Shown one piece after another: positions 1-64,000 of a stretch of DNA of 64,000 bases (the first letter of the stretch is position 1; every line of letters begins with the position of its first letter). The DNA lies in the NCBI GenBank assembly GCA_028404505.1, contig JAOOBM010000002.1, forward strand, positions 7,027 through 71,026, given 5' to 3'. The DNA comes from Acidimicrobiaceae bacterium (GTDB lineage: Bacteria > Actinomycetota > Acidimicrobiia > Actinomarinales > Actinomarinaceae). The position numbers were made by a program, and so were the translations under genes. The notes below the pieces were generated by a model that saw only the letters and a list, made by a program, of their open reading frames with translations, made no database searches and had not been told where the DNA came from.

Positions 1-191
1 CGAGTAGCAGTAAAATACTCTCTAATTGTAACTTCTGGATCTTGAAAAAAATTAATAGCTTCAGTTAACAAAGTAAAAACTATAGCTATTGAAATTAAAA
101 TTGCTGCAAAAGCTGACAATGTTATAAAAAACTTTACAACAGATTCAAGGGGCTTTGTTTTAGTTTTAGTTAGATTTAAATCTTTATACAT
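1..191 (-). CDS. pstC: phosphate ABC transporter permease PstC, 5' fragment (gene continues past the window start)
   Basis: ATG at 191..189 opens a frame that stays open to position 1. The translation MYKDLNLTKTKTKPLESVVKFFITLSAFAAILISIAIVFTLL... contains a TM helix, and the gene lies directly downstream of pstS. Confidence 0.4.
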   Translation of the reverse strand, partial: MYKDLNLTKTKTKPLESVVKFFITLSAFAAILISIAIVFTLLTEAINFFQDPEVTIREYFTAT

Positions 192-260
192 TTCTATTTA
201 TAAAAAATTTAGTTAGAAAAGGTAAATAGAAAGTAAATTGAAATTATCTTGGAATTAAAC

Positions 261-298
261 AAAGACGTATCCATGTATCTCTACACAGATACGTCTTT
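261..298 (-). terminator. long stem-loop between pstS and pstC (attenuator or mRNA-stabilising hairpin)
   Basis: AAAGACGTATC (261..271) pairs perfectly with GATACGTCTTT (288..298), with extra inner pairing TGTA/TACA. On the minus strand a T-rich stretch follows. Confidence 0.4.
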
Positions 299-304
299 TG
301 ATTT

Positions 305-1303
305 TCAGCTACTGAAGTTCTGCCAAGCAGATAGTGCATTGGCTTTTTGATCTTCAAGCATAGGTACGTATCCAACTGCGGGAACAATAATATCCATAGC
401 TTCAAAATAGAAGTCAACAAATGCTTTAACTACTTGATCCTCTTTTACAGATTCTGAAATATATATATATAACGGTCTTGCTAAATAGTAATTTCCTTCA
501 AAAGCAGCTTCTGGTGGCTGACAACCATTTCCTGCGTCAACTTGCACTGCGTTTAATTTATCTTTGTTTTCTTCATAGTAAGCAAGTCCAAAATAACCAA
601 GACCACCTTCAGAGCCAGAAACTCCATTTACTAAAACGTTATCATCCTCAGATGCTGTGTAGTCAGATCTACTACCTGCTTCTCCAGTTATTTCCTCATT
701 GAAGAAATCAAACGTACCTGAATCCGTTCCAGGTCCATACAAATCTATTGGCACATCTGGGAATGTACTTCTTACTTCATTCCAGCTACTTACAGAACTA
801 TCAGCAAGCCATATTGAATTTAACTCGTCAACTGTCAAGCATGTTGCCCAGTCATTTGAAGATGGAATTACTACTGATAATGCATCTATACCAACTTGCA
901 CCTCTAAATATTTTGTGTTGTTCTCTTCACAAAGTGCTACTTCTTTATCTTTTATTGCCCTTGATGCATTTGATATCATAGTCTCTCCAGGACAAAATTT
1001 CTTAAAACCACCACCTGTTCCGGAAACTCCAACTGAAATTTTCACGTCAGGATTTAAAATTGTAAATTCTTCAGCTACAGCTTGAGTAATTGGAAAAACT
1101 GTTGAAGAACCATCAATCAATATCTCACCAGTAAGTGTTTCTGCTGCTGGCTCAGAAACTTCATTTGTAGATTCAACGGTAGTTTGAGTAACTAATTCCT
1201 CATCAACTGTTACTGCATCAGAACTAGTTTCATTGCTATCACCGCATGCAACTACTAGTAAAGATAGAATCAAAATTGATGAAGTAAATTTCAACTTAGT
1301 CAT
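305..1303 (-). CDS. pstS: phosphate ABC transporter substrate-binding lipoprotein PstS
   Basis: Lipobox LLVVAC near the N-terminus. PstS-family motifs GSSTVFPI and GTGGGFKKF are present, and a pstC fragment lies downstream. Confidence 0.85.
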   Translation of the reverse strand: MTKLKFTSSILILSLLVVACGDSNETSSDAVTVDEELVTQTTVESTNEVSEPAAETLTGEILIDGSSTVFPITQAVAEEFTILNPDVKISVGVSGTGGGFKKFCPGETMISNASRAIKDKEVALCEENNTKYLEVQVGIDALSVVIPSSNDWATCLTVDELNSIWLADSSVSSWNEVRSTFPDVPIDLYGPGTDSGTFDFFNEEITGEAGSRSDYTASEDDNVLVNGVSGSEGGLGYFGLAYYEENKDKLNAVQVDAGNGCQPPEAAFEGNYYLARPLYIYISESVKEDQVVKAFVDFYFEAMDIIVPAVGYVPMLEDQKANALSAWQNFSS

Positions 1304-1353
1304 TAAATTTCCTTTCTAATTTTTATTACTTAATTAAAAATATAAAATTAGTA

Positions 1354-1381
1354 AGTAAAAATGAAGTAAACCAAAGTTAAA
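1354..1381 (-). promoter_or_regulatory. candidate Pho box: three direct hexamers with 11-bp phasing upstream of pstS
   Basis: Plus-strand AGTAAA (1354), AGTAAA (1365) and GTTAAA (1376) read TTTACT/TTTACT/TTTAAC on the coding strand. They lie 50-78 bp upstream of the pstS ATG. Confidence 0.3.
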
Positions 1382-1393
1382 AGTGATTCAAAC

Positions 1394-2224
1394 TTAAATT
1401 AGTTCAGTTTGTGAAGACCAAGACCCTCTATTGAAAGCAAGTATGTAGTTTTCATATCCTAAAAAATCCTCTTTAAATTCATCTGGAATATTAAAACCCC
1501 ACCAATCATCTTTAAACTGACTTCGATGAGCTTTCATGGAATTAATTTTATGTTCAATATACTTTGTTCCATCTATTTCAACATCAATATCCTCATTATC
1601 ACTTCCGATAGGATTAAATGCGTTAAACTCGTCTTCAGTTAATATTCCAGCCTCATACATCTGAGTTCGTCTTGCTTGGATTCTCGATTTTGACCACGCA
1701 TTAAAATAAAGTCTTTCTGGAATCCATACCTCTTCTCCATCTTTTAATGGAAACTTGTCGACATCACCAGCTGCAAAAAACGCAGCTGTTCCAACTCTAT
1801 GTGTCTGAATATGATCAGGATGTCCATATCCCCCAAATGGATCATAGGTTATTAAAACATCAGGTTTATATTTTCTTATTTCTGTCACGAGCTTGCCCAC
1901 AGGTCCAAAATAGTCTTGTCTCCAAAAACAATCAGGATCATTGTTTTCGTCTGTGCCCATCATTCCAGAGTCTTTATATCCAAGCCACTCATATTCTTTT
2001 ACACCTAGAGCATCTAAACTTTTTTCAAGTTCCTCTTTTCGCATTTCAGCCAATTTTGGAAATAACTCTTCTGGGTTTTCATAGTTATGAATTTCACCAG
2101 CTGAACCATCAGTTGCTGTAACAACAACAACTCGATGACCTTCATCTGCATATTTAGCTAAGGTAACACCTGTTGATACGCTTTCATCGTCAGGATGTGC
2201 GTGAAAAGCAAGAATTGTTGCCAT
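1394..2224 (-). CDS. PIG-L/LmbE family deacetylase (mycothiol Mca/MshB-like)
   Basis: N-terminal AHPDDES motif, followed by EGHRVVVVTATDGSAGE and GYGHPDH, as in actinobacterial Mca/MshB. Confidence 0.75.
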   Translation of the reverse strand: MATILAFHAHPDDESVSTGVTLAKYADEGHRVVVVTATDGSAGEIHNYENPEELFPKLAEMRKEELEKSLDALGVKEYEWLGYKDSGMMGTDENNDPDCFWRQDYFGPVGKLVTEIRKYKPDVLITYDPFGGYGHPDHIQTHRVGTAAFFAAGDVDKFPLKDGEEVWIPERLYFNAWSKSRIQARRTQMYEAGILTEDEFNAFNPIGSDNEDIDVEIDGTKYIEHKINSMKAHRSQFKDDWWGFNIPDEFKEDFLGYENYILAFNRGSWSSQTELI

Positions 2225-2541
2225 TATTCGTCTGAGGTAAATGTCTTCTTTGCTAACTCTTGACCGAGTTCGATGGCTTTATCATGATCACCATCAATTT
2301 TTTCAACTAACTCACCAAGAACAATTACTTTTTCACCAGTAATTTGAAGTATTCCACCAGAAATTGCAAAAGACGTTCTTTGATTATCATGCTCTATGGT
2401 TAATCCACCTGGAACTAATGTAGCTACGGTTGGTTCATGACCTTCTAATATACCAATCTCTCCGTTTGGAGTTCTTGATATGACCATTGTTGCATCCCCT
2501 GTAAAGCAACTCTCTTCAGGAGAAACGACCTCTACATACAT
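2224..2541 (-). CDS. atpC: F1 ATP synthase epsilon subunit
   Basis: Size, position after atpD, and epsilon-like sequence. Confidence 0.9.
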   Translation of the reverse strand: MYVEVVSPEESCFTGDATMVISRTPNGEIGILEGHEPTVATLVPGGLTIEHDNQRTSFAISGGILQITGEKVIVLGELVEKIDGDHDKAIELGQELAKKTFTSDE

Positions 2542-3960
<1,419 letters not shown>

Positions 3961-3971
3961 TTAGTTTCTCC

Positions 3972-4841
3972 TTACCCGGCTAAAGCTTCCGCTCCACCAA
4001 CAATTTCTGAAATCTCTGTTGTAATCTCAGCTTGTCTAGCTTGATTACTTTGTCTTGATAAAATCTTGATTAACTCTTCTGCGTTCTCGGTAGCAGCTTT
4101 CATCGCTCTCATTCGTGACGCATGCTCTGATGTTGAAGCATTCAGTAATGAAGAGAAGATTGTTGCATTTGTATATTTTGGAATGATGTTGCTGAGAACC
4201 TGACTTGCTGAAGGTTCAAATGTATACCCACCAACTGACTCTATTTCTTTCGCTATCTGTTCTACTTCGAAAGGAAGTACTGTCTTATACAACGCCGTTT
4301 GAGTCATTGCAGATTTATATTCTGTGTAGACAATTTCAATTTGATTTGTTTTTCCATCATAGAATTCTTGTACAAGAGGTGTCATAATCTCTAGTGCATT
4401 CTCGAAATTTGGCTCATCAGTAATGCCCTCATAGTTTTGTTTAGGTTCAATATTTCTGTACTTAAAGTAACCATTTGCTTTTTTTCCAACGGTCACAATC
4501 TCAACTTTATTATTCAAGTTTTCATATTCAGCTTTTCTTACCTCAGCAAGTTTTAAAATATTGGTGTTATATGCACCAGCAAGTCCTCGATCTGAAGTAA
4601 TAACAACTAATGTTATTTTTTTTGTTCCTTCAACCGGTGGTGAACTTGGCATCTCTCCACTTCCTGTTAATTCCTCAACAATTTGTGAGAGTAGATTTGT
4701 GTAATTATTTGATGATGTAAGTCTTTGTTGTGCTTTTACGATTCTTGAAGATGCAATAAGTTCCATTGCACGTGTTATTTTCTTAGTGGATTTAACACTC
4801 TTTATTCTTCTATTTATTATTCGTAATTCAGCACTTGCCAT
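3972..4841 (-). CDS. atpG: F1 ATP synthase gamma subunit
   Basis: Conserved N- and C-terminal gamma helices (ITRAMELIASSR, EITTEISEIVGGAEAL). Confidence 0.9.
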   Translation of the reverse strand: MASAELRIINRRIKSVKSTKKITRAMELIASSRIVKAQQRLTSSNNYTNLLSQIVEELTGSGEMPSSPPVEGTKKITLVVITSDRGLAGAYNTNILKLAEVRKAEYENLNNKVEIVTVGKKANGYFKYRNIEPKQNYEGITDEPNFENALEIMTPLVQEFYDGKTNQIEIVYTEYKSAMTQTALYKTVLPFEVEQIAKEIESVGGYTFEPSASQVLSNIIPKYTNATIFSSLLNASTSEHASRMRAMKAATENAEELIKILSRQSNQARQAEITTEISEIVGGAEALAG

Positions 4842-4844
4842 GGT

Positions 4845-6362
4845 TTATTCTTCTTTTTTCTCCAATGTACTTACAAAGGCTTCAACAGCTGTTTTTAATT
4901 CCTCTTCAGGTAATTCACCTGTTGTTTTTATTGAATTAATAACATCTGAATGTCTTGTTTTAACAAAATCAATCAAATCTAATTCGGTTTGAGGGATGTC
5001 AGCAGGATCAACTACATCTAAAAATCCCTCTGTTACTGCATAGAGTGAGATGACTTGCTCTTCCATTGGCACTGGTTGATATTGTGGCTGCTTTAATAAT
5101 TCGACAACTCTTCTTCCTCTATCAAGCTGTGCTTGTGATGCAGCATCCAAGTCTGATCCAAACTCTGCAAAGGCCTCTAGCTCTCTGAACTGTGCAAGGT
5201 TAATTCTTAAAGGTCCTGAAACTTTCTTCATAGCTTTAGTTTGTGCAGCACCACCCACTCTTGATACTGATGTACCTGGGTTTACGGCAGGTCTAACACC
5301 AGAATAAAAGAGTTCTGATTCCAAATAAATCTGTCCATCTGTAATGGAAATAACATTTGTTGGGATGAATGCCGATACGTCTCCAGCTTTTGTTTCTATG
5401 ATTGGTAGTCCTGTAAGTGAACCGCCACCTAACTCTTCACTAACTTTTGCACAACGCTCTAATAGCCTTGAGTGAAGATAGAAAACGTCACCAGGATAAG
5501 CCTCTCTTCCAGGAGGTCTTCTTAGTAGAAGTGATATCTGACGATATGCGATGGCTTGTTTTGATAGATCGTCAAAAACAATTAATCCATGCTCACCGTT
5601 ATACATCCAATGTTGGCCAATTGCTGACCCAGCATAAGGAGCATACATCTGCAATGCAGCTGCAGCTGAGGCGGGTGCGTTTACAATTACTACTTTATCT
5701 AGAACACCCTCTTGCTCAAATCTCTCTACTACTTCTGCAACAGTTGATGATTTTTGACCAATAGCAACATAGATACATTTAACATCTGTGTCTTTTTGAT
5801 TGATTATTGTATCAACTGCAACAGCAGTTTTTCCAATCTGTCTATCACCAATAATTAATTCTCTTTGTCCACGACCAATTGGAATCATTGAGTCAATAGC
5901 TTTAATACCAGTTTGTAGTGGCTCCCCAACGGGTTGTCTTTCAACAACAGATGGGGCTTGAAGTTCTAATCGTCTTCGTTCAGTAAATTCAATAGGTCCT
6001 TTGCCATCAATTGGATTTCCTAGGGGATCAATAACTCTTCCTAAAAAGCCATCACCAACACCAATTGACAACACCTCTCCAGTTTGTTTTACAGGCATGC
6101 CCTCTTCTATGTGATTTGAGTCACCCATCAAAACAACACCGATAGAATCCTCTTCAAGGTTAAGTGCTACTCCAACAAGTCCCCCTGGGAATTCAAGAAG
6201 CTCTGATGCCATAACATTTTCTAAGCCTTTAACTCTTGCTACTCCATCAGCTACCGCAGAAACGTAACCAACAAGATCGTCTTTTACAGAATCCTGCCAA
6301 TCACCTAGAGTCTCTTTTAATGAATCTGATATTTGTTTTGCATCAATATTAAATTCGCTCAA
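4845..6362 (-). CDS. atpA: F1 ATP synthase alpha subunit
   Basis: Walker A GDRQIGKT and a conserved alpha-subunit sequence. Confidence 0.97.
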
Positions 6363-6363
6363 T

Positions 6364-6891
6364 TTACCTACTTTCTAAAACTGTTTTTATCTCTGAGATT
6401 TTTGAGGAAATCAATCCATCAAATGTTCTCTCACCAACACTTACGCTAAGTCCACCCAATACATCTGGATTAACTTCAACTTTTATTTCCACATCGGTGC
6501 CTAATTTTTTCTTGAGGGCACTTATTAAACTTTTTTCAGTTTTTGCATCTAATTCAACAGCTGAAACAACTTTTGCAACTGATGCCCCTCTTTTTTCAGC
6601 AATGTAATTTGCGACCGAACTCTCGATATCAGAGAGGTTATCTCCAAAACCTTGAGATATTGTCAAGGTTATTAGATCAAGAGTGAGTGGTAACACTCTT
6701 TTGTCGAGTAATGAATTAACTGCCTCTATCTTCTTTTCAACAGGAATACCAAAATTTCTAAACACATCTAATGCTTCAGAGCTTTTTGAAAGTGCATTGA
6801 AAACTTGGAGGATTTCATTTTCAACTCTTTCAGCATCTTTAGATGAAGAAATAATTTCAACAATTCCTTTTGAGAAAGAATCAACAGACAT
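6364..6891 (-). CDS. atpH: F1 ATP synthase delta subunit
   Basis: Operon position between atpF and atpA, size 175 aa, OSCP-like C-terminus. Confidence 0.8.
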
Positions 6892-6895
6892 TTAC

Positions 6896-7432
6896 TTAAT
6901 TCAACTCCTTAATAAACTTTTCAATTAATTTTTTTTGATCAGCTTTTGACATTGAAGAAGCTACTTTTTGAGAAATCTCAAGAGATAGATCAGCTACCTC
7001 ACTTTTTAACTCAGTTGAGACTCTTTCTTTTTCAGCGTCTGAGTCTGACTTTGCTTTTTCAATTATTGCTTCTGCTTCAGCTCTCGCTTCAGTTAAAACA
7101 TCTTCTTTAAGTTTTTCTGCAGCTTGCTTACCTTCATCAATAATTTTTTGAACTTCTGCGTCAGCGTTTGAAACTAAAGCATCATATTCTTGCTTTGATT
7201 TCTCAGCTTCTGATTTAGTATCTTCAGCTTCCTTTATCTGTCCTTCTATTTCAGCAGATCTTTTATCAAGTGTTTCGTTCATGGCAGGTAAAGCCCACTT
7301 CCAAACGAAGAAAAATACTACTGCAAAAGCTACTACTCCAGCTACTAATTCTGAAGTTGCAGGCAGCAATAAGTCAACACCTGAGCTTGACTCTTCTGCT
7401 TCCGCTAAAAATGTATCCAAATAAAACATCAT
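6896..7432 (-). CDS. atpF: Fo ATP synthase subunit b
   Basis: Single N-terminal TM helix plus a long charged coiled coil, in the expected operon position. Confidence 0.8.
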   Translation of the reverse strand: MMFYLDTFLAEAEESSSGVDLLLPATSELVAGVVAFAVVFFFVWKWALPAMNETLDKRSAEIEGQIKEAEDTKSEAEKSKQEYDALVSNADAEVQKIIDEGKQAAEKLKEDVLTEARAEAEAIIEKAKSDSDAEKERVSTELKSEVADLSLEISQKVASSMSKADQKKLIEKFIKELN

Positions 7433-7434
7433 TT

Positions 7435-7650
<216 letters not shown>

Positions 7651-7654
7651 TTAA

Positions 7655-8461
7655 TTAATGCTCTGGATGCAGAGACGTCTGTATATAAACTGCTGACAAC
7701 AAAGTAAATATGTATGCCTGCAGAATAGAAACTATTAATTCAAAACCATATATTGCAAGACCTAAAGTAAACCATGCAAGACCAACAGGTGCTTTTGATA
7801 CGATATACTCGCCTACTCCAGGTTGTACAACAAAGAAATATGCTGAAGCCAAGAGAAGACTTAACATTACGTGACCCGCTACAAGGTTAGCAAATAATCG
7901 AACAGCTAAACTAAATGGTCTTACAAGTAGAACTGAAACTAACTCGATTGCGCCAACAAGAGGTTTTAAGGCTACAGGAACTCCTGGTGGCCATAGTAAG
8001 TTTGTAAAATATTTTATTCCCTCTGTTTTGATTCCGACAAAAAGAAATATTACGTAGGTGACAAGGCTTAAAAAGAGAGGAAGTGCCATGCGAGATGTAA
8101 CTGGGAAATTGATAAGTGGAGTGACCTCAAATAAGTTACCAACCAAGATAAACATAAATACTGAAATTAAATATGGTGTAAATTTCTCTCCACCTCGGCC
8201 AATTACACCTAGGGCTATTTCATCTTTCACGAAAGTAAAGATGCTTTCAACTACAGATTGAAGTCTTCCAGGAACAACTGATTTTTTTCTAAGCCCAAAA
8301 AACATTAAAACTACTGGGATAATCGCAGCTAAAAGTATAAGAATTTCCGTTCGGGAGATATCAGAAGAACCAAAGTTTCCAAATTCGAACAAAGAGTTTA
8401 CATTTTCAGGTTTGCAAACAACGTTGTTTATAAAATCACAAGTCTCAGCTGCTGTTATCAT
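7655..8461 (-). CDS. atpB: Fo ATP synthase subunit a
   Basis: Polytopic protein with the conserved RLFANLVAGH motif. Confidence 0.9.
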   Translation of the reverse strand: MITAAETCDFINNVVCKPENVNSLFEFGNFGSSDISRTEILILLAAIIPVVLMFFGLRKKSVVPGRLQSVVESIFTFVKDEIALGVIGRGGEKFTPYLISVFMFILVGNLFEVTPLINFPVTSRMALPLFLSLVTYVIFLFVGIKTEGIKYFTNLLWPPGVPVALKPLVGAIELVSVLLVRPFSLAVRLFANLVAGHVMLSLLLASAYFFVVQPGVGEYIVSKAPVGLAWFTLGLAIYGFELIVSILQAYIFTLLSAVYIQTSLHPEH

Positions 8462-8849
8462 TTGCCCAATCTAAGTCAGTGTCTTTTCTCTTAATTACCA
8501 TAGCCATTTCTAAGAATAACATACTTAAAAACACGATTGGCACTGTCAAAGACATTGCCAATTCATCAATAGAATATAAGCTTCTCAGTAATAAGAGAAG
8601 TCCAAAAATGAAAATTAATCTAAATAAATATCCAAAAATTGCAGCGAAGTAATAGAAATTTAATGAGACTTTTGCAGCATACGACATGATGACTGCACCC
8701 AAATAAAATCCAATTGCAACAATTATTGAAGACGCTAGAGATGTAACAAATGCATTTTGTGATCTAATTAAAAAAAGAAGTGGGCAAAGAATATAAATTA
8801 TTGATGCTCTTTTAAGCATTCTTGTAGCCAGTACTAATTCAACATTCAT
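8445..8849 (-). CDS. small polytopic membrane protein upstream of atpB (AtpI-like)
   Basis: About 4 TM helices, in the position atpI usually occupies. The start is placed at ATG 8849, which forms an ATGA overlap with the upstream stop; the ORF track extends to 8882. Confidence 0.4.
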   Translation of the reverse strand: MNVELVLATRMLKRASIIYILCPLLFLIRSQNAFVTSLASSIIVAIGFYLGAVIMSYAAKVSLNFYYFAAIFGYLFRLIFIFGLLLLLRSLYSIDELAMSLTVPIVFLSMLFLEMAMVIKRKDTDLDWANDNSS

Positions 8850-9058
8850 TGATCTTGTTCTAGTTTTTTTGAAATTTTCCACATTCTTCTGAAACCATCA
8901 TAAATTCCAACAAACAAAAAAATGATAACTGTGTACGGCTCAAACCCGATAAAATTTTGGACTAGTAAACCTACTAACAGTCCACTAATTATTGAAGTTG
9001 AAAACGAACTTACTGGACCGTAGTCTTCTAAATTTAATTTTCTTCGATTGTTAGACAT
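8846..9058 (-). CDS. AtpZ/AtpI-family small membrane protein
   Basis: 70-aa two-TM protein at the head of the atp operon. It resembles the putative F0F1-ATPase subunit family (from memory). Confidence 0.4.
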
Positions 9059-10313
9059 ATGGCTTGTATTGTGAAGCTAACTCTTTTACTTCATCTTTTA
9101 ATTCATCAAGCTTGTTTGAATCTGATCTATTTTTTAGAATTTCTGAAATTAAGTATCCTACTTTTGTTAATTCACTTTCCTTCATTCCACATGTTGTTGC
9201 AGCTGGTGTACCCATTCTTATGCCTGATGTAACAAATGGTGATCTCTCATCAAATGGAATGGCATTTCGATTTAGCGTAATTCCCATTTCATTGAGTAAA
9301 ATACCTGCATCTTTGCCAGTTAGCTCTTCGTCAACACTGTTTGTATCAACTAATACAATGTGATTAGTTGTTCCCCCGCTCACAACTCTTAGACCTTCAC
9401 TTATAAAAGAGTCAGAGAGTGCTGAAGCATTCTTTAAAATTTGAGCGGTATAATCTTGAAAATCTTTTGATAGTGCTTCTTTAAAGCAAACGGCCTTTGC
9501 TGCAATCTGGTTATTTAATGCTCCACCTTGTGCTCCTGGGAAAATATTTTTATCTACACCTTTTGCAAATTCCTCTGTTGATAAAATCATTCCACCTCTT
9601 GGACCTCTCAGTGCTTTATGAGTTGTTGCAGTCACAACATCAGCATATTTCATTGGATTCTCAACAACCTTACCAGCAACAAGGCCAATAAAATGTGCGG
9701 CATCAACCATAAAATAAGCTCCAACTGAATCAGCAATCTCTCTAAAAGCCTTGTAATTAAGCTCCTGAGAATAAGATGAGTATCCTGCAATTAGTAATTT
9801 TGGTTTTGTTTCCTCTGCTAATTTTGCAACATCATCCATATTGATCAGTTCAGTTTCTTTATCTAATCCATAACCAACAAAGTTATACATTCTTCCAGAA
9901 AAGTTAACAGGAGAACCGTGTGTTAAATGCCCACCTTGGTCAAGAGACATACCCATAACGGTGTCACCAGCTTCTAGGAGGTTTAAGTAGACTGCCATGT
10001 TTGCTGATGATCCTGAATGAGGCTGGACGTTTGCATGATCTGCCTCAAATAATTCACATGCTCTGTCAATTGCGAGTTGTTCTATCTCATCAACAGTCTC
10101 ACAACCCTCGTAATATCTTCTTCCTGGAAAACCTTCTGAATACTTGTTTGTAAGAATAGAACCTGACGCCTGCATCACTGCCTTTGATGCAAAGTTCTCT
10201 GAAGCAATTAAATGTATATGTGAGTTTTGACGTGCTAAATCATTATCAATTAATGATGCTATCTCATTATCTGTTTCAAATAATTCAGTGTTTAATGCGC
10301 CAGTATTTTCCAT
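9051..10313 (-). CDS. glyA: serine hydroxymethyltransferase
   Basis: The PLP-lysine motif [13 protein letters not shown] and overall SHMT conservation. Confidence 0.95.
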
Positions 10314-10322
10314 ATCTACACT

Positions 10323-10910
10323 TTAACAGTAACTTGGAGGCCATTTAAGTGGCCCTTGCCTTAAAATTTCCCCACCTGTAACTCTAAAATCGACAACTGT
10401 AGATCCATCTCCATGGATTGATGTTCCCTCTAAATAATATCCAATATTGTCTTTAAACATTTCATATGCCTCACTGTCGTTCTTTGCTTCTTGGTCGCCA
10501 GAGGTGTTTGCACTTGTAACTGCCAGTGGACCAATTTCATTTAATAGTTGTATAGTTAGTTCATTATCAGGAACTCTTAATCCAATTGTGTTTGGATTTT
10601 TTGTACCTACACCATCAACATATTCTTCATTGGTTTCAACAACTGCAGTCAGAGGTCCTGGCCAGTAGAGATCTACAATTTCAGGTACTTGTGTAACAAG
10701 ATCAAGTTGTTGCAAATATGTGTATGAGGGAATAAGTAATGAGATAGGTTTTGAGTCATCTCTTTCTTTCAATTCGAATAATTTTTCTACAGCTTCTTTT
10801 GAGTTTGGATTGACACCTATACCGTAAACGGTTTCTGTGGGAACACCAACAACTTCATTTTTATTAATTGCATCTATTGCTTGTGAGATATTATCGCCTT
10901 GCATAAACAT
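10323..10910 (-). CDS. tsaC: L-threonylcarbamoyladenylate synthase (YrdC/YwlC/Sua5 family)
   Basis: Motifs PTETVYGIG and SANTSG, in the conserved prfA-prmC-tsaC neighbourhood. Confidence 0.8.
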   Translation of the reverse strand: MFMQGDNISQAIDAINKNEVVGVPTETVYGIGVNPNSKEAVEKLFELKERDDSKPISLLIPSYTYLQQLDLVTQVPEIVDLYWPGPLTAVVETNEEYVDGVGTKNPNTIGLRVPDNELTIQLLNEIGPLAVTSANTSGDQEAKNDSEAYEMFKDNIGYYLEGTSIHGDGSTVVDFRVTGGEILRQGPLKWPPSYC

Positions 10911-11643
10911 ACCTATCTTTGTCTGCCAAGTCTTTAATTAATTCTACATCGTCATAGTTATTCAATAATTCAATTACTTTCTGGCCAAATCTCTCATCTA
11001 TCTCAAGAAATATTTCAAAGTCTTTGTATTTTTTATCTTCAATTTGATTTATGAGGTTTTGAATAATGTTAATCCCATCATTATCTCCACCATCAAGTGC
11101 ATTTAAGGGTTCGTAATTAAGCACTTCTAAATCAAGAGTTTCAATTTCACTACTTGGTATATATGGTAAGTTTGCAATTATTAAGTCAAAATTACTACTA
11201 CTTACTTCATTAAGGAGATCTGATTGGATGAATTCAATATTCATTCCATTGAGGGTTGCGTTTTCAGTGGCTAATTGAATAGCAAAAGGTGAGATATCGA
11301 TCCCTTTTACTTCAGCTTCTGGGTATAAATGTTTCATCATCAGACTTATACAACCAGAACCAGTACCAACATCTAATATACTTTTTGGTATTACAACCTT
11401 GTTTTTAATTATCTCGATCAAATACTCTGTTTCAGGTCTTGGAATTAATGCACGTTCATCTACTTTTAACTGGACGGTATAAAAGGGCATGAATTCTTCA
11501 ATATATTGAATTGGTTCATGATTTAACCTGCGAGTAAGTAGTGTTGAATATTCATTTTGATATTCTGTTTTACTACCAGAGATTTCTTGAGCTTTTTGTT
11601 TTAACCTCTCAAGTTCATGATTTGGAATAGATTTTATATCCAA
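10891..11643 (-). CDS. prmC: release-factor glutamine N5-methyltransferase
   Basis: SAM motif DVGTGSG and a catalytic NLPY (NPPY-like) motif, directly downstream of prfA. Confidence 0.85.
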   Translation of the reverse strand: MDIKSIPNHELERLKQKAQEISGSKTEYQNEYSTLLTRRLNHEPIQYIEEFMPFYTVQLKVDERALIPRPETEYLIEIIKNKVVIPKSILDVGTGSGCISLMMKHLYPEAEVKGIDISPFAIQLATENATLNGMNIEFIQSDLLNEVSSSNFDLIIANLPYIPSSEIETLDLEVLNYEPLNALDGGDNDGINIIQNLINQIEDKKYKDFEIFLEIDERFGQKVIELLNNYDDVELIKDLADKDRYVYARR

Positions 11644-12726
11644 TTATTCCTCTAAAGTTGCAAGTCTTGTTGTTTCATTATCTGCTATCAGAGCGTCAAT
11701 AAAATCACTTAAATCACCATCTAATACCTGGTCTAGTTTCTTCAGGGTTAAGTTGATTCGATGATCAGATACCCTGTTGTCTTTATAATTGTAAGTTCTA
11801 ATTTTGTCAGATCGCTCACCAGAACCTACTTGTTCTTTTCTATTCTTTGCTCGTTCAGCTTCTGCTTCGTCTTGACGTGCTTTTAATAATCTTGCTCTTA
11901 AAATTCTCATGGCTTTTTCTTTATTTTGTAATTGTGATTTTTCATCTTGGCAGGAGACAACAAGCCCAGTAGGAACGTGGGTAATTCGTACGGCTGAATC
12001 TGTCGTGTTCACACTTTGTCCACCTGGTCCACTAGATCTGTAGACATCGACTTTTAAATCATTTTGATCAATATCTATATCAACTTCCTCTGCTTCAGGC
12101 AAGACAGCTACCGTTGCAATAGAAGTATGGACTCTTCCTTGTGACTCTGTTTTAGGAATTCTCTGTACTCTGTGTGCACCAGCTTCAAATTTTAGTTTTG
12201 AATAAACACCTTTAGATTTTATAGCAAAGATAACCTTGCTATATCCACCCATATCAGAATCAGTCATCTCTATCTTTTCAACATTCCATGAGTTACGTTC
12301 CGCAAAACGTGAATACATTTTGAATAGATCTCCAACCCAAATGGATGCTTCCTCACCACCTGCTCCAGGACGGATTTCTACAAGGACATCTTTCTCATCA
12401 GATGGGTCTTTTGGTAGTAGGCCAACTTTTATTTTTGTAACAATGTTTTCAATTTCAGCATTTGAGTTTTTAATGATGTCCTCATATTCACTCTTCATCT
12501 CTTCATCGGTTTCCTCATTAAGCAACTCTTCAGCATCTGATATATCTGAAGTTAGTGTTTCCCATTGTCTGAAAAGCTCAACAATTGAAGACATATCACT
12601 GTGTTTTTTTGCCATCTCTGCATATTTATTTGGATCACTTGAGATATCAACTTTTGATAAATCATCTTCTAATTGTTTTTGTGACTCAACTATTGCAGTA
12701 AGTTTTTTAATTAATGTTTCATCCAT
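11644..12726 (-). CDS. prfA: peptide chain release factor 1
   Basis: The GGQ motif (SGPGGQSVNTT) and the RF1-type PxT region. Confidence 0.95.
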   Translation of the reverse strand: MDETLIKKLTAIVESQKQLEDDLSKVDISSDPNKYAEMAKKHSDMSSIVELFRQWETLTSDISDAEELLNEETDEEMKSEYEDIIKNSNAEIENIVTKIKVGLLPKDPSDEKDVLVEIRPGAGGEEASIWVGDLFKMYSRFAERNSWNVEKIEMTDSDMGGYSKVIFAIKSKGVYSKLKFEAGAHRVQRIPKTESQGRVHTSIATVAVLPEAEEVDIDIDQNDLKVDVYRSSGPGGQSVNTTDSAVRITHVPTGLVVSCQDEKSQLQNKEKAMRILRARLLKARQDEAEAERAKNRKEQVGSGERSDKIRTYNYKDNRVSDHRINLTLKKLDQVLDGDLSDFIDALIADNETTRLATLEE

Positions 12727-13630
12727 GAGTTACCTCTTTTGTATTTTCAAGAAAAGTATCAAGTTCATCAGTATTTTCACTATGTTTTATGCAATTTGCC
12801 ATAGCTACTCTTGCGACCTCAATCTGGTCATCAGATGGGGGTTTTGTAGTCATTTTCTGCATCCATATTCCAGGAGTACTAAAAAATCTTGAAAAAAGTG
12901 ACCCTGAGTATTGAAAATTTAGTTTAAGTATTTCGTATGAAAGCATGGCAACGACAAACACATGAAGAATTCGTGTTACAAGTGTCATCAAAATACTCAA
13001 CGTTGGAATAAATGGAAGCGTTAACAAGCTAACAAAAACTATCAAAAATATGAATGCGGTTCCACATCGAATGTGTTCTTTAGGGTAAGTCTTAATATGA
13101 TCAAGATTAAGATCTCTGTTATTTTCAAAAGCTGCAATTGTCATATGCTCCGCACCGTGAAATTCGAATAGCTCTTGTGCGTCTTTTGTTTTTCCAATGA
13201 GGTAAATATAAAGAACAACGATTACTCCACGTAAAAGTCCCTCATATAATCCTTTCGATGTCTGATCTGTTTCAATCAAATCGATCAGTAATCTTGGTCC
13301 TGCAATAAGAAGCGAGAGAAACACTACAATAAAAACGTAGTTAAAGATTTTATTAATAAGTGTTGGTTCTGGCTCATCCTCATAATATATCTCATCAGAC
13401 ATTGTTAAACCTTGATAACCAACATATAAAGAATCAATGAGTGCTCCAATACCACGCATTAATGGAAGTTTGAATATACCAGGCCTTCTAACCAAAGGCG
13501 TTCTCTCTTTAAAGAACTTTACAATTTCATTATTTTGATTTCTTACAGCAAGTGACCAACCCTTTGGGCTTTGAATTAGGACACCACTTATTACAGCTTG
13601 TCCACCATAAGAAATATCATTTTCAGACAT
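12719..13630 (-). CDS. DUF1385-family membrane protein
   Basis: Polytopic protein with YHGAEH-like FHGAEHM. This family commonly sits between rpmE and prfA. Confidence 0.6.
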   Translation of the reverse strand: MSENDISYGGQAVISGVLIQSPKGWSLAVRNQNNEIVKFFKERTPLVRRPGIFKLPLMRGIGALIDSLYVGYQGLTMSDEIYYEDEPEPTLINKIFNYVFIVVFLSLLIAGPRLLIDLIETDQTSKGLYEGLLRGVIVVLYIYLIGKTKDAQELFEFHGAEHMTIAAFENNRDLNLDHIKTYPKEHIRCGTAFIFLIVFVSLLTLPFIPTLSILMTLVTRILHVFVVAMLSYEILKLNFQYSGSLFSRFFSTPGIWMQKMTTKPPSDDQIEVARVAMANCIKHSENTDELDTFLENTKEVTHG

Positions 13631-13651
13631 GAGAAAAAGGGATTAAAGAAG

Positions 13652-13945
13652 TTATTCTTCTTCTTGAGAAGAAACTTCTTGCTTAGGTGCTTGTCTTGTA
13701 CTTGTTGAACCGTATCGTTGTTTGAATCTTTCAACTCTACCTGTAGAGTCAACAAGTTTTTGTTTTCCAGTAAAAAAAGGATGGCTTGCACTAGAGATTT
13801 CTAGTTTTACAAGCGGATATTCTTTTCCATCTTCCCAAGTAATTGTTTCAGATGTCTTAATGGTTGATCTTGTAAGAAATGCAAAATCAGCATCTTCATC
13901 TCTAAAAACAACTTCTTTATATTCGGGATGTATATCTTTTTTCAC
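13652..13945 (-). CDS. rpmE: 50S ribosomal protein L31, type B (lacks the CxxC zinc motif), with a charged C-terminal extension
   Basis: MKKDIHPEY start and HPFFTGKQ motif. The protein contains no cysteines at all. Confidence 0.85.
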
Positions 13946-13960
13946 AGTTTCTACTTTACT

Positions 13961-15310
13961 TTATTTGTTGGTTTTTGCGACATCCTTTAAGAATGCGTCA
14001 TTACTTTTTAGAGTTTTAAGCCGATCTATTAATAATTCTGTTGCTGCGCCACCCTCAAGACCAACAAGAACTCTTCTTAGAGTCCATAATGATTCAAGTT
14101 CTTTTGGTGAAACGAGTCGTTGCTCTTCACGAGTTCCAGATGGTGTAACATCTATCGCTGGGAACACTCTTTTATCTGCAAGTTGTCTATCTAAACGAAG
14201 CTCCATATTTCCAGTTCCCTTAAACTCTTCAAAGATAACTTCATCCATTTTTGAGCCAGTCTCAACCAGTGCAGTACCAAGAATTGTTAGGCTTCCTCCA
14301 CCTTCAATGTTTCTTGCTGCACCAAAGAATTGTTTTGGAGGAGTTAAAGCAGTCGAATCAACACCACCTGATAAGATTCTTCCACTAGCTGGAGTTGCTA
14401 AGTTATGAGCTCTCGCAAGTCTTGTAATGGAATCCAATAAAATTACAACGTCCTTACCTTCCTCTACTAATCTTTTTGCTCTTTCAATAGCTAATTTGGA
14501 GACTTGAGTGTGCTCATCTGGTGGTCTATCAAAGGTTGAAAAAACAACTTCACCATCTACTGAACGTTGCATGTCGGTTACCTCTTCTGGTCTTTCATCA
14601 ACTAAAACAACCATTAAATAAACCTCTGGGTTGTTAGCAGTAATTGAATTTGCAATTTCTTTTAATATTGTAGTTTTACCTGCTTTCGGTGGAGAAACAA
14701 TTAATCCTCTCTGACCCTTTCCAATAGGTGCAATAAGGTCTACGATTCTTCCAACAAGTCGTTCTGGTTCGCCATCAATTTCAAGCTTTAATCTCTCATC
14801 TGGAAATAGAGGTGTAAGTTTATCAAAATCTACTCTACGAGCTAACAGTTCGGGATCGCCACCATTTACAGTTTTTGGTTCGACTAATGCTGGATATTTT
14901 TCTTTTGCACGAGGTGCACGGATTGGACCTGTTACAAGGTCTCCTTTTCTCATTCTAAATTTTTTGATTGCTCCTGCTGGAACGTAGACGTCCATTTCAC
15001 TGGGTTTGTAACCACCGCATCTTAAAAATCCATATCCTTCTGGGAGAATGTCAAGAATACCCTCTCTAATTTCTCCTTCTTTAATTTGGCTGTCGCCAGA
15101 ACTAACTACTGAAGGACCATCATCGTTATTTGATTTACTTATAACTTCAGCTACTTCAGTTTCTTCTGGGTCTAAGATTTCATCGCTATGTTCAACTAAT
15201 AGATCGATTAGTTTTGCTTTTTGTAGTCCTTTATGTTCAATGCCTAAACTTTCAGCAATTGATCTAAGGTCTGCTACCGGTTTTGATTGTAATTGTGATC
15301 TTGCGGACAT
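13961..15310 (-). CDS. rho: transcription termination factor Rho
   Basis: Walker A PPKAGKT, RNA-binding and Q/R-loop regions, and an N-terminal Rho_N helix. Confidence 0.95.
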   Translation of the reverse strand: MSARSQLQSKPVADLRSIAESLGIEHKGLQKAKLIDLLVEHSDEILDPEETEVAEVISKSNNDDGPSVVSSGDSQIKEGEIREGILDILPEGYGFLRCGGYKPSEMDVYVPAGAIKKFRMRKGDLVTGPIRAPRAKEKYPALVEPKTVNGGDPELLARRVDFDKLTPLFPDERLKLEIDGEPERLVGRIVDLIAPIGKGQRGLIVSPPKAGKTTILKEIANSITANNPEVYLMVVLVDERPEEVTDMQRSVDGEVVFSTFDRPPDEHTQVSKLAIERAKRLVEEGKDVVILLDSITRLARAHNLATPASGRILSGGVDSTALTPPKQFFGAARNIEGGGSLTILGTALVETGSKMDEVIFEEFKGTGNMELRLDRQLADKRVFPAIDVTPSGTREEQRLVSPKELESLWTLRRVLVGLEGGAATELLIDRLKTLKSNDAFLKDVAKTNK

Positions 15311-15420
15311 TCTTTCTCCTATATAAAATCATATTTTTTGGAAATGATTTGTGAATTGTTTTGCCTGAAAGACACTTTCATTATATACATACTTTTTGTA
15401 AAGATGCAGTTTTTATTTTT

Positions 15421-16281
15421 TTAATTTAATGGCCTAGTTATTGAATAAGGAACAACTATAACCAAAGTAGCTAGATAATAAAACACCCCAAATACTGCCA
15501 TTTGTGGTAAATCGAAAAGTATAGAAAAAGTCAATACAATTGGAAAATTCTGACATAAGGCCTCTATGGAAACTGTTACTGCATCCTTTTTTTCGATCTT
15601 TATAAGTCGAGAGGTGCTTTCTACAGCAATAAAGACTGTCCCAATTGCAACCAATACAATAGTTATAGCTTCAGAAAAATAATCAAATAATGCTTCCCTA
15701 AGTTCAAAAGGCCCAGTTATAGAAATAACCGCTATGTATAGTTTTAGAAATTTATCTAAGAAAGAAGATAATCTATTAACTGTTTGAATGTCTTTTGAAT
15801 TTAAGAAATACCCAACTAGAAAAGGAATAAATATTAATAAAGTTAGCTGTGTTAACGTCTCTAAGAAGTTAAAAGAAAATCCTTCTGCATCAATTGAAAT
15901 AATGCTTAACCAAAAAACTGTTGTAAATGGAGTAATAAGTGATGTTAATGAAGTTAACGAAACCGAAAGAGGGATGTTGCCTTTTTTATAATGAGTTAAA
16001 ATTCCAGATATAAATCCACCAGGTGCCAATAAAACGATAGCAATTGAAATTGCAAATATACTTGTGTTAAAAACTAAATATAAAGTTAATCCAATCAAAG
16101 GTAATACAAAAATCTGAAAAAATAATGCGTAAGAAAATGATATTTTGTTTTCTATGGTGTCTTTAATGTCTTGATAATTAGTTTGAGTACCTAAAAAGTA
16201 AAACATAACTGGAATCATTGGTGTTATTGTCTTAAATGTGAGAGATGAAGAGATCAGATTGTTTAACTCTTGAATTGACAT
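15421..16281 (-). CDS. bile acid:sodium symporter (BASS/SBF-like) family transporter
   Basis: Polytopic protein. APGGFISGILTHYKKGNIPLSVSLTSLTSLITPFTTVF resembles the BASS signature PGG..SN......G...LSV.LTS. Confidence 0.55.
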   Translation of the reverse strand: MSIQELNNLISSSLTFKTITPMIPVMFYFLGTQTNYQDIKDTIENKISFSYALFFQIFVLPLIGLTLYLVFNTSIFAISIAIVLLAPGGFISGILTHYKKGNIPLSVSLTSLTSLITPFTTVFWLSIISIDAEGFSFNFLETLTQLTLLIFIPFLVGYFLNSKDIQTVNRLSSFLDKFLKLYIAVISITGPFELREALFDYFSEAITIVLVAIGTVFIAVESTSRLIKIEKKDAVTVSIEALCQNFPIVLTFSILFDLPQMAVFGVFYYLATLVIVVPYSITRPLN

Positions 16282-16348
16282 ATTAAGATTTTATTATTTT
16301 AAAAATTATTTACAAGTACCAAAAGCTTTATAAATATATCATTTAGAT

Positions 16349-16445
16349 TAGAATCTATTCTAACCAAACTGAATTAGAATGAGTTCCAATTAAAGTTTAA
16401 TTAGAATCTATTCCATTTGAATCTATTCTATTTGAATCTATTCTA
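16349..16445. repeat. five copies of a 14-bp palindromic motif TAGAATCTATTCTA; the last three form 15-bp tandem repeats
   Basis: Copies lie at 16349-16362, 16375-16388 (degenerate), 16402-16415, 16417-16430 and 16432-16445. They sit in the largest non-coding spacer of the window (16282..16468). Confidence 0.8.
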
Positions 16446-16468
16446 GTCAAAATATATTTTTTTAATTT

Positions 16469-17335
16469 TTAATCCTTTATACACAGGGATGCATAATTCT
16501 CTAGGTATTCTCTCTCAGATACCTGCAAAACAAGATCATCTCTGTAATAAAGATAATCTCCCCCATAGTAAAGGACTAATGCGTCAGCAAATAATTCTTC
16601 ACTTCCAAAAAATTCTTGAGCTTTTTTTCTTTGATTCTCACCTTCTGAGTTGACACAGTTTCTTGTTAAATATGAAAGTGCGTGAGATGTTTCATGAAGC
16701 AATGTATTGTAAGCTCTATTATTAGCAAATGCTTTGTTTGAAACCCAGACTGATAATTTCCAATTTGAATTTGTTGAGCCATCTGGAAATGTTCCAGCTG
16801 AATCCCATACACCAAAAGGACATCTGCCCAAAATTGTAGCCGCGTAAGAGTGACAACCGTTTACAAATATGACATTATTTTCTACAGATTTTCTCAACTC
16901 TAAAGGTAAATTGGCAACTAATGTATCAAGGTTGAATTGATTTTCACCCTCAAATCCATCAAATGATATAAATTCACCCTCGTAAATTTTTATGTTTTCC
17001 GAATTATCCGAATTGAAGGCAACTGAGTCTTCTTTTTCTAGTACTTCAATTGTTGTTGTAGTTCGTGGAATTGTCGTTGTAGTTGATGTAGTAGTTGAGG
17101 AGGTAGTTGTAGTTGGTATAGTAGTTGTCGTCGAAGATGAGGTAGTAGTAAGTTGAATGGTAGTTGTCGTCGAAGATGAGGTAGTAGTAGTTGATGATGA
17201 AGTAGTAGATGTTTCAGTACTTCCAATATTAGCTTGAATACTTATCTCAATTGGATTATTTATTACATATATATAAGACAAACTAATGAATAAAACAATT
17301 AAAATGACAATAGTAACGGTTAATTTACCACTCAT
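16469..17335 (-). CDS. membrane-anchored Thr/Ser-rich protein with a C-terminal HExxH (putative zinc metallopeptidase) domain
   Basis: N-terminal TM helix, a poly-T/S linker of about 60 aa, then NGCHSY...LLHETSHAL...EELFAD. It is a clear paralog of 35238..36176. The start overlaps the upstream gene by 11 nt. Confidence 0.65.
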   Translation of the reverse strand: MSGKLTVTIVILIVLFISLSYIYVINNPIEISIQANIGSTETSTTSSSTTTTSSSTTTTIQLTTTSSSTTTTIPTTTTSSTTTSTTTTIPRTTTTIEVLEKEDSVAFNSDNSENIKIYEGEFISFDGFEGENQFNLDTLVANLPLELRKSVENNVIFVNGCHSYAATILGRCPFGVWDSAGTFPDGSTNSNWKLSVWVSNKAFANNRAYNTLLHETSHALSYLTRNCVNSEGENQRKKAQEFFGSEELFADALVLYYGGDYLYYRDDLVLQVSEREYLENYASLCIKD

Positions 17336-18905
17336 TTACTGATTCGCTAAGATCATCATCAACTAAATCTATAATTTCTTCATCATCAATCTTTAAACTT
17401 TCTTCATAGTCAGCGGGTCTATTCAATTCAGCATATTTTTTCATGAAGTTACCTAGTAGTAAAATTATGAATATATAAATTAATAAAACAAGCATGAATC
17501 TGTAAGCTAGCTCTCCACTCTGTAATAAAGTTTGTTGTAATTCATTAAATTCACTGTCAGGTGGTAAGACAAGGATTCTTATAAATAGCCAAATACTTAT
17601 CAAAAAGCTAACAATTGGCATTGCCTGATAAATTCCATCTGAGTCACCAATTGCATCAAATAACTCATTCCCTCCCCAAGGAACTGCTTTAAATATAACT
17701 CCCTCTAAACACATTAAGTAAGTAAGTTTACAAATTGCCATTAAAACACCTGAAGAGCTAACCGATTCAAATGATGTTGCGTAGAAGAAAAAATATCCAA
17801 CAATTGAAAGACTTATCATTGAATAAAATTTAGGTGACAATTCCGCTTTTGGTCTCTTCGAAACTACATGTATTGCTGCTATAAAACCAAGAATAAATCC
17901 AAAAGGAAGATCAATAACAATGAAGAGTATTGTTGAAAGTACTGCAAAAAACATGGCTTGTGGATTCCAATCAAATTTCACAATTTGGTCATACAGAAAA
18001 TATTCAATTAGAGATTCTATACCCTCATAAAAGAAGGTAACAATAATAAGTCCAAATAAGACACCAACAAAAATTGCTAAATTCTCTTGCCGTACTTGAA
18101 ATGTGAAGCCCTCCTCAACAAATGCATACAAGAGAGATGTAATTAGAGCCACAAGCGTTATCTCCATTGCTGTCTCAAGCCTTGTTTTATTTCTTAATTT
18201 GCTTTCACGATTTGACCACCTGACTCTATAGTATGCAATTATTCTGTTGAACCACTCCTGGGCGAGTAAAACTCCATAAAATAGAAATATAATTCCAGAA
18301 GTTATAAGAAATGCAAAAGCATTTTTAGCCTGATCTGAAAAATCAATATCACTGAAGAGTGGAATAGTTGTAATGAGCTCATTTGTGAATGTTATATTTG
18401 TTGATGTATCAATTACTGTTTCTTCAATAATAAAATCATCGACGGGAACAGTAGTAGTTATTACAGGAAGATCAGGAATTTTATTAATTATATACTCATC
18501 TGAAGTAATTTCAGTAGTAATGTCTCTATAACAATAAACCGAAGCGCAGTCCGGTCCACTATATTGTGTGTAGTTAGTTGATAAAATTTTTAAAATTATC
18601 GAAAGATCTGTAGTCCCATCCCATTGAATAATTTTTTGTCCTTTTTCAGAGTAATCGATAATCTCCAATGGTTCTCCTTGCAATCCATCAGATGTAAGTT
18701 CACGAACTGAAATAATCAATTCATCAATATTTTCAAGACCACTAACTAACCATGAAATTTGTAAATTATTTTCATCTAATCTTGCAGATTCTATTTCAAT
18801 AGTTGCTTCATCAGTATCATGTAAATTTGTATCTAAATATCCATTGGGGTATACACCGTTAAAAAAAGAAAAGAAAAAGATTAATGAAATAATTATTTTT
18901 TTCAT
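17325..18905 (-). CDS. polytopic membrane protein of unknown family (signal peptide, ~200-aa extracytoplasmic domain, ~8-9 TM helices, acidic tail)
   Basis: The start is placed at ATG 18905..18903, which shares one base with the sortase TAA stop (TAATG) and yields the signal-like MKKIIISLIFFFSFF. The ORF track extends to 18980. Confidence 0.7.
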   Translation of the reverse strand: MKKIIISLIFFFSFFNGVYPNGYLDTNLHDTDEATIEIESARLDENNLQISWLVSGLENIDELIISVRELTSDGLQGEPLEIIDYSEKGQKIIQWDGTTDLSIILKILSTNYTQYSGPDCASVYCYRDITTEITSDEYIINKIPDLPVITTTVPVDDFIIEETVIDTSTNITFTNELITTIPLFSDIDFSDQAKNAFAFLITSGIIFLFYGVLLAQEWFNRIIAYYRVRWSNRESKLRNKTRLETAMEITLVALITSLLYAFVEEGFTFQVRQENLAIFVGVLFGLIIVTFFYEGIESLIEYFLYDQIVKFDWNPQAMFFAVLSTILFIVIDLPFGFILGFIAAIHVVSKRPKAELSPKFYSMISLSIVGYFFFYATSFESVSSSGVLMAICKLTYLMCLEGVIFKAVPWGGNELFDAIGDSDGIYQAMPIVSFLISIWLFIRILVLPPDSEFNELQQTLLQSGELAYRFMLVLLIYIFIILLLGNFMKKYAELNRPADYEESLKIDDEEIIDLVDDDLSESVNEW

Positions 18906-20563
18906 TATCCAAATACCTCTACCCTTTCCAGTTGTCCAATAACTACAAGCCTTTCTCTTGCAGAGAATTTTGGATGACATGTGGTTAACGTTATTCTGTC
19001 GTCACCATAGTCCTCCAGTACATAATTATCTTCGGGAGATACGATCTTCACATCTATAACTCGGTATTCATATTGATTTGTATTTGTTTGAAATATTATT
19101 GTTTCACCAATCTGAACTTTATCAAGATTGCCGAATGGTGCACCATATGTAGTTCTATGTCCAGCAATTGCGAAGTTTCCTCCCGAACCTGGAAGTGCAG
19201 TTCCAAGTATATAACCGGGTCCATACTCTAATTTGTTACTCGTTGCACCAAAGACCACATAATGATTTATATTTGCAGATAGGATTGTTAACCTTCCAAC
19301 AACATCTGGAAGAAACTTTGCCTTTGCTGCTTGATTAGTAAGAGTTTTTGTTGCAATTGAGATAACAGACTCTTGAAATTCATCTGTTTGTGATAAATTA
19401 TTTAATGAACTATCAGTCGCGATGTTTTTATTTCTTAATTCAGAAAGTTTAACATCACTAACATTAAATTTATTTTCTAATAGATATTGCTCATCATTTA
19501 TTACTGAAGTAGAAAAAAATGTTTGATTAATTGAATAAATCAAAATTAAAAAACCTACTATTAATAAACCTACACCAAGTGGAAGAAGTGATCTTGTATT
19601 TGTACTTTCAAATGATTTTTTAGTTTCTGCTACTTCTCTTTGTCTTCGGTTTTTTTTTACAGGTAAATCAAATTTAAGTCTTGGAATGTTTCTATGTTTC
19701 TCAACTGGTTTTTTTGAAAAGACAATAGAAAATCGATCAGATGTCATCAATGCCAGCTTTTCTAATAACATTTCTTTTGTTACATCAACTCCTAAGTACT
19801 TTGCATTTTTAGATATATTTTTGACTGCAGATGTTAGGTAGTCTATCTCCTTAAGCATTGTCATGATGTCTTCTGTGAAATTATCAGGCTCAGCAATTAA
19901 AGGATTAAATCTCTCACCTACATCTACACTGATAATAACTTCTGTGCCAATAGCATTCTCAAGTACCTTTTTTAAAATATTTGATTTTACATAAATTTCT
20001 GAAAGTTCTACCTCAAAATTCTGATTAACATAACTCAGCGATTTTTGATTTTCAATTTCGTCTGAAGATAGATTTATTTCATTTCCGGAATCATCAGAAT
20101 TTATTTTTTTTAAGTCTTTTTGGTTTATTAAATTTTCTATTTCTTTAGCACTACTTAATTGATCCCTTATTTCAGTTGCTATATCAGGATTCTCAAGCAA
20201 ATATAATTTAGCTTTTTCTTTTCCATACCCGAGTTTTTCTTCGCCATATAAAAACCAATTACCTTTTTTTGTTACAATTTTTTCACTTACAGCAATATCT
20301 AGAAACTTACCATCAAATATTTGCTCAGCTACATCTTCTTCAATTTCTTCATATTCAACAAAAATATTTGTACTAGGATCTTCTTTCTTGAAACGTGAAA
20401 AAGGCCTTTTAGCTTTTATTGGTTCGATTGAATTTTCTTCTAAAAGTGTTGCATCTGAAATGACATCTGGATCATTAGATCTTTTTCTTCTAATTTTTAA
20501 TACAAATAGAACGGCAAAGATGTTGATAATTATTATCAGTAAATATATAAAAAAATATGCCAT
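18905..20563 (-). CDS. sortase (TLxTC type, class E-like) with a long N-terminal extension: TM1, ~300-aa cytoplasmic region, TM2, catalytic domain
   Basis: The C-terminal domain carries AIAGHRTTYGAPF (His), ITLTTCHP (Cys) and SARERLVV (Arg). The ATG at 20563 directly abuts the TAG stop of the giant gene. Confidence 0.85.
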   Translation of the reverse strand: MAYFFIYLLIIIINIFAVLFVLKIRRKRSNDPDVISDATLLEENSIEPIKAKRPFSRFKKEDPSTNIFVEYEEIEEDVAEQIFDGKFLDIAVSEKIVTKKGNWFLYGEEKLGYGKEKAKLYLLENPDIATEIRDQLSSAKEIENLINQKDLKKINSDDSGNEINLSSDEIENQKSLSYVNQNFEVELSEIYVKSNILKKVLENAIGTEVIISVDVGERFNPLIAEPDNFTEDIMTMLKEIDYLTSAVKNISKNAKYLGVDVTKEMLLEKLALMTSDRFSIVFSKKPVEKHRNIPRLKFDLPVKKNRRQREVAETKKSFESTNTRSLLPLGVGLLIVGFLILIYSINQTFFSTSVINDEQYLLENKFNVSDVKLSELRNKNIATDSSLNNLSQTDEFQESVISIATKTLTNQAAKAKFLPDVVGRLTILSANINHYVVFGATSNKLEYGPGYILGTALPGSGGNFAIAGHRTTYGAPFGNLDKVQIGETIIFQTNTNQYEYRVIDVKIVSPEDNYVLEDYGDDRITLTTCHPKFSARERLVVIGQLERVEVFG

Positions 20564-23500
20564 CTAAAATTTGAATGCTCTTCTTAGTATAAAAGCACCA
20601 AATCCGATTAGCATCAATCCAAATGAAATGATTAAACCACCAACATTTCGACCTGTAAATGGTATTCCTGGTGTTGGAGGGGAATCATCAGTAAATTGTG
20701 GTGTAAATGGATTCGATGCATCCTCTATATAAACAAATTCAACGAAATCATCACCTGGAAGGAACAAGAGTGATTCACCATTATCCTCCATTTCTTGATC
20801 GTCGCCATCACCTTCCATAACATTATCTGTATTTTCAGTAACTTCTACTTCATCGATAGGATTCTGTTCCTCATTAATTGGACGCTCATCCTCGATACAA
20901 TCAGCATCCTTGTTCTTAATCATTTTTTGAACTTTACCATTTTCATTGTTTGTTACTTCAAGAGCAACCGTAAAGAATTTATTTTCTCCTACTTCTATAG
21001 AGGAGAAATCTATTGTTTGGCCTGCTGGGACGTTGACAGTCTCTTGAGCAATGAGTGTTGTGTTGATCCAGATTTTCTTTAGAACTTTTGCAGAAACATT
21101 AGATCTTGAATTATCTACTGTAATACCAAACTCTGCTCCACCGTCTTCGAAGTCACAAACCCTATTAGTTGAAACAATCGGCTCAAATATATATTTCACA
21201 GGTGGCAATGTTGTAGTAGTGACTGACTGACATATAACTGTTTCTGCTTGAGATAACTGATAAGGAGAGTTGAGGTCGAACTGTGTAAAGCTGTTTTCAA
21301 CTGCTCTCCACTGTATAGTTGTATTATCAGATACCGTTAATTTTCTCGTTACAGGACTTGATGCGTTAACTGTGACTGTGTCATAGTTGGTCCATGGTCC
21401 ATTATTAAATTTATATTCAAGATAAAATGTCTTAACTTGATCAGATAGGTTTCTCATTTCTATTGTAGATACGGCAGCACTTTCAGTACATTCAGATATA
21501 GTTTGAATCAATTGAGGATTTGAGATTAAACCATCTCCACATTCTGAAGTTGATTTAGACGGTGTTTGTTGATAGCTTACGTCACTTGTGAGCTTATATT
21601 CAAATACAATTTGATCTCCATCATTTAAAGGAACTTCAATAGAGTAATTCGATGAAGTTGGATTTATTGAAACCGGTGCTGGACCAGACTGTGAAGGTCC
21701 ATTATTGATGGAGTAGTTGTACATCGCACTAACTGATTGAGGCCCAACATTTATAATTCGCAATTTTGCTGATTTACTACTGTTGTCAGCAGGACATATA
21801 ATTTCTGTAACAGCAGTAATTGCGTTAGCTTGAGAACAGTCGTTTCCTGTGCCGGAAACGTATTTATAATCTGTATCAGTAGCTAGTTTGTATCTCCATT
21901 GGAAAGGAGTATTTGCTGGTATTTTTACACCTCCAGTTGAAGTATACGTACTATTTACTGAGGGTGATCCAACACTCTGCCAATCTGCGTTATTGATATT
22001 GATGTCATAAATTACAGTTGCAACTTGACCGGGGTTAACAATAGACAATTTAGCAAATGAGCTACCGTCTACACATTCATTTGTATTGTATGCACTGATA
22101 ACATTTGTAACTGTAGAACAGTCTGATGGAGCAACATTAATTACTGGTTGAGACCAATTTGTTGTACCAGAAATTCGATATCTATAGGTGTAGTAGTTTG
22201 TAGTAAATGGTCTACTATCTACATACGGCTGCAAACTACTAACAGTCTGTGTACCCATTGAAAGATAGTTAGCATTATCTGTTGAATACTGAACTTCAAC
22301 TTGTTTTGAGGCAGTTGAACTACTTGTAATTGTAAATGTAGATGTCTTCGTTGAGGTAGCTCCATTTGGGGTACACGAGTTGGTTGCTGATGCTGACAAG
22401 CTATCATCGATACAGTTCACTTGAGCAGATCTTGTTTCGAAGTTTTCCTGTGAATTAGAATAATCACCCTGAACAATAGATGACTTCCATTTCCAGTTGA
22501 TATATTGTCCAGAGGTTAAATTTTGATAATTAGAGCTATTCTCCTGGCCAACTTCAACAGTTACCTCTGTTAGGAATTGATAGGAACCACCGCTGATTGA
22601 GTAATAGAGTTCATAATACTGGGTTAATGATCCAGTATTTTTAATCGTGATTCTGGAATCTCTCGTTAGATTTGTACAAGCGTCAAAAGCAACTGTAACG
22701 TCAGATGTCTGTATACAACTAACCGATAAAGCTTCAAGCTCTGTATAGGTTCCAGTTAATGTACTGGAAAGTCCCAATCGATATTTCCATTTAACACTTG
22801 AACCACTAAGAACGCTAGGAGAATCCAGGACCAATGGGGTTCCATTTGTAACAGAATAAATTCCTTTAAGGAGGTAGCCGGACCCTGTGTCATACAAAGC
22901 CTCAACATATACTGTCTCATTTGAGTTATTTGTAAATGTTAATTCTGATATTCTCTTTCCTGCAACACACTCTTTAAGAACATTACTAACAGCGACTTGA
23001 TTAAGAATAGGTGTTTCACAATCTAGTGCTGGTATCGTGTCCATTGTTGTCTCTGATGCGGATGTAAGTTTTACGACCGTTCCAGCATATTTATACTTCC
23101 AGCTAATAGTTTGACCACTTACTATTGTTTTGGCTATCGGCAATTCATTACCAGCAGTTATTTCAACTGTCGATACTTCGGTAGTCCAATCTCCAGTATT
23201 GAGTTTAGATTGTACCGTAACAAGCATTGGGGTTGCGCCTGTGTTTTTTAATACAAGTGTAGAAGTTGCTGTTTGATCTGTACATGTGCTGAATCCATGA
23301 CTTACTGTTAATTGGACTCCACAATCAACCTCTTCAGCTCCTCCTGCAAGAGAAATAAAGCTTGCATTTGTTAAAGCTGTGGTGTTGTAAGCAGCTTTAT
23401 ATTGCCATTCGATAGTAGTACCAGAGGTTACAGATTGTGTAACCGAATTAGCTTGCCCTGCAGCAAGCGTTCCATCAGAGGATGTTACTTTATTAATCCA

Positions 23501-26500
23501 TACTCCACCATCAATTCTGTATTGTATGTGGAAATAAGCTGCGTTTGCGCTTGATGACAATGTGGAATAGTTGAAAGTTGAAGTCTTTGCACCAGAGACA
23601 CATTGACTTAATGAAGTATATGGAGTGGAAATGCTTACCCCTGTACAATCAACTACCTCTGAGGTCGGTGGTGTAGTCCAGGTTAAAGAACTAAAATCAT
23701 TTCCCGTTTCAGAGACTTTGTATCTCCACGTTATTGCTTGTCCCTGTTGGACAGATATTGGTATGTCTGTTGAATTTCCAGTCGATACCACAACTTGTTG
23801 AGCTGCAGTAGTCCAGTTGTTGCTATTAGCTCCTTCAAATGTGTATTGGGCTTGATAGTATAAACTTCCCGAACTTGAGTTGAATATGTTTAACTTAGAG
23901 GTCTTGTAGCCATTAGCATCACAGGCGGGATCCATTGTAATAGAGATATCTTCACCATTACAGGTAATAGTTGTCGCATTTAAAGTTGTCCATCCAGTTG
24001 GAAGATCTGCTTGAGTTTTTGCAACTTTATATTGCCACTGTATCGTCTGTCCAGCTTGAACATTTTGTGAATGTGAAAATTCACCATCTACACTTATTTC
24101 TTGGTCTGATTTATCAATCCATTCTCCAGAACCAATTTTGTACTGAACTTTGAAATATGCTGAAGTTGTAGCGCTTGAGCTATTTTTTATTATGAATTTC
24201 ACATTCTTTGTGTCGTTATAACAAAGACCAAATGATTGAACAACACTCGGATCAATATTTTCACAATTTATAGTCTTTTTAAATGCGGAGTTAGCAGTGT
24301 GATCAACCCAGGTTGCAGATGCCAAACCAGCATTAGAAGTTGCTGCTTTATAACGCCATTGGATATATTTTCCAGAAGCTACAGTCTGTGTAAATGCCTG
24401 TGGTGAACCCGCGGTAAGTATTAAGTCATTATCTGCGTCAGCATATGCTGAGGTACCCTCAATAAAATACTGGACATGATAATGTACGTCTCCAGCCGTG
24501 TTGTTGGTTAGGACAAAATTAGATACTTGGCTATTGCTTATACATGTATCTAATGTATGACTGATGAGTGTATCTAATGAGCAATCCTCGGGAGTTTGAG
24601 TACTTTCATTTATCCAGTCACTTTCAGCAGGAGCTGTAGCTGAGGTCATTGGATAGTATCTCCATTGAATTGTTTCTCCATTAGGGACACTTTGATGTAT
24701 GACATTTTGCGCTCCCACACCTACGAAATTTGCTTGGCCGCTCGTGTGATATTGCCAAGACTGATTATCGCCACTCAAATCATATTGAACATAAAAGTAT
24801 GCTCCATCATTGGCAGAAGAAGAGTTTTCCATAGTAAAAGTCGATCTTCTCTGACCACTTATACAAGACCCAAATGCTGAAGAGCCGGTTGCATCAAGAA
24901 TTACACAATCAACAGTAGCTGAAGCCGTGAGTTCTACGACTTCCGCATTTGCATAATCATTAGGTGTATTACTAACCTGATATTTCCATTGAATATTTTT
25001 ATCATGTGGAACATCAACGGTTAATGTTCTATTTGTAAAATTGGGACCAACTTCTAAATTTGCATCTTTTAAAACCCAAGTATTGCCAGTTTTATAATGA
25101 ACCTTAAAATAAACAGTATTGTTTGTTTCATCATTTGTTACATTAAGTGTCGCTGTTTGAGATCCGTTATCACAAGAACCCATTGAATTAGTGACTGTTA
25201 CATTTATTACGCAGTTCACATAACCACTTGTATCATCTTCTGTCCAGTTGTTTAAGAAGTCTGCTGAAGTATTGACAGATTCGTATCTCCAGATAATTTT
25301 CTGTCCTTCAGTTATTTGTAGGTTATTTGATGTTACCTGAGAAGCTCCTGGAGCAACTACAGTATCTATTAACGAGGAGTTTGTCCAATCTGTGACTGTT
25401 GTAGTAGGCGTCACAATTTTGTATTGAACACGGAATTTAGCAGCAGATGTAGAAGCGCCGGTATTAGTTACCTTAAATGTTGCTGCTCTGAAATTCGATC
25501 CACAACTTGAATATTGTGCTTCTACTGTTACTAAACTATATGGACAATTGATTGTCTTTGTATCCGTGTAATTCCATTCCTGTGCATTTAAATTACTCAA
25601 AATTTTATTAACTTTATAACGAATTTGGATTGTTCCCTGGTGCACAACAGTCACTTGCATAGTATGGTTTTCAGTTTGTCCATTCGTTACAGATTCCGCT
25701 GTCTTAAATGCAACCCAATCGGTATCAGTATTTCTTTTGTATTCAACAGTGAAATAAGCTGTGTCAGAACTTGATGGAACTAGGTTTACGATTGGTGTAG
25801 AAGAGCCGTTTCCACATGTTGTTGAATCTACATTTATATCTACTGAACCACCTGCACAGCCACAATCAACTGTTGCACTAGCAGTTACCTCTTCCCACTC
25901 TTGACCATCAAAGTCACCACCATTGGTTGTATCTTTTACTCTCCACTGTATCGTCTCACCATCTGGGACAAATTTTGATAAACTATTATTAGTCGCGCCC
26001 CCACTGACCGAGATATCGAAGGCAGATTCTAGTGAATCCGTTGCAGATAACCACTGACCATTTCCAATCTTGTACTGCACTTTATAGTAAGAGGTGTAGT
26101 TGTCATTATTTTTAATAGATAATGTAGAGGTTGCTCCTAAATCATTACACTCACAAGTTGTTAATGTCTGAGAGTAAGTTGAGTCAGGATCACAGTCAAC
26201 ATTTACAGTTGTTGTGTTGACCATATTATGGTCCATGAAATTATCATTGAATTCATTTGAAGAATCGTCAACTCTATAGTGTTCATAATATGACCCTGTA
26301 CTTGTCAAACCGCCTATATAGTCAAACTGCCTTGCGTTGATGTTTGTATTTGAATATAAGTTGTGATATGTAGTATAAGAGGTGCTAGTGTTAGGCAGAG
26401 TATGATCTCTTACGTAGCCCCATTTGATTTCAAGAGCAGTACCATTAGTTACTTTCACACTTGGCAAATTAATAGTTTCCGTATTAGATAAAGCCGCTCT

Positions 26501-29500
26501 CTGATCGATATGTTTAGACCACGTAACACCCCCGTTTGTTGAGTATTGATAGAAAAGTCTTGCAGGTTGATAAGGATCTAAATGGGTAACCGTAGTGTCA
26601 TTAAACGTAAACTCAACCTGTCCTTTATTTTCTAAACAAGTCAACTGCGTAGTAGTAAGTGTGACAGGTTCTACATCATTCTGATCACAATTGGTATCTG
26701 GTGCAATAGTCATTGTTGTAAAAACACCAGTGAAATTACCCATTGTAAGGTTGTTAGTTGTAGAGGTGTATGTTCTATATCTAATTTGGTACTGATGTGT
26801 TGAGTCAGTAAGAATTACGCCAGCTACGTAATGATTTTGGCTAAAGTTACTTGGCCTGATAAATCCGTAGTAGGTAGGGTGTGTATCATTAAAATGGCCT
26901 TTTGTTCCAGAGTTGGAGGACCAAGAATAGGTGGTTAAGTTTGAGTACTGCATTCTACCAAGAGGTTTCCATGTGTTGCCATCATGTGAGATTTCAGCTT
27001 CTATGTGAATATATGAACTGGAAGTAAAGCTTGCAGATGTGCCGTTTCTTTTAAACTTAAACTCTAACTTATCAGCTCCATAGAGGTTACAAGATACATA
27101 ATCTGTGCTTACTGTGAAAAAGTCATCTGTGCCACAATCAATCGTTATTAAATCATTTATAACTTCTGTACCGTATGATCCGTTTTGTGTGCTCTCAATG
27201 TGATATTTAATCAATACAGTATCATTATTTCCATACGATTCTGGAAGAGTAACCGTACCGTTACTCGTATTTGCATTTAACGTAGCGACAGACCAGTTCG
27301 TATCATAACCCTGGCTATTCTTATTTATTTTGTAGTAAAAATAATTAGTAGTATTAGAAGAGTTCGTGTATCTTATCTTTAATTGTTGTGAACCGTTGTA
27401 ACATGCTTCTGGTGTTGTATTTTGTTCAACTGTTACGGATGATACATCAGAAGAACAGTTGATCAATAATGTACCCGTGGTAGTGAAGGCACCAGAAGGT
27501 GGTGATGTTGCTGCGTATCTGTACTGCATAACAACTGTCGTACCCTGAGGAATTGTATCCTGTATTGTATATGTTTTAACCTCACCTGGAAGAATCATCT
27601 GATAGAGTGTGGCGTTACCGTTATTTGGATCATAGAAGGCGTCGTTGTAGTTTTGCCCTAGATCGGTTGAGTACTGTACATGAAAATAACCAGTAGCCCA
27701 ACCATTGTTGCCAATTGTAATGGTCGGTGTCGCACCGCCAGATACACATGTTCCAAGAGCAATAGATGCTGTGCTAGCTCCAACAGTTGGACAGTTCACT
27801 GTCTTTTCCGCTGAATAATAGGTATTAGAATTTGAGAAATCTCCACTTATATAGGAGAACTGAAATTTATATTTAATTTTGCCAGCATGATTAACTGTTA
27901 ATTCTTTTGTATAGGTAGTACCCATTGCATAATTAGTTTCAACAGGTGTCCAGTTACTTCCACTATCTGTCGATTGCCAAAGCTTCAGATAATACTGCAC
28001 ACCACTTGGTCTTGTAAGCGTGAGTGTAGAGAGTGCAAAACCACCAGTTTCAATTGTATTTTGACATTCGCCAATAGTGACAAGATCGCTGTAAGTGTCA
28101 TTTGTTGAATCAGTCGTAGTTGTTGTTCCCCATCCAGATGTATTAATTTCTGGCTGACAATCAGTAGTTCGCTGTTCTGTAGTTTTATTGTAATTTCCAA
28201 GTGTAATCCAATCAGTTGAGCCAAGTTCATTTTCTGCATACGCAACTTTGTACCTTAGTTTCATAACTGATCCTGTGACATACCTGGTTGAAAGATATAT
28301 ATAACGATTGGCACTCGAACTTGCCATATTTAGATTGTTTGTTGCTTGAACTGCCGTGTATCCGTCAGCTGAAAGACTTCCTGAACCGTTACTTACAGCA
28401 AAGTAACTATTGTCATGGTAAGTGTCATCCATCCTATAAAAAAGATTGGTGGTATAAAAATTGGCACCATTATCATCTGAAACCTCGAATGCATACCACA
28501 GAGATGTTCTGTTTGGATCATTATAGTTTTGGTTATACAAGACCCAGCCCATCCACTGCTTATTGTCTACACAGCTATTTTGTTCGTTAGAAGGTCTTGT
28601 TTCGTATTGATAACTGCTGTTATTATATGGATCTACATTGATATCACAGTCGTGATGATAACTTAACCCACTTGTTGGAGAGTTTAAATACTGATAGGGA
28701 TAGGCTTGCGTATCCCAAGTTGGATTCTCTGTATAAGATTTTTGAATCCTCCAGAACATGTAAGCGTCTTCATTAACCCCATAGGTTACGGCACCAGCTG
28801 TGTATACAAATGTAGTATTAGCAGCTACTGAGAATGTCGTGGCGTCTGGCGTGTTGTAGTTGGGACTGTAGGAAACACTTGTGCTGAGTGTTGAGGCAGT
28901 TCTTGATGGGTTAACTTTAAAGTAAATTGTTTGTGATTCGTTGTTGGTTATTGTCAATGTTGATGTCTGTCCAGCTGAGCTACAAGAAGTAACATCATAA
29001 CTTGCAGAGATATCTGGAATACATTGATGTATTTGTCCGTTAGTGAGATTATATGGATACGCCGTAGTGTTGGTCCAATCCGGTGTCTCAATATAAGAGC
29101 CCTGCACAAGCCACTGCATATATCCGTAAGTTCCATCAGGGTAAAGCTTTCTCATATTTGGACTGCTTGATGCATCATATGTGAGTGTAGAATTTGCCGG
29201 AACAGAGAATGTAATTGCTTCGCTATTAATGTCATAATTCGAAGTGTTAGATGTGCTGTAGTCATAAGGTGTATCGTTTTTTGTAGGAACTGCTCTGAAA
29301 TACAGAGTCTGGGATTCGTTGTTGGTTATTGAAAGAGTAGAGTATTGACCATTAGCTGAACACTCACTAAATGATGCTGATTGAGAGTAATTAGCAATAC
29401 AGTTTGCCTCTCTACTAAATACTGCCCAAGACGCATTTTGTGTAGAGTCAGTAGGGTTTGTTGCTGCAATTCGATACCTAAAATATCCTGTTGAGGAGGT

Positions 29501-36307: not shown

Positions 36308-36772
36308 TTAAGTTAGCTTTTGTTTAACTATTTTACTGACTACCGATCCATCTATGCCATCACCTTTTGCCATAACTGCACCGATTACTCTTCCCATTTG
36401 TGAAATATCTACATCTCCTAATTCAGTCAAGACATCATCAACAATTTTTTCAACTTCGTCCTCGCTAAGTTGTTCAGGTAGATATGTACTTAGGAAATCT
36501 ATTTCAAATTGAATTTTGTTAGCCATATCAACACCTTTTTCACCAAGCGACTGATACTCCTCTACAGCTTTTGCCATTTTTTTTACATATGAGGAAATGA
36601 CTCCAAGCACAAGCTCATCATTAACCTCTTCACCTTTTTCAGCTTTCTTTTTTGCTATCTCAGTTTGTATTTGTCTAATAGCATCAAGTTTTGGTTTATC
36701 TTTTGCTTTCATTGCTTCTTTCAAAGCTGCACTTAAGTCATCGGCTAAAGCCATAATCTCTCTTTCTTTCAA
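36308..36772 (-). CDS. GatB/YqeY domain protein
   Basis: Typical YqeY sequence: LKEAMKAKDK..LDAIR......A. Confidence 0.8.
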   Translation of the reverse strand: MKEREIMALADDLSAALKEAMKAKDKPKLDAIRQIQTEIAKKKAEKGEEVNDELVLGVISSYVKKMAKAVEEYQSLGEKGVDMANKIQFEIDFLSTYLPEQLSEDEVEKIVDDVLTELGDVDISQMGRVIGAVMAKGDGIDGSVVSKIVKQKLT

Positions 36773-37410
36773 TCAAGTTTATCACCAATATCTGTGACTA
36801 CACCATATACATTCATATTTAAAATATTCATAATCTCGTCACTATCATTAACAGTCCAAACAACACATCTCTCTTTTGGTAATTCAAAATTTCTTGAATA
36901 AAATATTTCCTTCTCAACCATAAACATTAACTTTGGATCTAAATTGGATATCGCTTTGCTTTCAAAAAGCTGATTCTCTTTATCAATCAATATTCCATAC
37001 CTAGATTTAAATTTTTCTCTGTTGTTAAGTATTGTCTCCCAGTCAAAAGACGAAATAATATCATCTTGTTTGGTAAGATTTGTAACCTTATTTATGAATA
37101 TTTTATTTAATTCATTTTCTTCATTGTTAACCTTTAATTCAAAATTTACACCTCCTTTGATTTGATCTCGTGATACAAAATGAATTTCAGAAATATCAAT
37201 ATCGATAAACGTTTTAATTTCTGATAATGTTAATTCCTCAATTTTTTTGTTTTCAATTGTTGGATCGTGATAAAAAATGAGTTGCTCATCTTTAGTTATA
37301 CGTATATCAGTTTCGACAAAATCACATATTTCAAGGGCTTTATTAAGGCTTTTTATAGTGTTTTCGATGTAAATTTGGGGTAAACCTCTATGACCAAAAA
37401 TTTTTCTCAA
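36769..37410 (-). CDS. glycerophosphodiester phosphodiesterase family protein
   Basis: GHRG...ENT...ETD...TKD....HD motif series. Confidence 0.75.
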   Translation of the reverse strand: MRKIFGHRGLPQIYIENTIKSLNKALEICDFVETDIRITKDEQLIFYHDPTIENKKIEELTLSEIKTFIDIDISEIHFVSRDQIKGGVNFELKVNNEENELNKIFINKVTNLTKQDDIISSFDWETILNNREKFKSRYGILIDKENQLFESKAISNLDPKLMFMVEKEIFYSRNFELPKERCVVWTVNDSDEIMNILNMNVYGVVTDIGDKLD

Positions 37411-37486
37411 AATGCTCCCTTATGTTCTCAATTTTAGTACAATAAATTCACTAGATTGTGAAACAATTCACAAAGTAAGGAATAAT

Positions 37487-37771
37487 GTGCAAATAGTAAA
37501 TTTTGATTTAGAGCAAGAACTTTGGATGCAAGAGGGAGCATGCGTTTTTGCAGATCCTGATCTATTTTTTCCAGTAGGTTCGTCTATGAAAGCACTGAAA
37601 CAAGCTGCTGAAGCAAAAGCAATTTGTAATGAATGTGATGTAAAAATTGAATGTTTAGAATATGCTATTCGTACAAATCAAGATTCTGGTGTTTGGGGCG
37701 GAGCAACAGAAGACGAGAGAAAATCAATTAGAAGAGAGTACAGAAAAACAGGTACTCTTGTGTCATCCTAG
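37487..37771 (+). CDS. whiB: WhiB family redox-sensing transcriptional regulator
   Basis: Four Cys (C-x29-C-x2-C-x5-C) and GVWGG plus a basic tail. The GTG at 37487 follows an AAGGA RBS. The ORF-track ATG at 37412 would lie 1 bp from the divergent gene's start, so I consider it unlikely. Confidence 0.85.
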   Translation: MQIVNFDLEQELWMQEGACVFADPDLFFPVGSSMKALKQAAEAKAICNECDVKIECLEYAIRTNQDSGVWGGATEDERKSIRREYRKTGTLVSS

Positions 37772-37992
37772 ACTAAGCCCGCTTCCCTTTTATCGGTATC
37801 ATCTACAAACTCTATAGAATGTATTTGTTTCGCATTTATCCCTATCTCACCATCTTCATCTTTGATCCAATACATTCCACCGTTTTGAATTAGCTCTTCA
37901 ATTTCTTTTGTAAATTTTTTCTTATCATCAACTTCGGTCTGAAATTCTTTCATTGAACCAAGTAGTGCGATTTTTACTTTTTGCTTAGCCAC
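37768..37992 (-). CDS. DUF3107-like small conserved actinobacterial protein
   Basis: 74-aa protein whose layout (KVKIALLGS...IHSIEF) matches DUF3107, from memory. Confidence 0.55.
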   Translation of the reverse strand: MAKQKVKIALLGSMKEFQTEVDDKKKFTKEIEELIQNGGMYWIKDEDGEIGINAKQIHSIEFVDDTDKREAGLV

Positions 37993-38001
37993 AATATCTC
38001 C

Positions 38002-38979
38002 TTATAAAACGTTTTCACCCATAAATATTGCGGAGACTGAATCATCCGCAAAGATAGATGTTAGTGCCGTTGCAATAATAGAGGAAACGGAGAGAATGTT
38101 TACATTTCCAATTTTTTCAATATTTCCATTTTGTTTAAGAGTGTCTGTCACCACAATTTCTTCAATGGGAGTATCTTTAAGTTTTTCCACACTTTCGTCT
38201 GAAAAAATTCCATGAGTTGCTGCTACGCTTACAGATTTTGCACCTCTTTCAATTAAAGCTCTTGATGCAGCGGCAATTGTTCCTCCTGTGTCAACTATGT
38301 CATCAAATAAAATTGCGTGTCGATCTTCGACTTCACCGATAACTGTAAATGCTTTAACTTCATTATGTATCTTTGGATCTCTCTTCTTGTGTACAAAACC
38401 AACGTAAGCCTCCATATTTTTTGCAAAAGTTGTAGCTCTTCTCACCCCTCCAGCATCAGGAGAAATTATTGTTATAGGCTCTTGAAATTTTTCTTTGAAA
38501 TAATTTACAAATAGTGGCATAGCTGTCAAGTGATCAAATGGCTGATCTATAAATCCTTGAATTTGTTGAGTGTGTAAATCAATGGAAACAATCCTATCTG
38601 CTCCAGCTGCAATAAATAAGTCAGCAACTAATCGAGCTGAAATTGGCTCTCTTGGTAATGCTTTTTTATCTTGTCTTGAATATGGATAAAAAGGAAGCAC
38701 AGCAGTAATTCTCTTTGCAGACGCTCTTTTCAAAGCATCTACAAGTAAAAGCTGTTCCATAATTGTAAAGTTAACTTGGCCTGAGTGGCTTTGCATTACA
38801 AAACAATCAGCACCACGAACACTTTCCTGTAGACGTATATAAATTTCTCCATTTGCAAATTGAGTTTTATCGACTTCGGCAAGTTCTGTTCCAAGTTCTT
38901 TTGCAACTTTATCAGCTAGCTCGGCATTTGATGAACCTGAAAATAAGAGCATTTTCTTTTTGCCGGCTCTTTCAATCAT
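38002..38979 (-). CDS. prs: ribose-phosphate pyrophosphokinase
   Basis: PRPP-binding loop DDIVDTGGT and conserved Prs sequence. Confidence 0.95.
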   Translation of the reverse strand: MIERAGKKKMLLFSGSSNAELADKVAKELGTELAEVDKTQFANGEIYIRLQESVRGADCFVMQSHSGQVNFTIMEQLLLVDALKRASAKRITAVLPFYPYSRQDKKALPREPISARLVADLFIAAGADRIVSIDLHTQQIQGFIDQPFDHLTAMPLFVNYFKEKFQEPITIISPDAGGVRRATTFAKNMEAYVGFVHKKRDPKIHNEVKAFTVIGEVEDRHAILFDDIVDTGGTIAAASRALIERGAKSVSVAATHGIFSDESVEKLKDTPIEEIVVTDTLKQNGNIEKIGNVNILSVSSIIATALTSIFADDSVSAIFMGENVL

Positions 38980-40349
38980 TTCTTTCCTTTTTTATTCTTT
39001 CGATCCATGTAGCCCTCAATGTTTTTCTGATCGTTTCTTTCAATACCAAGAGCTCCTGCAGGAACATCTTTTGTAATTACAGACCCAGCACCTACCATAG
39101 CTCCCTCGCCAATGGTCACAGGAGCAATAAGCATTGTATCTGAACCTACAAATGCATTTTTCTTTATTTGAGTTTTATGTTTTTCTTTACCGTCATAATT
39201 TACTGTTATTGCTCCAGCTGAAAAATTTACATCTTCTTCTAACTCTGCATCTCCAACATAGGCAAGATGGGGTACCTTACTACCTTTTCCAATTTTTGAA
39301 TTTTTTGTTTCTGCAAAAGCTCCAACTTTTACATTTTCATCAAGAACAGATCCTTTTCTTAAATGAGCATAAGGACCAATATTTGCTTTACCTTTTATTT
39401 CAGCTTCATCAATAACTGAAAATTGAACAATGGAGCCCTCCCCTATTTTTGAATCAGTAATTATTGAGTTTGGTCCGATAACACAATCTTTTTCAATATT
39501 TGTTGTTCCAGTTAAATGACAATTAGCGAGAATTTTCGCTCCTGAGGCTATCTCAACAGATTTATCTATATATGTTGAATTTGGATCTTGAAAATATACG
39601 CCATTTTCCATATGAGATTCAATTAATTCTTTACGAAGCGTGTTCTCAACATCATTCAGCTGACTCATGGAATTTATACCTTGTATTGAATCTTCATTTA
39701 CTTGTACTATAACCCTTTCAAGTTTGTTTTGAAAAGCTATATTTATTAAATCTGTAAGGTAAAACTCTTTTTGCTTATTTGAACTTTCTAAACTTCCAAT
39801 ATTCGAATTTAAGAAATTTATATCTATACAATATATTCCAGAATTAATTTCATTGATCAGTTTCTCAGTTTCACTAGCATCCGACTCTTCAATTATCTTT
39901 TCAAACTCTTCATTGTTTTTTATAATTCTTCCATATCCAAACGGGTTTTGAACATTTGCTGAAATTAATCCAATTGCGGCATTACTTTCTACAACATCAT
40001 TTACTAATTTATCTATATCTTCTTTTCTTATTAAAGGAACATCGCCTGGTATCACAACTAGGTATTGACTTTGGTCACTATCAAACTCACTGCTCTCTAA
40101 TAATGTAGAAATTGCATGACCTGTACCAAGTTGTTCTTTTTGAATTACAGGAATAAAAGTTTCAGATAATGTTGAGGTTACTTTTTCTGATTGATGTCCA
40201 ACAACTACATATTTTTTATCAAAATGACTAATTGCTTCTTGAGCATAATCAATCATAGGGATTCCTAATACATTATGAAGAACTTTTGGAAGAGAGGACT
40301 TCATTCTTGTCCCTTGACCAGCAGCTAAAATTACACCTGAAATACTCAT
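38976..40349 (-). CDS. glmU: bifunctional UDP-N-acetylglucosamine pyrophosphorylase / GlcN-1-P acetyltransferase
   Basis: LAAGQGTRMKS motif and C-terminal hexapeptide repeats. It overlaps prs by 4 nt. Confidence 0.95.
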   Translation of the reverse strand: MSISGVILAAGQGTRMKSSLPKVLHNVLGIPMIDYAQEAISHFDKKYVVVGHQSEKVTSTLSETFIPVIQKEQLGTGHAISTLLESSEFDSDQSQYLVVIPGDVPLIRKEDIDKLVNDVVESNAAIGLISANVQNPFGYGRIIKNNEEFEKIIEESDASETEKLINEINSGIYCIDINFLNSNIGSLESSNKQKEFYLTDLINIAFQNKLERVIVQVNEDSIQGINSMSQLNDVENTLRKELIESHMENGVYFQDPNSTYIDKSVEIASGAKILANCHLTGTTNIEKDCVIGPNSIITDSKIGEGSIVQFSVIDEAEIKGKANIGPYAHLRKGSVLDENVKVGAFAETKNSKIGKGSKVPHLAYVGDAELEEDVNFSAGAITVNYDGKEKHKTQIKKNAFVGSDTMLIAPVTIGEGAMVGAGSVITKDVPAGALGIERNDQKNIEGYMDRKNKKGKK

Positions 40350-40358
40350 TTAATTTTT

Positions 40359-40433
40359 TGGCTGGGGGAGAAGGACTCGAACCCTCAACGTTGGGACCAA
40401 AACCCAATGTGTTGCCAATTACACCATCCCCCA
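40359..40433 (-). tRNA. tRNA-Gln (anticodon UUG), CCA encoded
   Basis: The reverse complement folds as a cloverleaf: acceptor TGGGGGA/TCCCCCA, anticodon stem TTGGG/CCCAA with loop TTTTGGT, and T-loop GGTTCGAGTCC. Confidence 0.9.
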
Positions 40434-40448
40434 TTTCTTGTCTTAATT

Positions 40449-41273
40449 CTAATCCGAAATTGTTTCCAAACTAAAATCAATTTTTTTTACTACTTTTACA
40501 ATTCTAAATTGCTTCTCATCTATAAGGTCAATCTTTTTTTGTAGGTTCTCTAGAGTGCCTAAACAAAACATTGAACTACCGCTTCCAGACAAAAAGAATC
40601 TCTCCCCTGTTGTTGATTCTAAATAATCTTTTACTTTTATTAATTTGGGTTCAATTGTTGAAGATGCATTCCAGAAGTCATTAAATATTTCTATACCGTT
40701 ATAAATGTCTAATATCGTTGGAGTATTTCCATGTCGATCAAATTCAGAAAATGCATCTCCTGTTGAGATAGTCTCTTTAGGTACTACGAGTAACATATTC
40801 ATTTCAAAATCGATTGTTTTAGGTTCGATAATATCACCAACTCCTTTCACAAACGCTGGCTTACCAGTTATGAAAAAAGGTACATCACTACCAATTTTCT
40901 CTACAACATCTTTATTAGATGGAATAGATAGGTCATATGTTTGAGACAACTTTGAAATTATTGTCCCTGCGTTAGAACTTCCGCCACCTAAGCCAGATTC
41001 TGTAGGAATATTTTTAGTTATATTTATTTCAAAATATTGTGAAAAATGATTAGTTTTTCTCATTAAATCTAGAGTTTTAGAGACCGTATTGTTATCTGGG
41101 ATATCTGTTGAGTCAAAAGTGATTATATCTTTATCATTATCAATCTCTTTGATCTCAATAACGTCATGAAAGTCAATTGGAATTATTAAAGACTCAATTT
41201 TGTGAAGTCCATTAATTACTTCATCCAACACTCTTAGGTTTAGATTTATTTTTCCAAACGATTTAATTTTCAT
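40449..41273 (-). CDS. ispE: 4-diphosphocytidyl-2-C-methyl-D-erythritol kinase
   Basis: GHMP kinase motif PTESGLGGGSSNA, with KINL..L at the N-terminus. Confidence 0.85.
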   Translation of the reverse strand: MKIKSFGKINLNLRVLDEVINGLHKIESLIIPIDFHDVIEIKEIDNDKDIITFDSTDIPDNNTVSKTLDLMRKTNHFSQYFEINITKNIPTESGLGGGSSNAGTIISKLSQTYDLSIPSNKDVVEKIGSDVPFFITGKPAFVKGVGDIIEPKTIDFEMNMLLVVPKETISTGDAFSEFDRHGNTPTILDIYNGIEIFNDFWNASSTIEPKLIKVKDYLESTTGERFFLSGSGSSMFCLGTLENLQKKIDLIDEKQFRIVKVVKKIDFSLETISD

Positions 41274-42061
41274 TTTAAGTTTTCCGCGATTGCTAGGTAG
41301 TCTTCAGGAGTTAATTCCTGTGGTCTTAGATCTAGACTTAGTGATATTTTCTCTGATATTTCTTCATCAACATACCCATTTAACGCTGTCTTTATTTTTT
41401 TTCTTTTTTGTTGAAATGCAATTTTTGAGATTTCAAAAGCTTTTAATCTCAGTTCTTCATCAATGAGAGTCTCTCTTTGTATTGTTAAAACTGTTGATAA
41501 AATTTTTGGTTTCGGTTCAAAACAATTTTTACTTACATTGAACTGAATTTTTGTATTAGTAAATAATGCACATAATACAGAAAGTGATCCATATTGCTTA
41601 GTATTTGGTTTTGCGACCATTCTTTCTGCCACTTCATCCTGAAGCATCACAACATATCGATGTATCTGTGGAACTTCAGTTATCAACTTGACCAATAATC
41701 GGGTACCAATATTGTATGGCAAATTACCAACCATTATCCACCATGGGCCAGATAATTGAGTGTAATCATAATCCATTGCATCTTCATTGATAACTTCTAT
41801 ATTGGGAACATCAACAAACCTTTCATTGAGAAGGGCAACCAAAGTATCATCAATTTCTACAGCTTTAATCCTGTAATTATCTTTTAATAATTCATTAGTA
41901 AGTGAACCTGTTCCAGGTCCAATTTCTATAATTGGATCTGCCAATTGACCTTGTACTAGTTTTGTAATTTTTCTTGAGATATTTGTATCAATTAAAAAGT
42001 TTTGTCCCAAATTTTTTTTGGGTTTTATATTTAATTTATTAATCCAAAAAACTTCGCTCAA
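41270..42061 (-). CDS. rsmA: 16S rRNA (adenine1518/1519-N6)-dimethyltransferase
   Basis: LGQNFL and EIGPGTGSLT motifs. Confidence 0.9.
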   Translation of the reverse strand: MSEVFWINKLNIKPKKNLGQNFLIDTNISRKITKLVQGQLADPIIEIGPGTGSLTNELLKDNYRIKAVEIDDTLVALLNERFVDVPNIEVINEDAMDYDYTQLSGPWWIMVGNLPYNIGTRLLVKLITEVPQIHRYVVMLQDEVAERMVAKPNTKQYGSLSVLCALFTNTKIQFNVSKNCFEPKPKILSTVLTIQRETLIDEELRLKAFEISKIAFQQKRKKIKTALNGYVDEEISEKISLSLDLRPQELTPEDYLAIAENLK

Positions 42062-42063
42062 GA

Positions 42064-42831
42064 TTACCTCTTTAATAATTCTCTAGAATTTTTAATTGTA
42101 ATTTCAGATAATTTATTTTCATCAATTTCTAATAAGTTTGATATTTTTGATGCTGTGTGAGCTATAAAGTTTGGTCTGTTATCTTTGCCCTTCAGGGGTA
42201 CCGGTGTCAAGTAAGGTGTATCTGTTTCCAACAGTAGTCTGTTCATTGGTATCTCTTTGACAGATATTTGTAAATCTTTTGCGGTTTCATAAGTAACTAT
42301 TCCAGACATTGAAAAATAAACATCTAATTCTCTAAATCTTTTAGTCCATTTTCTACCCCCTGTCCATGAATGTAAAATAATCGGTGATGAGTTATTAAAC
42401 TCAACTAATAAATCATAAGTATCTTGAAAACTATCTCGACAATGGATAATTATTGGTTTATCTAACTGCTTAGAAAATTCTAGGTGAAACAAAAAACTTT
42501 CTATCTGTTGATCTTTTGTTGATAAATTTCTATAAAAATCAAGCCCTGTTTCTCCTATCAAATCTGCCTCACTAAAAAGTTTTTTTAAATCTTCTCTTTG
42601 TGTATTTAAAAGTTTTGCATCATGGGGATGAAGACCCGCAGACCAATAACTTTCTAGGTCTAAACTAGAACTTATCTCTTTTGCCTTTAAAGATGATTTA
42701 ACATCAACTCCTGGAATTATTAAAAATTCAATGTTTTTACAGTCAGTTTCATCAAAATCTTCATTTAATAGCTGTAAATGACAATGGGTATCAACCCATT
42801 TGAATTCCATAAATGATTTCGATTTATTCAC
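42064..42831 (-). CDS. TatD family metal-dependent hydrolase
   Basis: DTHCHL at the N-terminus and ETDTPYL near the C-terminus. Confidence 0.85.
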   Translation of the reverse strand: MNKSKSFMEFKWVDTHCHLQLLNEDFDETDCKNIEFLIIPGVDVKSSLKAKEISSSLDLESYWSAGLHPHDAKLLNTQREDLKKLFSEADLIGETGLDFYRNLSTKDQQIESFLFHLEFSKQLDKPIIIHCRDSFQDTYDLLVEFNNSSPIILHSWTGGRKWTKRFRELDVYFSMSGIVTYETAKDLQISVKEIPMNRLLLETDTPYLTPVPLKGKDNRPNFIAHTASKISNLLEIDENKLSEITIKNSRELLKR

Positions 42832-42858
42832 TACTATAAGAATAGGAGTATTAAAAAT

Positions 42859-43098
42859 ATGGTCAAAGGCAATAAATCTAAGATAGATAATTTAGGAAGA
42901 GTCGTAATACCTAAGTCAATTCGAAAAGCTCTAAATGTTGAACACAATGATGAAATATCAATGCATGTCGAAAATCAAGCATTAATAATTACAAAAAACA
43001 ATAACGTATGCACAATATGTGGAAAAGAAAAAATCGAGATACAAATTAAAGATAAATTTTTGTGCAAAAACTGCGTTGATGCCATTAAAGATTTTTAA
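42859..43098 (+). CDS. AbrB/MazE/SpoVT-family DNA-binding protein with a C-terminal CxxC...CxxC zinc-ribbon-like tail
   Basis: SpoVT-AbrB signature DNLGRVVIPKSIRKAL at the N-terminus, and CTICGKEK...CKNC at the C-terminus. Confidence 0.7.
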   Translation: MVKGNKSKIDNLGRVVIPKSIRKALNVEHNDEISMHVENQALIITKNNNVCTICGKEKIEIQIKDKFLCKNCVDAIKDF

Positions 43099-43900
43099 TT
43101 AGATCATAAACTTTATTTACTTTTTCCTGTGTTATTGATGAAATAATTTTTGCTATCTCTCTTTTTGGAACCTTGTATTCAATTAATTTTTTTGCTAAAG
43201 CCTCGTTATCTATATCAATATTGTTAATCTTTTGTGATCTACTTATTACAAGAGTTATCTCTCCTTTATATTTTGTGTCAGGAATGTCCTTCAAGAGTTT
43301 CTTTGCGTTACCTCTATAAATTGATTCAAATTTTTTTGTAAGCTCTCTACAGACAACTAATTCATTTTCTATATTTTTACTAACAAATTCTTCTAGGTCT
43401 TTTTTTAATCTATTAGGTGAAGTAAAACATATTAATGTCAATTCAGTGTCTCTAACATCATCAAAAAATTTAGTTCTCTCTTTTCCAGATTTTGGAATAA
43501 AACCCAAAAACGTAAACTTATCTGTATCAAAACCTGATAAAGTTAAAGCAACCAAGACACTTGATGGGCCTGGTATAGATATAATATTTACATTTTTCTT
43601 CACTAATTCTTTAACAAGCATGCTTCCAGGATCTGAAATGAGGGGTGTTCCAGCATCTGAAATCATAGCAATTGATTTTCCATCATTTAAAAAATGGATT
43701 ATCTCATCAATTTTTTTTACTTCATTTCCCTTAAAATAGGAGTAAACTTCCTTTTTTAAATTCAAATGTGATAATAATTTTTTTGCTACACGTGTATCCT
43801 CAGCATAAATAATATCTACATCAGACAAAACTTGATTCAATCTACTTGATATGTCGTTCAAATTCCCAATTGGGGTTGGACAAATATAAAATGATCCCAT
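43085..43900 (-). CDS. rsmI: 16S rRNA (cytidine1402-2'-O)-methyltransferase
   Basis: Tetrapyrrole-methylase fold with TPIGNL..IS, EDTR and SDAGTPLISDPG. The start is placed at ATG 43900 (MGSFYICPTPIGNL), 1 nt after the upstream stop; the ORF track extends to 43951. Confidence 0.85.
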   Translation of the reverse strand: MGSFYICPTPIGNLNDISSRLNQVLSDVDIIYAEDTRVAKKLLSHLNLKKEVYSYFKGNEVKKIDEIIHFLNDGKSIAMISDAGTPLISDPGSMLVKELVKKNVNIISIPGPSSVLVALTLSGFDTDKFTFLGFIPKSGKERTKFFDDVRDTELTLICFTSPNRLKKDLEEFVSKNIENELVVCRELTKKFESIYRGNAKKLLKDIPDTKYKGEITLVISRSQKINNIDIDNEALAKKLIEYKVPKREIAKIISSITQEKVNKVYDLIKNL

Positions 43901-43901
43901 T

Positions 43902-45293
43902 TTAAAAGTTGGTATTGCACTGGTCAGAAGTACATTCACTAAGGAAATCAATAATAAATTCTTGATCGTTTGATAGTGCTAATCTTAAATAGTTTCCATC
44001 ATTGTAAATCCAAAAATTTGTATCACCTTCATACAAGATTCCTTTCCAACTTGAATTGTTTGATCTCTTAGTGAATCTTGATTGAAAATCAGCCCAGTTT
44101 TGAAAAGCATTCGAGATTTCATTCAATTCATTAATATCATCTCCTTGTATTTTGACAGTCATAAATAAATCGTTTTTGTCATTAATGTAATCAACCCACG
44201 AACCACCACCTAATCCGATTGCTGCGTTTACAGCATCATTCTGACCAATTTTTGTTTGTAATAGATATACAAGATCTAATGAATCAAGTTGCCCCTCATC
44301 AATTACTGAGAATTCATTTAGTTCGAGTGTCTGGATATCAACATCAATGTATGGTTCCTTAGAAAAATATTTTTCAGGCGAATACACTTGTTCTGCAGTA
44401 GGCAGCTCAAAAAGTGCCGCGTTAAGTCCTTCCATTCTGTCTTTAGAATGAATTTGTTTACCTAAACGACCTCCAAAATCATAATAAAGATCAAATGGAA
44501 TGTAAAAGTATGTTGGAAGCGAAACTGAACATCTAAAATTTGGTCGTTGAGATGACATGTCTTGTCTATCATAAGGATCTAAGTTAGCCTCCCAGTATGC
44601 CTGTACAAGATCTGCTTGAGCTTCCATTACTGATCTTCTGCCTGGATAGTCCATAAAATCATCACTCTCTTTCATAGTTGTGTACCAATCTGAAAGATCA
44701 ACTATTTGACCTTGGAGTGAATGTACAAGCTCATGTACAACTACTGATTGCTCCCAAAGATTTAATTTAATCTGGTTTCTCTTGATTGGTACTCGCAATA
44801 TTTGATCAAGTAAATTGTATGATCCTGCCGAGGCACATCTTTGAAACTCTACAATAAGCTCTTTCAATTCCTCAGGAGATGAATTGTTTAACCCCCACAT
44901 ATTTTCTGATAAAACTGCTCTCTCCCACTCGCCTTCTTCATAGTCTTTATCAAAGTCATCAAGATATGATGCTGCGTTGTAGTCCCTGTATCCATCTAAG
45001 GTATACAGATTAAATTTTGGATATTCTACAAATGAAAGTCCAGTCTTTTTTTCAACAAACTCTATAAGCTCATCGAATTGTTCTTTCATTTCCGGGGTAA
45101 CATCTAATAACTCAATACCAAACTCATCATATGAAATGTCTTCTTTAACCTCTTGAATTGTTGAAGAAGTTGAAGAACTATTTGTAGAAGCAGTTGTTGA
45201 TGTAGTTTCAATAATCTGCGTTTGAGTATCAGATTCTGGGGTACAACTTGATATTAAAATAATTACCACTAAATAATTTAAGTATTTTCTCAT
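43902..45293 (-). CDS. lipoprotein with a Ser/Thr-rich linker and an HExxH motif (putative secreted metalloprotease, unassigned family)
   Basis: Lipobox LISSC, linker TTSTTASTNSSSTSST, and motif VVHELVHSLQG. Confidence 0.6.
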   Translation of the reverse strand: MRKYLNYLVVIILISSCTPESDTQTQIIETTSTTASTNSSSTSSTIQEVKEDISYDEFGIELLDVTPEMKEQFDELIEFVEKKTGLSFVEYPKFNLYTLDGYRDYNAASYLDDFDKDYEEGEWERAVLSENMWGLNNSSPEELKELIVEFQRCASAGSYNLLDQILRVPIKRNQIKLNLWEQSVVVHELVHSLQGQIVDLSDWYTTMKESDDFMDYPGRRSVMEAQADLVQAYWEANLDPYDRQDMSSQRPNFRCSVSLPTYFYIPFDLYYDFGGRLGKQIHSKDRMEGLNAALFELPTAEQVYSPEKYFSKEPYIDVDIQTLELNEFSVIDEGQLDSLDLVYLLQTKIGQNDAVNAAIGLGGGSWVDYINDKNDLFMTVKIQGDDINELNEISNAFQNWADFQSRFTKRSNNSSWKGILYEGDTNFWIYNDGNYLRLALSNDQEFIIDFLSECTSDQCNTNF

Positions 45294-45346
45294 AGGACTT
45301 AAGAATAATTGTAATCTTAAATATTGAGATAGAAATAGGAGGATTC

Positions 45347-45754
45347 ATGGTAAAAGAATTTAGAAATTTTATCAATAGAGGAAATGTAGTTGAATTAGGG
45401 GTTGCATTTGTTATGGGTGCATCATTTAAATCATTAGTTGATGTATTTACTAAAAGGCTAATAGAGCCATTAATTGGATTGATTATAAATCTTCCAAACT
45501 TAGACAATCTGGGTCTTTTTGGTGATGTAGATCCAAACTCCGGAATGCAATCAGGTAGTTTTGGAGCTTTTCTAGGTGAAATAATTAATTATTTAATCAT
45601 CGCGTTTGTGATGTTTCTTGTCATAAAAGCGTACAATCATTTTGAAGAAATGGTCGACGATGAAGATAATGAAGAAGTTGTTGCAACAGAATCAAAGGAA
45701 GTAACTCTTCTGAAAGAAATAAGAGACGGTATAAATAATTTACAAACAAAGTAA
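45347..45754 (+). CDS. mscL: large-conductance mechanosensitive channel
   Basis: MVKEFRNFINRGNVVELGVAFVMGASF closely matches the MscL N-terminus. Confidence 0.9.
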   Translation: MVKEFRNFINRGNVVELGVAFVMGASFKSLVDVFTKRLIEPLIGLIINLPNLDNLGLFGDVDPNSGMQSGSFGAFLGEIINYLIIAFVMFLVIKAYNHFEEMVDDEDNEEVVATESKEVTLLKEIRDGINNLQTK

Positions 45755-45765
45755 AGTAACAACCA

Positions 45766-47529
45766 ATGAAACAAAATAATCTGAGAGATTTATATAAATA
45801 CGCTCAACAAAATCAAACTAAAGTAAAAAGAGGAATCCTCTATTCAATTCTTAACAAGTTGTTTGATCTTGCTCCACCAGTCTTGATTGGTGTCGCAATT
45901 GATATTGTTGTTGAAGGATCTGATTCTTTCATTGGTTCATTTGGATTTGAAGATAGACGACAACAATTAATTATTCTTGCATTTATAACTTTTATAATTT
46001 GGGGTTTAGAATCAATTTTTGATTATGTCGCTGCAGTTACATGGAGAAATATTGCACAAGACCTTCAACATTCACTACGTACTGAGACTTTTGAGAAAAC
46101 ACTAGATCTAGATTTAGCTTTTTTTGAGAATAAATCTTCAGGGCGCCTCATGGCTATTTTGAATGACGATGTAAATCAAATGGAACAGTTTTTGAATGAA
46201 GCTGCCAATCGTTTAATTCAGACTGCAACAACCGTAATAGTCATTGGGGGGACTTTTATTTATATATCCCCTTTAGTTGCAGTGTTTGCATTTATACCAA
46301 TTCCAGTCATAATTTTTGGTTCATACAAATTTACACAACGAATCGCAGAGAGATATTCAAAAATACGAAATAACGTTGAATCACTTAATGCTCATCTTTC
46401 AAATTCGATTACGGGAATCCTTACTGTAAAAAGTTTTAATCGAAAAGATAAAGAATATAGAAGAATTGAAGAAGCATCACAGGAAGTAAAAACTGCAAAT
46501 TATGAGGCAATAAAACTATCTGCGGCATTTATACCCATAATTAGAATTGCAATATTGTTTGGCTTTACTGCAACACTCCTAATTGGTGGATTTCTTGCGC
46601 TTGATGGACAAATTAAAGTAGGTATGTACTCCGTTATGTTATTTATAACTCAAAGACTTTTATGGCCATTGACCGAATTAGGAATAATTTTTGACGTCTA
46701 TCAAAAAGCTATGGCCTCTTTTAGAAGAATAATTAATTTGAAAGAAACCAAACCGCTGATAAAAGATGGAGATATACAGATGGAGGAACTTAAAGAAAAT
46801 ATTACATTTGAAAATCTTAATTTTGAATATGTACCAAATTTTCCGGTTTTAAAAGATATAAATGTTGAGATTGTTAAAGGAAAAACAACAGCGATTGTGG
46901 GAAGTACAGGTTCTGGTAAATCTACATTGATAAAATTAATCCTAAGATTTTATGAAAAAAAATCTGGAAATATATTATTCGATAACATCAAAATTGAATC
47001 TTTAACTATTGATAGTCTTCGAAGCAAAATAGGATTAGTGAGCCAAGATGTTTTTCTATTTGAAGGCACTGTTTTTGAAAATATAGCTTATGGAAATATA
47101 GACGCATCAATTGAAGAGGTTTGGAATGCTGCACGTTTATCTGAATCTGATAAATTTATAAGTGAACTTCCTAATCAAGAAAATACAATTGTTGGTGAGA
47201 GAGGACAAAAACTATCGGGTGGACAAAGACAAAGAATATCTATAGCAAGAGCAATATTAAAAAATCCTGAAATATTAATCCTTGATGAAGCAACTTCAGC
47301 AGTTGATAATGAAACTGAAGCTGCAATTCAGGAGTCTCTTGAAACATTGAAAGAAGGCAGAACTGTAATTGCTATTGCTCACAGGCTTTCGACGATAAGA
47401 AACGCAGACTTAATTTACGTATTAGAGTCTGGTGAGATTGTTGAACAGGGCACTCATGATGAACTACTAAACAACCAAGGTGTGTATGCAAAATTATGGG
47501 ATGTTCAAACTGGAAAGATCAAAAGATAA
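45766..47529 (+). CDS. ABC exporter, fused permease/ATPase (MsbA/MdlB-like)
   Basis: 6-TM domain, Walker A GSTGSGKST, signature LSGGQRQR and Walker B ILILDEATS. Confidence 0.85.
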   Translation: MKQNNLRDLYKYAQQNQTKVKRGILYSILNKLFDLAPPVLIGVAIDIVVEGSDSFIGSFGFEDRRQQLIILAFITFIIWGLESIFDYVAAVTWRNIAQDLQHSLRTETFEKTLDLDLAFFENKSSGRLMAILNDDVNQMEQFLNEAANRLIQTATTVIVIGGTFIYISPLVAVFAFIPIPVIIFGSYKFTQRIAERYSKIRNNVESLNAHLSNSITGILTVKSFNRKDKEYRRIEEASQEVKTANYEAIKLSAAFIPIIRIAILFGFTATLLIGGFLALDGQIKVGMYSVMLFITQRLLWPLTELGIIFDVYQKAMASFRRIINLKETKPLIKDGDIQMEELKENITFENLNFEYVPNFPVLKDINVEIVKGKTTAIVGSTGSGKSTLIKLILRFYEKKSGNILFDNIKIESLTIDSLRSKIGLVSQDVFLFEGTVFENIAYGNIDASIEEVWNAARLSESDKFISELPNQENTIVGERGQKLSGGQRQRISIARAILKNPEILILDEATSAVDNETEAAIQESLETLKEGRTVIAIAHRLSTIRNADLIYVLESGEIVEQGTHDELLNNQGVYAKLWDVQTGKIKR

Positions 47530-47530
47530 A

Positions 47531-48718
47531 TTAATTTAAGATTTTTGAAACTATCGATTCTCCAATAGCTAAGGAAGCAGTAGCTGCCGGGCTTGGTGAA
47601 TTAAGAACATGTAATGAGTTTTCTCCCTCTTCAAAAAGAAAATCGTCAACTAAATTCCCATCTTTATCAACAGCTTGTGCCCTTACACCAGATGGAATTT
47701 GTTTTATATCTCTTAGATCAACTCCGTTAATTAATTTTTGAATCTCTTTTACAAAAATATTTTTATTTAAGGATCTGTACATTTCAGAGATACCTGTCCT
47801 GAAATATTTTTTTCCAAGTTTGAGCATTCCAGGGAAGGTTAGTACTTTAGTTAAATCTACAAAATTAATATCTGTCCATTTATAACCTTCTTTTGAAAAA
47901 GCCAGTACTGCATTTGGTCCAGCTTCAATATCACCATTTGCTGTTTTTGTTAAATGTATACCCAAGAATGGAAGATCAGGATCAGCCAATGGATAAATCA
48001 TATTGTTTAGAATTTTATTTTTTATGTTACTTATTTTGTAATACTCTCCCCTAAAGGGAATTATTTTTACATTTGGTGACATATTGTCTAATTTTGCAAT
48101 TTCATCTGAGAAAAGGCCTGCACAATTAATTAAAAATTCACAGTTGTATGTGTCTTTATTTCCTTTTATAGATTTCAAACCATTTATATTTTCAATCTCT
48201 TTTATTTCCTCGATATATTTTATTTCTCCACCCATCTCTATAAAATCTTTTGCATATGCCTGAACTACTTCTTTATAATCTACAACTCCAGCCTGTGGAA
48301 CAAAAAGTCCATTTAACATAACTGAATTTGGTTCAATAGAAAGAAGTTCGTCATCTCGAACAATTTTTACACCTTCCATGTCGAGCTCAATACTTCTATC
48401 TAATAAATTCTCTAATTTATTTAGATCGTTATCTACTACAATTTTTCCTTCTTGCCGAAAATTAATATCTTTCTTTTTTAAATATTCAATCAGCAAATTT
48501 CTTCCTCTTATAGAAAGTTCTGACTTACTTGAATTTGGTTTGTAATAAATTCCTGAATGGATGACACCAGAGTTTCGTCCAGATTGATGAAGTCCTGGCT
48601 CTTTTTCTTTCTCAAGAACAACAACACTAACATTTTGTTTTCGTAAGTGAAGTGCTGTAGACAAACCAACAATTCCAGCTCCAATAACTGCGTAGTCATA
48701 TGTATTATTATTAGTCAT
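47531..48718 (-). CDS. FAD-dependent oxidoreductase, L-2-hydroxyglutarate oxidase-like
   Basis: N-terminal DYAVIGAGIVGLS dinucleotide fold. The length and sequence resemble LhgO. Confidence 0.6.
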   Translation of the reverse strand: MTNNNTYDYAVIGAGIVGLSTALHLRKQNVSVVVLEKEKEPGLHQSGRNSGVIHSGIYYKPNSSKSELSIRGRNLLIEYLKKKDINFRQEGKIVVDNDLNKLENLLDRSIELDMEGVKIVRDDELLSIEPNSVMLNGLFVPQAGVVDYKEVVQAYAKDFIEMGGEIKYIEEIKEIENINGLKSIKGNKDTYNCEFLINCAGLFSDEIAKLDNMSPNVKIIPFRGEYYKISNIKNKILNNMIYPLADPDLPFLGIHLTKTANGDIEAGPNAVLAFSKEGYKWTDINFVDLTKVLTFPGMLKLGKKYFRTGISEMYRSLNKNIFVKEIQKLINGVDLRDIKQIPSGVRAQAVDKDGNLVDDFLFEEGENSLHVLNSPSPAATASLAIGESIVSKILN

Positions 48719-48720
48719 TT

Positions 48721-49061
48721 TGGTGGAGGTGCGGGGAGTCGAACCCCGGTCCTTTTAAGCTACCCAACAGCTTCTCCGAGCGCATCTGGTGAAATACTAT
48801 TGAGAGAGTCACCAGAAACAAATTCTCAATAGTTTTTACCTTAAATCTTGAAAGCTAGCCGGTAATCTAACTTAGCATCCCACATTTCGACGCCGATACT
48901 ATCCGAGGTGGGAGCCCCGATAGTCGACGAGCAACAATTAAGCTGCTACGGCCAATTTAGGTTTGGCAGTTATCTTTTTTTTCCTACGTTTTTAATGAGG
49001 CCCTAGGACCCTCAGCTCGCTACTGAGAGGCTCGCTTCAAAGTCGAAGCCAGTTCACCCCC
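48721..49061 (-). ncRNA. ssrA: tmRNA (SsrA)
   Basis: The reverse complement begins GGGGGTGAACTGGCTTCGAC and ends GGTTCGACTCCCCGCACCTCCACCA. The candidate tag ORF GCC AAA CCT AAA TTG GCC GTA GCA GCT TAA (48967..48938) encodes AKPKLAVAA. Confidence 0.9.
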
Positions 49062-49110
49062 ATATCACTATTATGGCTTTACAATAGTTATTAGCCAATA
49101 CATATTTTAT

Positions 49111-49758
49111 ATGAAAATTGATAAACAAACTTTTGAATTAGATGAAGAACTAAGTATCTCAATTAGTTTTGAGGACAATGATGGTTTAATTTTTGTACCT
49201 AAAAATGTAAATGTACAAGTCAAAATTGTAAATTATTTCGGAAAGATTGTAATTAATGATTTATCTATAAAATACCTTGAAGATGAGCTATCCCTTTCAA
49301 AAGTTGGATTAGAACAAGCCTTAAATAGTTTGGATTTAAAACTTCTTGATAGATTTTTGTTTAAGCAGTTAAGTGACAAAGCAACGTTTAATTATTCACC
49401 ATTTGATTCATTTTTAGAATATGATTTTTCTGTATATGAAAAATCGAGAAGACCTAGTGATCTTGATTGGTCTATGTTTGGGTCTTTGTATGTTTTTGCT
49501 TGTAATGTTATTCCGGAATCAATAAAAGTAGAGTTAACTTTAGCAAAATATTTAAGAGTTTCTGAAGAAGTATTTAAAAGATTATTAAAAAAAGTTCCAG
49601 ATAAAATATTTAGAAAAACAGGACATCTTGAATCAAGAGGAGGAAATTTAACTTTCGATGCTGAAGAATTAATAAAGAAAAATCTTGTTGATGCCCAAGC
49701 GAAACTGTTTGAAGAGAGTCCTTTTTTAAAATTTCACTCTGGTTCTGATTTAGTCTGA
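49111..49758 (+). CDS. hypothetical protein (no recognisable domain)
   Basis: 215-aa ORF with no signal peptide. It overlaps the neighbouring gene convergently by 25 nt. Confidence 0.5.
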   Translation: MKIDKQTFELDEELSISISFEDNDGLIFVPKNVNVQVKIVNYFGKIVINDLSIKYLEDELSLSKVGLEQALNSLDLKLLDRFLFKQLSDKATFNYSPFDSFLEYDFSVYEKSRRPSDLDWSMFGSLYVFACNVIPESIKVELTLAKYLRVSEEVFKRLLKKVPDKIFRKTGHLESRGGNLTFDAEELIKKNLVDAQAKLFEESPFLKFHSGSDLV

Positions 49759-50177
49759 GCTCTACTGACCATAGGAATTAGCTTACTGACATCAATTTCC
49801 CATATTTCTCTAGATGTGAATCCTGCCTGCTCCCAGGTAACATCTTCTGTTCTGCCATAGGGCTTACCAGAATATCTATTTGATAAATAATCTATATGAT
49901 CATTAGCGGAAGAGTCTTGAACTATATTTTCTACCACACCTCTTATTTCCCAGCATGTATACATGTCAGTTGGATGAAATATAACAAGGGAAATGTTTGG
50001 TTCCTGCCTAATATTCTCTGTTTTTTTTCTTCCTTGTTCTGTATTGATTAGGATCTTATTATCCTTGTAATCAACCCACATTAGATGATTTTGAATATCT
50101 TTTTCATTAAGTTTGGTTGCTAATGCGCAAAATGCATTGTTATCGATTGCTTGTTTTAGTTCAATTGGAAGTTGCAT
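49734..50177 (-). CDS. pyridoxamine 5'-phosphate oxidase (PPOX-class, FMN/F420-binding) family protein
   Basis: Size and split-barrel-like sequence (ALAT....G.....MW). Confidence 0.55.
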   Translation of the reverse strand: MQLPIELKQAIDNNAFCALATKLNEKDIQNHLMWVDYKDNKILINTEQGRKKTENIRQEPNISLVIFHPTDMYTCWEIRGVVENIVQDSSANDHIDYLSNRYSGKPYGRTEDVTWEQAGFTSREIWEIDVSKLIPMVSRAQTKSEPE

Positions 50178-50207
50178 ACGCTTTTATTTTAAGTAAAAAT
50201 TGTAAAT

Positions 50208-50771
50208 ATGGCATTTATAAAATTGTTCAAATTTCAAGAATCTACTGGCCTTCTTAAAAAAGAGTATGAGAAAGGACTTAGAAGAGCTGGAAGAATTTGG
50301 AATATCCTTACTATTCAATCTCAAACTCCCGAGATTTTAAAAAATTCCATGAATCTATACGGTTCAACGATGTTTGGGAATTCAAACATCTCGAGGTTCG
50401 ATAGTGAATTACTAGCTGTTGTTACTTCTATTTCAAACGAATGTGAATATTGAATAAGGGCACATTTGTATGATCTTCGGTCGGAGACAGATAATCAAAA
50501 ATTAGTAGATGAAATCGCAAAGGACTGGACAACAAGTTCTATTTCATCAGTCCAAATGGCAATGTGTGAATTTGCAAAAAAACTAACGGAAAATCCAAGT
50601 AAAGTTAATAAAAAAGATATTGAATTATTGAGGAGTTACAATTTATCGGATAAAGATATTTCTCAAATCGTCCAGATAATTGCATATTTTAACTACATAA
50701 ATAGAGTCGCAGACGGACTTGGATTAGAACCAGAACAGTTTATCGATGAAAAAGGTTATAAAACCAAATAA
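50208..50771 (+). CDS. AhpD-like / carboxymuconolactone decarboxylase family peroxidase-related protein with an in-frame TGA (candidate selenocysteine) at 50451..50453
   Basis: The two ORF-track pieces (50208..50453 and 50466..50771) are in the same frame. The joined sequence reads ...VTSISNECEY-TGA-IRAH..., which is the family's N.C.YC...H redox motif with TGA in place of the second Cys. The C-terminal IAYFNYINRVADGLG is typical of the family. Confidence 0.55.
50451..50489 (+). other. in-frame UGA plus a candidate SECIS-like hairpin
   Basis: The hairpin spans 50467..50489. Lower stem UGU/ACA plus U-A, a GG bulge, and upper stem GAUC/GGUC with a UUC loop. It starts 13 nt after the UGA. Confidence 0.3.
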
Positions 50772-50816
50772 ATATTAAATATTGTTTCATTGATTTTCAA
50801 GATATAACATTAAACA

Positions 50817-51731
50817 ATGAGTAATAACTCAAGACTACTTTTTTTGTTCATTGCCTTAATTGGAATAGCAGGATTATCCTATGTTATATTTTTTGATGAG
50901 AATACAGATCAGCAAACTGACGTCCAAGTAGTAAATGAAATTGAATCTACTACTACAACATTAATTGACTCCACAACATCAACATCTACCACAACAATAA
51001 TGGAGACTACAACAACATCTACAACTACTACGAGCTCAACAACTACAACTACAATTCCACCAAACCAAACAGCAATATATGCCACTCAAGAAGAGATAAA
51101 TAATAGTAAAAAGATTTCATATGATTTCTTACAAAGTGGTTGCAAAAAAGATGAATCAACTGATTCTGAAAAAGAATGGATTACACCACTTGAATTTTTT
51201 ACATATGATGAAAGTAAAATAAATTTCAGCTTAAAAATTGATTCAACTCTTGGCCTAAAGGTTGATTGTATTGGAAATTTGATAACTTCGATCTTAAATG
51301 ATACGAGAGGTTGGGTTAAAGTAACCGAGAAAGAATTTCAACTAGTTGAAGGTACAGAGAAAGAATTTGAATTCATTTTTGCATCGCCTGAAAAAACTGA
51401 CGAGTTATGTTACCCACTCGAGACAAATGGAATTTATTCTTGCAGAAACGAAGATCAAATTATTATAAATTTTTTTAGATGGGTTAATGGTGCGATAGAT
51501 TTTGGATCGGATTTAGAAACGTATAGATTATATCTTATTAACCATGAAGTTGGACATATCTTAGGATGGGGTCATGTCGGATGTCCTAAAGAAGGAGCAT
51601 TAGCACCAGTCATGATGCAACAAAGTAAATCAACTATGGGCTGTAGACCTTATGGATGGCCAATATATGAAATCTTGGAAAAAGAGTTTGGTATAAATAC
51701 TTATTCTTATTTACCAAGTGAAGACAATTAA
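50817..51731 (+). CDS. membrane-anchored Thr-rich protein with a C-terminal HExxHxxGxxH zinc-metalloprotease-like domain (DUF3152-like)
   Basis: N-terminal TM helix, a poly-Thr/Ser linker, and the motif INHEVGHILGWGH. Confidence 0.6.
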   Translation: MSNNSRLLFLFIALIGIAGLSYVIFFDENTDQQTDVQVVNEIESTTTTLIDSTTSTSTTTIMETTTTSTTTTSSTTTTTIPPNQTAIYATQEEINNSKKISYDFLQSGCKKDESTDSEKEWITPLEFFTYDESKINFSLKIDSTLGLKVDCIGNLITSILNDTRGWVKVTEKEFQLVEGTEKEFEFIFASPEKTDELCYPLETNGIYSCRNEDQIIINFFRWVNGAIDFGSDLETYRLYLINHEVGHILGWGHVGCPKEGALAPVMMQQSKSTMGCRPYGWPIYEILEKEFGINTYSYLPSEDN

Positions 51732-51807
51732 TTGGTGCCAGTAACAACTAATTGGTTATCTAATTATCGTTAAATTAGATTGTTATAACAAATACTTTTT
51801 TATTTTT

Positions 51808-52734
51808 TTAAATGTTTATAACGCTTGAAAGTTCACCATTCAAAATATCTGATATGTTCTGTACGGTCTCTAAACCAGCTCTCAGCTGTGCTTCTTGTGT
51901 TGATGCGCCAAGATGAGGTGTTGTTACTATATTTGATGTTGAAAATGTTTTGTTTATATCAGGTGGTTCTTTGCTGAATACATCAAGGCCGGCAAAAATA
52001 ACATCATCACTTGACCTTTGAAAAAGTGCCACTTCATCAACAATCCCTCCCCTTGATGTATTTACTAAAATTCCACCTTTTTTGATTAAATTAAGTTTCT
52101 CATCATTGATCATATTTTTTGTTTCTTCATTCTTTACAACATGAATAGATATAACGTCTGAGGTTTTCAACAGTTCATCCAGCTCAACTTTATTTGCCTC
52201 ATCTTCAGATGCTTCTACATAAGGATCATAAAAAACTATTTCCATACCAAATACAGTTAATCTTTTTGCAACTTCCCTAGCAGCTTTCCCAAAGCCAATT
52301 AATCCTAATTGTTTTTTATAAAGTTCAGTTCCAAGAAATTTATTTCTATCCCAATTTTTATTTTTTAGTGAGTTATTAGATGTATGAATGTTTCTAGCGG
52401 CGGAAATTATAAGTCCGATTGTTAGTTCTGCAACTGAAATTATATTTGCATTAGGTGAATTAGTAACATAAATTTCTTTATTTGTTGCTTCTTCAATATC
52501 AATGTTGTCAATACCAACTCCGCATCGTGCAATAATTTTCAATTTATTTGCTTTTTGCAATATATCTTTGTTTATTTTTGTACTACTTCTAATTACGACA
52601 ATGTCAGTATCAACGATATTACTTATCAGTTCCTCAGTTTTGGTTTTTGAATCTGAAATATTTGTAACTTCACCAAGCTGACTTAATTTTTCTATAACTT
52701 TTTCTTCTAAATTATCACAAACTAAGATTTTCAT
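51808..52734 (-). CDS. D-isomer-specific 2-hydroxyacid dehydrogenase (short SerA-like)
   Basis: NAD fold GLIGFGKAAREVA and the catalytic R/E/H region (TPHLGAST). Confidence 0.75.
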   Translation of the reverse strand: MKILVCDNLEEKVIEKLSQLGEVTNISDSKTKTEELISNIVDTDIVVIRSSTKINKDILQKANKLKIIARCGVGIDNIDIEEATNKEIYVTNSPNANIISVAELTIGLIISAARNIHTSNNSLKNKNWDRNKFLGTELYKKQLGLIGFGKAAREVAKRLTVFGMEIVFYDPYVEASEDEANKVELDELLKTSDVISIHVVKNEETKNMINDEKLNLIKKGGILVNTSRGGIVDEVALFQRSSDDVIFAGLDVFSKEPPDINKTFSTSNIVTTPHLGASTQEAQLRAGLETVQNISDILNGELSSVINI

Positions 52735-52735
52735 A

Positions 52736-53527
52736 TTATTTATCTTTTAATTTCTCTAATGCTAGTTCATGAAGCTCTTTAGAAGCAGAGGCTAAAACAT
52801 AAACATCTTTATCCTCAAGAGAAAGATTGTTTCCATCCCAGTCAGTCATAACTCCGCCTGATCCTTCAACTACTTTTACAAGAGGTAGATAATCATGTGG
52901 GGCAGTAAGTTTTTCAGCAACAATATCTACATATCCACTTGCTAGTAATCCATAGTTATAACAGTCACTTCCTGTAGTTGTTACTTTAACGCTCTCTTCA
53001 AGAGATTGATAAGCTCTCCATTTTTTCATACCGAATTGATGACTTGAGGTTGTTGCCATTACAGAGTATTCAAGTTGATTAATTTTTCTACACTTAATTA
53101 CATCACCATTGACAGTAGTTACATCTCTTTCAAAAGAAATCCATCTTTCTTTCAACGCTGGACAATCAATAACCCCTCCAATAATTTCCTCGTTTTTTAC
53201 TAATGCAATTAAAGTACCAAAATCGTTCTTTCCAGCCACAAAACTTCTTGTTCCATCAATTGGATCAATATACCATGTATATTCTGACTCGTTGTTAAGT
53301 ACTTCAAACTCTTCACCAACAATATTGTGATTAGGATAATTTTTTTCTATTTCTCTTCTAATTACTTGTTCAATTTGTTTATCTGCAAGAGTAACTGGAC
53401 TTTCATCAATTTTGATTGTCAGATCCCTTACATCACGAAAGTGAGCCAAAGCTATTTTTCCTGAGATATCTAGAGTCTCATTACAAAAACTTATTAAGTT
53501 CTTAGTATCCAATTTATTTTCAAACAT
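52736..53527 (-). CDS. inositol monophosphatase family protein (possible actinobacterial histidinol-phosphatase HisN)
   Basis: Motifs GEE, WYIDPIDGT and a WD.. region. Confidence 0.75.
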   Translation of the reverse strand: MFENKLDTKNLISFCNETLDISGKIALAHFRDVRDLTIKIDESPVTLADKQIEQVIRREIEKNYPNHNIVGEEFEVLNNESEYTWYIDPIDGTRSFVAGKNDFGTLIALVKNEEIIGGVIDCPALKERWISFERDVTTVNGDVIKCRKINQLEYSVMATTSSHQFGMKKWRAYQSLEESVKVTTTGSDCYNYGLLASGYVDIVAEKLTAPHDYLPLVKVVEGSGGVMTDWDGNNLSLEDKDVYVLASASKELHELALEKLKDK

Positions 53528-53535
53528 TACACAAA

Positions 53536-53787
53536 TTATAAGGAGTTTAATTTGTCTGTGAGCTCCACATCTGTAGGTTCAACAAGGAAGCTTCCATCTT
53601 CAAAAACTATAGTTGGTATTCTAGGATTTTGATTTTGTATTTTTTTAGCAATTTCAAATCCTTCTTTATCAAAATCAATATCGATTTCAGTAAATTTAAT
53701 ATTTAACTTATCAAAAACTTTCTTGGACCTGACACAGTCACCACACCACTGTGTGCTGTACATAACAATTTCAGATTTGTTATCCAT
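53536..53787 (-). CDS. glutaredoxin/NrdH/mycoredoxin-like thiol-disulfide protein
   Basis: MYSTQWCGDCVRSK CxxC motif in a thioredoxin fold. The start is placed at ATG 53787 (MDNKSEIV...); the ORF track extends to 53847. Confidence 0.6.
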   Translation of the reverse strand: MDNKSEIVMYSTQWCGDCVRSKKVFDKLNIKFTEIDIDFDKEGFEIAKKIQNQNPRIPTIVFEDGSFLVEPTDVELTDKLNSL

Positions 53788-54040
53788 TTGAACCAAATGG
53801 GTCAGTAAGTACTGATAGTAATTCGCTAAGTTTCCCAAGATTTTCAAATAATGGCTTTAGTTGGTTAAAGTTATCTACTGCTTCTTCAATCTCAGGAAGC
53901 ACTGTTTTCATGTCCTCGACCACTAATAATGCACTTTCTAATTGAATTGTTAACTCGTTAACTGTACTTTGAATGTTTACAACAAAGTACCCAAACAAAA
54001 TAAGTATTAGAACTTGTAAAACTAATACAATTCTCAGCAC
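53780..54040 (-). CDS. small membrane-anchored coiled-coil protein, hypothetical
   Basis: N-terminal TM helix LVLQVLILILFGYFVV followed by a helical region, packed tightly between trxA and the Grx-like gene. Confidence 0.4.
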   Translation of the reverse strand: MLRIVLVLQVLILILFGYFVVNIQSTVNELTIQLESALLVVEDMKTVLPEIEEAVDNFNQLKPLFENLGKLSELLSVLTDPFGSNG

Positions 54041-54042
54041 TA

Positions 54043-54354
54043 TTAACCTAGTGAAGTAATTTTTTCTTTAATAACTTCTTTTGGTTGAACACCTACAAAT
54101 CTATCTTTAACTTCACCATCTTTTAAGATTACAACGGTGGGCACACCCATAACTTGATTTTGCCCTGCGATTTGAGGATGTTGATCAACATCAAGTTTAA
54201 CGAATTCAACACCTTCGATTTCGTCATTTAACTCTTCCAAAATTGGGCTCAATACTTTGCATGGGCCACACCAAGTCGCATGAAAATCAATTACAACCGG
54301 TGATGAAGAGTTGATGATTTCAGCATATTCTTCAGCATTTATTTCTTTTACCAT
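54043..54354 (-). CDS. trxA: thioredoxin
   Basis: WCGPCK active site, 103 aa. Confidence 0.9.
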   Translation of the reverse strand: MVKEINAEEYAEIINSSSPVVIDFHATWCGPCKVLSPILEELNDEIEGVEFVKLDVDQHPQIAGQNQVMGVPTVVILKDGEVKDRFVGVQPKEVIKEKITSLG

Positions 54355-54417
54355 TTTTTCCTTTAATTTCCTATCAGTCTATAAATTTTAAATTTATAAA
54401 AGTAATTTAAAATAAAA

Positions 54418-54852
54418 TTATTTAAGGTCTCTAATTTCTTTTTTTATTCGTTTATCAGTAATCTTTCTTCTTTTGTCTATATTTTTTTTACCTTTTGCTA
54501 AAGCTAATTCAATTTTTATAAATCCATTTTGTTCAAATACTTTTGTTGCAATTAATGTAAGGCCTTTTGTAGAAGTTAATCCAATTAATCTCTTTATTTC
54601 TTTTTTATGAAGAAGGAGTTTTCTTGGAGTTTTAGGATCATAGTCAATTAACTCTGCGTACTTATAAGGTTCAATATTCATCTCTCTAATAAGAACTTCC
54701 TCATCTTCAAGACTTGCAAAAGCATCAATTATTGAAATTCCACCGTTTCTGATACTTTTTGTTTCTGCTCCTGTAAGTACAATTCCAGCTTCAAAAAATT
54801 CTAAAAACTCATATGAAGTTCTAGCTTTACGATTTTCGGCAAAAACTTTCAT
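54418..54852 (-). CDS. smpB: SsrA-binding protein
   Basis: Conserved SmpB sequence (NRKA...Y...E.GIVL.G.E.KS). Confidence 0.9.
   Translation of the reverse strand: MKVFAENRKARTSYEFLEFFEAGIVLTGAETKSIRNGGISIIDAFASLEDEEVLIREMNIEPYKYAELIDYDPKTPRKLLLHKKEIKRLIGLTSTKGLTLIATKVFEQNGFIKIELALAKGKKNIDKRRKITDKRIKKEIRDLK

Positions 54853-64000: not shown

Follow-up and report, generated by a model that had tools for sequence, protein, structure and literature searches.

A class-E-like sortase of Candidatus Actinomarina with a homolog of the RecA C-terminal domain in its predicted cytoplasmic loop

The sortase locus and the layout of the protein

The window analysed here, a 64,000-nucleotide stretch of contig JAOOBM010000002.1, carries on its reverse strand a gene for a 552-aa sortase lying between a giant gene and a gene for a membrane protein (Table 1). 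The stop codon of the giant gene directly adjoins the ATG of the sortase gene (TAGATG), and the likely ATG of the downstream gene, at 18903-18905, overlaps the sortase stop codon (TAATG). The synteny of giant gene, sortase and membrane protein is identical in all loci. In all ten Candidatus Actinomarina genomes compared the sortase comes directly after a giant gene (>3300 aa) with a C-terminal xPxTG or xAxTG signal, the sorting motif being IPFTG, LPVTG, FPRTG, YGPTG, FAPTG, FADTG or FARTG depending on the species. The window holds one sorting signal, that of the giant protein, and one sortase, which is presumed to serve only the giant surface protein of the adjoining upstream gene. A 288-aa ORF with no family match is a further conserved neighbour.

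Table 1. Features of the sortase gene and its operon, in window coordinates.
Feature	Position	Strand	Remarks and evidence
Whole sortase gene; 552 aa, two membrane helices, ~300-aa cytoplasmic loop (predicted)	18905..20563	-	ORF listing; Pfam Sortase and RecA_C; full-length orthologs L001-L010
TM1, aa 3-23, predicted N-out/C-in	20495..20557	-	Kyte-Doolittle peak 3.09; flanking charges; 54% of columns invariant across species
K-I-RRKR after TM1, aa 23-28	20480..20494	-	follows TM1, which itself has just 2 residues before it
Variable linker, probably disordered, aa 29-82	20318..20479	-	pLDDT <50; 9% of columns invariant; dN/dS 0.1-0.3
RecA C-terminal-domain homolog, aa 83-137, fold alpha-beta3-alpha2	20153..20317	-	PF21096; PDB sequence matches; AF2 and Foldseek; dN/dS; invariant columns
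Polar/acidic variable linker, aa 138-166	20066..20152	-	low pLDDT; dN/dS 0.2-0.5
Second conserved cytoplasmic domain (domain 2), aa ~167-286, orphan	19706..20065	-	AF2 pLDDT about 85-90; dN/dS 0.05-0.08
Basic juxtamembrane segment, aa 287-325, KKNRRQREVAETKK, cytoplasmic side of TM2	19589..19705	-	sequence and charge count
TM2, aa 326-345, predicted in-to-out	19529..19588	-	Kyte-Doolittle peak 2.48; 46% of columns invariant; acidic extracytoplasmic stretch after
Extracytoplasmic stalk, aa 346-420, and sortase catalytic domain, aa 421-552	18908..19528	-	PF04203; alignments to solved sortases; conserved catalytic residues
Giant gene upstream of sortase, 3745 aa, presumed substrate	20564..31801	-	ORF; junction; sorting signal; synteny
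C-terminal sorting signal of giant protein, IPFTG-RNVGG + hydrophobic + RRAFKF	about 20567..20665	-	kept in all loci
Downstream co-operonic membrane protein, signal peptide and multi-TM	17325..18905	-	junction; weak NF041501 match; synteny in all loci

There are exactly two hydrophobic segments in the protein on the Kyte-Doolittle scale, and the charges about them follow the positive-inside pattern, with RRKR after TM1, KKNRRQR..KK before TM2 and an acidic stretch after TM2. Since the catalytic domain must be extracellular, these two helices and their flanking charges would place the loop of about 300 residues in the cytoplasm, and the predicted topology is an N-out TM1, the loop, TM2 and then the catalytic domain outside. 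A sequence-only reading of this DNA had proposed the same layout, and its elements are borne out: the first hydrophobic segment followed by RRKR, the second at aa 326-345, the TLTTC motif, and a cytoplasmic location for the region between the two helices.

The sortase domain is matched by PF04203 at aa 425-545 (E=1.6e-29, 102.6 bits against a Pfam cutoff of 26.6), and TIGR01076 scores 70.8 against a cutoff of 39.35. The catalytic triad, H469 in AGHR, C529 in TLTTC and R538, aligns with the catalytic residues of solved sortases and is kept in every full-length ortholog, and two further marks of a sortase, the TM2 anchor and the C-terminal sorting signal of the adjacent giant protein, are both present. 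The best NCBIfam class is class E (NF033747), at 114.3 bits, which is below the class cutoff of 160. Judged by its sequence, the Candidatus Actinomarina protein is predicted to be a real and functional, class-E-like sortase.

With the class E sortases, the actinobacterial housekeeping enzymes such as Streptomyces coelicolor SrtE1 (PDB 5CUW), S. avermitilis SrtE (5GO5) and Thermobifida fusca SrtE (9IOK), it has in common the sortase fold, the motifs GNFAIAGHR..YGAPF and TLTTCHPxFS..R, a membrane helix right ahead of the catalytic domain and an actinobacterial host. In the divergent clade of Actinomarina the substrate signals have the form xAxTG, which may be compared with the LAxTG motif of class E. 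The Actinomarina sortase differs from this class in its extra N-terminal TM helix, in its structured loop, which contains a RecA C-terminal domain (RecA_C) and an orphan domain, and in having one giant substrate, encoded in the same operon.

The RecA C-terminal domain and the second domain of the loop

The loop holds an exapted RecA C-terminal domain at aa 83-137. The similarity had been placed at 20156..20320, which on the reverse strand translates to IFDGKFLDIAVSEKIVTKKGNWFLYGEEKLGYGKEKAKLYLLENPDIATEIRDQL, aa 82-136 of the sortase; the peptide quoted for it begins at aa 83, a trivial shift of one residue. PF21096 (RecA_C) matches aa 85-137 over profile positions 1-53 of 57 (E=1.2e-17, 64.1 bits against a gathering cutoff of 27), and it is found in 10 out of 10 orthologs, with a best E-value of 2.1e-19. 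Matches to PDB sequences (phmmer) are to E. coli RecA 270-323 and M. smegmatis RecA 273-326, in single-copy chains, with E about 1e-7 to 1e-8, and they are confined to RecA 270-326. Just model positions 267-319 of 321 of the recA family TIGR02012 are matched, for 39.4 bits against a cutoff of 325.3. The identity, put at about 40% in the sequence-only reading, is 38-42% to the RecA proteins of E. coli, M. tuberculosis and M. smegmatis.

The full-length AF2 model, from 12 sequences, was poor (pLDDT 44.5) and usable only for RecA_C and domain 2, the models of which were improved by a rerun on aa 76-300. The RecA_C segment (pLDDT 70-79) has the alpha-beta3-alpha2 topology, and the top Foldseek matches are the RecA proteins of M. 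smegmatis, M. tuberculosis and E. coli, with probability 1.00 and 54-57 residues aligned. The proposed homology has a significant profile match and also a model that superposes on RecA ~270-325 at 0.8-1.0 A, although the agreement of AF2 with RecA is not independent evidence, since RecA structures are in its training data. That the sortase has this architecture and that the segment is homologous to RecA_C we regard as close to certain.

The RecA ATPase core (PF00154) was not found by Pfam search in the 552-aa sortase, which is therefore not a recombinase. A degenerate whole RecA was considered and rejected, there being no core match and a domain order that is not collinear with RecA. Compared with the RecA C-terminal domain itself (E. 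coli RecA ~270-328; Pfam PF21096; NMR structure 1AA3), the sortase module has kept the G-x-W, G-x-G-K and E-N-P...E-I motifs. Unlike its counterpart in RecA, it has neither an ATPase core nor an N-terminal polymerisation helix joined to it, which makes filament formation and strand exchange impossible for it; it is tethered to the membrane, and it is followed by a different domain where RecA has an acidic tail. There is an acidic patch at the end of the aa 29-82 linker, immediately ahead of RecA_C, and the start of the aa 138-166 linker continues the last RecA_C helix. On the question of an internal duplication, the organism's own recA was found neither in the window nor in the loci compared with it.

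In the AF2 model, domain 2 is made up of a long helix, a strand, a long helix, a helix and a strand, in that order. Searches of Pfam (E up to 10) and a profile search against PDB sequences gave nothing credible for this domain, and Foldseek against PDB and BFVD gave no neighbour better than the RecA_C matches; all of the best 50 of 98 PDB matches are RecA, and weaker neighbours of domain 2 may lie beyond these. When 1.84 billion representative proteins were searched exhaustively, the loop was found solely in Actinomarina-type proteins, and no homologs of domain 2 were found outside them. Outside the Actinomarina family, no non-RecA architecture with RecA_C was apparent among the 150 best representatives, about 1250 weaker matches lying beyond; those of the 150 that are not of the family looked like RecA proteins, C-terminal pieces of RecA or chimeras of assembly, with the exception of P0242. 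This last is a giant low-complexity protein, in which the match falls outside the RecA_C segment.

Conservation and integrity of the N-terminal extension

The whole architecture is present in frame in ten Candidatus Actinomarina genomes (SAGs and MAGs) at 49-99% identity, as a single uninterrupted ORF with the common start M-x-YFF, and the same single ORF with the same start is found in more than 780 metagenomic clusters at 90% identity. A profile search for more diverse sequences gave solely the dominant clade, at 82-84% identity. That sortases beside homologous giant genes in other genomes might share the RecA_C-bearing extension had been raised from the sequence, and all of them do. The dN/dS ratios are 0.02-0.18 for RecA_C, 0.05-0.08 for domain 2 and 0.2-0.6 for the linkers. 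RecA_C and domain 2 are thus kept across the genus under purifying selection, which is strong for RecA_C, and domain 2 is conserved as much as the catalytic domain.

In-frame start codons within aa 240-340 are confined to M265, L272 and M273, none of which has an obvious Shine-Dalgarno sequence, and the stretch from aa 274 to TM2 has none. The concern that the extension might be a mis-joined ORF is answered by the ATG abutting the stop codon of the giant gene, by the lack of an obvious Shine-Dalgarno sequence at the alternative starts, by the uninterrupted ORF in ten genomes and by the low dN/dS of RecA_C. An internal start near TM2 was rejected, as the last possible start codon lies at aa 273 and the extension bears the mark of purifying selection, and chance similarity or a chimera was rejected on the E-values and the recurrence in ten genomes and hundreds of contigs. 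An artefact of any of these kinds, for which M265, L272 and M273 are the sole formal opening, is therefore exceedingly improbable against a curated profile match, the same ORF in ten independent SAGs and MAGs and in hundreds of metagenome contigs, selection on the extension and the lack of a start codon from aa 274 to TM2.

Possible roles of the loop

The isolated C-terminal domain of RecA binds DNA only weakly. In RecA a lysine cluster, K280/K282/K286/K302, has a role in the non-specific capture of dsDNA (PMC4666392). Three of these E. coli residues, K282, K286 and K302, have as their counterparts in the sortase K95, K99 and K115, all invariant across the orthologs, and 7 of the 11 sequences carry K at position 93. 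K100, K117 and K119 are further invariant lysines, two of which, K100 and K117, are added beyond the DNA-capture set of RecA; position 306, usually basic in RecA, is also kept. Two positions conserved in RecA are invariantly altered in the sortase, Q300 to Y113, by which the GQGK of RecA becomes GYGK, and N304 to K117, and these changes would suggest a retuned specificity.

The loop is most likely a cytoplasmic docking or localisation module of the sortase, possibly DNA-binding. Given the retained DNA-capture lysines and the two added invariant ones, the likeliest mechanism, if one is to be singled out, would be weak binding to the nucleoid irrespective of sequence. The module would bind the nucleoid, or another polyanion, and so hold the sortase beside the chromosome in these very small cells, near the place at which the 11-kb giant gene, the sortase gene and the membrane-protein gene after it would be transcribed and translated and, presumably, inserted together into the membrane. 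Docking on DNA can be put forward only tentatively, as a possibility clearly short of an even chance; the net charge of the module, -1 in the protein of the window and 0 to +4 in the orthologs, is near neutral and counts against it, as do the weak DNA binding of the isolated RecA domain and the two invariant changes, the orphan domain 2 offers no hint as to function, and the lysine patch of a membrane-tethered domain could equally bind anionic lipids or protein. The best explanation overall would be a class-E-like sortase dedicated to the giant protein, in which an exapted RecA_C and an orphan domain form a docking or localisation loop with DNA binding, and taken as a whole this account may be correct with a likelihood not far below even.

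RecA_C and domain 2 may instead be a platform for protein interaction or oligomerisation, recruiting a secretion, cell-wall precursor, division or RecA-associated protein, or dimerising the sortase, and so regulating or positioning the anchoring of the giant protein. The RecA C-terminal domain also serves as a protein-contact surface for regulators, and an effect on localisation is reported for the short tails that other sortases have in the cytoplasm. The invariant changes of Q300 to Y and N304 to K would fit a new specificity of this kind, as would the long helices of domain 2 with their conservation equal to that of the catalytic domain, and K302 is a restraint residue in the docking of LexA with RecA (PMC3834820). 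No partner can be named, however, and of the two conserved neighbours, the membrane protein and the 288-aa ORF, neither stands out as a candidate that is soluble and cytoplasmic, while retention of the exact DNA-contact lysines fits DNA binding at least equally, so that a protein platform is a serious but rather unlikely alternative.

The basic face of RecA_C might also lie on the inner leaflet and bind anionic phospholipids, with the loop as a mainly structural, membrane-organising spacer that has no signalling role. Six invariant lysines on a small domain with a linker of about 55 residues to TM1 would allow this, and the strong conservation of both TM helices suggests a specific membrane-embedded hairpin. 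For a spacer of this kind, a conserved, folded RecA_C and a second conserved domain at dN/dS <0.1 would be unnecessary, and the module's net charge is near zero; this reading is accordingly quite improbable.

Were the docking module to bind DNA, the sortase could be a physical transmembrane link from chromosome to cell wall, which would couple the anchoring of the giant protein spatially to its own DNA during co-transcriptional translation and secretion and tether the nucleoid to the envelope; this further step is unlikely. ToxR/CadC-type regulators and RodZ offer a functional analogy, without homology to the Actinomarina sortase, in that a membrane helix connects a cytoplasmic module of nucleic-acid-binding type with a domain on the outer side. 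They use wHTH or HTH domains, with sequence-specific binding in ToxR and CadC, whereas the sortase has RecA_C, of a non-specific type, and an enzyme outside.

Sortases are usually regarded as simple membrane-anchored ectoenzymes. We know of no described sortase with an extra N-terminal TM helix and a cytoplasmic loop of RecA_C and orphan domain, and the C-terminal domain of RecA is, as far as we are aware, known solely as part of RecA. In the full-text literature no description was found of a sortase with a RecA C-terminal domain, nor any publication on an Actinomarinales or Actinomarina sortase or on PF21096, and the Actinomarinales genome paper mentions neither sortase, giant protein nor RecA, all of which is consistent with the suggestion in the sequence-only reading that the combination is undescribed.

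If the reading given here is true, the RecA C-terminal domain is an autonomous, transferable module. Candidatus Actinomarina is a globally abundant, extremely streamlined marine actinobacterium and among the smallest known free-living cells, and strong selection would have kept about 300 extra cytoplasmic residues in its sortase, which would imply an unrecognised coupling between inside and outside in the anchoring of surface proteins. If the link between chromosome and wall is also true, a RecA C-terminal domain would for the first time be shown at work apart from RecA, and a sortase would for the first time have a cytoplasmic domain that binds nucleic acids. The idea is testable because the system is small and well defined, with one sortase, one giant substrate and one operon, and it would open a way to the function of an uncharacterised giant-protein operon belonging to the core of Candidatus Actinomarina.

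The RecA C-terminal domain of the sortase

Two Pfam domains lie above cutoff in the sortase ORF, Sortase (PF04203, aa 425-545, E=1.6e-29) and RecA_C (PF21096, the RecA C-terminal domain, aa 85-137, E=1.2e-17, 64.1 bits where the gathering score is 27), the latter spanning profile positions 1-53 of 57, and there is no Pfam match to the RecA core, PF00154. The NCBIfam recA equivalog aligns to the sortase at its last 53 positions only (267-319 of 321), scoring 39 bits, below the cutoff of 325, and the NCBIfam model of intein-containing recA behaves in the same way. Among all PDB sequences searched with phmmer, the matches are E. coli RecA 270-323 and mycobacterial RecA 272-326, the remainder being sortases only. 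The alignment to the RecA C-terminal domain given by the sequence-only reading is borne out by these searches. With the matches to RecA confined to this domain, the recA model aligned in part and the core unmatched, the protein is not a RecA and bears an isolated RecA C-terminal domain.

The AF2 model of the whole protein, built on a shallow alignment of 12 sequences, is poor overall (pLDDT 44.5), while aa 85-138 reach pLDDT 70-79 and form a helix, three strands, and two helices. The top PDB neighbours of the RecA_C model in Foldseek are the RecA proteins of M. smegmatis, M. tuberculosis, and E. coli (rmsd 0.8-1.0 Å over about 55 residues, 38-42% identity, probability 1.00); AF2 has seen RecA structures, and the superposition corroborates the sequence homology and is not independent of it. 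A second AF2 model, of aa 76-300, repeated this result, and there domain 2, the second domain of the loop, is confidently folded into a long helix, a strand, a long helix, a helix, and a strand. Domain 2 is an orphan: it has no Pfam or PDB sequence-profile match, no convincing structural neighbour among the PDB and BFVD matches listed, and, in 1.84 billion representatives, no homolog beyond Actinomarina.

Features of the sortase locus
Feature	Coordinates	Strand	Description
Sortase ORF	18905..20563	-	552 aa
RecA_C segment	20156..20320	-	IFDGKFLDIAVSEKIVTKKGNWFLYGEEKLGYGKEKAKLYLLENPDIATEIRDQL; translation is aa 82-136
Domain 2	19706..20065	-	aa ~167-286; AF2 pLDDT about 85-90; strong purifying selection
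Giant ORF	20564..31801	-	3745 aa, rich in T, S, N; 62 Cys
Co-operonic gene, ~525 aa	17325..18905	-	signal peptide, many TM helices; synteny conserved
Co-operonic ORF, 288 aa	16469..17335	-	synteny conserved
TetR-family regulator gene	31911..32528	-	immediately upstream of the giant gene, same strand

The N-terminal extension and its topology

The N-terminal extension of the sortase is real coding sequence. The giant-gene stop and the sortase ATG directly adjoin (TTTTAGATGGCA), the ATG of the next gene shares bases with the sortase stop (TAATG), and the only in-frame start codons within aa 240-340 are M265, L272, and M273, with none near the second hydrophobic segment, TM2. The 185,579 species-representative genomes scanned yielded ten sortase loci, 49-99% identical over residues 1-552. 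In all ten, the ORF is unbroken, has the same M/V-x-YFF start, and directly follows the C-terminus of a giant ORF, and RecA_C is matched in every aligned ortholog (best E=2.1e-19). There are more than 780 clusters of this protein in the 90%-identity protein database, mostly from marine metagenomes, and both PF04203 and PF21096 are present in every such cluster among the matches listed. The dN/dS is 0.02-0.18 for RecA_C, 0.05-0.08 for domain 2, 0.03-0.09 for the catalytic domain, and 0.2-0.6 for the linkers; synonymous sites are saturated in distant pairs, and the closest informative pair (dS about 0.8) agrees.

Seven of these loci are labelled as Candidatus Actinomarina SAGs/MAGs and three are on short contigs in evidently mis-binned MAGs. 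The latter (L002, L004, L009) are Actinomarina operon contigs, with sortases 80-84% and 49% identical; the MAGs that contain them bear the labels Flavobacteriales, Methanobacteriota archaeon, and Gammaproteobacteria, and the contigs are probably there through binning contamination.

There are only two hydrophobic segments in the sortase by Kyte-Doolittle, with cores at aa 3-23 (TM1) and aa 326-345 (TM2). TM1 has two residues ahead of it and K-I-RRKR behind, and TM2 has KKNRRQREVAETKK ahead and an acidic stretch behind. In the topology predicted from the sequence, the loop must be cytoplasmic and TM1 N-out, because the sortase domain must work outside and one helix parts it from the loop.

The operon and the presumed substrate

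Every locus long enough to display it has one and the same gene order: giant ORF, sortase, ~520-aa membrane protein, ~288-aa ORF, SBF transporter, Rho, and onward. The giant protein, which has no Pfam or NCBIfam match, contains recurring 'YFxVQY' modules at about 104-110 aa spacing or multiples of this, and between Actinomarina species is only 35-66% identical, yet syntenic. It carries the only C-terminal sorting signal in the window, where ORF 18905..20563 is the only sortase. The signal reads [hydrophobic]-[P/A/G]-x-T-G-(R/S)-N-V-G, then a hydrophobic stretch and a basic tail; the motif drifts among species (IPFTG, LPVTG, FPRTG, YGPTG, FAxTG), with the (R/S)NVG, hydrophobic stretch, and RR tail downstream of it being kept. 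AGHR, TLTTC, and Arg motifs are all present in the sortase catalytic domain, which is closest to class E sortases, although it scores below the NCBIfam class E cutoff.

The membrane protein weakly resembles NF041501, 'FGLLP motif-containing membrane protein', at 42 bits where the cutoff is 150, and the 288-aa ORF has no family match; both products may be part of this surface-protein system. The TetR-family gene could regulate the operon.

Distribution and possible role of the loop

An exhaustive HMMER search with the loop (aa 24-332) against 1.84 billion 50%-identity representatives gave 14 proteins at E<=1e-10, 11 of them Actinomarina-type (or fragments) and three RecA-derived fragments (P0131-P0133); at E<=1e-30 all six are Actinomarina-type. 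The other ~1400 matches (E<=0.001) align to aa 83-138 only, and those inspected are nearly all RecA proteins, RecA C-terminal fragments, or assembly chimeras. A giant low-complexity protein, P0242, matches outside the RecA_C segment only. This near-confinement to Actinomarina-type proteins suggests that the fusion and domain 2 are innovations of that lineage. A 169-aa metagenomic protein, P0207, is made up of a RecA C-terminal end and, after it, a diverged RecA_C-like second repeat (…HAWIMYGTTTIGRGVEVSRGLIEANPVLLKEI…); it may be a further case of a RecA_C that has become detached or duplicated, or an artefact.

In RecA, the C-terminal domain is a 'gateway' that captures duplex DNA via a lysine cluster, in which strand exchange requires the well-conserved K286 and K302, with K280 and K282 contributing (PMC4666392). 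With sortase residue 83 placed at RecA residue 270 in the PDB alignment, E. coli K282, K286, and K302 correspond to K95, K99, and K115, all invariant, and K280 to position 93, a lysine in seven of 11 sequences. K100, K117, and K119 are also invariant in the sortase family, and two RecA-conserved positions are replaced in every ortholog (Q300 by Y113, N304 by K117). The simplest reading of these residues is that RecA_C keeps a basic, DNA-type binding face that has been retuned, and because it appears to do so, a cytoplasmic docking or localisation role is favoured for the loop. Most likely, RecA_C would bind the nucleoid weakly and non-specifically, which would keep the sortase at the site of expression of its tightly coupled operon. 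The near-zero net charge of RecA_C (-1 to +4) and the lack of an evident partner both count against over-reading this mechanism. Alternatively, the loop might be a platform for protein docking or oligomerisation, or RecA_C might bind anionic lipids.

The pairing of the sortase and RecA_C Pfam domains is recorded automatically in database tables. The literature search found no paper that brings together a sortase and the RecA C-terminal domain, none that links Actinomarina(les) to a sortase, and none citing PF21096; the Actinomarinales genome paper makes no mention of a sortase, a giant protein, or RecA. Both the homology and the architecture are solid. The sortase is a known kind of enzyme with a new, lineage-specific cytoplasmic architecture and, as far as can be told, provides the first well-supported case of RecA_C outside RecA.

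What the first reader, a model, noticed from the sequence alone, without database searches (positions are those of the whole stretch)
20564..31801. 11.2-kb gene for a 3745-aa sortase-anchored surface protein built from ~29 divergent Cys-bracketed modules
What the sequence shows. The gene is one uninterrupted ORF occupying 17.5% of this window, in a genome where intergenic spacers are otherwise a few bp. The protein has an N-terminal signal/TM (…IALFSIVFITSWAVPQEEASA) and a head of about 280 aa (aa 56-336) with blade-like segments (GINALAMSPTGVMYVT, DQIYMAQAGFEHGYIYNV, NKVILYDKDNN). About 29 tandem modules follow (aa 337-3635). Each module is bounded by a Cys pair and carries a recurring skeleton: T(L/V)T(I/L)xNxG..xYFxVQY(K/R)I..G.W … G(Q/E)xI(Q/E)W(R/Q/K)Y … (V/I)(D/N)C. 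After the modules comes an acidic stalk (…EVEVTENTDNVMEGDGDDQEMEDNGE…). The protein ends in a sorting signal: IPFTG, a hydrophobic helix and RRAFKF. What is inference. The modules are old and divergent (roughly 20-30% identity by eye), not recent duplications. I cannot assign them to a named domain family from memory, and a CARDB/Ig-like beta-sandwich is only a guess. A streamlined planktonic cell devoting this much coding capacity to one wall-anchored protein suggests a major surface function, such as adhesion to particles or hosts, a surface shield, or a phage-receptor decoy.
Basis: partly seen in the sequence, partly recalled or inferred. Interest (0 to 1): 0.85.

Follow-up and report, generated by a model that had tools for sequence, protein, structure and literature searches.

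The report
Giant wall-anchored surface fibril protein
One of the smallest free-living ocean bacteria (Candidatus Actinomarina) spends about 1% of its genome on a single 3,745-residue protein that most likely forms a long surface fibril with a binding head, tied to the cell wall by its own neighbouring sortase enzyme, which in sister species is fused into the same protein.

Summary
An uninterrupted 3,745-aa ORF lies at 20564..31801, on the minus strand. It has a signal peptide, a 280-aa head, 29 Cys-bracketed segments, an acidic linker and an IPFTG/TM/RRAFKF sorting signal. Independent assemblies cover the whole gene without gaps.

- **Organism and locus:** the organism is Candidatus Actinomarina. 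The gene sits directly after thrC in about 35 species, with 11-26 detectable modules.
- **Modules:** 26 of the 29 segments match one HMM. They model confidently as 7-strand beta-sandwiches, hit no Pfam family, and are only remotely FN3-like. Only 300 of 1.84 billion representative proteins match.
- **Head:** it is a beta-propeller related to Pfam DUF6923. It is closed by one conserved Cys pair and is under strong purifying selection.
- **Sortase:** the next gene, in frame after a single TAG, encodes a two-TM class-E-like sortase with a RecA_C-like cytoplasmic domain. In 10 other species the surface protein and the sortase form one ORF.

Best reading: a sortase-anchored fibrillar adhesin-like protein with a disulfide-stapled stalk. 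Adhesion and the ligand are inferred, not shown. The gene is not hypervariable between near-identical strains, and two genomes lack the cassette. I rate it a new variant of a known kind.

The parts
20564..31801 (-). Complete ORF of the giant surface protein (3745 aa plus TAG stop at 20564-20566)
   Evidence: continuity confirmed by independent assemblies
31637..31801 (-). N-terminal region with Sec-type signal peptide (aa 1-55, ...FITSWAVPQEEASA)
   Evidence: Read from the sequence. The same layout occurs in all orthologues.
30791..31636 (-). Head domain (aa 56-337): beta-propeller related to DUF6923, bracketed by Cys62 and Cys337 (DGASC)
   Evidence: AF2 gives pLDDT 67.5, pTM 0.73 and about 20 strands. 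Foldseek gives 142 PDB hits at E<=1e-3; all 50 listed are beta-propeller proteins. Orthologous heads hit PF21959 and align with the window head. Exactly 2 Cys, 269-301 aa apart, occur in 34 of 35 orthologues, the 35th being a parsing artefact. dN/dS is 0.03.
21230..30793 (-). Stalk: 28 tandem Cys-bracketed modules M01-M28 (aa 337-3524). 26 are detected by one HMM (M03 only marginally). The fold is FN3/Ig-like.
20897..21232 (-). Base domain M29 (aa 3524-3635): a distinct Cys-bracketed domain (86-aa Cys gap) present in all 10 complete orthologues examined
20666..20896 (-). Acidic linker (aa 3636-3712), presumed to span the cell wall
   Evidence: Read from the sequence. Orthologues carry T-rich or PDPTD-type linkers at this position.
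20567..20665 (-). Cell-wall sorting signal (aa 3713-3745): IPFTG, a hydrophobic helix, then RRAFKF
   Evidence: Relatives carry LPFTG, LPDTG, YGPTG or FADTG or LA[A/N/D]TG.
18905..20563 (-). Sortase gene (552 aa), in frame directly after the TAG. Layout: TM1+KIRRKR, cytoplasmic RecA_C-like domain (nt 20153-20311), linker, TM2, catalytic domain (nt 18929-19291; AGHRTTYG, TLTTCHP, SARERL).
   Evidence: the exact protein is on 17 metagenome contigs
17325..18905 (-). Conserved cassette partner: a 526-aa membrane protein (signal, small extracellular domain, T-rich linker, multi-TM C-terminal half), function unknown
   Evidence: Found next to the sortase/TetR in both clades at 39-66% identity. It has a weak NCBIfam hit to NF041501, an FGLLP-motif membrane protein. 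No Pfam hit.
31911..32528 (-). TetR-family regulator immediately upstream; candidate regulator of the cassette
   Evidence: Pfam TetR_N. It always neighbours the cassette: upstream of it in the window's clade, after the sortase in the other clade.

Best explanation
This is a real gene of Candidatus Actinomarina that encodes a covalently wall-anchored, fibril-forming surface protein of the fibrillar-adhesin type.

Proposed mechanism:
1. The protein is exported by Sec.
2. It is cleaved at the IPFTG sorting signal by the dedicated class-E-like sortase encoded by the next gene, and is linked to peptidoglycan.
3. The acidic linker crosses the wall.
4. The base domain and 28 FN3/Ig-like modules form a stalk of roughly 100 nm. 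This assumes about 3.5-4 nm per domain, which is my estimate.
5. The stalk holds a beta-propeller head (DUF6923-related) away from the cell, where the head binds a ligand on particles, polymers or other cells.

Each module probably carries one disulfide between the Cys after strand A and the Cys after strand G, and the head is closed by Cys62-Cys337. Pulling force would then pass through strand A and the disulfide, so the stalk could not be unravelled.

What is shown: the gene, the domain anatomy, the folds, the adjacent sortase, conservation and synteny.
What is inferred: the disulfide pairing, the stalk length, the anchoring chemistry and the adhesive role.
For: - **Gene and continuity:**
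- **Organism and conserved locus:** the gene follows thrC in about 35 Ca. Actinomarina genomes.
- **Stalk modules:** one HMM detects 26 of 29 segments. The AF2 model has pLDDT 91.7 and is an all-beta sandwich. Foldseek finds only generic Ig/FN3/E-set neighbours at TM 0.43-0.55. The module profile hits tandem fn3 proteins in register, and hhalign gives 69% probability.
- **Head:** it models as a beta-propeller. Orthologous heads hit DUF6923, with L009 at 28.9 bits against a cut-off of 27. The head is the most constrained part of the protein, with dN/dS 0.03 against 0.25 for the whole protein. That fits a specific binding function.
- **Anchor:** the IPFTG/TM/basic tail is the only such C-terminus in the window. 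The sortase gene is adjacent, with catalytic motifs, and class E is its best NCBIfam class. In 10 species the LA[A/N/D]TG signal and the Sortase domain lie in a single ORF, which ties enzyme and substrate together.
- **Cysteines:** the extracellular Cys count is even in every complete orthologue once Cys upstream of the true start are excluded (L011 and L020 have stop-to-stop ORFs that run upstream of the start). At least 601 of 687 distinct module instances keep all three Cys positions. In the model, strand A (residues 5-11) lies between Cys1 and Cys14, so those two cannot pair. M13 carries CxC...CxC, an extra Cys at both ends of the same module, and this is conserved in homologues.
- **Architecture:** an N-terminal functional domain, tandem stalk domains and a C-terminal sortase motif match the fibrillar-adhesin layout described for Actinobacteria (PMC8286594).
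Against: - No ligand is known and no adhesive domain family is recognised. DUF6923 is uncharacterised, and the window's own head does not reach any Pfam threshold.
- The head model has only moderate confidence (pLDDT 67.5).
- The sorting motif IPFTG is non-canonical. Neither Pfam nor NCBIfam anchor models fire, and the sortase scores below the curated class-E cut-off (114 against 160 bits).
- The disulfide pairing could not be measured because no model coordinates were available. Natural Cys-loss variants that would decide it do not exist.
- Ca. Actinomarina is regarded as free-living plankton (PMC7771536), so a surface to adhere to is not obvious.
- Two genomes lack the whole cassette (L013, L008), so it is dispensable.
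Confidence: 0.6

Rival explanations
1. A non-adhesive surface coat or spacer. Many copies of a long, rigid, Thr/Ser/Asn-rich (possibly glycosylated) fibril would form a brush that keeps phages, grazers or surfaces at a distance, or changes the effective size and drag of a very small cell. The head would then be a cap rather than a ligand binder.
For: - The composition is 13% Thr, 11% Ser and 8.5% Asn.
- The gene is large relative to a genome of about 1.1 Mb.
- The stalk modules evolve faster than housekeeping genes (dN/dS up to 0.68).
- Head types differ strongly between species, as expected for a surface exposed to phages or grazers.
- The cassette is lost in two genomes.
Against: - The head is the most conserved part between close relatives (99% aa identity, dN/dS 0.03). 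That is not expected of a passive cap or of a phage-driven target.
- SNP density in the gene equals that of the flanks among near-identical strains.
Confidence: 0.2
2. A nutrient-capture or enzymatic 'fishing rod'. The propeller head would be a binding protein or hydrolase for dissolved polymers, for example cyanobacterial or algal exudates, held out beyond the diffusion boundary of the cell.
For: - Beta-propellers include lectins and hydrolases among the structural neighbours (PLL5 lectin, PON1, GH43).
- The organism is auxotrophic and depends on exogenous amino acids (PMC7771536).
- The head is strongly constrained.
Against: - No catalytic family or motif was detected.
- The structural matches are generic (TM 0.31-0.45 normalised to the query).
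- Products released about 100 nm from the cell would largely diffuse away.
Confidence: 0.12
3. A 'periscope'-type variable-length protein whose repeat number changes rapidly by recombination between near-identical repeats, to tune the reach of the surface protein.
For: Module number differs between species: 11-17 HMM-detectable modules in complete orthologues of 2158-2892 aa, against 26 in the window.
Against: - The repeats share only about 20% aa identity, and there are no DNA tandem repeats.
- No repeat-number or length difference was seen among six 99.5-99.9% identical contigs, and there are none against a 93%-identical genome.
Confidence: 0.04
4. An assembly artefact or a decaying pseudogene.
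For: Many single-cell contigs break 1-3 kb into the gene, and some long-read assemblies show frameshifts (L001, L036).
Against: - The ORF is uninterrupted over 11.2 kb.
- Independent assemblies are collinear.
- Purifying selection is evident (dN/dS 0.25 overall, 0.03 in the head).
- Intact orthologues occur in 10 or more species.
Confidence: 0.01

Closest known systems
Sortase-anchored fibrillar adhesins of Gram-positive bacteria (for example the Cna, SdrG and Rib-domain protein class surveyed by Monzon et al. 2021, PMC8286594)
   Same: A single polypeptide with an N-terminal functional head, a long array of tandem Ig-like stalk domains, and a C-terminal LPxTG-type sorting signal processed by a sortase. 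The N-terminal-head, C-terminal-anchor polarity is typical of Actinobacteria.
   Different: - The stalk domain belongs to no Pfam family and is rare: 300 hits among 1.84 billion representatives.
- The stalk is stabilised by a conserved Cys pair rather than by isopeptide bonds.
- The head is a DUF6923-type propeller, not a known adhesive domain.
- The host is a genome-streamlined planktonic cell, not a host-associated bacterium.
- The sortase is a dedicated two-TM enzyme, and in sister species it is fused to its substrate.
Class E (housekeeping) sortases of Actinobacteria with LAxTG substrates (for example Streptomyces SrtE1, PMC5148588)
   Same: Class E is the best NCBIfam class for the sortase. 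The relatives' substrates carry LAATG, LANTG or LADTG. His, Cys and Arg catalytic motifs are present.
   Different: - The score is below the curated class-E cut-off (114 against 160 bits).
- The window's substrate motif is IPFTG.
- The enzyme has an extra N-terminal TM helix and a cytoplasmic segment of about 320 aa with a RecA_C-like domain.
- In 10 species it forms the C-terminal part of its own substrate.
Fibronectin type III domain (Pfam PF00041) arrays in bacterial surface proteins
   Same: A 7-strand beta-sandwich of about 100 aa. The module profile aligns in register with fn3 repeats over strands B to F/G.
   Different: The Pfam fn3 model does not hit any module at E<1. hhalign probability is only 69%. 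The modules add a Cys / strand A / Cys N-terminal segment and a C-terminal Cys that are essentially invariant.
Pfam DUF6923 (PF21959), an uncharacterised repeat/propeller domain of bacterial surface proteins
   Same: Orthologous heads match it: L009 at E 1.2e-6, above the gathering score, and L018 across profile positions 16-233 of 234. The window head aligns with these heads and models as a propeller.
   Different: The window's own head gives no DUF6923 hit. The family has no known function, and I found no paper that mentions it.

Membership tests
LPxTG-type sortase substrate (cell-wall-anchored surface protein) | N-terminal secretion signal | tested here: met
   A hydrophobic segment followed by ...QEEASA is read from the sequence. 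The same layout occurs in all orthologues. No signal-peptide predictor was available.
LPxTG-type sortase substrate (cell-wall-anchored surface protein) | C-terminal pentapeptide motif, then a hydrophobic helix, then a basic tail, within the last ~50 residues | tested here: met
   IPFTG + 20 hydrophobic residues + RRAFKF. The TG is conserved, with variants LPFTG, LPDTG, YGPTG, FADTG and LAxTG in relatives. The curated anchor HMMs did not fire, so the motif is non-canonical.
LPxTG-type sortase substrate (cell-wall-anchored surface protein) | A cognate sortase with the catalytic His/Cys/Arg | tested here: met
   The adjacent gene has Pfam Sortase at E 1.6e-29, with AGHRTTYG, TLTTCHP and SARERL motifs. 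It is fused to the substrate in 10 species.
LPxTG-type sortase substrate (cell-wall-anchored surface protein) | Cleavage after Thr and amide linkage to peptidoglycan | not testable with these tools
   Needs biochemistry.
Class E sortase (NCBIfam NF033747) | Score at or above the curated cut-off of the class-E model | tested here: not met
   The window scores 114.3 bits and L009 scores 107.9 bits, against a cut-off of 160. Class E is nevertheless the best-scoring class.
Class E sortase (NCBIfam NF033747) | LAxTG sorting motif in substrates | tested here: inconclusive
   The fused relatives carry LAATG, LANTG or LADTG. The window and its clade carry IPFTG, LPFTG, YGPTG or FADTG.
Fibrillar adhesin (as characterised in PMC8286594) | Multiple stalk domains repeated in tandem in one chain | tested here: met
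   26-29 tandem beta-sandwich modules.
Fibrillar adhesin (as characterised in PMC8286594) | At least one adhesive (ligand-binding) domain | tested here: inconclusive
   The head is a constrained beta-propeller, but it belongs to no family with demonstrated binding.
Fibrillar adhesin (as characterised in PMC8286594) | Cell-surface anchor | tested here: met
   A sorting signal plus an adjacent sortase.
fn3 (Pfam PF00041) | Significant match to the family HMM | tested here: not met
   No fn3 hit at E<1 for the whole protein or for 22 single modules. The reverse search hits fn3 arrays only weakly per repeat, and hhalign gives 69% probability.
   No Pfam CARDB hit. The Foldseek match to 3idu has E 0.04 and TM 0.48, no better than many other E-set domains.
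DUF6923 (Pfam PF21959) | Match to the family HMM above the gathering score | tested here: inconclusive
   The window head gives no hit. The orthologous head of L009 scores 28.9 bits (gathering score 27), while L018 (23.4 bits) and L010 (20.7 bits) fall below it. Homology of the window head to these heads rests on alignment A3, which has invariant Cys, Gly and the DGAxC motif.
Periscope (variable-length repeat) proteins | Near-identical tandem DNA repeats that give strain-level length variation | tested here: not met
   Modules share about 20% aa identity, there are no DNA tandem repeats, and no repeat-number or length difference was found among close strains.

The most novel reading that the evidence does not exclude
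The locus represents a self-contained 'substrate plus private sortase' anchoring module.

- In at least 10 Ca. Actinomarina species the giant surface protein, its LAxTG signal, a cytoplasmic linker and the sortase catalytic domain form one polypeptide. That polypeptide would cleave itself (in cis or between neighbours) and staple its own N-terminal 2,000+ residues to the wall, leaving a free membrane sortase behind.
- The window shows the split form of the same system. Here the sortase keeps an N-terminal TM+KIRRKR that occupies the same position as the sorting-signal helix and basic tail of the fused forms, and it has gained a conserved cytoplasmic RecA_C-like domain.
- I found no description of a natural sortase-substrate fusion in the searchable literature. 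The search was limited, so prior description cannot be excluded.
Probability: 0.5. Interest if true: 0.75.

Novelty: new variant of a known kind. Interest (0 to 1): 0.6.

Why it matters
Ca. [quoted passage not shown] A conserved 6.5-11 kb gene for a wall-anchored fibril therefore costs about 1% of the genome and needs an explanation.

- **Ecology.** The gene implies that these supposedly purely planktonic cells make specific physical contacts with particles, polymers, phytoplankton or each other. The head domain is a defined, constrained target for ligand screening.
- **Protein families.** The stalk module is a new Cys-stapled FN3-like family for databases. Current fibrillar-adhesin detection methods that rely on Pfam stalk and adhesive domains would miss this protein.
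- **Sortase biology.** The split and fused sortase arrangements offer a natural experiment on how sortases find their substrates, and a possible natural template for self-anchoring display systems.

The main genomic study of the order does not mention the gene or any sortase.

Tried and rejected
- **Whole-protein homologue search.** It timed out. I replaced it with a 430-aa segment, a head query and a head alignment. These returned only 20, 5 and 12 unnamed metagenome fragments.
- **Exact-sequence look-up of the giant protein.** It is not on record.
- **Family and structure searches on the modules.** Pfam and NCBIfam on the whole protein and on single modules gave nothing significant. The PDB sequence-profile search had a best E of 0.098. 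Foldseek on the module gave no hit at E<=1e-3 against the PDB or viral structures.
- **Deciding the disulfide pairing from natural Cys-loss variants.** There are essentially none. The deviations come from my search-window definitions or from contig ends. An apparent doubled Cys gap in L020/L001 is a nested ~95-aa insertion in the B-C loop, not a Cys loss.
- **Polarity of fusion versus split.** In a midpoint-rooted thrC NJ tree, the split-type L036 nests inside the otherwise fused clade, so the polarity stays unresolved.
- **Hypervariability.** Rejected at strain level: 0.1-0.8% divergence in the gene against 0.05-0.4% in the flanks.
- **SafA-type sortase partner (PMC9282373).** I read the paper. 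It concerns a small TM protein, in one species fused to the C-terminus of the sortase. It is not a substrate fusion and was not pursued.
- **Literature searches.** Searches for Actinomarina + sortase, DUF6923 and sortase fusion architectures found nothing relevant.
Full report
**1. The observation**

The window contains one uninterrupted ORF at 20564..31801 on the minus strand, encoding 3745 aa.

- The N-terminus has a hydrophobic signal that ends ...WAVPQEEASA.
- The C-terminus reads ...PGIPFTG-RNVGGLIISFGLMLIGFGAFIL-RRAFKF and is preceded by an acidic stretch.
- The protein has 62 Cys in a strict pattern. C62 and C337 bracket a head of about 280 aa. After that, short gaps (13-31 aa) alternate with long gaps (85-150 aa), giving exactly 29 Cys-bounded segments between aa 337 and 3635.
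- The segments share 20% identity on average (10-41%). The DNA has no tandem repeat. These are old, diverged duplications.
- An HMM built from 22 canonical modules detects 26 of the 29 segments. Three of the four outside the training set are clear and M03 is marginal (E 0.026). M07, M11 and M29 are not detected.
- M29 is a separate 'base' domain. Its 86-aa Cys-Cys spacing recurs in all 10 complete orthologues examined.

**2. Is the ORF real?**

Neither applies.

- The exact 552-aa product of the downstream gene occurs on 17 independent metagenome contigs.
- Six of these contigs are 99.5-99.9% identical to the window over the 3' 5.6-9.2 kb of the giant gene plus the downstream genes. Five are gap-free and one has a single gap opening.
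- A single-cell genome (L002, AH-321-L10) covers the 5' 9.2 kb at 92.3% aa identity with no gaps.
- Together these cover the whole gene.
- The dN/dS ratio against L002 is 0.25, compared with 0.04-0.09 for hom, thrC, TetR and YqeY. The gene evolves faster than housekeeping genes but is under purifying selection.

**3. Organism and conservation**

Using the upstream thrC as an anchor, a scan of species-representative genomes returned 44 loci, all Candidatus Actinomarina / Actinomarinales (OCS155).

- In about 35 of these loci the ORF directly after thrC (or after thrC-TetR) carries the same modules.
- Complete orthologues are 2158-2892 aa with 11-17 HMM-detectable modules. The window's clade has genes longer than 3080 aa.
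- Two genomes (L013, a 1.01-Mb contig, and L008) go from thrC straight to an SBF remnant or to rho, so they lack the cassette.
- Many single-cell contigs end 1-3 kb into the gene.
- The genome is about 1.0-1.1 Mb with an average gene of 900 bp, so this gene is about 1% of the genome.
- The main genomic paper on the order mentions neither a sortase nor this gene. No paper in the searchable library combines 'Actinomarina' and 'sortase'.

**4. The modules**

- AlphaFold2 on module M13, with the 22-module alignment, gives pLDDT 91.7 and an all-beta domain with about 7 strands.
- Foldseek finds no PDB or viral match at E<=1e-3. The best neighbours (TM 0.43-0.55) are generic Ig/FN3/E-set domains: factor XIII barrels, GH3 FnIII-like domains, FixG-related 2r39, CARDB 3idu and RbmA.
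- Pfam, NCBIfam and a PDB sequence profile give nothing significant.
- A profile search of 1.84 billion representative proteins finds only 300 hits at E<=1e-3, of which 24 are at E<=1e-30. Most are short fragments.
- The more distant multi-repeat hits are tandem fn3 proteins. The profile aligns with them in register over strands B to G, and hhalign gives 69% probability.
- I conclude that the module is a rare, very divergent FN3-like beta-sandwich that no curated family captures. CARDB specifically is not supported.

**5. The cysteines**

- At least 601 of 687 distinct module instances across all loci keep all three Cys positions. The exceptions come from how I defined the search windows.
- The number of extracellular Cys is even in every complete orthologue once Cys that lie upstream of the true start in two stop-to-stop ORFs (L011, L020) are excluded.
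- In the model, a 7-residue strand A (residues 5-11) lies between the first Cys (which is the last Cys of the preceding module) and Cys14. These two are therefore at opposite poles of the domain and cannot pair.
- Cys14, in the A-B loop, and the C-terminal Cys both lie at the C-terminal pole of an FN3-type fold (plus the established FN3 topology).
- M13 has an extra Cys at both of these places (CEC ... CGC), and this is conserved in homologues. That gives an even count only under intradomain pairing.
- I therefore infer one disulfide per module, from the A-B loop to the C-terminus, and one that closes the head (C62-C337). Exactly two Cys, 269-301 aa apart and ending in DGA[G/A/S]C, occur in 34 of 35 orthologues; the 35th (L003) picked up a Cys upstream of the true start.
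- A consequence, which is inference: tensile force passes through strand A and the disulfide, so the stalk cannot be extended by unfolding.
- I could not measure distances because model coordinates are not exposed.

**6. The head**

- Heads differ strongly between species (15-23% identity to the window's outside its clade) but align with invariant Cys, Gly and the DGAxC motif.
- Three orthologous heads hit Pfam DUF6923: L009 at E 1.2e-6, above the gathering score, L018 across the whole profile, and L010. The window's own head does not.
- AlphaFold2 on the window head, with 16 sequences, gives pLDDT 67.5, pTM 0.73 and about 20 strands.
- Foldseek returns 142 PDB hits at E<=1e-3. All 50 listed are beta-propeller proteins, including the PknD sensor, Pizza6, TolB, HHIP and the PLL5 lectin.
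- Between the window and L002 the head is 99% identical with dN/dS 0.03, the most constrained part of the protein. Module values range from 0.03 to 0.68. This points to a specific function for the head.

**7. The sortase, and an unexpected finding**

- The stop codon TAG is followed immediately, in frame, by the ATG of a 552-aa protein. Its parts in order are:
  - TM1 + KIRRKR;
  - a cytoplasmic region with a RecA C-terminal-like domain (Pfam E 1.2e-17);
  - a second TM helix;
  - a Sortase domain (E 1.6e-29) with AGHRTTYG / TLTTCHP / SARERL motifs.
- Class E is the best NCBIfam class for this sortase, but it scores below the cut-off.
- In 10 species (L009, L011, L015, L016, L019, L020, L022, L023, L025, L033) a single ORF carries all of the following: the modules, then LA[A/N/D]TG, a TM helix, RKRK, a cytoplasmic linker of about 170 aa, a second TM helix, and the Sortase domain. 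Pfam finds Sortase at E 2.5e-30 inside the L009 ORF.
- The topology of the fused form is coherent: substrate outside, a helix in, a helix out, enzyme outside.
- The cytoplasmic linker of the fused forms is homologous to aa ~190-340 of the window's sortase.
- In the window's clade the two genes are always separate. This holds for the 78 metagenome loci with sortases 49-99% identical, which carry the motifs IPFTG, LPFTG, LPDTG, YGPTG or FADTG. The RecA_C-like domain is conserved throughout that clade.
- Read-through of the TAG would put the sortase domain on the wrong side of the membrane, so the split is functional.
- A split form without RecA_C also occurs in L036. L036 nests within the fused clade on a thrC tree, so which state is ancestral is unresolved.
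- The giant protein is the only ORF in the window with a sorting-signal-like C-terminus. This fits a dedicated enzyme-substrate pair, although the rest of the genome was not examined.

**8. Interpretation**

- The architecture matches that of Gram-positive fibrillar adhesins: N-terminal head, tandem Ig-like stalk, C-terminal sortase signal (PMC8286594).
- I therefore read it as a wall-anchored fibril of roughly 100 nm that presents a binding propeller. The length assumes 3.5-4 nm per domain.
- I put the structural part of this reading at about 0.85 confidence, the adhesive role at about 0.5, and the reading as a whole at 0.6.
- Rival readings are a non-adhesive spacer or shield, a nutrient-capture head, and a periscope-type length regulator. 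The last is contradicted by the diverged repeats and the lack of length variation among close strains.
- An artefact is excluded.

**9. Novelty**

- The kind of system is known: a sortase-anchored fibrillar surface protein.
- The new elements are:
  - an uncatalogued, Cys-stapled FN3-like stalk family that is nearly confined to this lineage in current databases;
  - a propeller head of an uncharacterised family;
  - its conserved presence in an extremely streamlined planktonic genome;
  - a private two-TM sortase that in sister species is fused to its own substrate.
- I found no report of such a natural fusion, but the literature search was limited.
- I rate it a new variant of a known kind, with interest 0.6.

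Noticed in passing
window 20153-20311 (-), inside the sortase gene 18905-20563: The cytoplasmic loop of the sortase contains a RecA C-terminal-like domain (Pfam RecA_C, E 1.2e-17). It is conserved in all 552-aa-type sortases tested, down to 49% identity. It is absent from the fused sortases and from L036. I have no explanation for its role in a sortase.
   Followed up: partly
L009 11382-19988, L011, L015, L016, L019, L020, L022, L023, L025, L033: In ten Ca. Actinomarina species the giant surface protein, its LAxTG sorting signal and the sortase catalytic domain are encoded in one continuous ORF of 2158-2892 aa.
   Followed up: yes
window 17325-18905 (-) and 16469-17335 (-); also 35238-36176 (-): Two further cassette genes of unknown function lie here. 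The first is a 526-aa protein with a small extracellular domain, a Thr-rich linker and a multi-TM half; it has a weak NCBIfam hit to 'FGLLP motif-containing membrane protein'. The second is a 288-aa TM protein with a mucin-like Ser/Thr stalk and an HETSH (HExxH-like) motif. The 288-aa protein has a paralogue at 35238-36176 (weak SprT-like hits in both).
   Followed up: partly
window 31911-32528 (-) versus L009 19992-20618, L015 19137-19763: The TetR-family gene always neighbours the cassette, but its position differs. It lies between thrC and the giant gene in the window's clade, and after the sortase in the other clade. It may regulate the cassette.
   Followed up: no
L013 11311-12954; L008 1979-4000: Two Actinomarina genomes lack the whole cassette. 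In L013, thrC is followed by a 62-aa SBF remnant and then rho. In L008 the order is thrC-TetR-rho. This suggests a deletion polymorphism.
   Followed up: partly
L036 11466-16488 and 18462-21269: This Actinomarinales genome carries two giant module-bearing genes that flank the sortase and TetR genes. The second has its own signal peptide and head.
   Followed up: no
L001 5462-7417 (same in L020): One module carries a nested, Cys-free insertion of about 95 aa (GSLDLTDSS...AHTLTG) between strands B and C. This produces an apparently doubled Cys spacing of 185-186 aa.
   Followed up: partly
window 22000-32000 versus flanks: The giant gene has a higher G+C content (0.38-0.40) than the surrounding genes (0.29-0.35). 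This probably reflects its Thr/Ser/Gly/Ala-rich composition rather than foreign origin, since the gene is syntenic across the genus.
   Followed up: no
L024, L026-L029, L039 and other single-cell contigs: Many single-cell assemblies break 1-3 kb into the giant gene. Its full length is therefore systematically under-represented in public protein sets, where all database homologues were fragments.
   Followed up: no

Follow-up and report, generated by a model that had tools for sequence, protein, structure and literature searches.

A conserved in-frame UGA, probably decoded as selenocysteine, in an AhpD-like gene of Candidatus Actinomarina

AhpD-like proteins with a CxxU motif (COG2128) were first described as a new selenoprotein family from 27 Sargasso Sea sequences in 2005 (PMC1088965). 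They were later the fourth most abundant family in GOS, with 299 Sec forms in 37 samples versus 902 Cys homologs (PMC2398784), and the family was included in a 2022 review table and in BSepDB. An earlier note on the present locus, made from the DNA alone, had mentioned such proteins from marine surveys, and these reports document them. The gene described here shares with this group, 'AhpD-like 1' (COG2128/YciW; Zhang, Fomenko & Gladyshev 2005, Zhang & Gladyshev 2008), a marine origin, the AhpD-like/CMD superfamily, a predicted selenocysteine (Sec) as second residue of C-x-x-U and a hairpin just downstream with a G in its apical loop. Previous reports consisted of anonymous metagenome reads, whereas the present gene can be assigned to a named lineage, occurs in every recovered species genome and is accompanied by a resolved hairpin. 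With membership judged by profile TIGR01926 in place of COG2128, the gene belongs to this known CxxU AhpD-like family.

Among characterized proteins, DR1765 aids H2O2 tolerance of Deinococcus radiodurans in a CxxC-dependent manner, according to the summary of Zhao et al. 2020 given in PMC8945050. DR1765 (6K40) and the structures 3C1L, 2PFX, 2OYO and 2PRR gave the strongest sequence matches (E 2e-22 to 2e-23, residues 16-176). The AlphaFold model used, that of P0001, an ortholog of 89% identity with an artefactual Trp at position 82, displayed a single all-alpha domain (pLDDT 85.6, pTM 0.83) with position 82 opening helix 80-92. Its best Foldseek match was again 6k40 (TM 0.85), followed by 2prr, 2pfx and 3c1l (0.84) and 2oyo, all five within TM 0.82-0.85 and sharing the N-x-C-x-Y-C-x-x-x-H layout. 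Unlike the present protein, these relatives, which are ~30% identical, have Cys at the UGA position and AAVRQLSGD or AALREFSGD in place of the hairpin-bearing D-L-R-x-E-V segment.

AhpD of Mycobacterium tuberculosis (Rv2429; TIGR00777) possesses a CxxCxxxH site whose second Cys is the nucleophile. By the account attributed to Bryk and colleagues in 2002, it is reportedly returned to its reduced state by DlaT, an E2 protein, through the lipoyl group of the latter and together with Lpd. This enzyme served as a working model, and the lipoyl-E2 adjacency encountered in relatives of the present gene (see below) fits its DlaT/Lpd arrangement. The two proteins are nevertheless distinct: the read-through protein stayed below threshold for the canonical AhpD profile (TIGR00777; 16.2 bits versus a cut-off of 191.95), the P0001 model matched 1gu9 with a TM of only 0.45, and there was no ahpC neighbour in the window, that is, in the whole 64-kb stretch of DNA analysed.

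The SECIS mini-helix of Escherichia coli fdhF is a short stem capped by a GGUC tetraloop, with one bulged U on its 5' side; the loop lies 18 nt after the UGA. The hairpin of Actinomarina resembles it by its GGUC tetraloop, its short stem, its one 5'-side bulge and its location within the coding sequence just after the UGA. In contrast, its loop lies 25 nt past the UGA and the bulged base is A rather than U. Binding of this hairpin by SelB is putative, and the SelB of Actinomarina was called divergent in an unreviewed 2026 preprint ("Actinomarina, resolved", doi 10.64898/2026.04.03.716425).

The locus is read here, with a probability of about 0.92, as a Candidatus Actinomarina gene for an AhpD-like thiol/selenol oxidoreductase of 187 residues, with UGA-82 specifying selenocysteine. 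That the UGA is conserved and translated through was observed directly in the comparisons given below; that Sec is the residue inserted there is what we infer from them. The following features were delineated in the window:

50208..50771, plus strand: complete coding sequence, from ATG to TAA with a single in-frame UGA, of the predicted 187-aa AhpD-like selenoprotein (TIGR01926 peroxidase-related)
50442..50444, plus strand: codon 79 (TGT), encoding the Cys that opens the C-x-x-U redox motif and is presumed to be the resolving one
50451..50453, plus strand: codon 82 (TGA), predicted to specify selenocysteine where CxxC has its second Cys
50463..50465, plus strand: codon 86 (CAT), encoding the histidine of CxxUxxxH, invariant in alignments
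50471..50489, plus strand: SECIS-like mini-hairpin, pairs U50471-A50489 and G50472-C50488, bulged A50473, stem 50474-50478 / 50483-50487 (UCUUC/GGAGA), apical loop GGUC 50479-50482

The locus had first been described as two same-frame ORFs separated by a TGA and forming together a 187-aa AhpD-like protein. The ORF listing indeed returned 50208..50453 (81 aa) and 50466..50771 (101 aa), and translation of 50208-50771 gave 187 sense codons with a single internal stop, codon 82 TGA, in the context SISNECEY*IRAH. With Cys placed at codon 82 for profile scoring, the read-through protein scored 131.3 bits against TIGR01926 peroxid_rel (cut-off 81.8; residues 15-176 of 187) and 33.5 bits against Pfam CMD PF02627 (cut-off 23). 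Both the TIGR01926 match and those to solved structures crossed the TGA uninterrupted. The profile of another (seleno)protein group, NF041238 AhpD_rel_CFYUT, was matched through the C-terminal part of its 357 positions alone and below threshold (50.7 bits versus 175).

The earlier note had further located the TGA at the second Cys of the redox motif and proposed an alignment with Cys-containing homologs as a check. In this alignment the TGA fell exactly on the second Cys of CxxC from 3c1l (NHCYYCLTAH) and 6k40 (NRCVYCAVSH), as it did in 2pfx, 2oyo and 2prr. The active-site motif reads C79-E-Y-U82-I-R-A-H86, with U replacing the second Cys of C-x-x-C-x-x-x-H. The first Cys, which aligned to the first CxxC Cys of 3c1l and 6k40, was present in 24/24 sequences of the Actinomarina clade (window plus 23 genomes), encoded by TGT in 17 and TGC in seven. 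The codon of His86 lies after the TGA but before the TTG that opens the downstream mechanical ORF, and its conservation therefore requires read-through.

When prokaryotic genomes were scanned, one per species, 23 loci were recovered; their source genomes, either single-cell or metagenome-assembled, all bear the label Candidatus Actinomarina or OCS155. Codon 82 was TGA in 23/23 of these species, at amino acid identities of 71-98%, with no other stop and with equal length; the N-terminus MAFIKLF was likewise kept. A metagenome scan added 80 loci (protein identity 40-99%, GC 0.29-0.73) and an exact-protein look-up four more. Over 108 loci in total, codon 82 was TGA in 105, TGC in one, CGA in one and AGA in one. 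The Cys forms L048, L112 and L113 displayed TGC at this position. The Actinomarina single-cell genome AH-321-L10 was colinear with the window over 6.5 kb at 97.2% nucleotide identity.

The hairpin was recovered as the single RNAalifold consensus structure of 19 distinct Actinomarina-clade sequences, drawn from the window and the 23 genome loci. The earlier note had placed a hairpin at 50467, 13 nt after the UGA; its existence was supported by the comparison, which moved its limits to 50471..50489 and its start to 17 nt after the UGA. The structure at 50471-50489, though energetically weak, has what is usual for a bacterial SECIS element: it follows closely on the UGA, and its small apical loop contains G. 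Its free energy in the window was -4.0 kcal/mol (z -0.64, one pair being U.G), compared with -6.9 kcal/mol in most other Actinomarina, and a 76-nt fold of the region was not better than shuffles (z +1.15). Rfam at gathering thresholds matched tRNA-Gln and tmRNA alone in the window and gave no match at the hairpin locus; it has no usable bacterial SECIS model, as was also pointed out in the preprint (doi 10.64898/2026.04.03.716425). Since thermodynamics does not single out the hairpin, its support must be comparative and not energetic.

Such support came first from codons 89-94 (GAT CTY CGG TCG GAG ACA), which displayed no synonymous variation in 24 sequences save CTT/CTC, a change that turns the U.G pair into C-G. 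Codons 91 and 92 were CGG and TCG in 24/24 sequences, while the long ORFs of the window use CGG for 1.7% of Arg and TCG for 4.7% of Ser, and while the other Arg and Ser codons of the same gene varied among three to five synonyms each. The freezing of GC-rich rare codons in an AT-rich genome (the window has a GC content of 34%) argues for selection on the RNA.

Over 86 distinct TGA-containing sequences of all lineages, the six-pair helix in the same columns was 79.8% paired, versus 32-54% when the 3' arm was slid. Compensatory changes were encountered in this set at pair 24-37 (CG in 46, UA in 31) and pair 25-36 (CG in 68, UA in four). Change within Actinomarina was one-sided (U.G to C-G), the covariation stemming from distant relatives. 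Together, invariant synonymous sites in rare codons and these compensatory changes uphold a SECIS-like hairpin and indicate that an RNA-level constraint acts on it. The closest Cys forms (…DYRDEV) displayed an A-A mismatch in the same helix, and a subgroup with …HGEDLR… carried a different hairpin, shifted ~9 nt upstream. The hairpin also persists in two homologs that have Arg in place of Sec. As to GC-rich genomes, the peptide D-L-R-A-E-V encodes the hairpin almost automatically there (GAC CUC ... GAG GUC).

As already remarked in the earlier note, the window holds no gene for selA, selB, selD or tRNA-Sec. The RNA genes found in its 64 kb were tRNA-Gln and tmRNA, and NCBIfam profiles detected neither selA, selB nor selD among 27 of the 30 window ORFs of at least 280 aa, the remainder being a giant ORF and two Pfam-scanned neighbours. 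ARAGORN found a tRNA-Sec in no Actinomarina locus examined, and regular expressions for the signature motifs of SelA, SelD and SelB matched none of 112 sequences examined. A tRNA-Sec (anticodon tca) was located 49 nt to 1.3 kb from the TGA-containing homolog in three GC-rich and distant metagenome loci (L081, L082 and L087). According to the unreviewed preprint, selC, selA, selD and a divergent selB are present in all 84 complete Actinomarina genomes, which have no selenouridine synthase and ~5 predicted selenoproteins per genome, as found also in 23 NCBI genomes (doi 10.64898/2026.04.03.716425). AhpD, peroxidase and a list of selenoprotein families are absent from its main text and supplement.

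A first alternative is that the UGA is read through without Sec, a near-cognate or suppressor tRNA inserting Trp, Cys or Arg often enough to be useful while the hairpin merely slows termination. Three observations lean that way: decoding genes were not found in the Actinomarina sequences searched, the hairpin is weak in the window, and relatives with an Arg codon (CGA or AGA) indicate that the position tolerates another residue in some lineages. However, the site is that of the nucleophilic Cys of CxxC, where Trp or Arg would abolish the chemistry. A sense codon is only one mutation away and yet TGA was retained in nearly all loci, which differ widely in GC content. The adjoining tRNA-Sec of three relatives, the Sec machinery reported for every complete Actinomarina genome (doi 10.64898/2026.04.03.716425) and the presence of an RF2 that regulates itself on UGA (see below) also argue against it, and we consider read-through of this kind very unlikely. 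Decoding as Sec remains the preferred reading.

Decay of the gene, or an error of sequencing or assembly, could in principle have created the TGA by a nonsense change of a former Cys codon, TGC or TGT being a single substitution away, and gene callers do split the ORF. The pattern expected from decay, namely orthologs truncated at differing positions, was looked for and not seen: every one of the 23 Actinomarina species, and almost every one of the 80 metagenome loci, carried the TGA at the identical codon, with the downstream half intact. The 24 orthologs contained neither an extra stop nor a frameshift. When six Actinomarina orthologs were compared with the window, dN/dS was 0.09-0.14 downstream of the TGA and 0.04-0.10 upstream. 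Synteny of the window with other Actinomarina species persisted down to ~70% nucleotide identity. The identical TGA in independent single-cell assemblies and metagenomes excludes a sequencing error, and a systematic artefact shared by independent technologies and samples is implausible. The proposal of a selenoprotein rather than a random pseudogene is accordingly sustained by the conserved TGA and a downstream dN/dS of ~0.1, and the chance of decay or error appears negligible.

Two polypeptides, 1-81 and 87-187, might also be made separately and then assemble, the second starting at TTG 50466, four codons past the TGA; 104-aa 'C-terminal' gene calls of this sort exist in databases (P0056, P0057, P0060). 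Codons 83-86, which would then be untranslated, encoded I-R-A-H in every sequence while varying freely at synonymous sites (five codons for Arg84, four for Ala85), and this conservation of the amino acids means that they are translated. Moreover, the CxxUxxxH redox motif spans the junction, in L008-L023 codon 87 is frequently a non-start codon (TTA or CTA), and the fold is a single domain. A split gene is accordingly exceedingly improbable, and one protein read through UGA-82 is retained.

UGA is otherwise a stop codon in the window. The 32 annotated window ORFs end in TAA (25), TGA (six) or TAG (one); pstS, glmU and pgi terminate at TGA where their family profiles end, and the other three TGA-terminated ORFs add to them, in line with the initial remark that TGA is a genuine stop here. 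Both release factors are encoded in the window. The RF2 gene (prfB) starts as a 23-codon frame-0 ORF (ATG 58874) that reaches UGA 58805-58803 in AAGGAG-UAU-CUU-UGA-C, from where the +1 frame runs for 344 codons. This is the canonical autoregulatory CUU UGA C +1 frameshift site, a device that works only if RF2 reads UGA as stop, so that UGA must be a normal stop here. Codon 82 was the sole in-frame TGA joining two credible coding ORFs in ~17,600 codons of long window ORFs. More than 30 database clusters render the codon as W (NECEYWIRAH), which would imply genome-wide reassignment of UGA (code 4 or 25), and they are not translatable from their own DNA under code 11; the W is an artefact of metagenomic gene calling, in which code 4 was chosen for short AT-rich contigs. 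Reassignment deserves next to no credence against the UGA-dependent prfB site, the TGA-terminated pstS, glmU and pgi and the lack of any comparable in-frame TGA, none having been encountered in the 64 kb at a conserved Trp or Gly position of a housekeeping gene.

All six frames of the window were also scanned for C-x-x-TGA or TGA-x-x-C outside long ORFs. The one further match, 'UGSC' at 6896-7540 on the minus strand, arose from atpE, directly upstream of atpF, read in the wrong frame, and was discarded as a false positive.

The gene neighbourhood in Actinomarina comprised a DAO-family oxidoreductase, tmRNA, an unknown ORF, DUF3152, a 2-hydroxyacid dehydrogenase and an inositol monophosphatase-family gene, with a divergent PNPOx-like gene 30 bp upstream of the AhpD-like gene. 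The latter was located ~1.15 kb downstream of the tmRNA gene in nearly all Actinomarina loci. Neither an E2, a peroxiredoxin nor an ahpC gene adjoined it among its neighbours in the window, and a promoter/terminator scan around the gene was not better than shuffles. The context in Actinomarina is uninformative on function.

A gene for the lipoyl-E2 acyltransferase of a 2-oxoacid dehydrogenase complex was situated directly upstream of the TGA forms L043, L045, L046 and L047 and, likewise, directly upstream of the Cys forms L048, L112 and L113. These E2-linked loci are the nearest relatives outside Actinomarina (47-49% identical, GC ~0.64). By analogy, their adjacency suggests lipoyl-dependent redox cycling as in mycobacterial AhpD.

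A mechanism can be proposed from the established bacterial Sec pathway. With the ribosome at UGA-82, SelB carrying GTP and Sec-tRNA(Sec) would bind the hairpin through its GGUC loop 25 nt downstream, and delivery of Sec would compete with RF2; a failed delivery would release an 81-residue fragment devoid of half of the domain. In the completed protein, C79-x-x-U82-x-x-x-H86 would lie at a helix start in the layout of the AhpD CxxCxxxH site. Sec82, at the position of the nucleophilic second Cys, would be the attacking residue, Cys79 would resolve it into a selenenylsulfide, and His86 would be part of the conserved site. Judging from M. tuberculosis AhpD and from the gene context of the relatives, the dihydrolipoyl arm of an E2 subunit from a 2-oxoacid dehydrogenase probably reduces the protein again once it is oxidised. 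Peroxides or disulfides would be the substrates of this putative enzyme, with detoxification as its likely role.

The locus represents a real recoding event rather than a pseudogene and allows one selenoprotein of Candidatus Actinomarina to be named, an AhpD-like CxxU protein. Candidatus Actinomarina is an extremely abundant, genome-streamlined bacterium of the surface ocean, whose use of Sec has so far been reported solely in the 2026 preprint, where most target families were unnamed. What is new is modest: the gene is present in every recovered Actinomarina species genome, its hairpin is resolved together with frozen rare codons, the nearest relatives combine lipoyl-E2 linkage with Sec/Cys interchange within the same synteny, and the gene is widely mis-translated in public catalogues. 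Entries in these catalogues are split in two or display Trp at the active site, and the gene will thereby be miscounted in functional and selenium-use surveys. The E2 link of the nearest relatives points to a testable reductant for an otherwise uncharacterised family. The understanding of Sec decoding itself is unchanged.

A broader reading, tentative and on balance rather doubtful, would make this a genus-wide core selenoprotein of Actinomarina, among the few targets that pay for the Sec pathway in a ~1.1 Mb genome. The SECIS and the D-L-R-x-E-V/T segment would then form a co-evolved module inherited with the UGA across 29-73% GC, and the ancestral partner would be the lipoyl arm of E2; if true, selenium use would be tied to central carbon metabolism in a highly abundant ocean bacterium. 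Within the D-L-R-x-E-V/T module, the Asp and Val codons, as well as the Leu and Glu codons, are mutual reverse complements.

The prfB gene, encoding release factor 2, carried the classic programmed +1 frameshift.

57770-58874 (-), prfB (release factor 2), with the frameshift site at 58803-58817

Its frame-0 ORF, MYKELINKVVDFKERITSAKEYL, terminated at the UGA at 58805-58803, inside AAGGAG-UAU-CUU-UGA-C, and the +1 frame ran on for 344 codons. Besides the AhpD-like gene, this is the second UGA recoding event of the window and it shows that RF2 reads UGA as a stop. In public protein catalogues the TGA of the AhpD-like gene was rendered as tryptophan (NECEYWIRAH) in the database proteins P0001-P0036, P0053 and P0055, among them clusters with 549 and 655 member sequences, and the entries P0056, P0057 and P0060 comprised only the 104-aa C-terminal piece. 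Tryptophan at the Sec position of these entries is an artefact of gene calling with code 4 on short AT-rich contigs.

The surroundings of the selenoprotein gene in the window included the following features.

48721-49061 (-), tmRNA gene, roughly 1.15 kb 5' of the AhpD-like gene
49111-49758 (+), 215-aa ORF that matched no family
49734-50177 (-), PNPOx-like gene, divergent from the selenoprotein gene
50817-51731 (+), DUF3152 protein gene, downstream neighbour of the AhpD-like gene

The position of the tmRNA gene was conserved across Actinomarina (the window and loci L001-L037); its tag peptide was AKPKLAVAA in the clade of the window and AKPKLALAA in most other Actinomarina. The 215-aa ORF and the PNPOx-like gene overlapped tail to tail by 25 nt. 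Start codons of the divergent PNPOx-like and selenoprotein genes were just 30 bp apart and no Shine-Dalgarno-like sequence was evident by eye in the stretch inspected, a hint that the expression signals may be leaderless or closely packed. The DUF3152 protein displayed an HExxH-type motif (HEVGHILGWGH) after a long Thr/Ser-rich low-complexity linker.

In three metagenome contigs, an AhpD-like gene containing the TGA was preceded by a tRNA-Sec gene (anticodon tca), at distances between 49 nt and 1.3 kb.

L081, 11-103, tRNA-Sec
L082, 155-249, tRNA-Sec
L087, 59-151, tRNA-Sec

These contigs were GC-rich (0.68-0.72) and belonged to the '...ADDLRAEGA' subgroup. In the closest relatives outside Actinomarina (loci L043, L045-L048, L112 and L113), a lipoyl E2 acyltransferase gene (Biotin_lipoyl, E3_binding and 2-oxoacid_dh domains) lay directly 5' of the AhpD-like gene, which was followed by an S10 peptidase gene. 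TGA forms (ECHY-U) shared this synteny with Cys forms (STRY-C), the latter having lost the first cysteine.

An arginine codon occupied the Sec position in two metagenome homologs, CGA in L026 (844-846) and AGA in L027/L028, each a single substitution away from UGA. The downstream hairpin (GACCUCCGGGCYGAGGUC) was intact in both, and these codons may represent recent Sec-to-Arg changes or inactive variants. The common hairpin was not formed in the subgroup displaying the peptide ...AHGEDLR... (loci L050, L052, L057-L060, L063, L065, L068, L070, L071, L077, L083 and L088). Its members displayed a stronger one (CACGGAG-AGGAU-CUCCGUG, -11.5 kcal/mol), shifted about 9 nt upstream, so the SECIS has changed place in the course of the family's evolution.

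Elsewhere in the window, a giant ORF was followed by an ORF of 552 aa.

18905-31801 (-), giant ORF and 552-aa ORF

The former (20564-31801, -) spanned 3745 aa and ended with TAG. The latter displayed a class E sortase domain at its C-terminus, and its residues 84-136 were similar to the RecA C-terminal domain (TIGR02012, 39 bits), an odd combination within one ORF.
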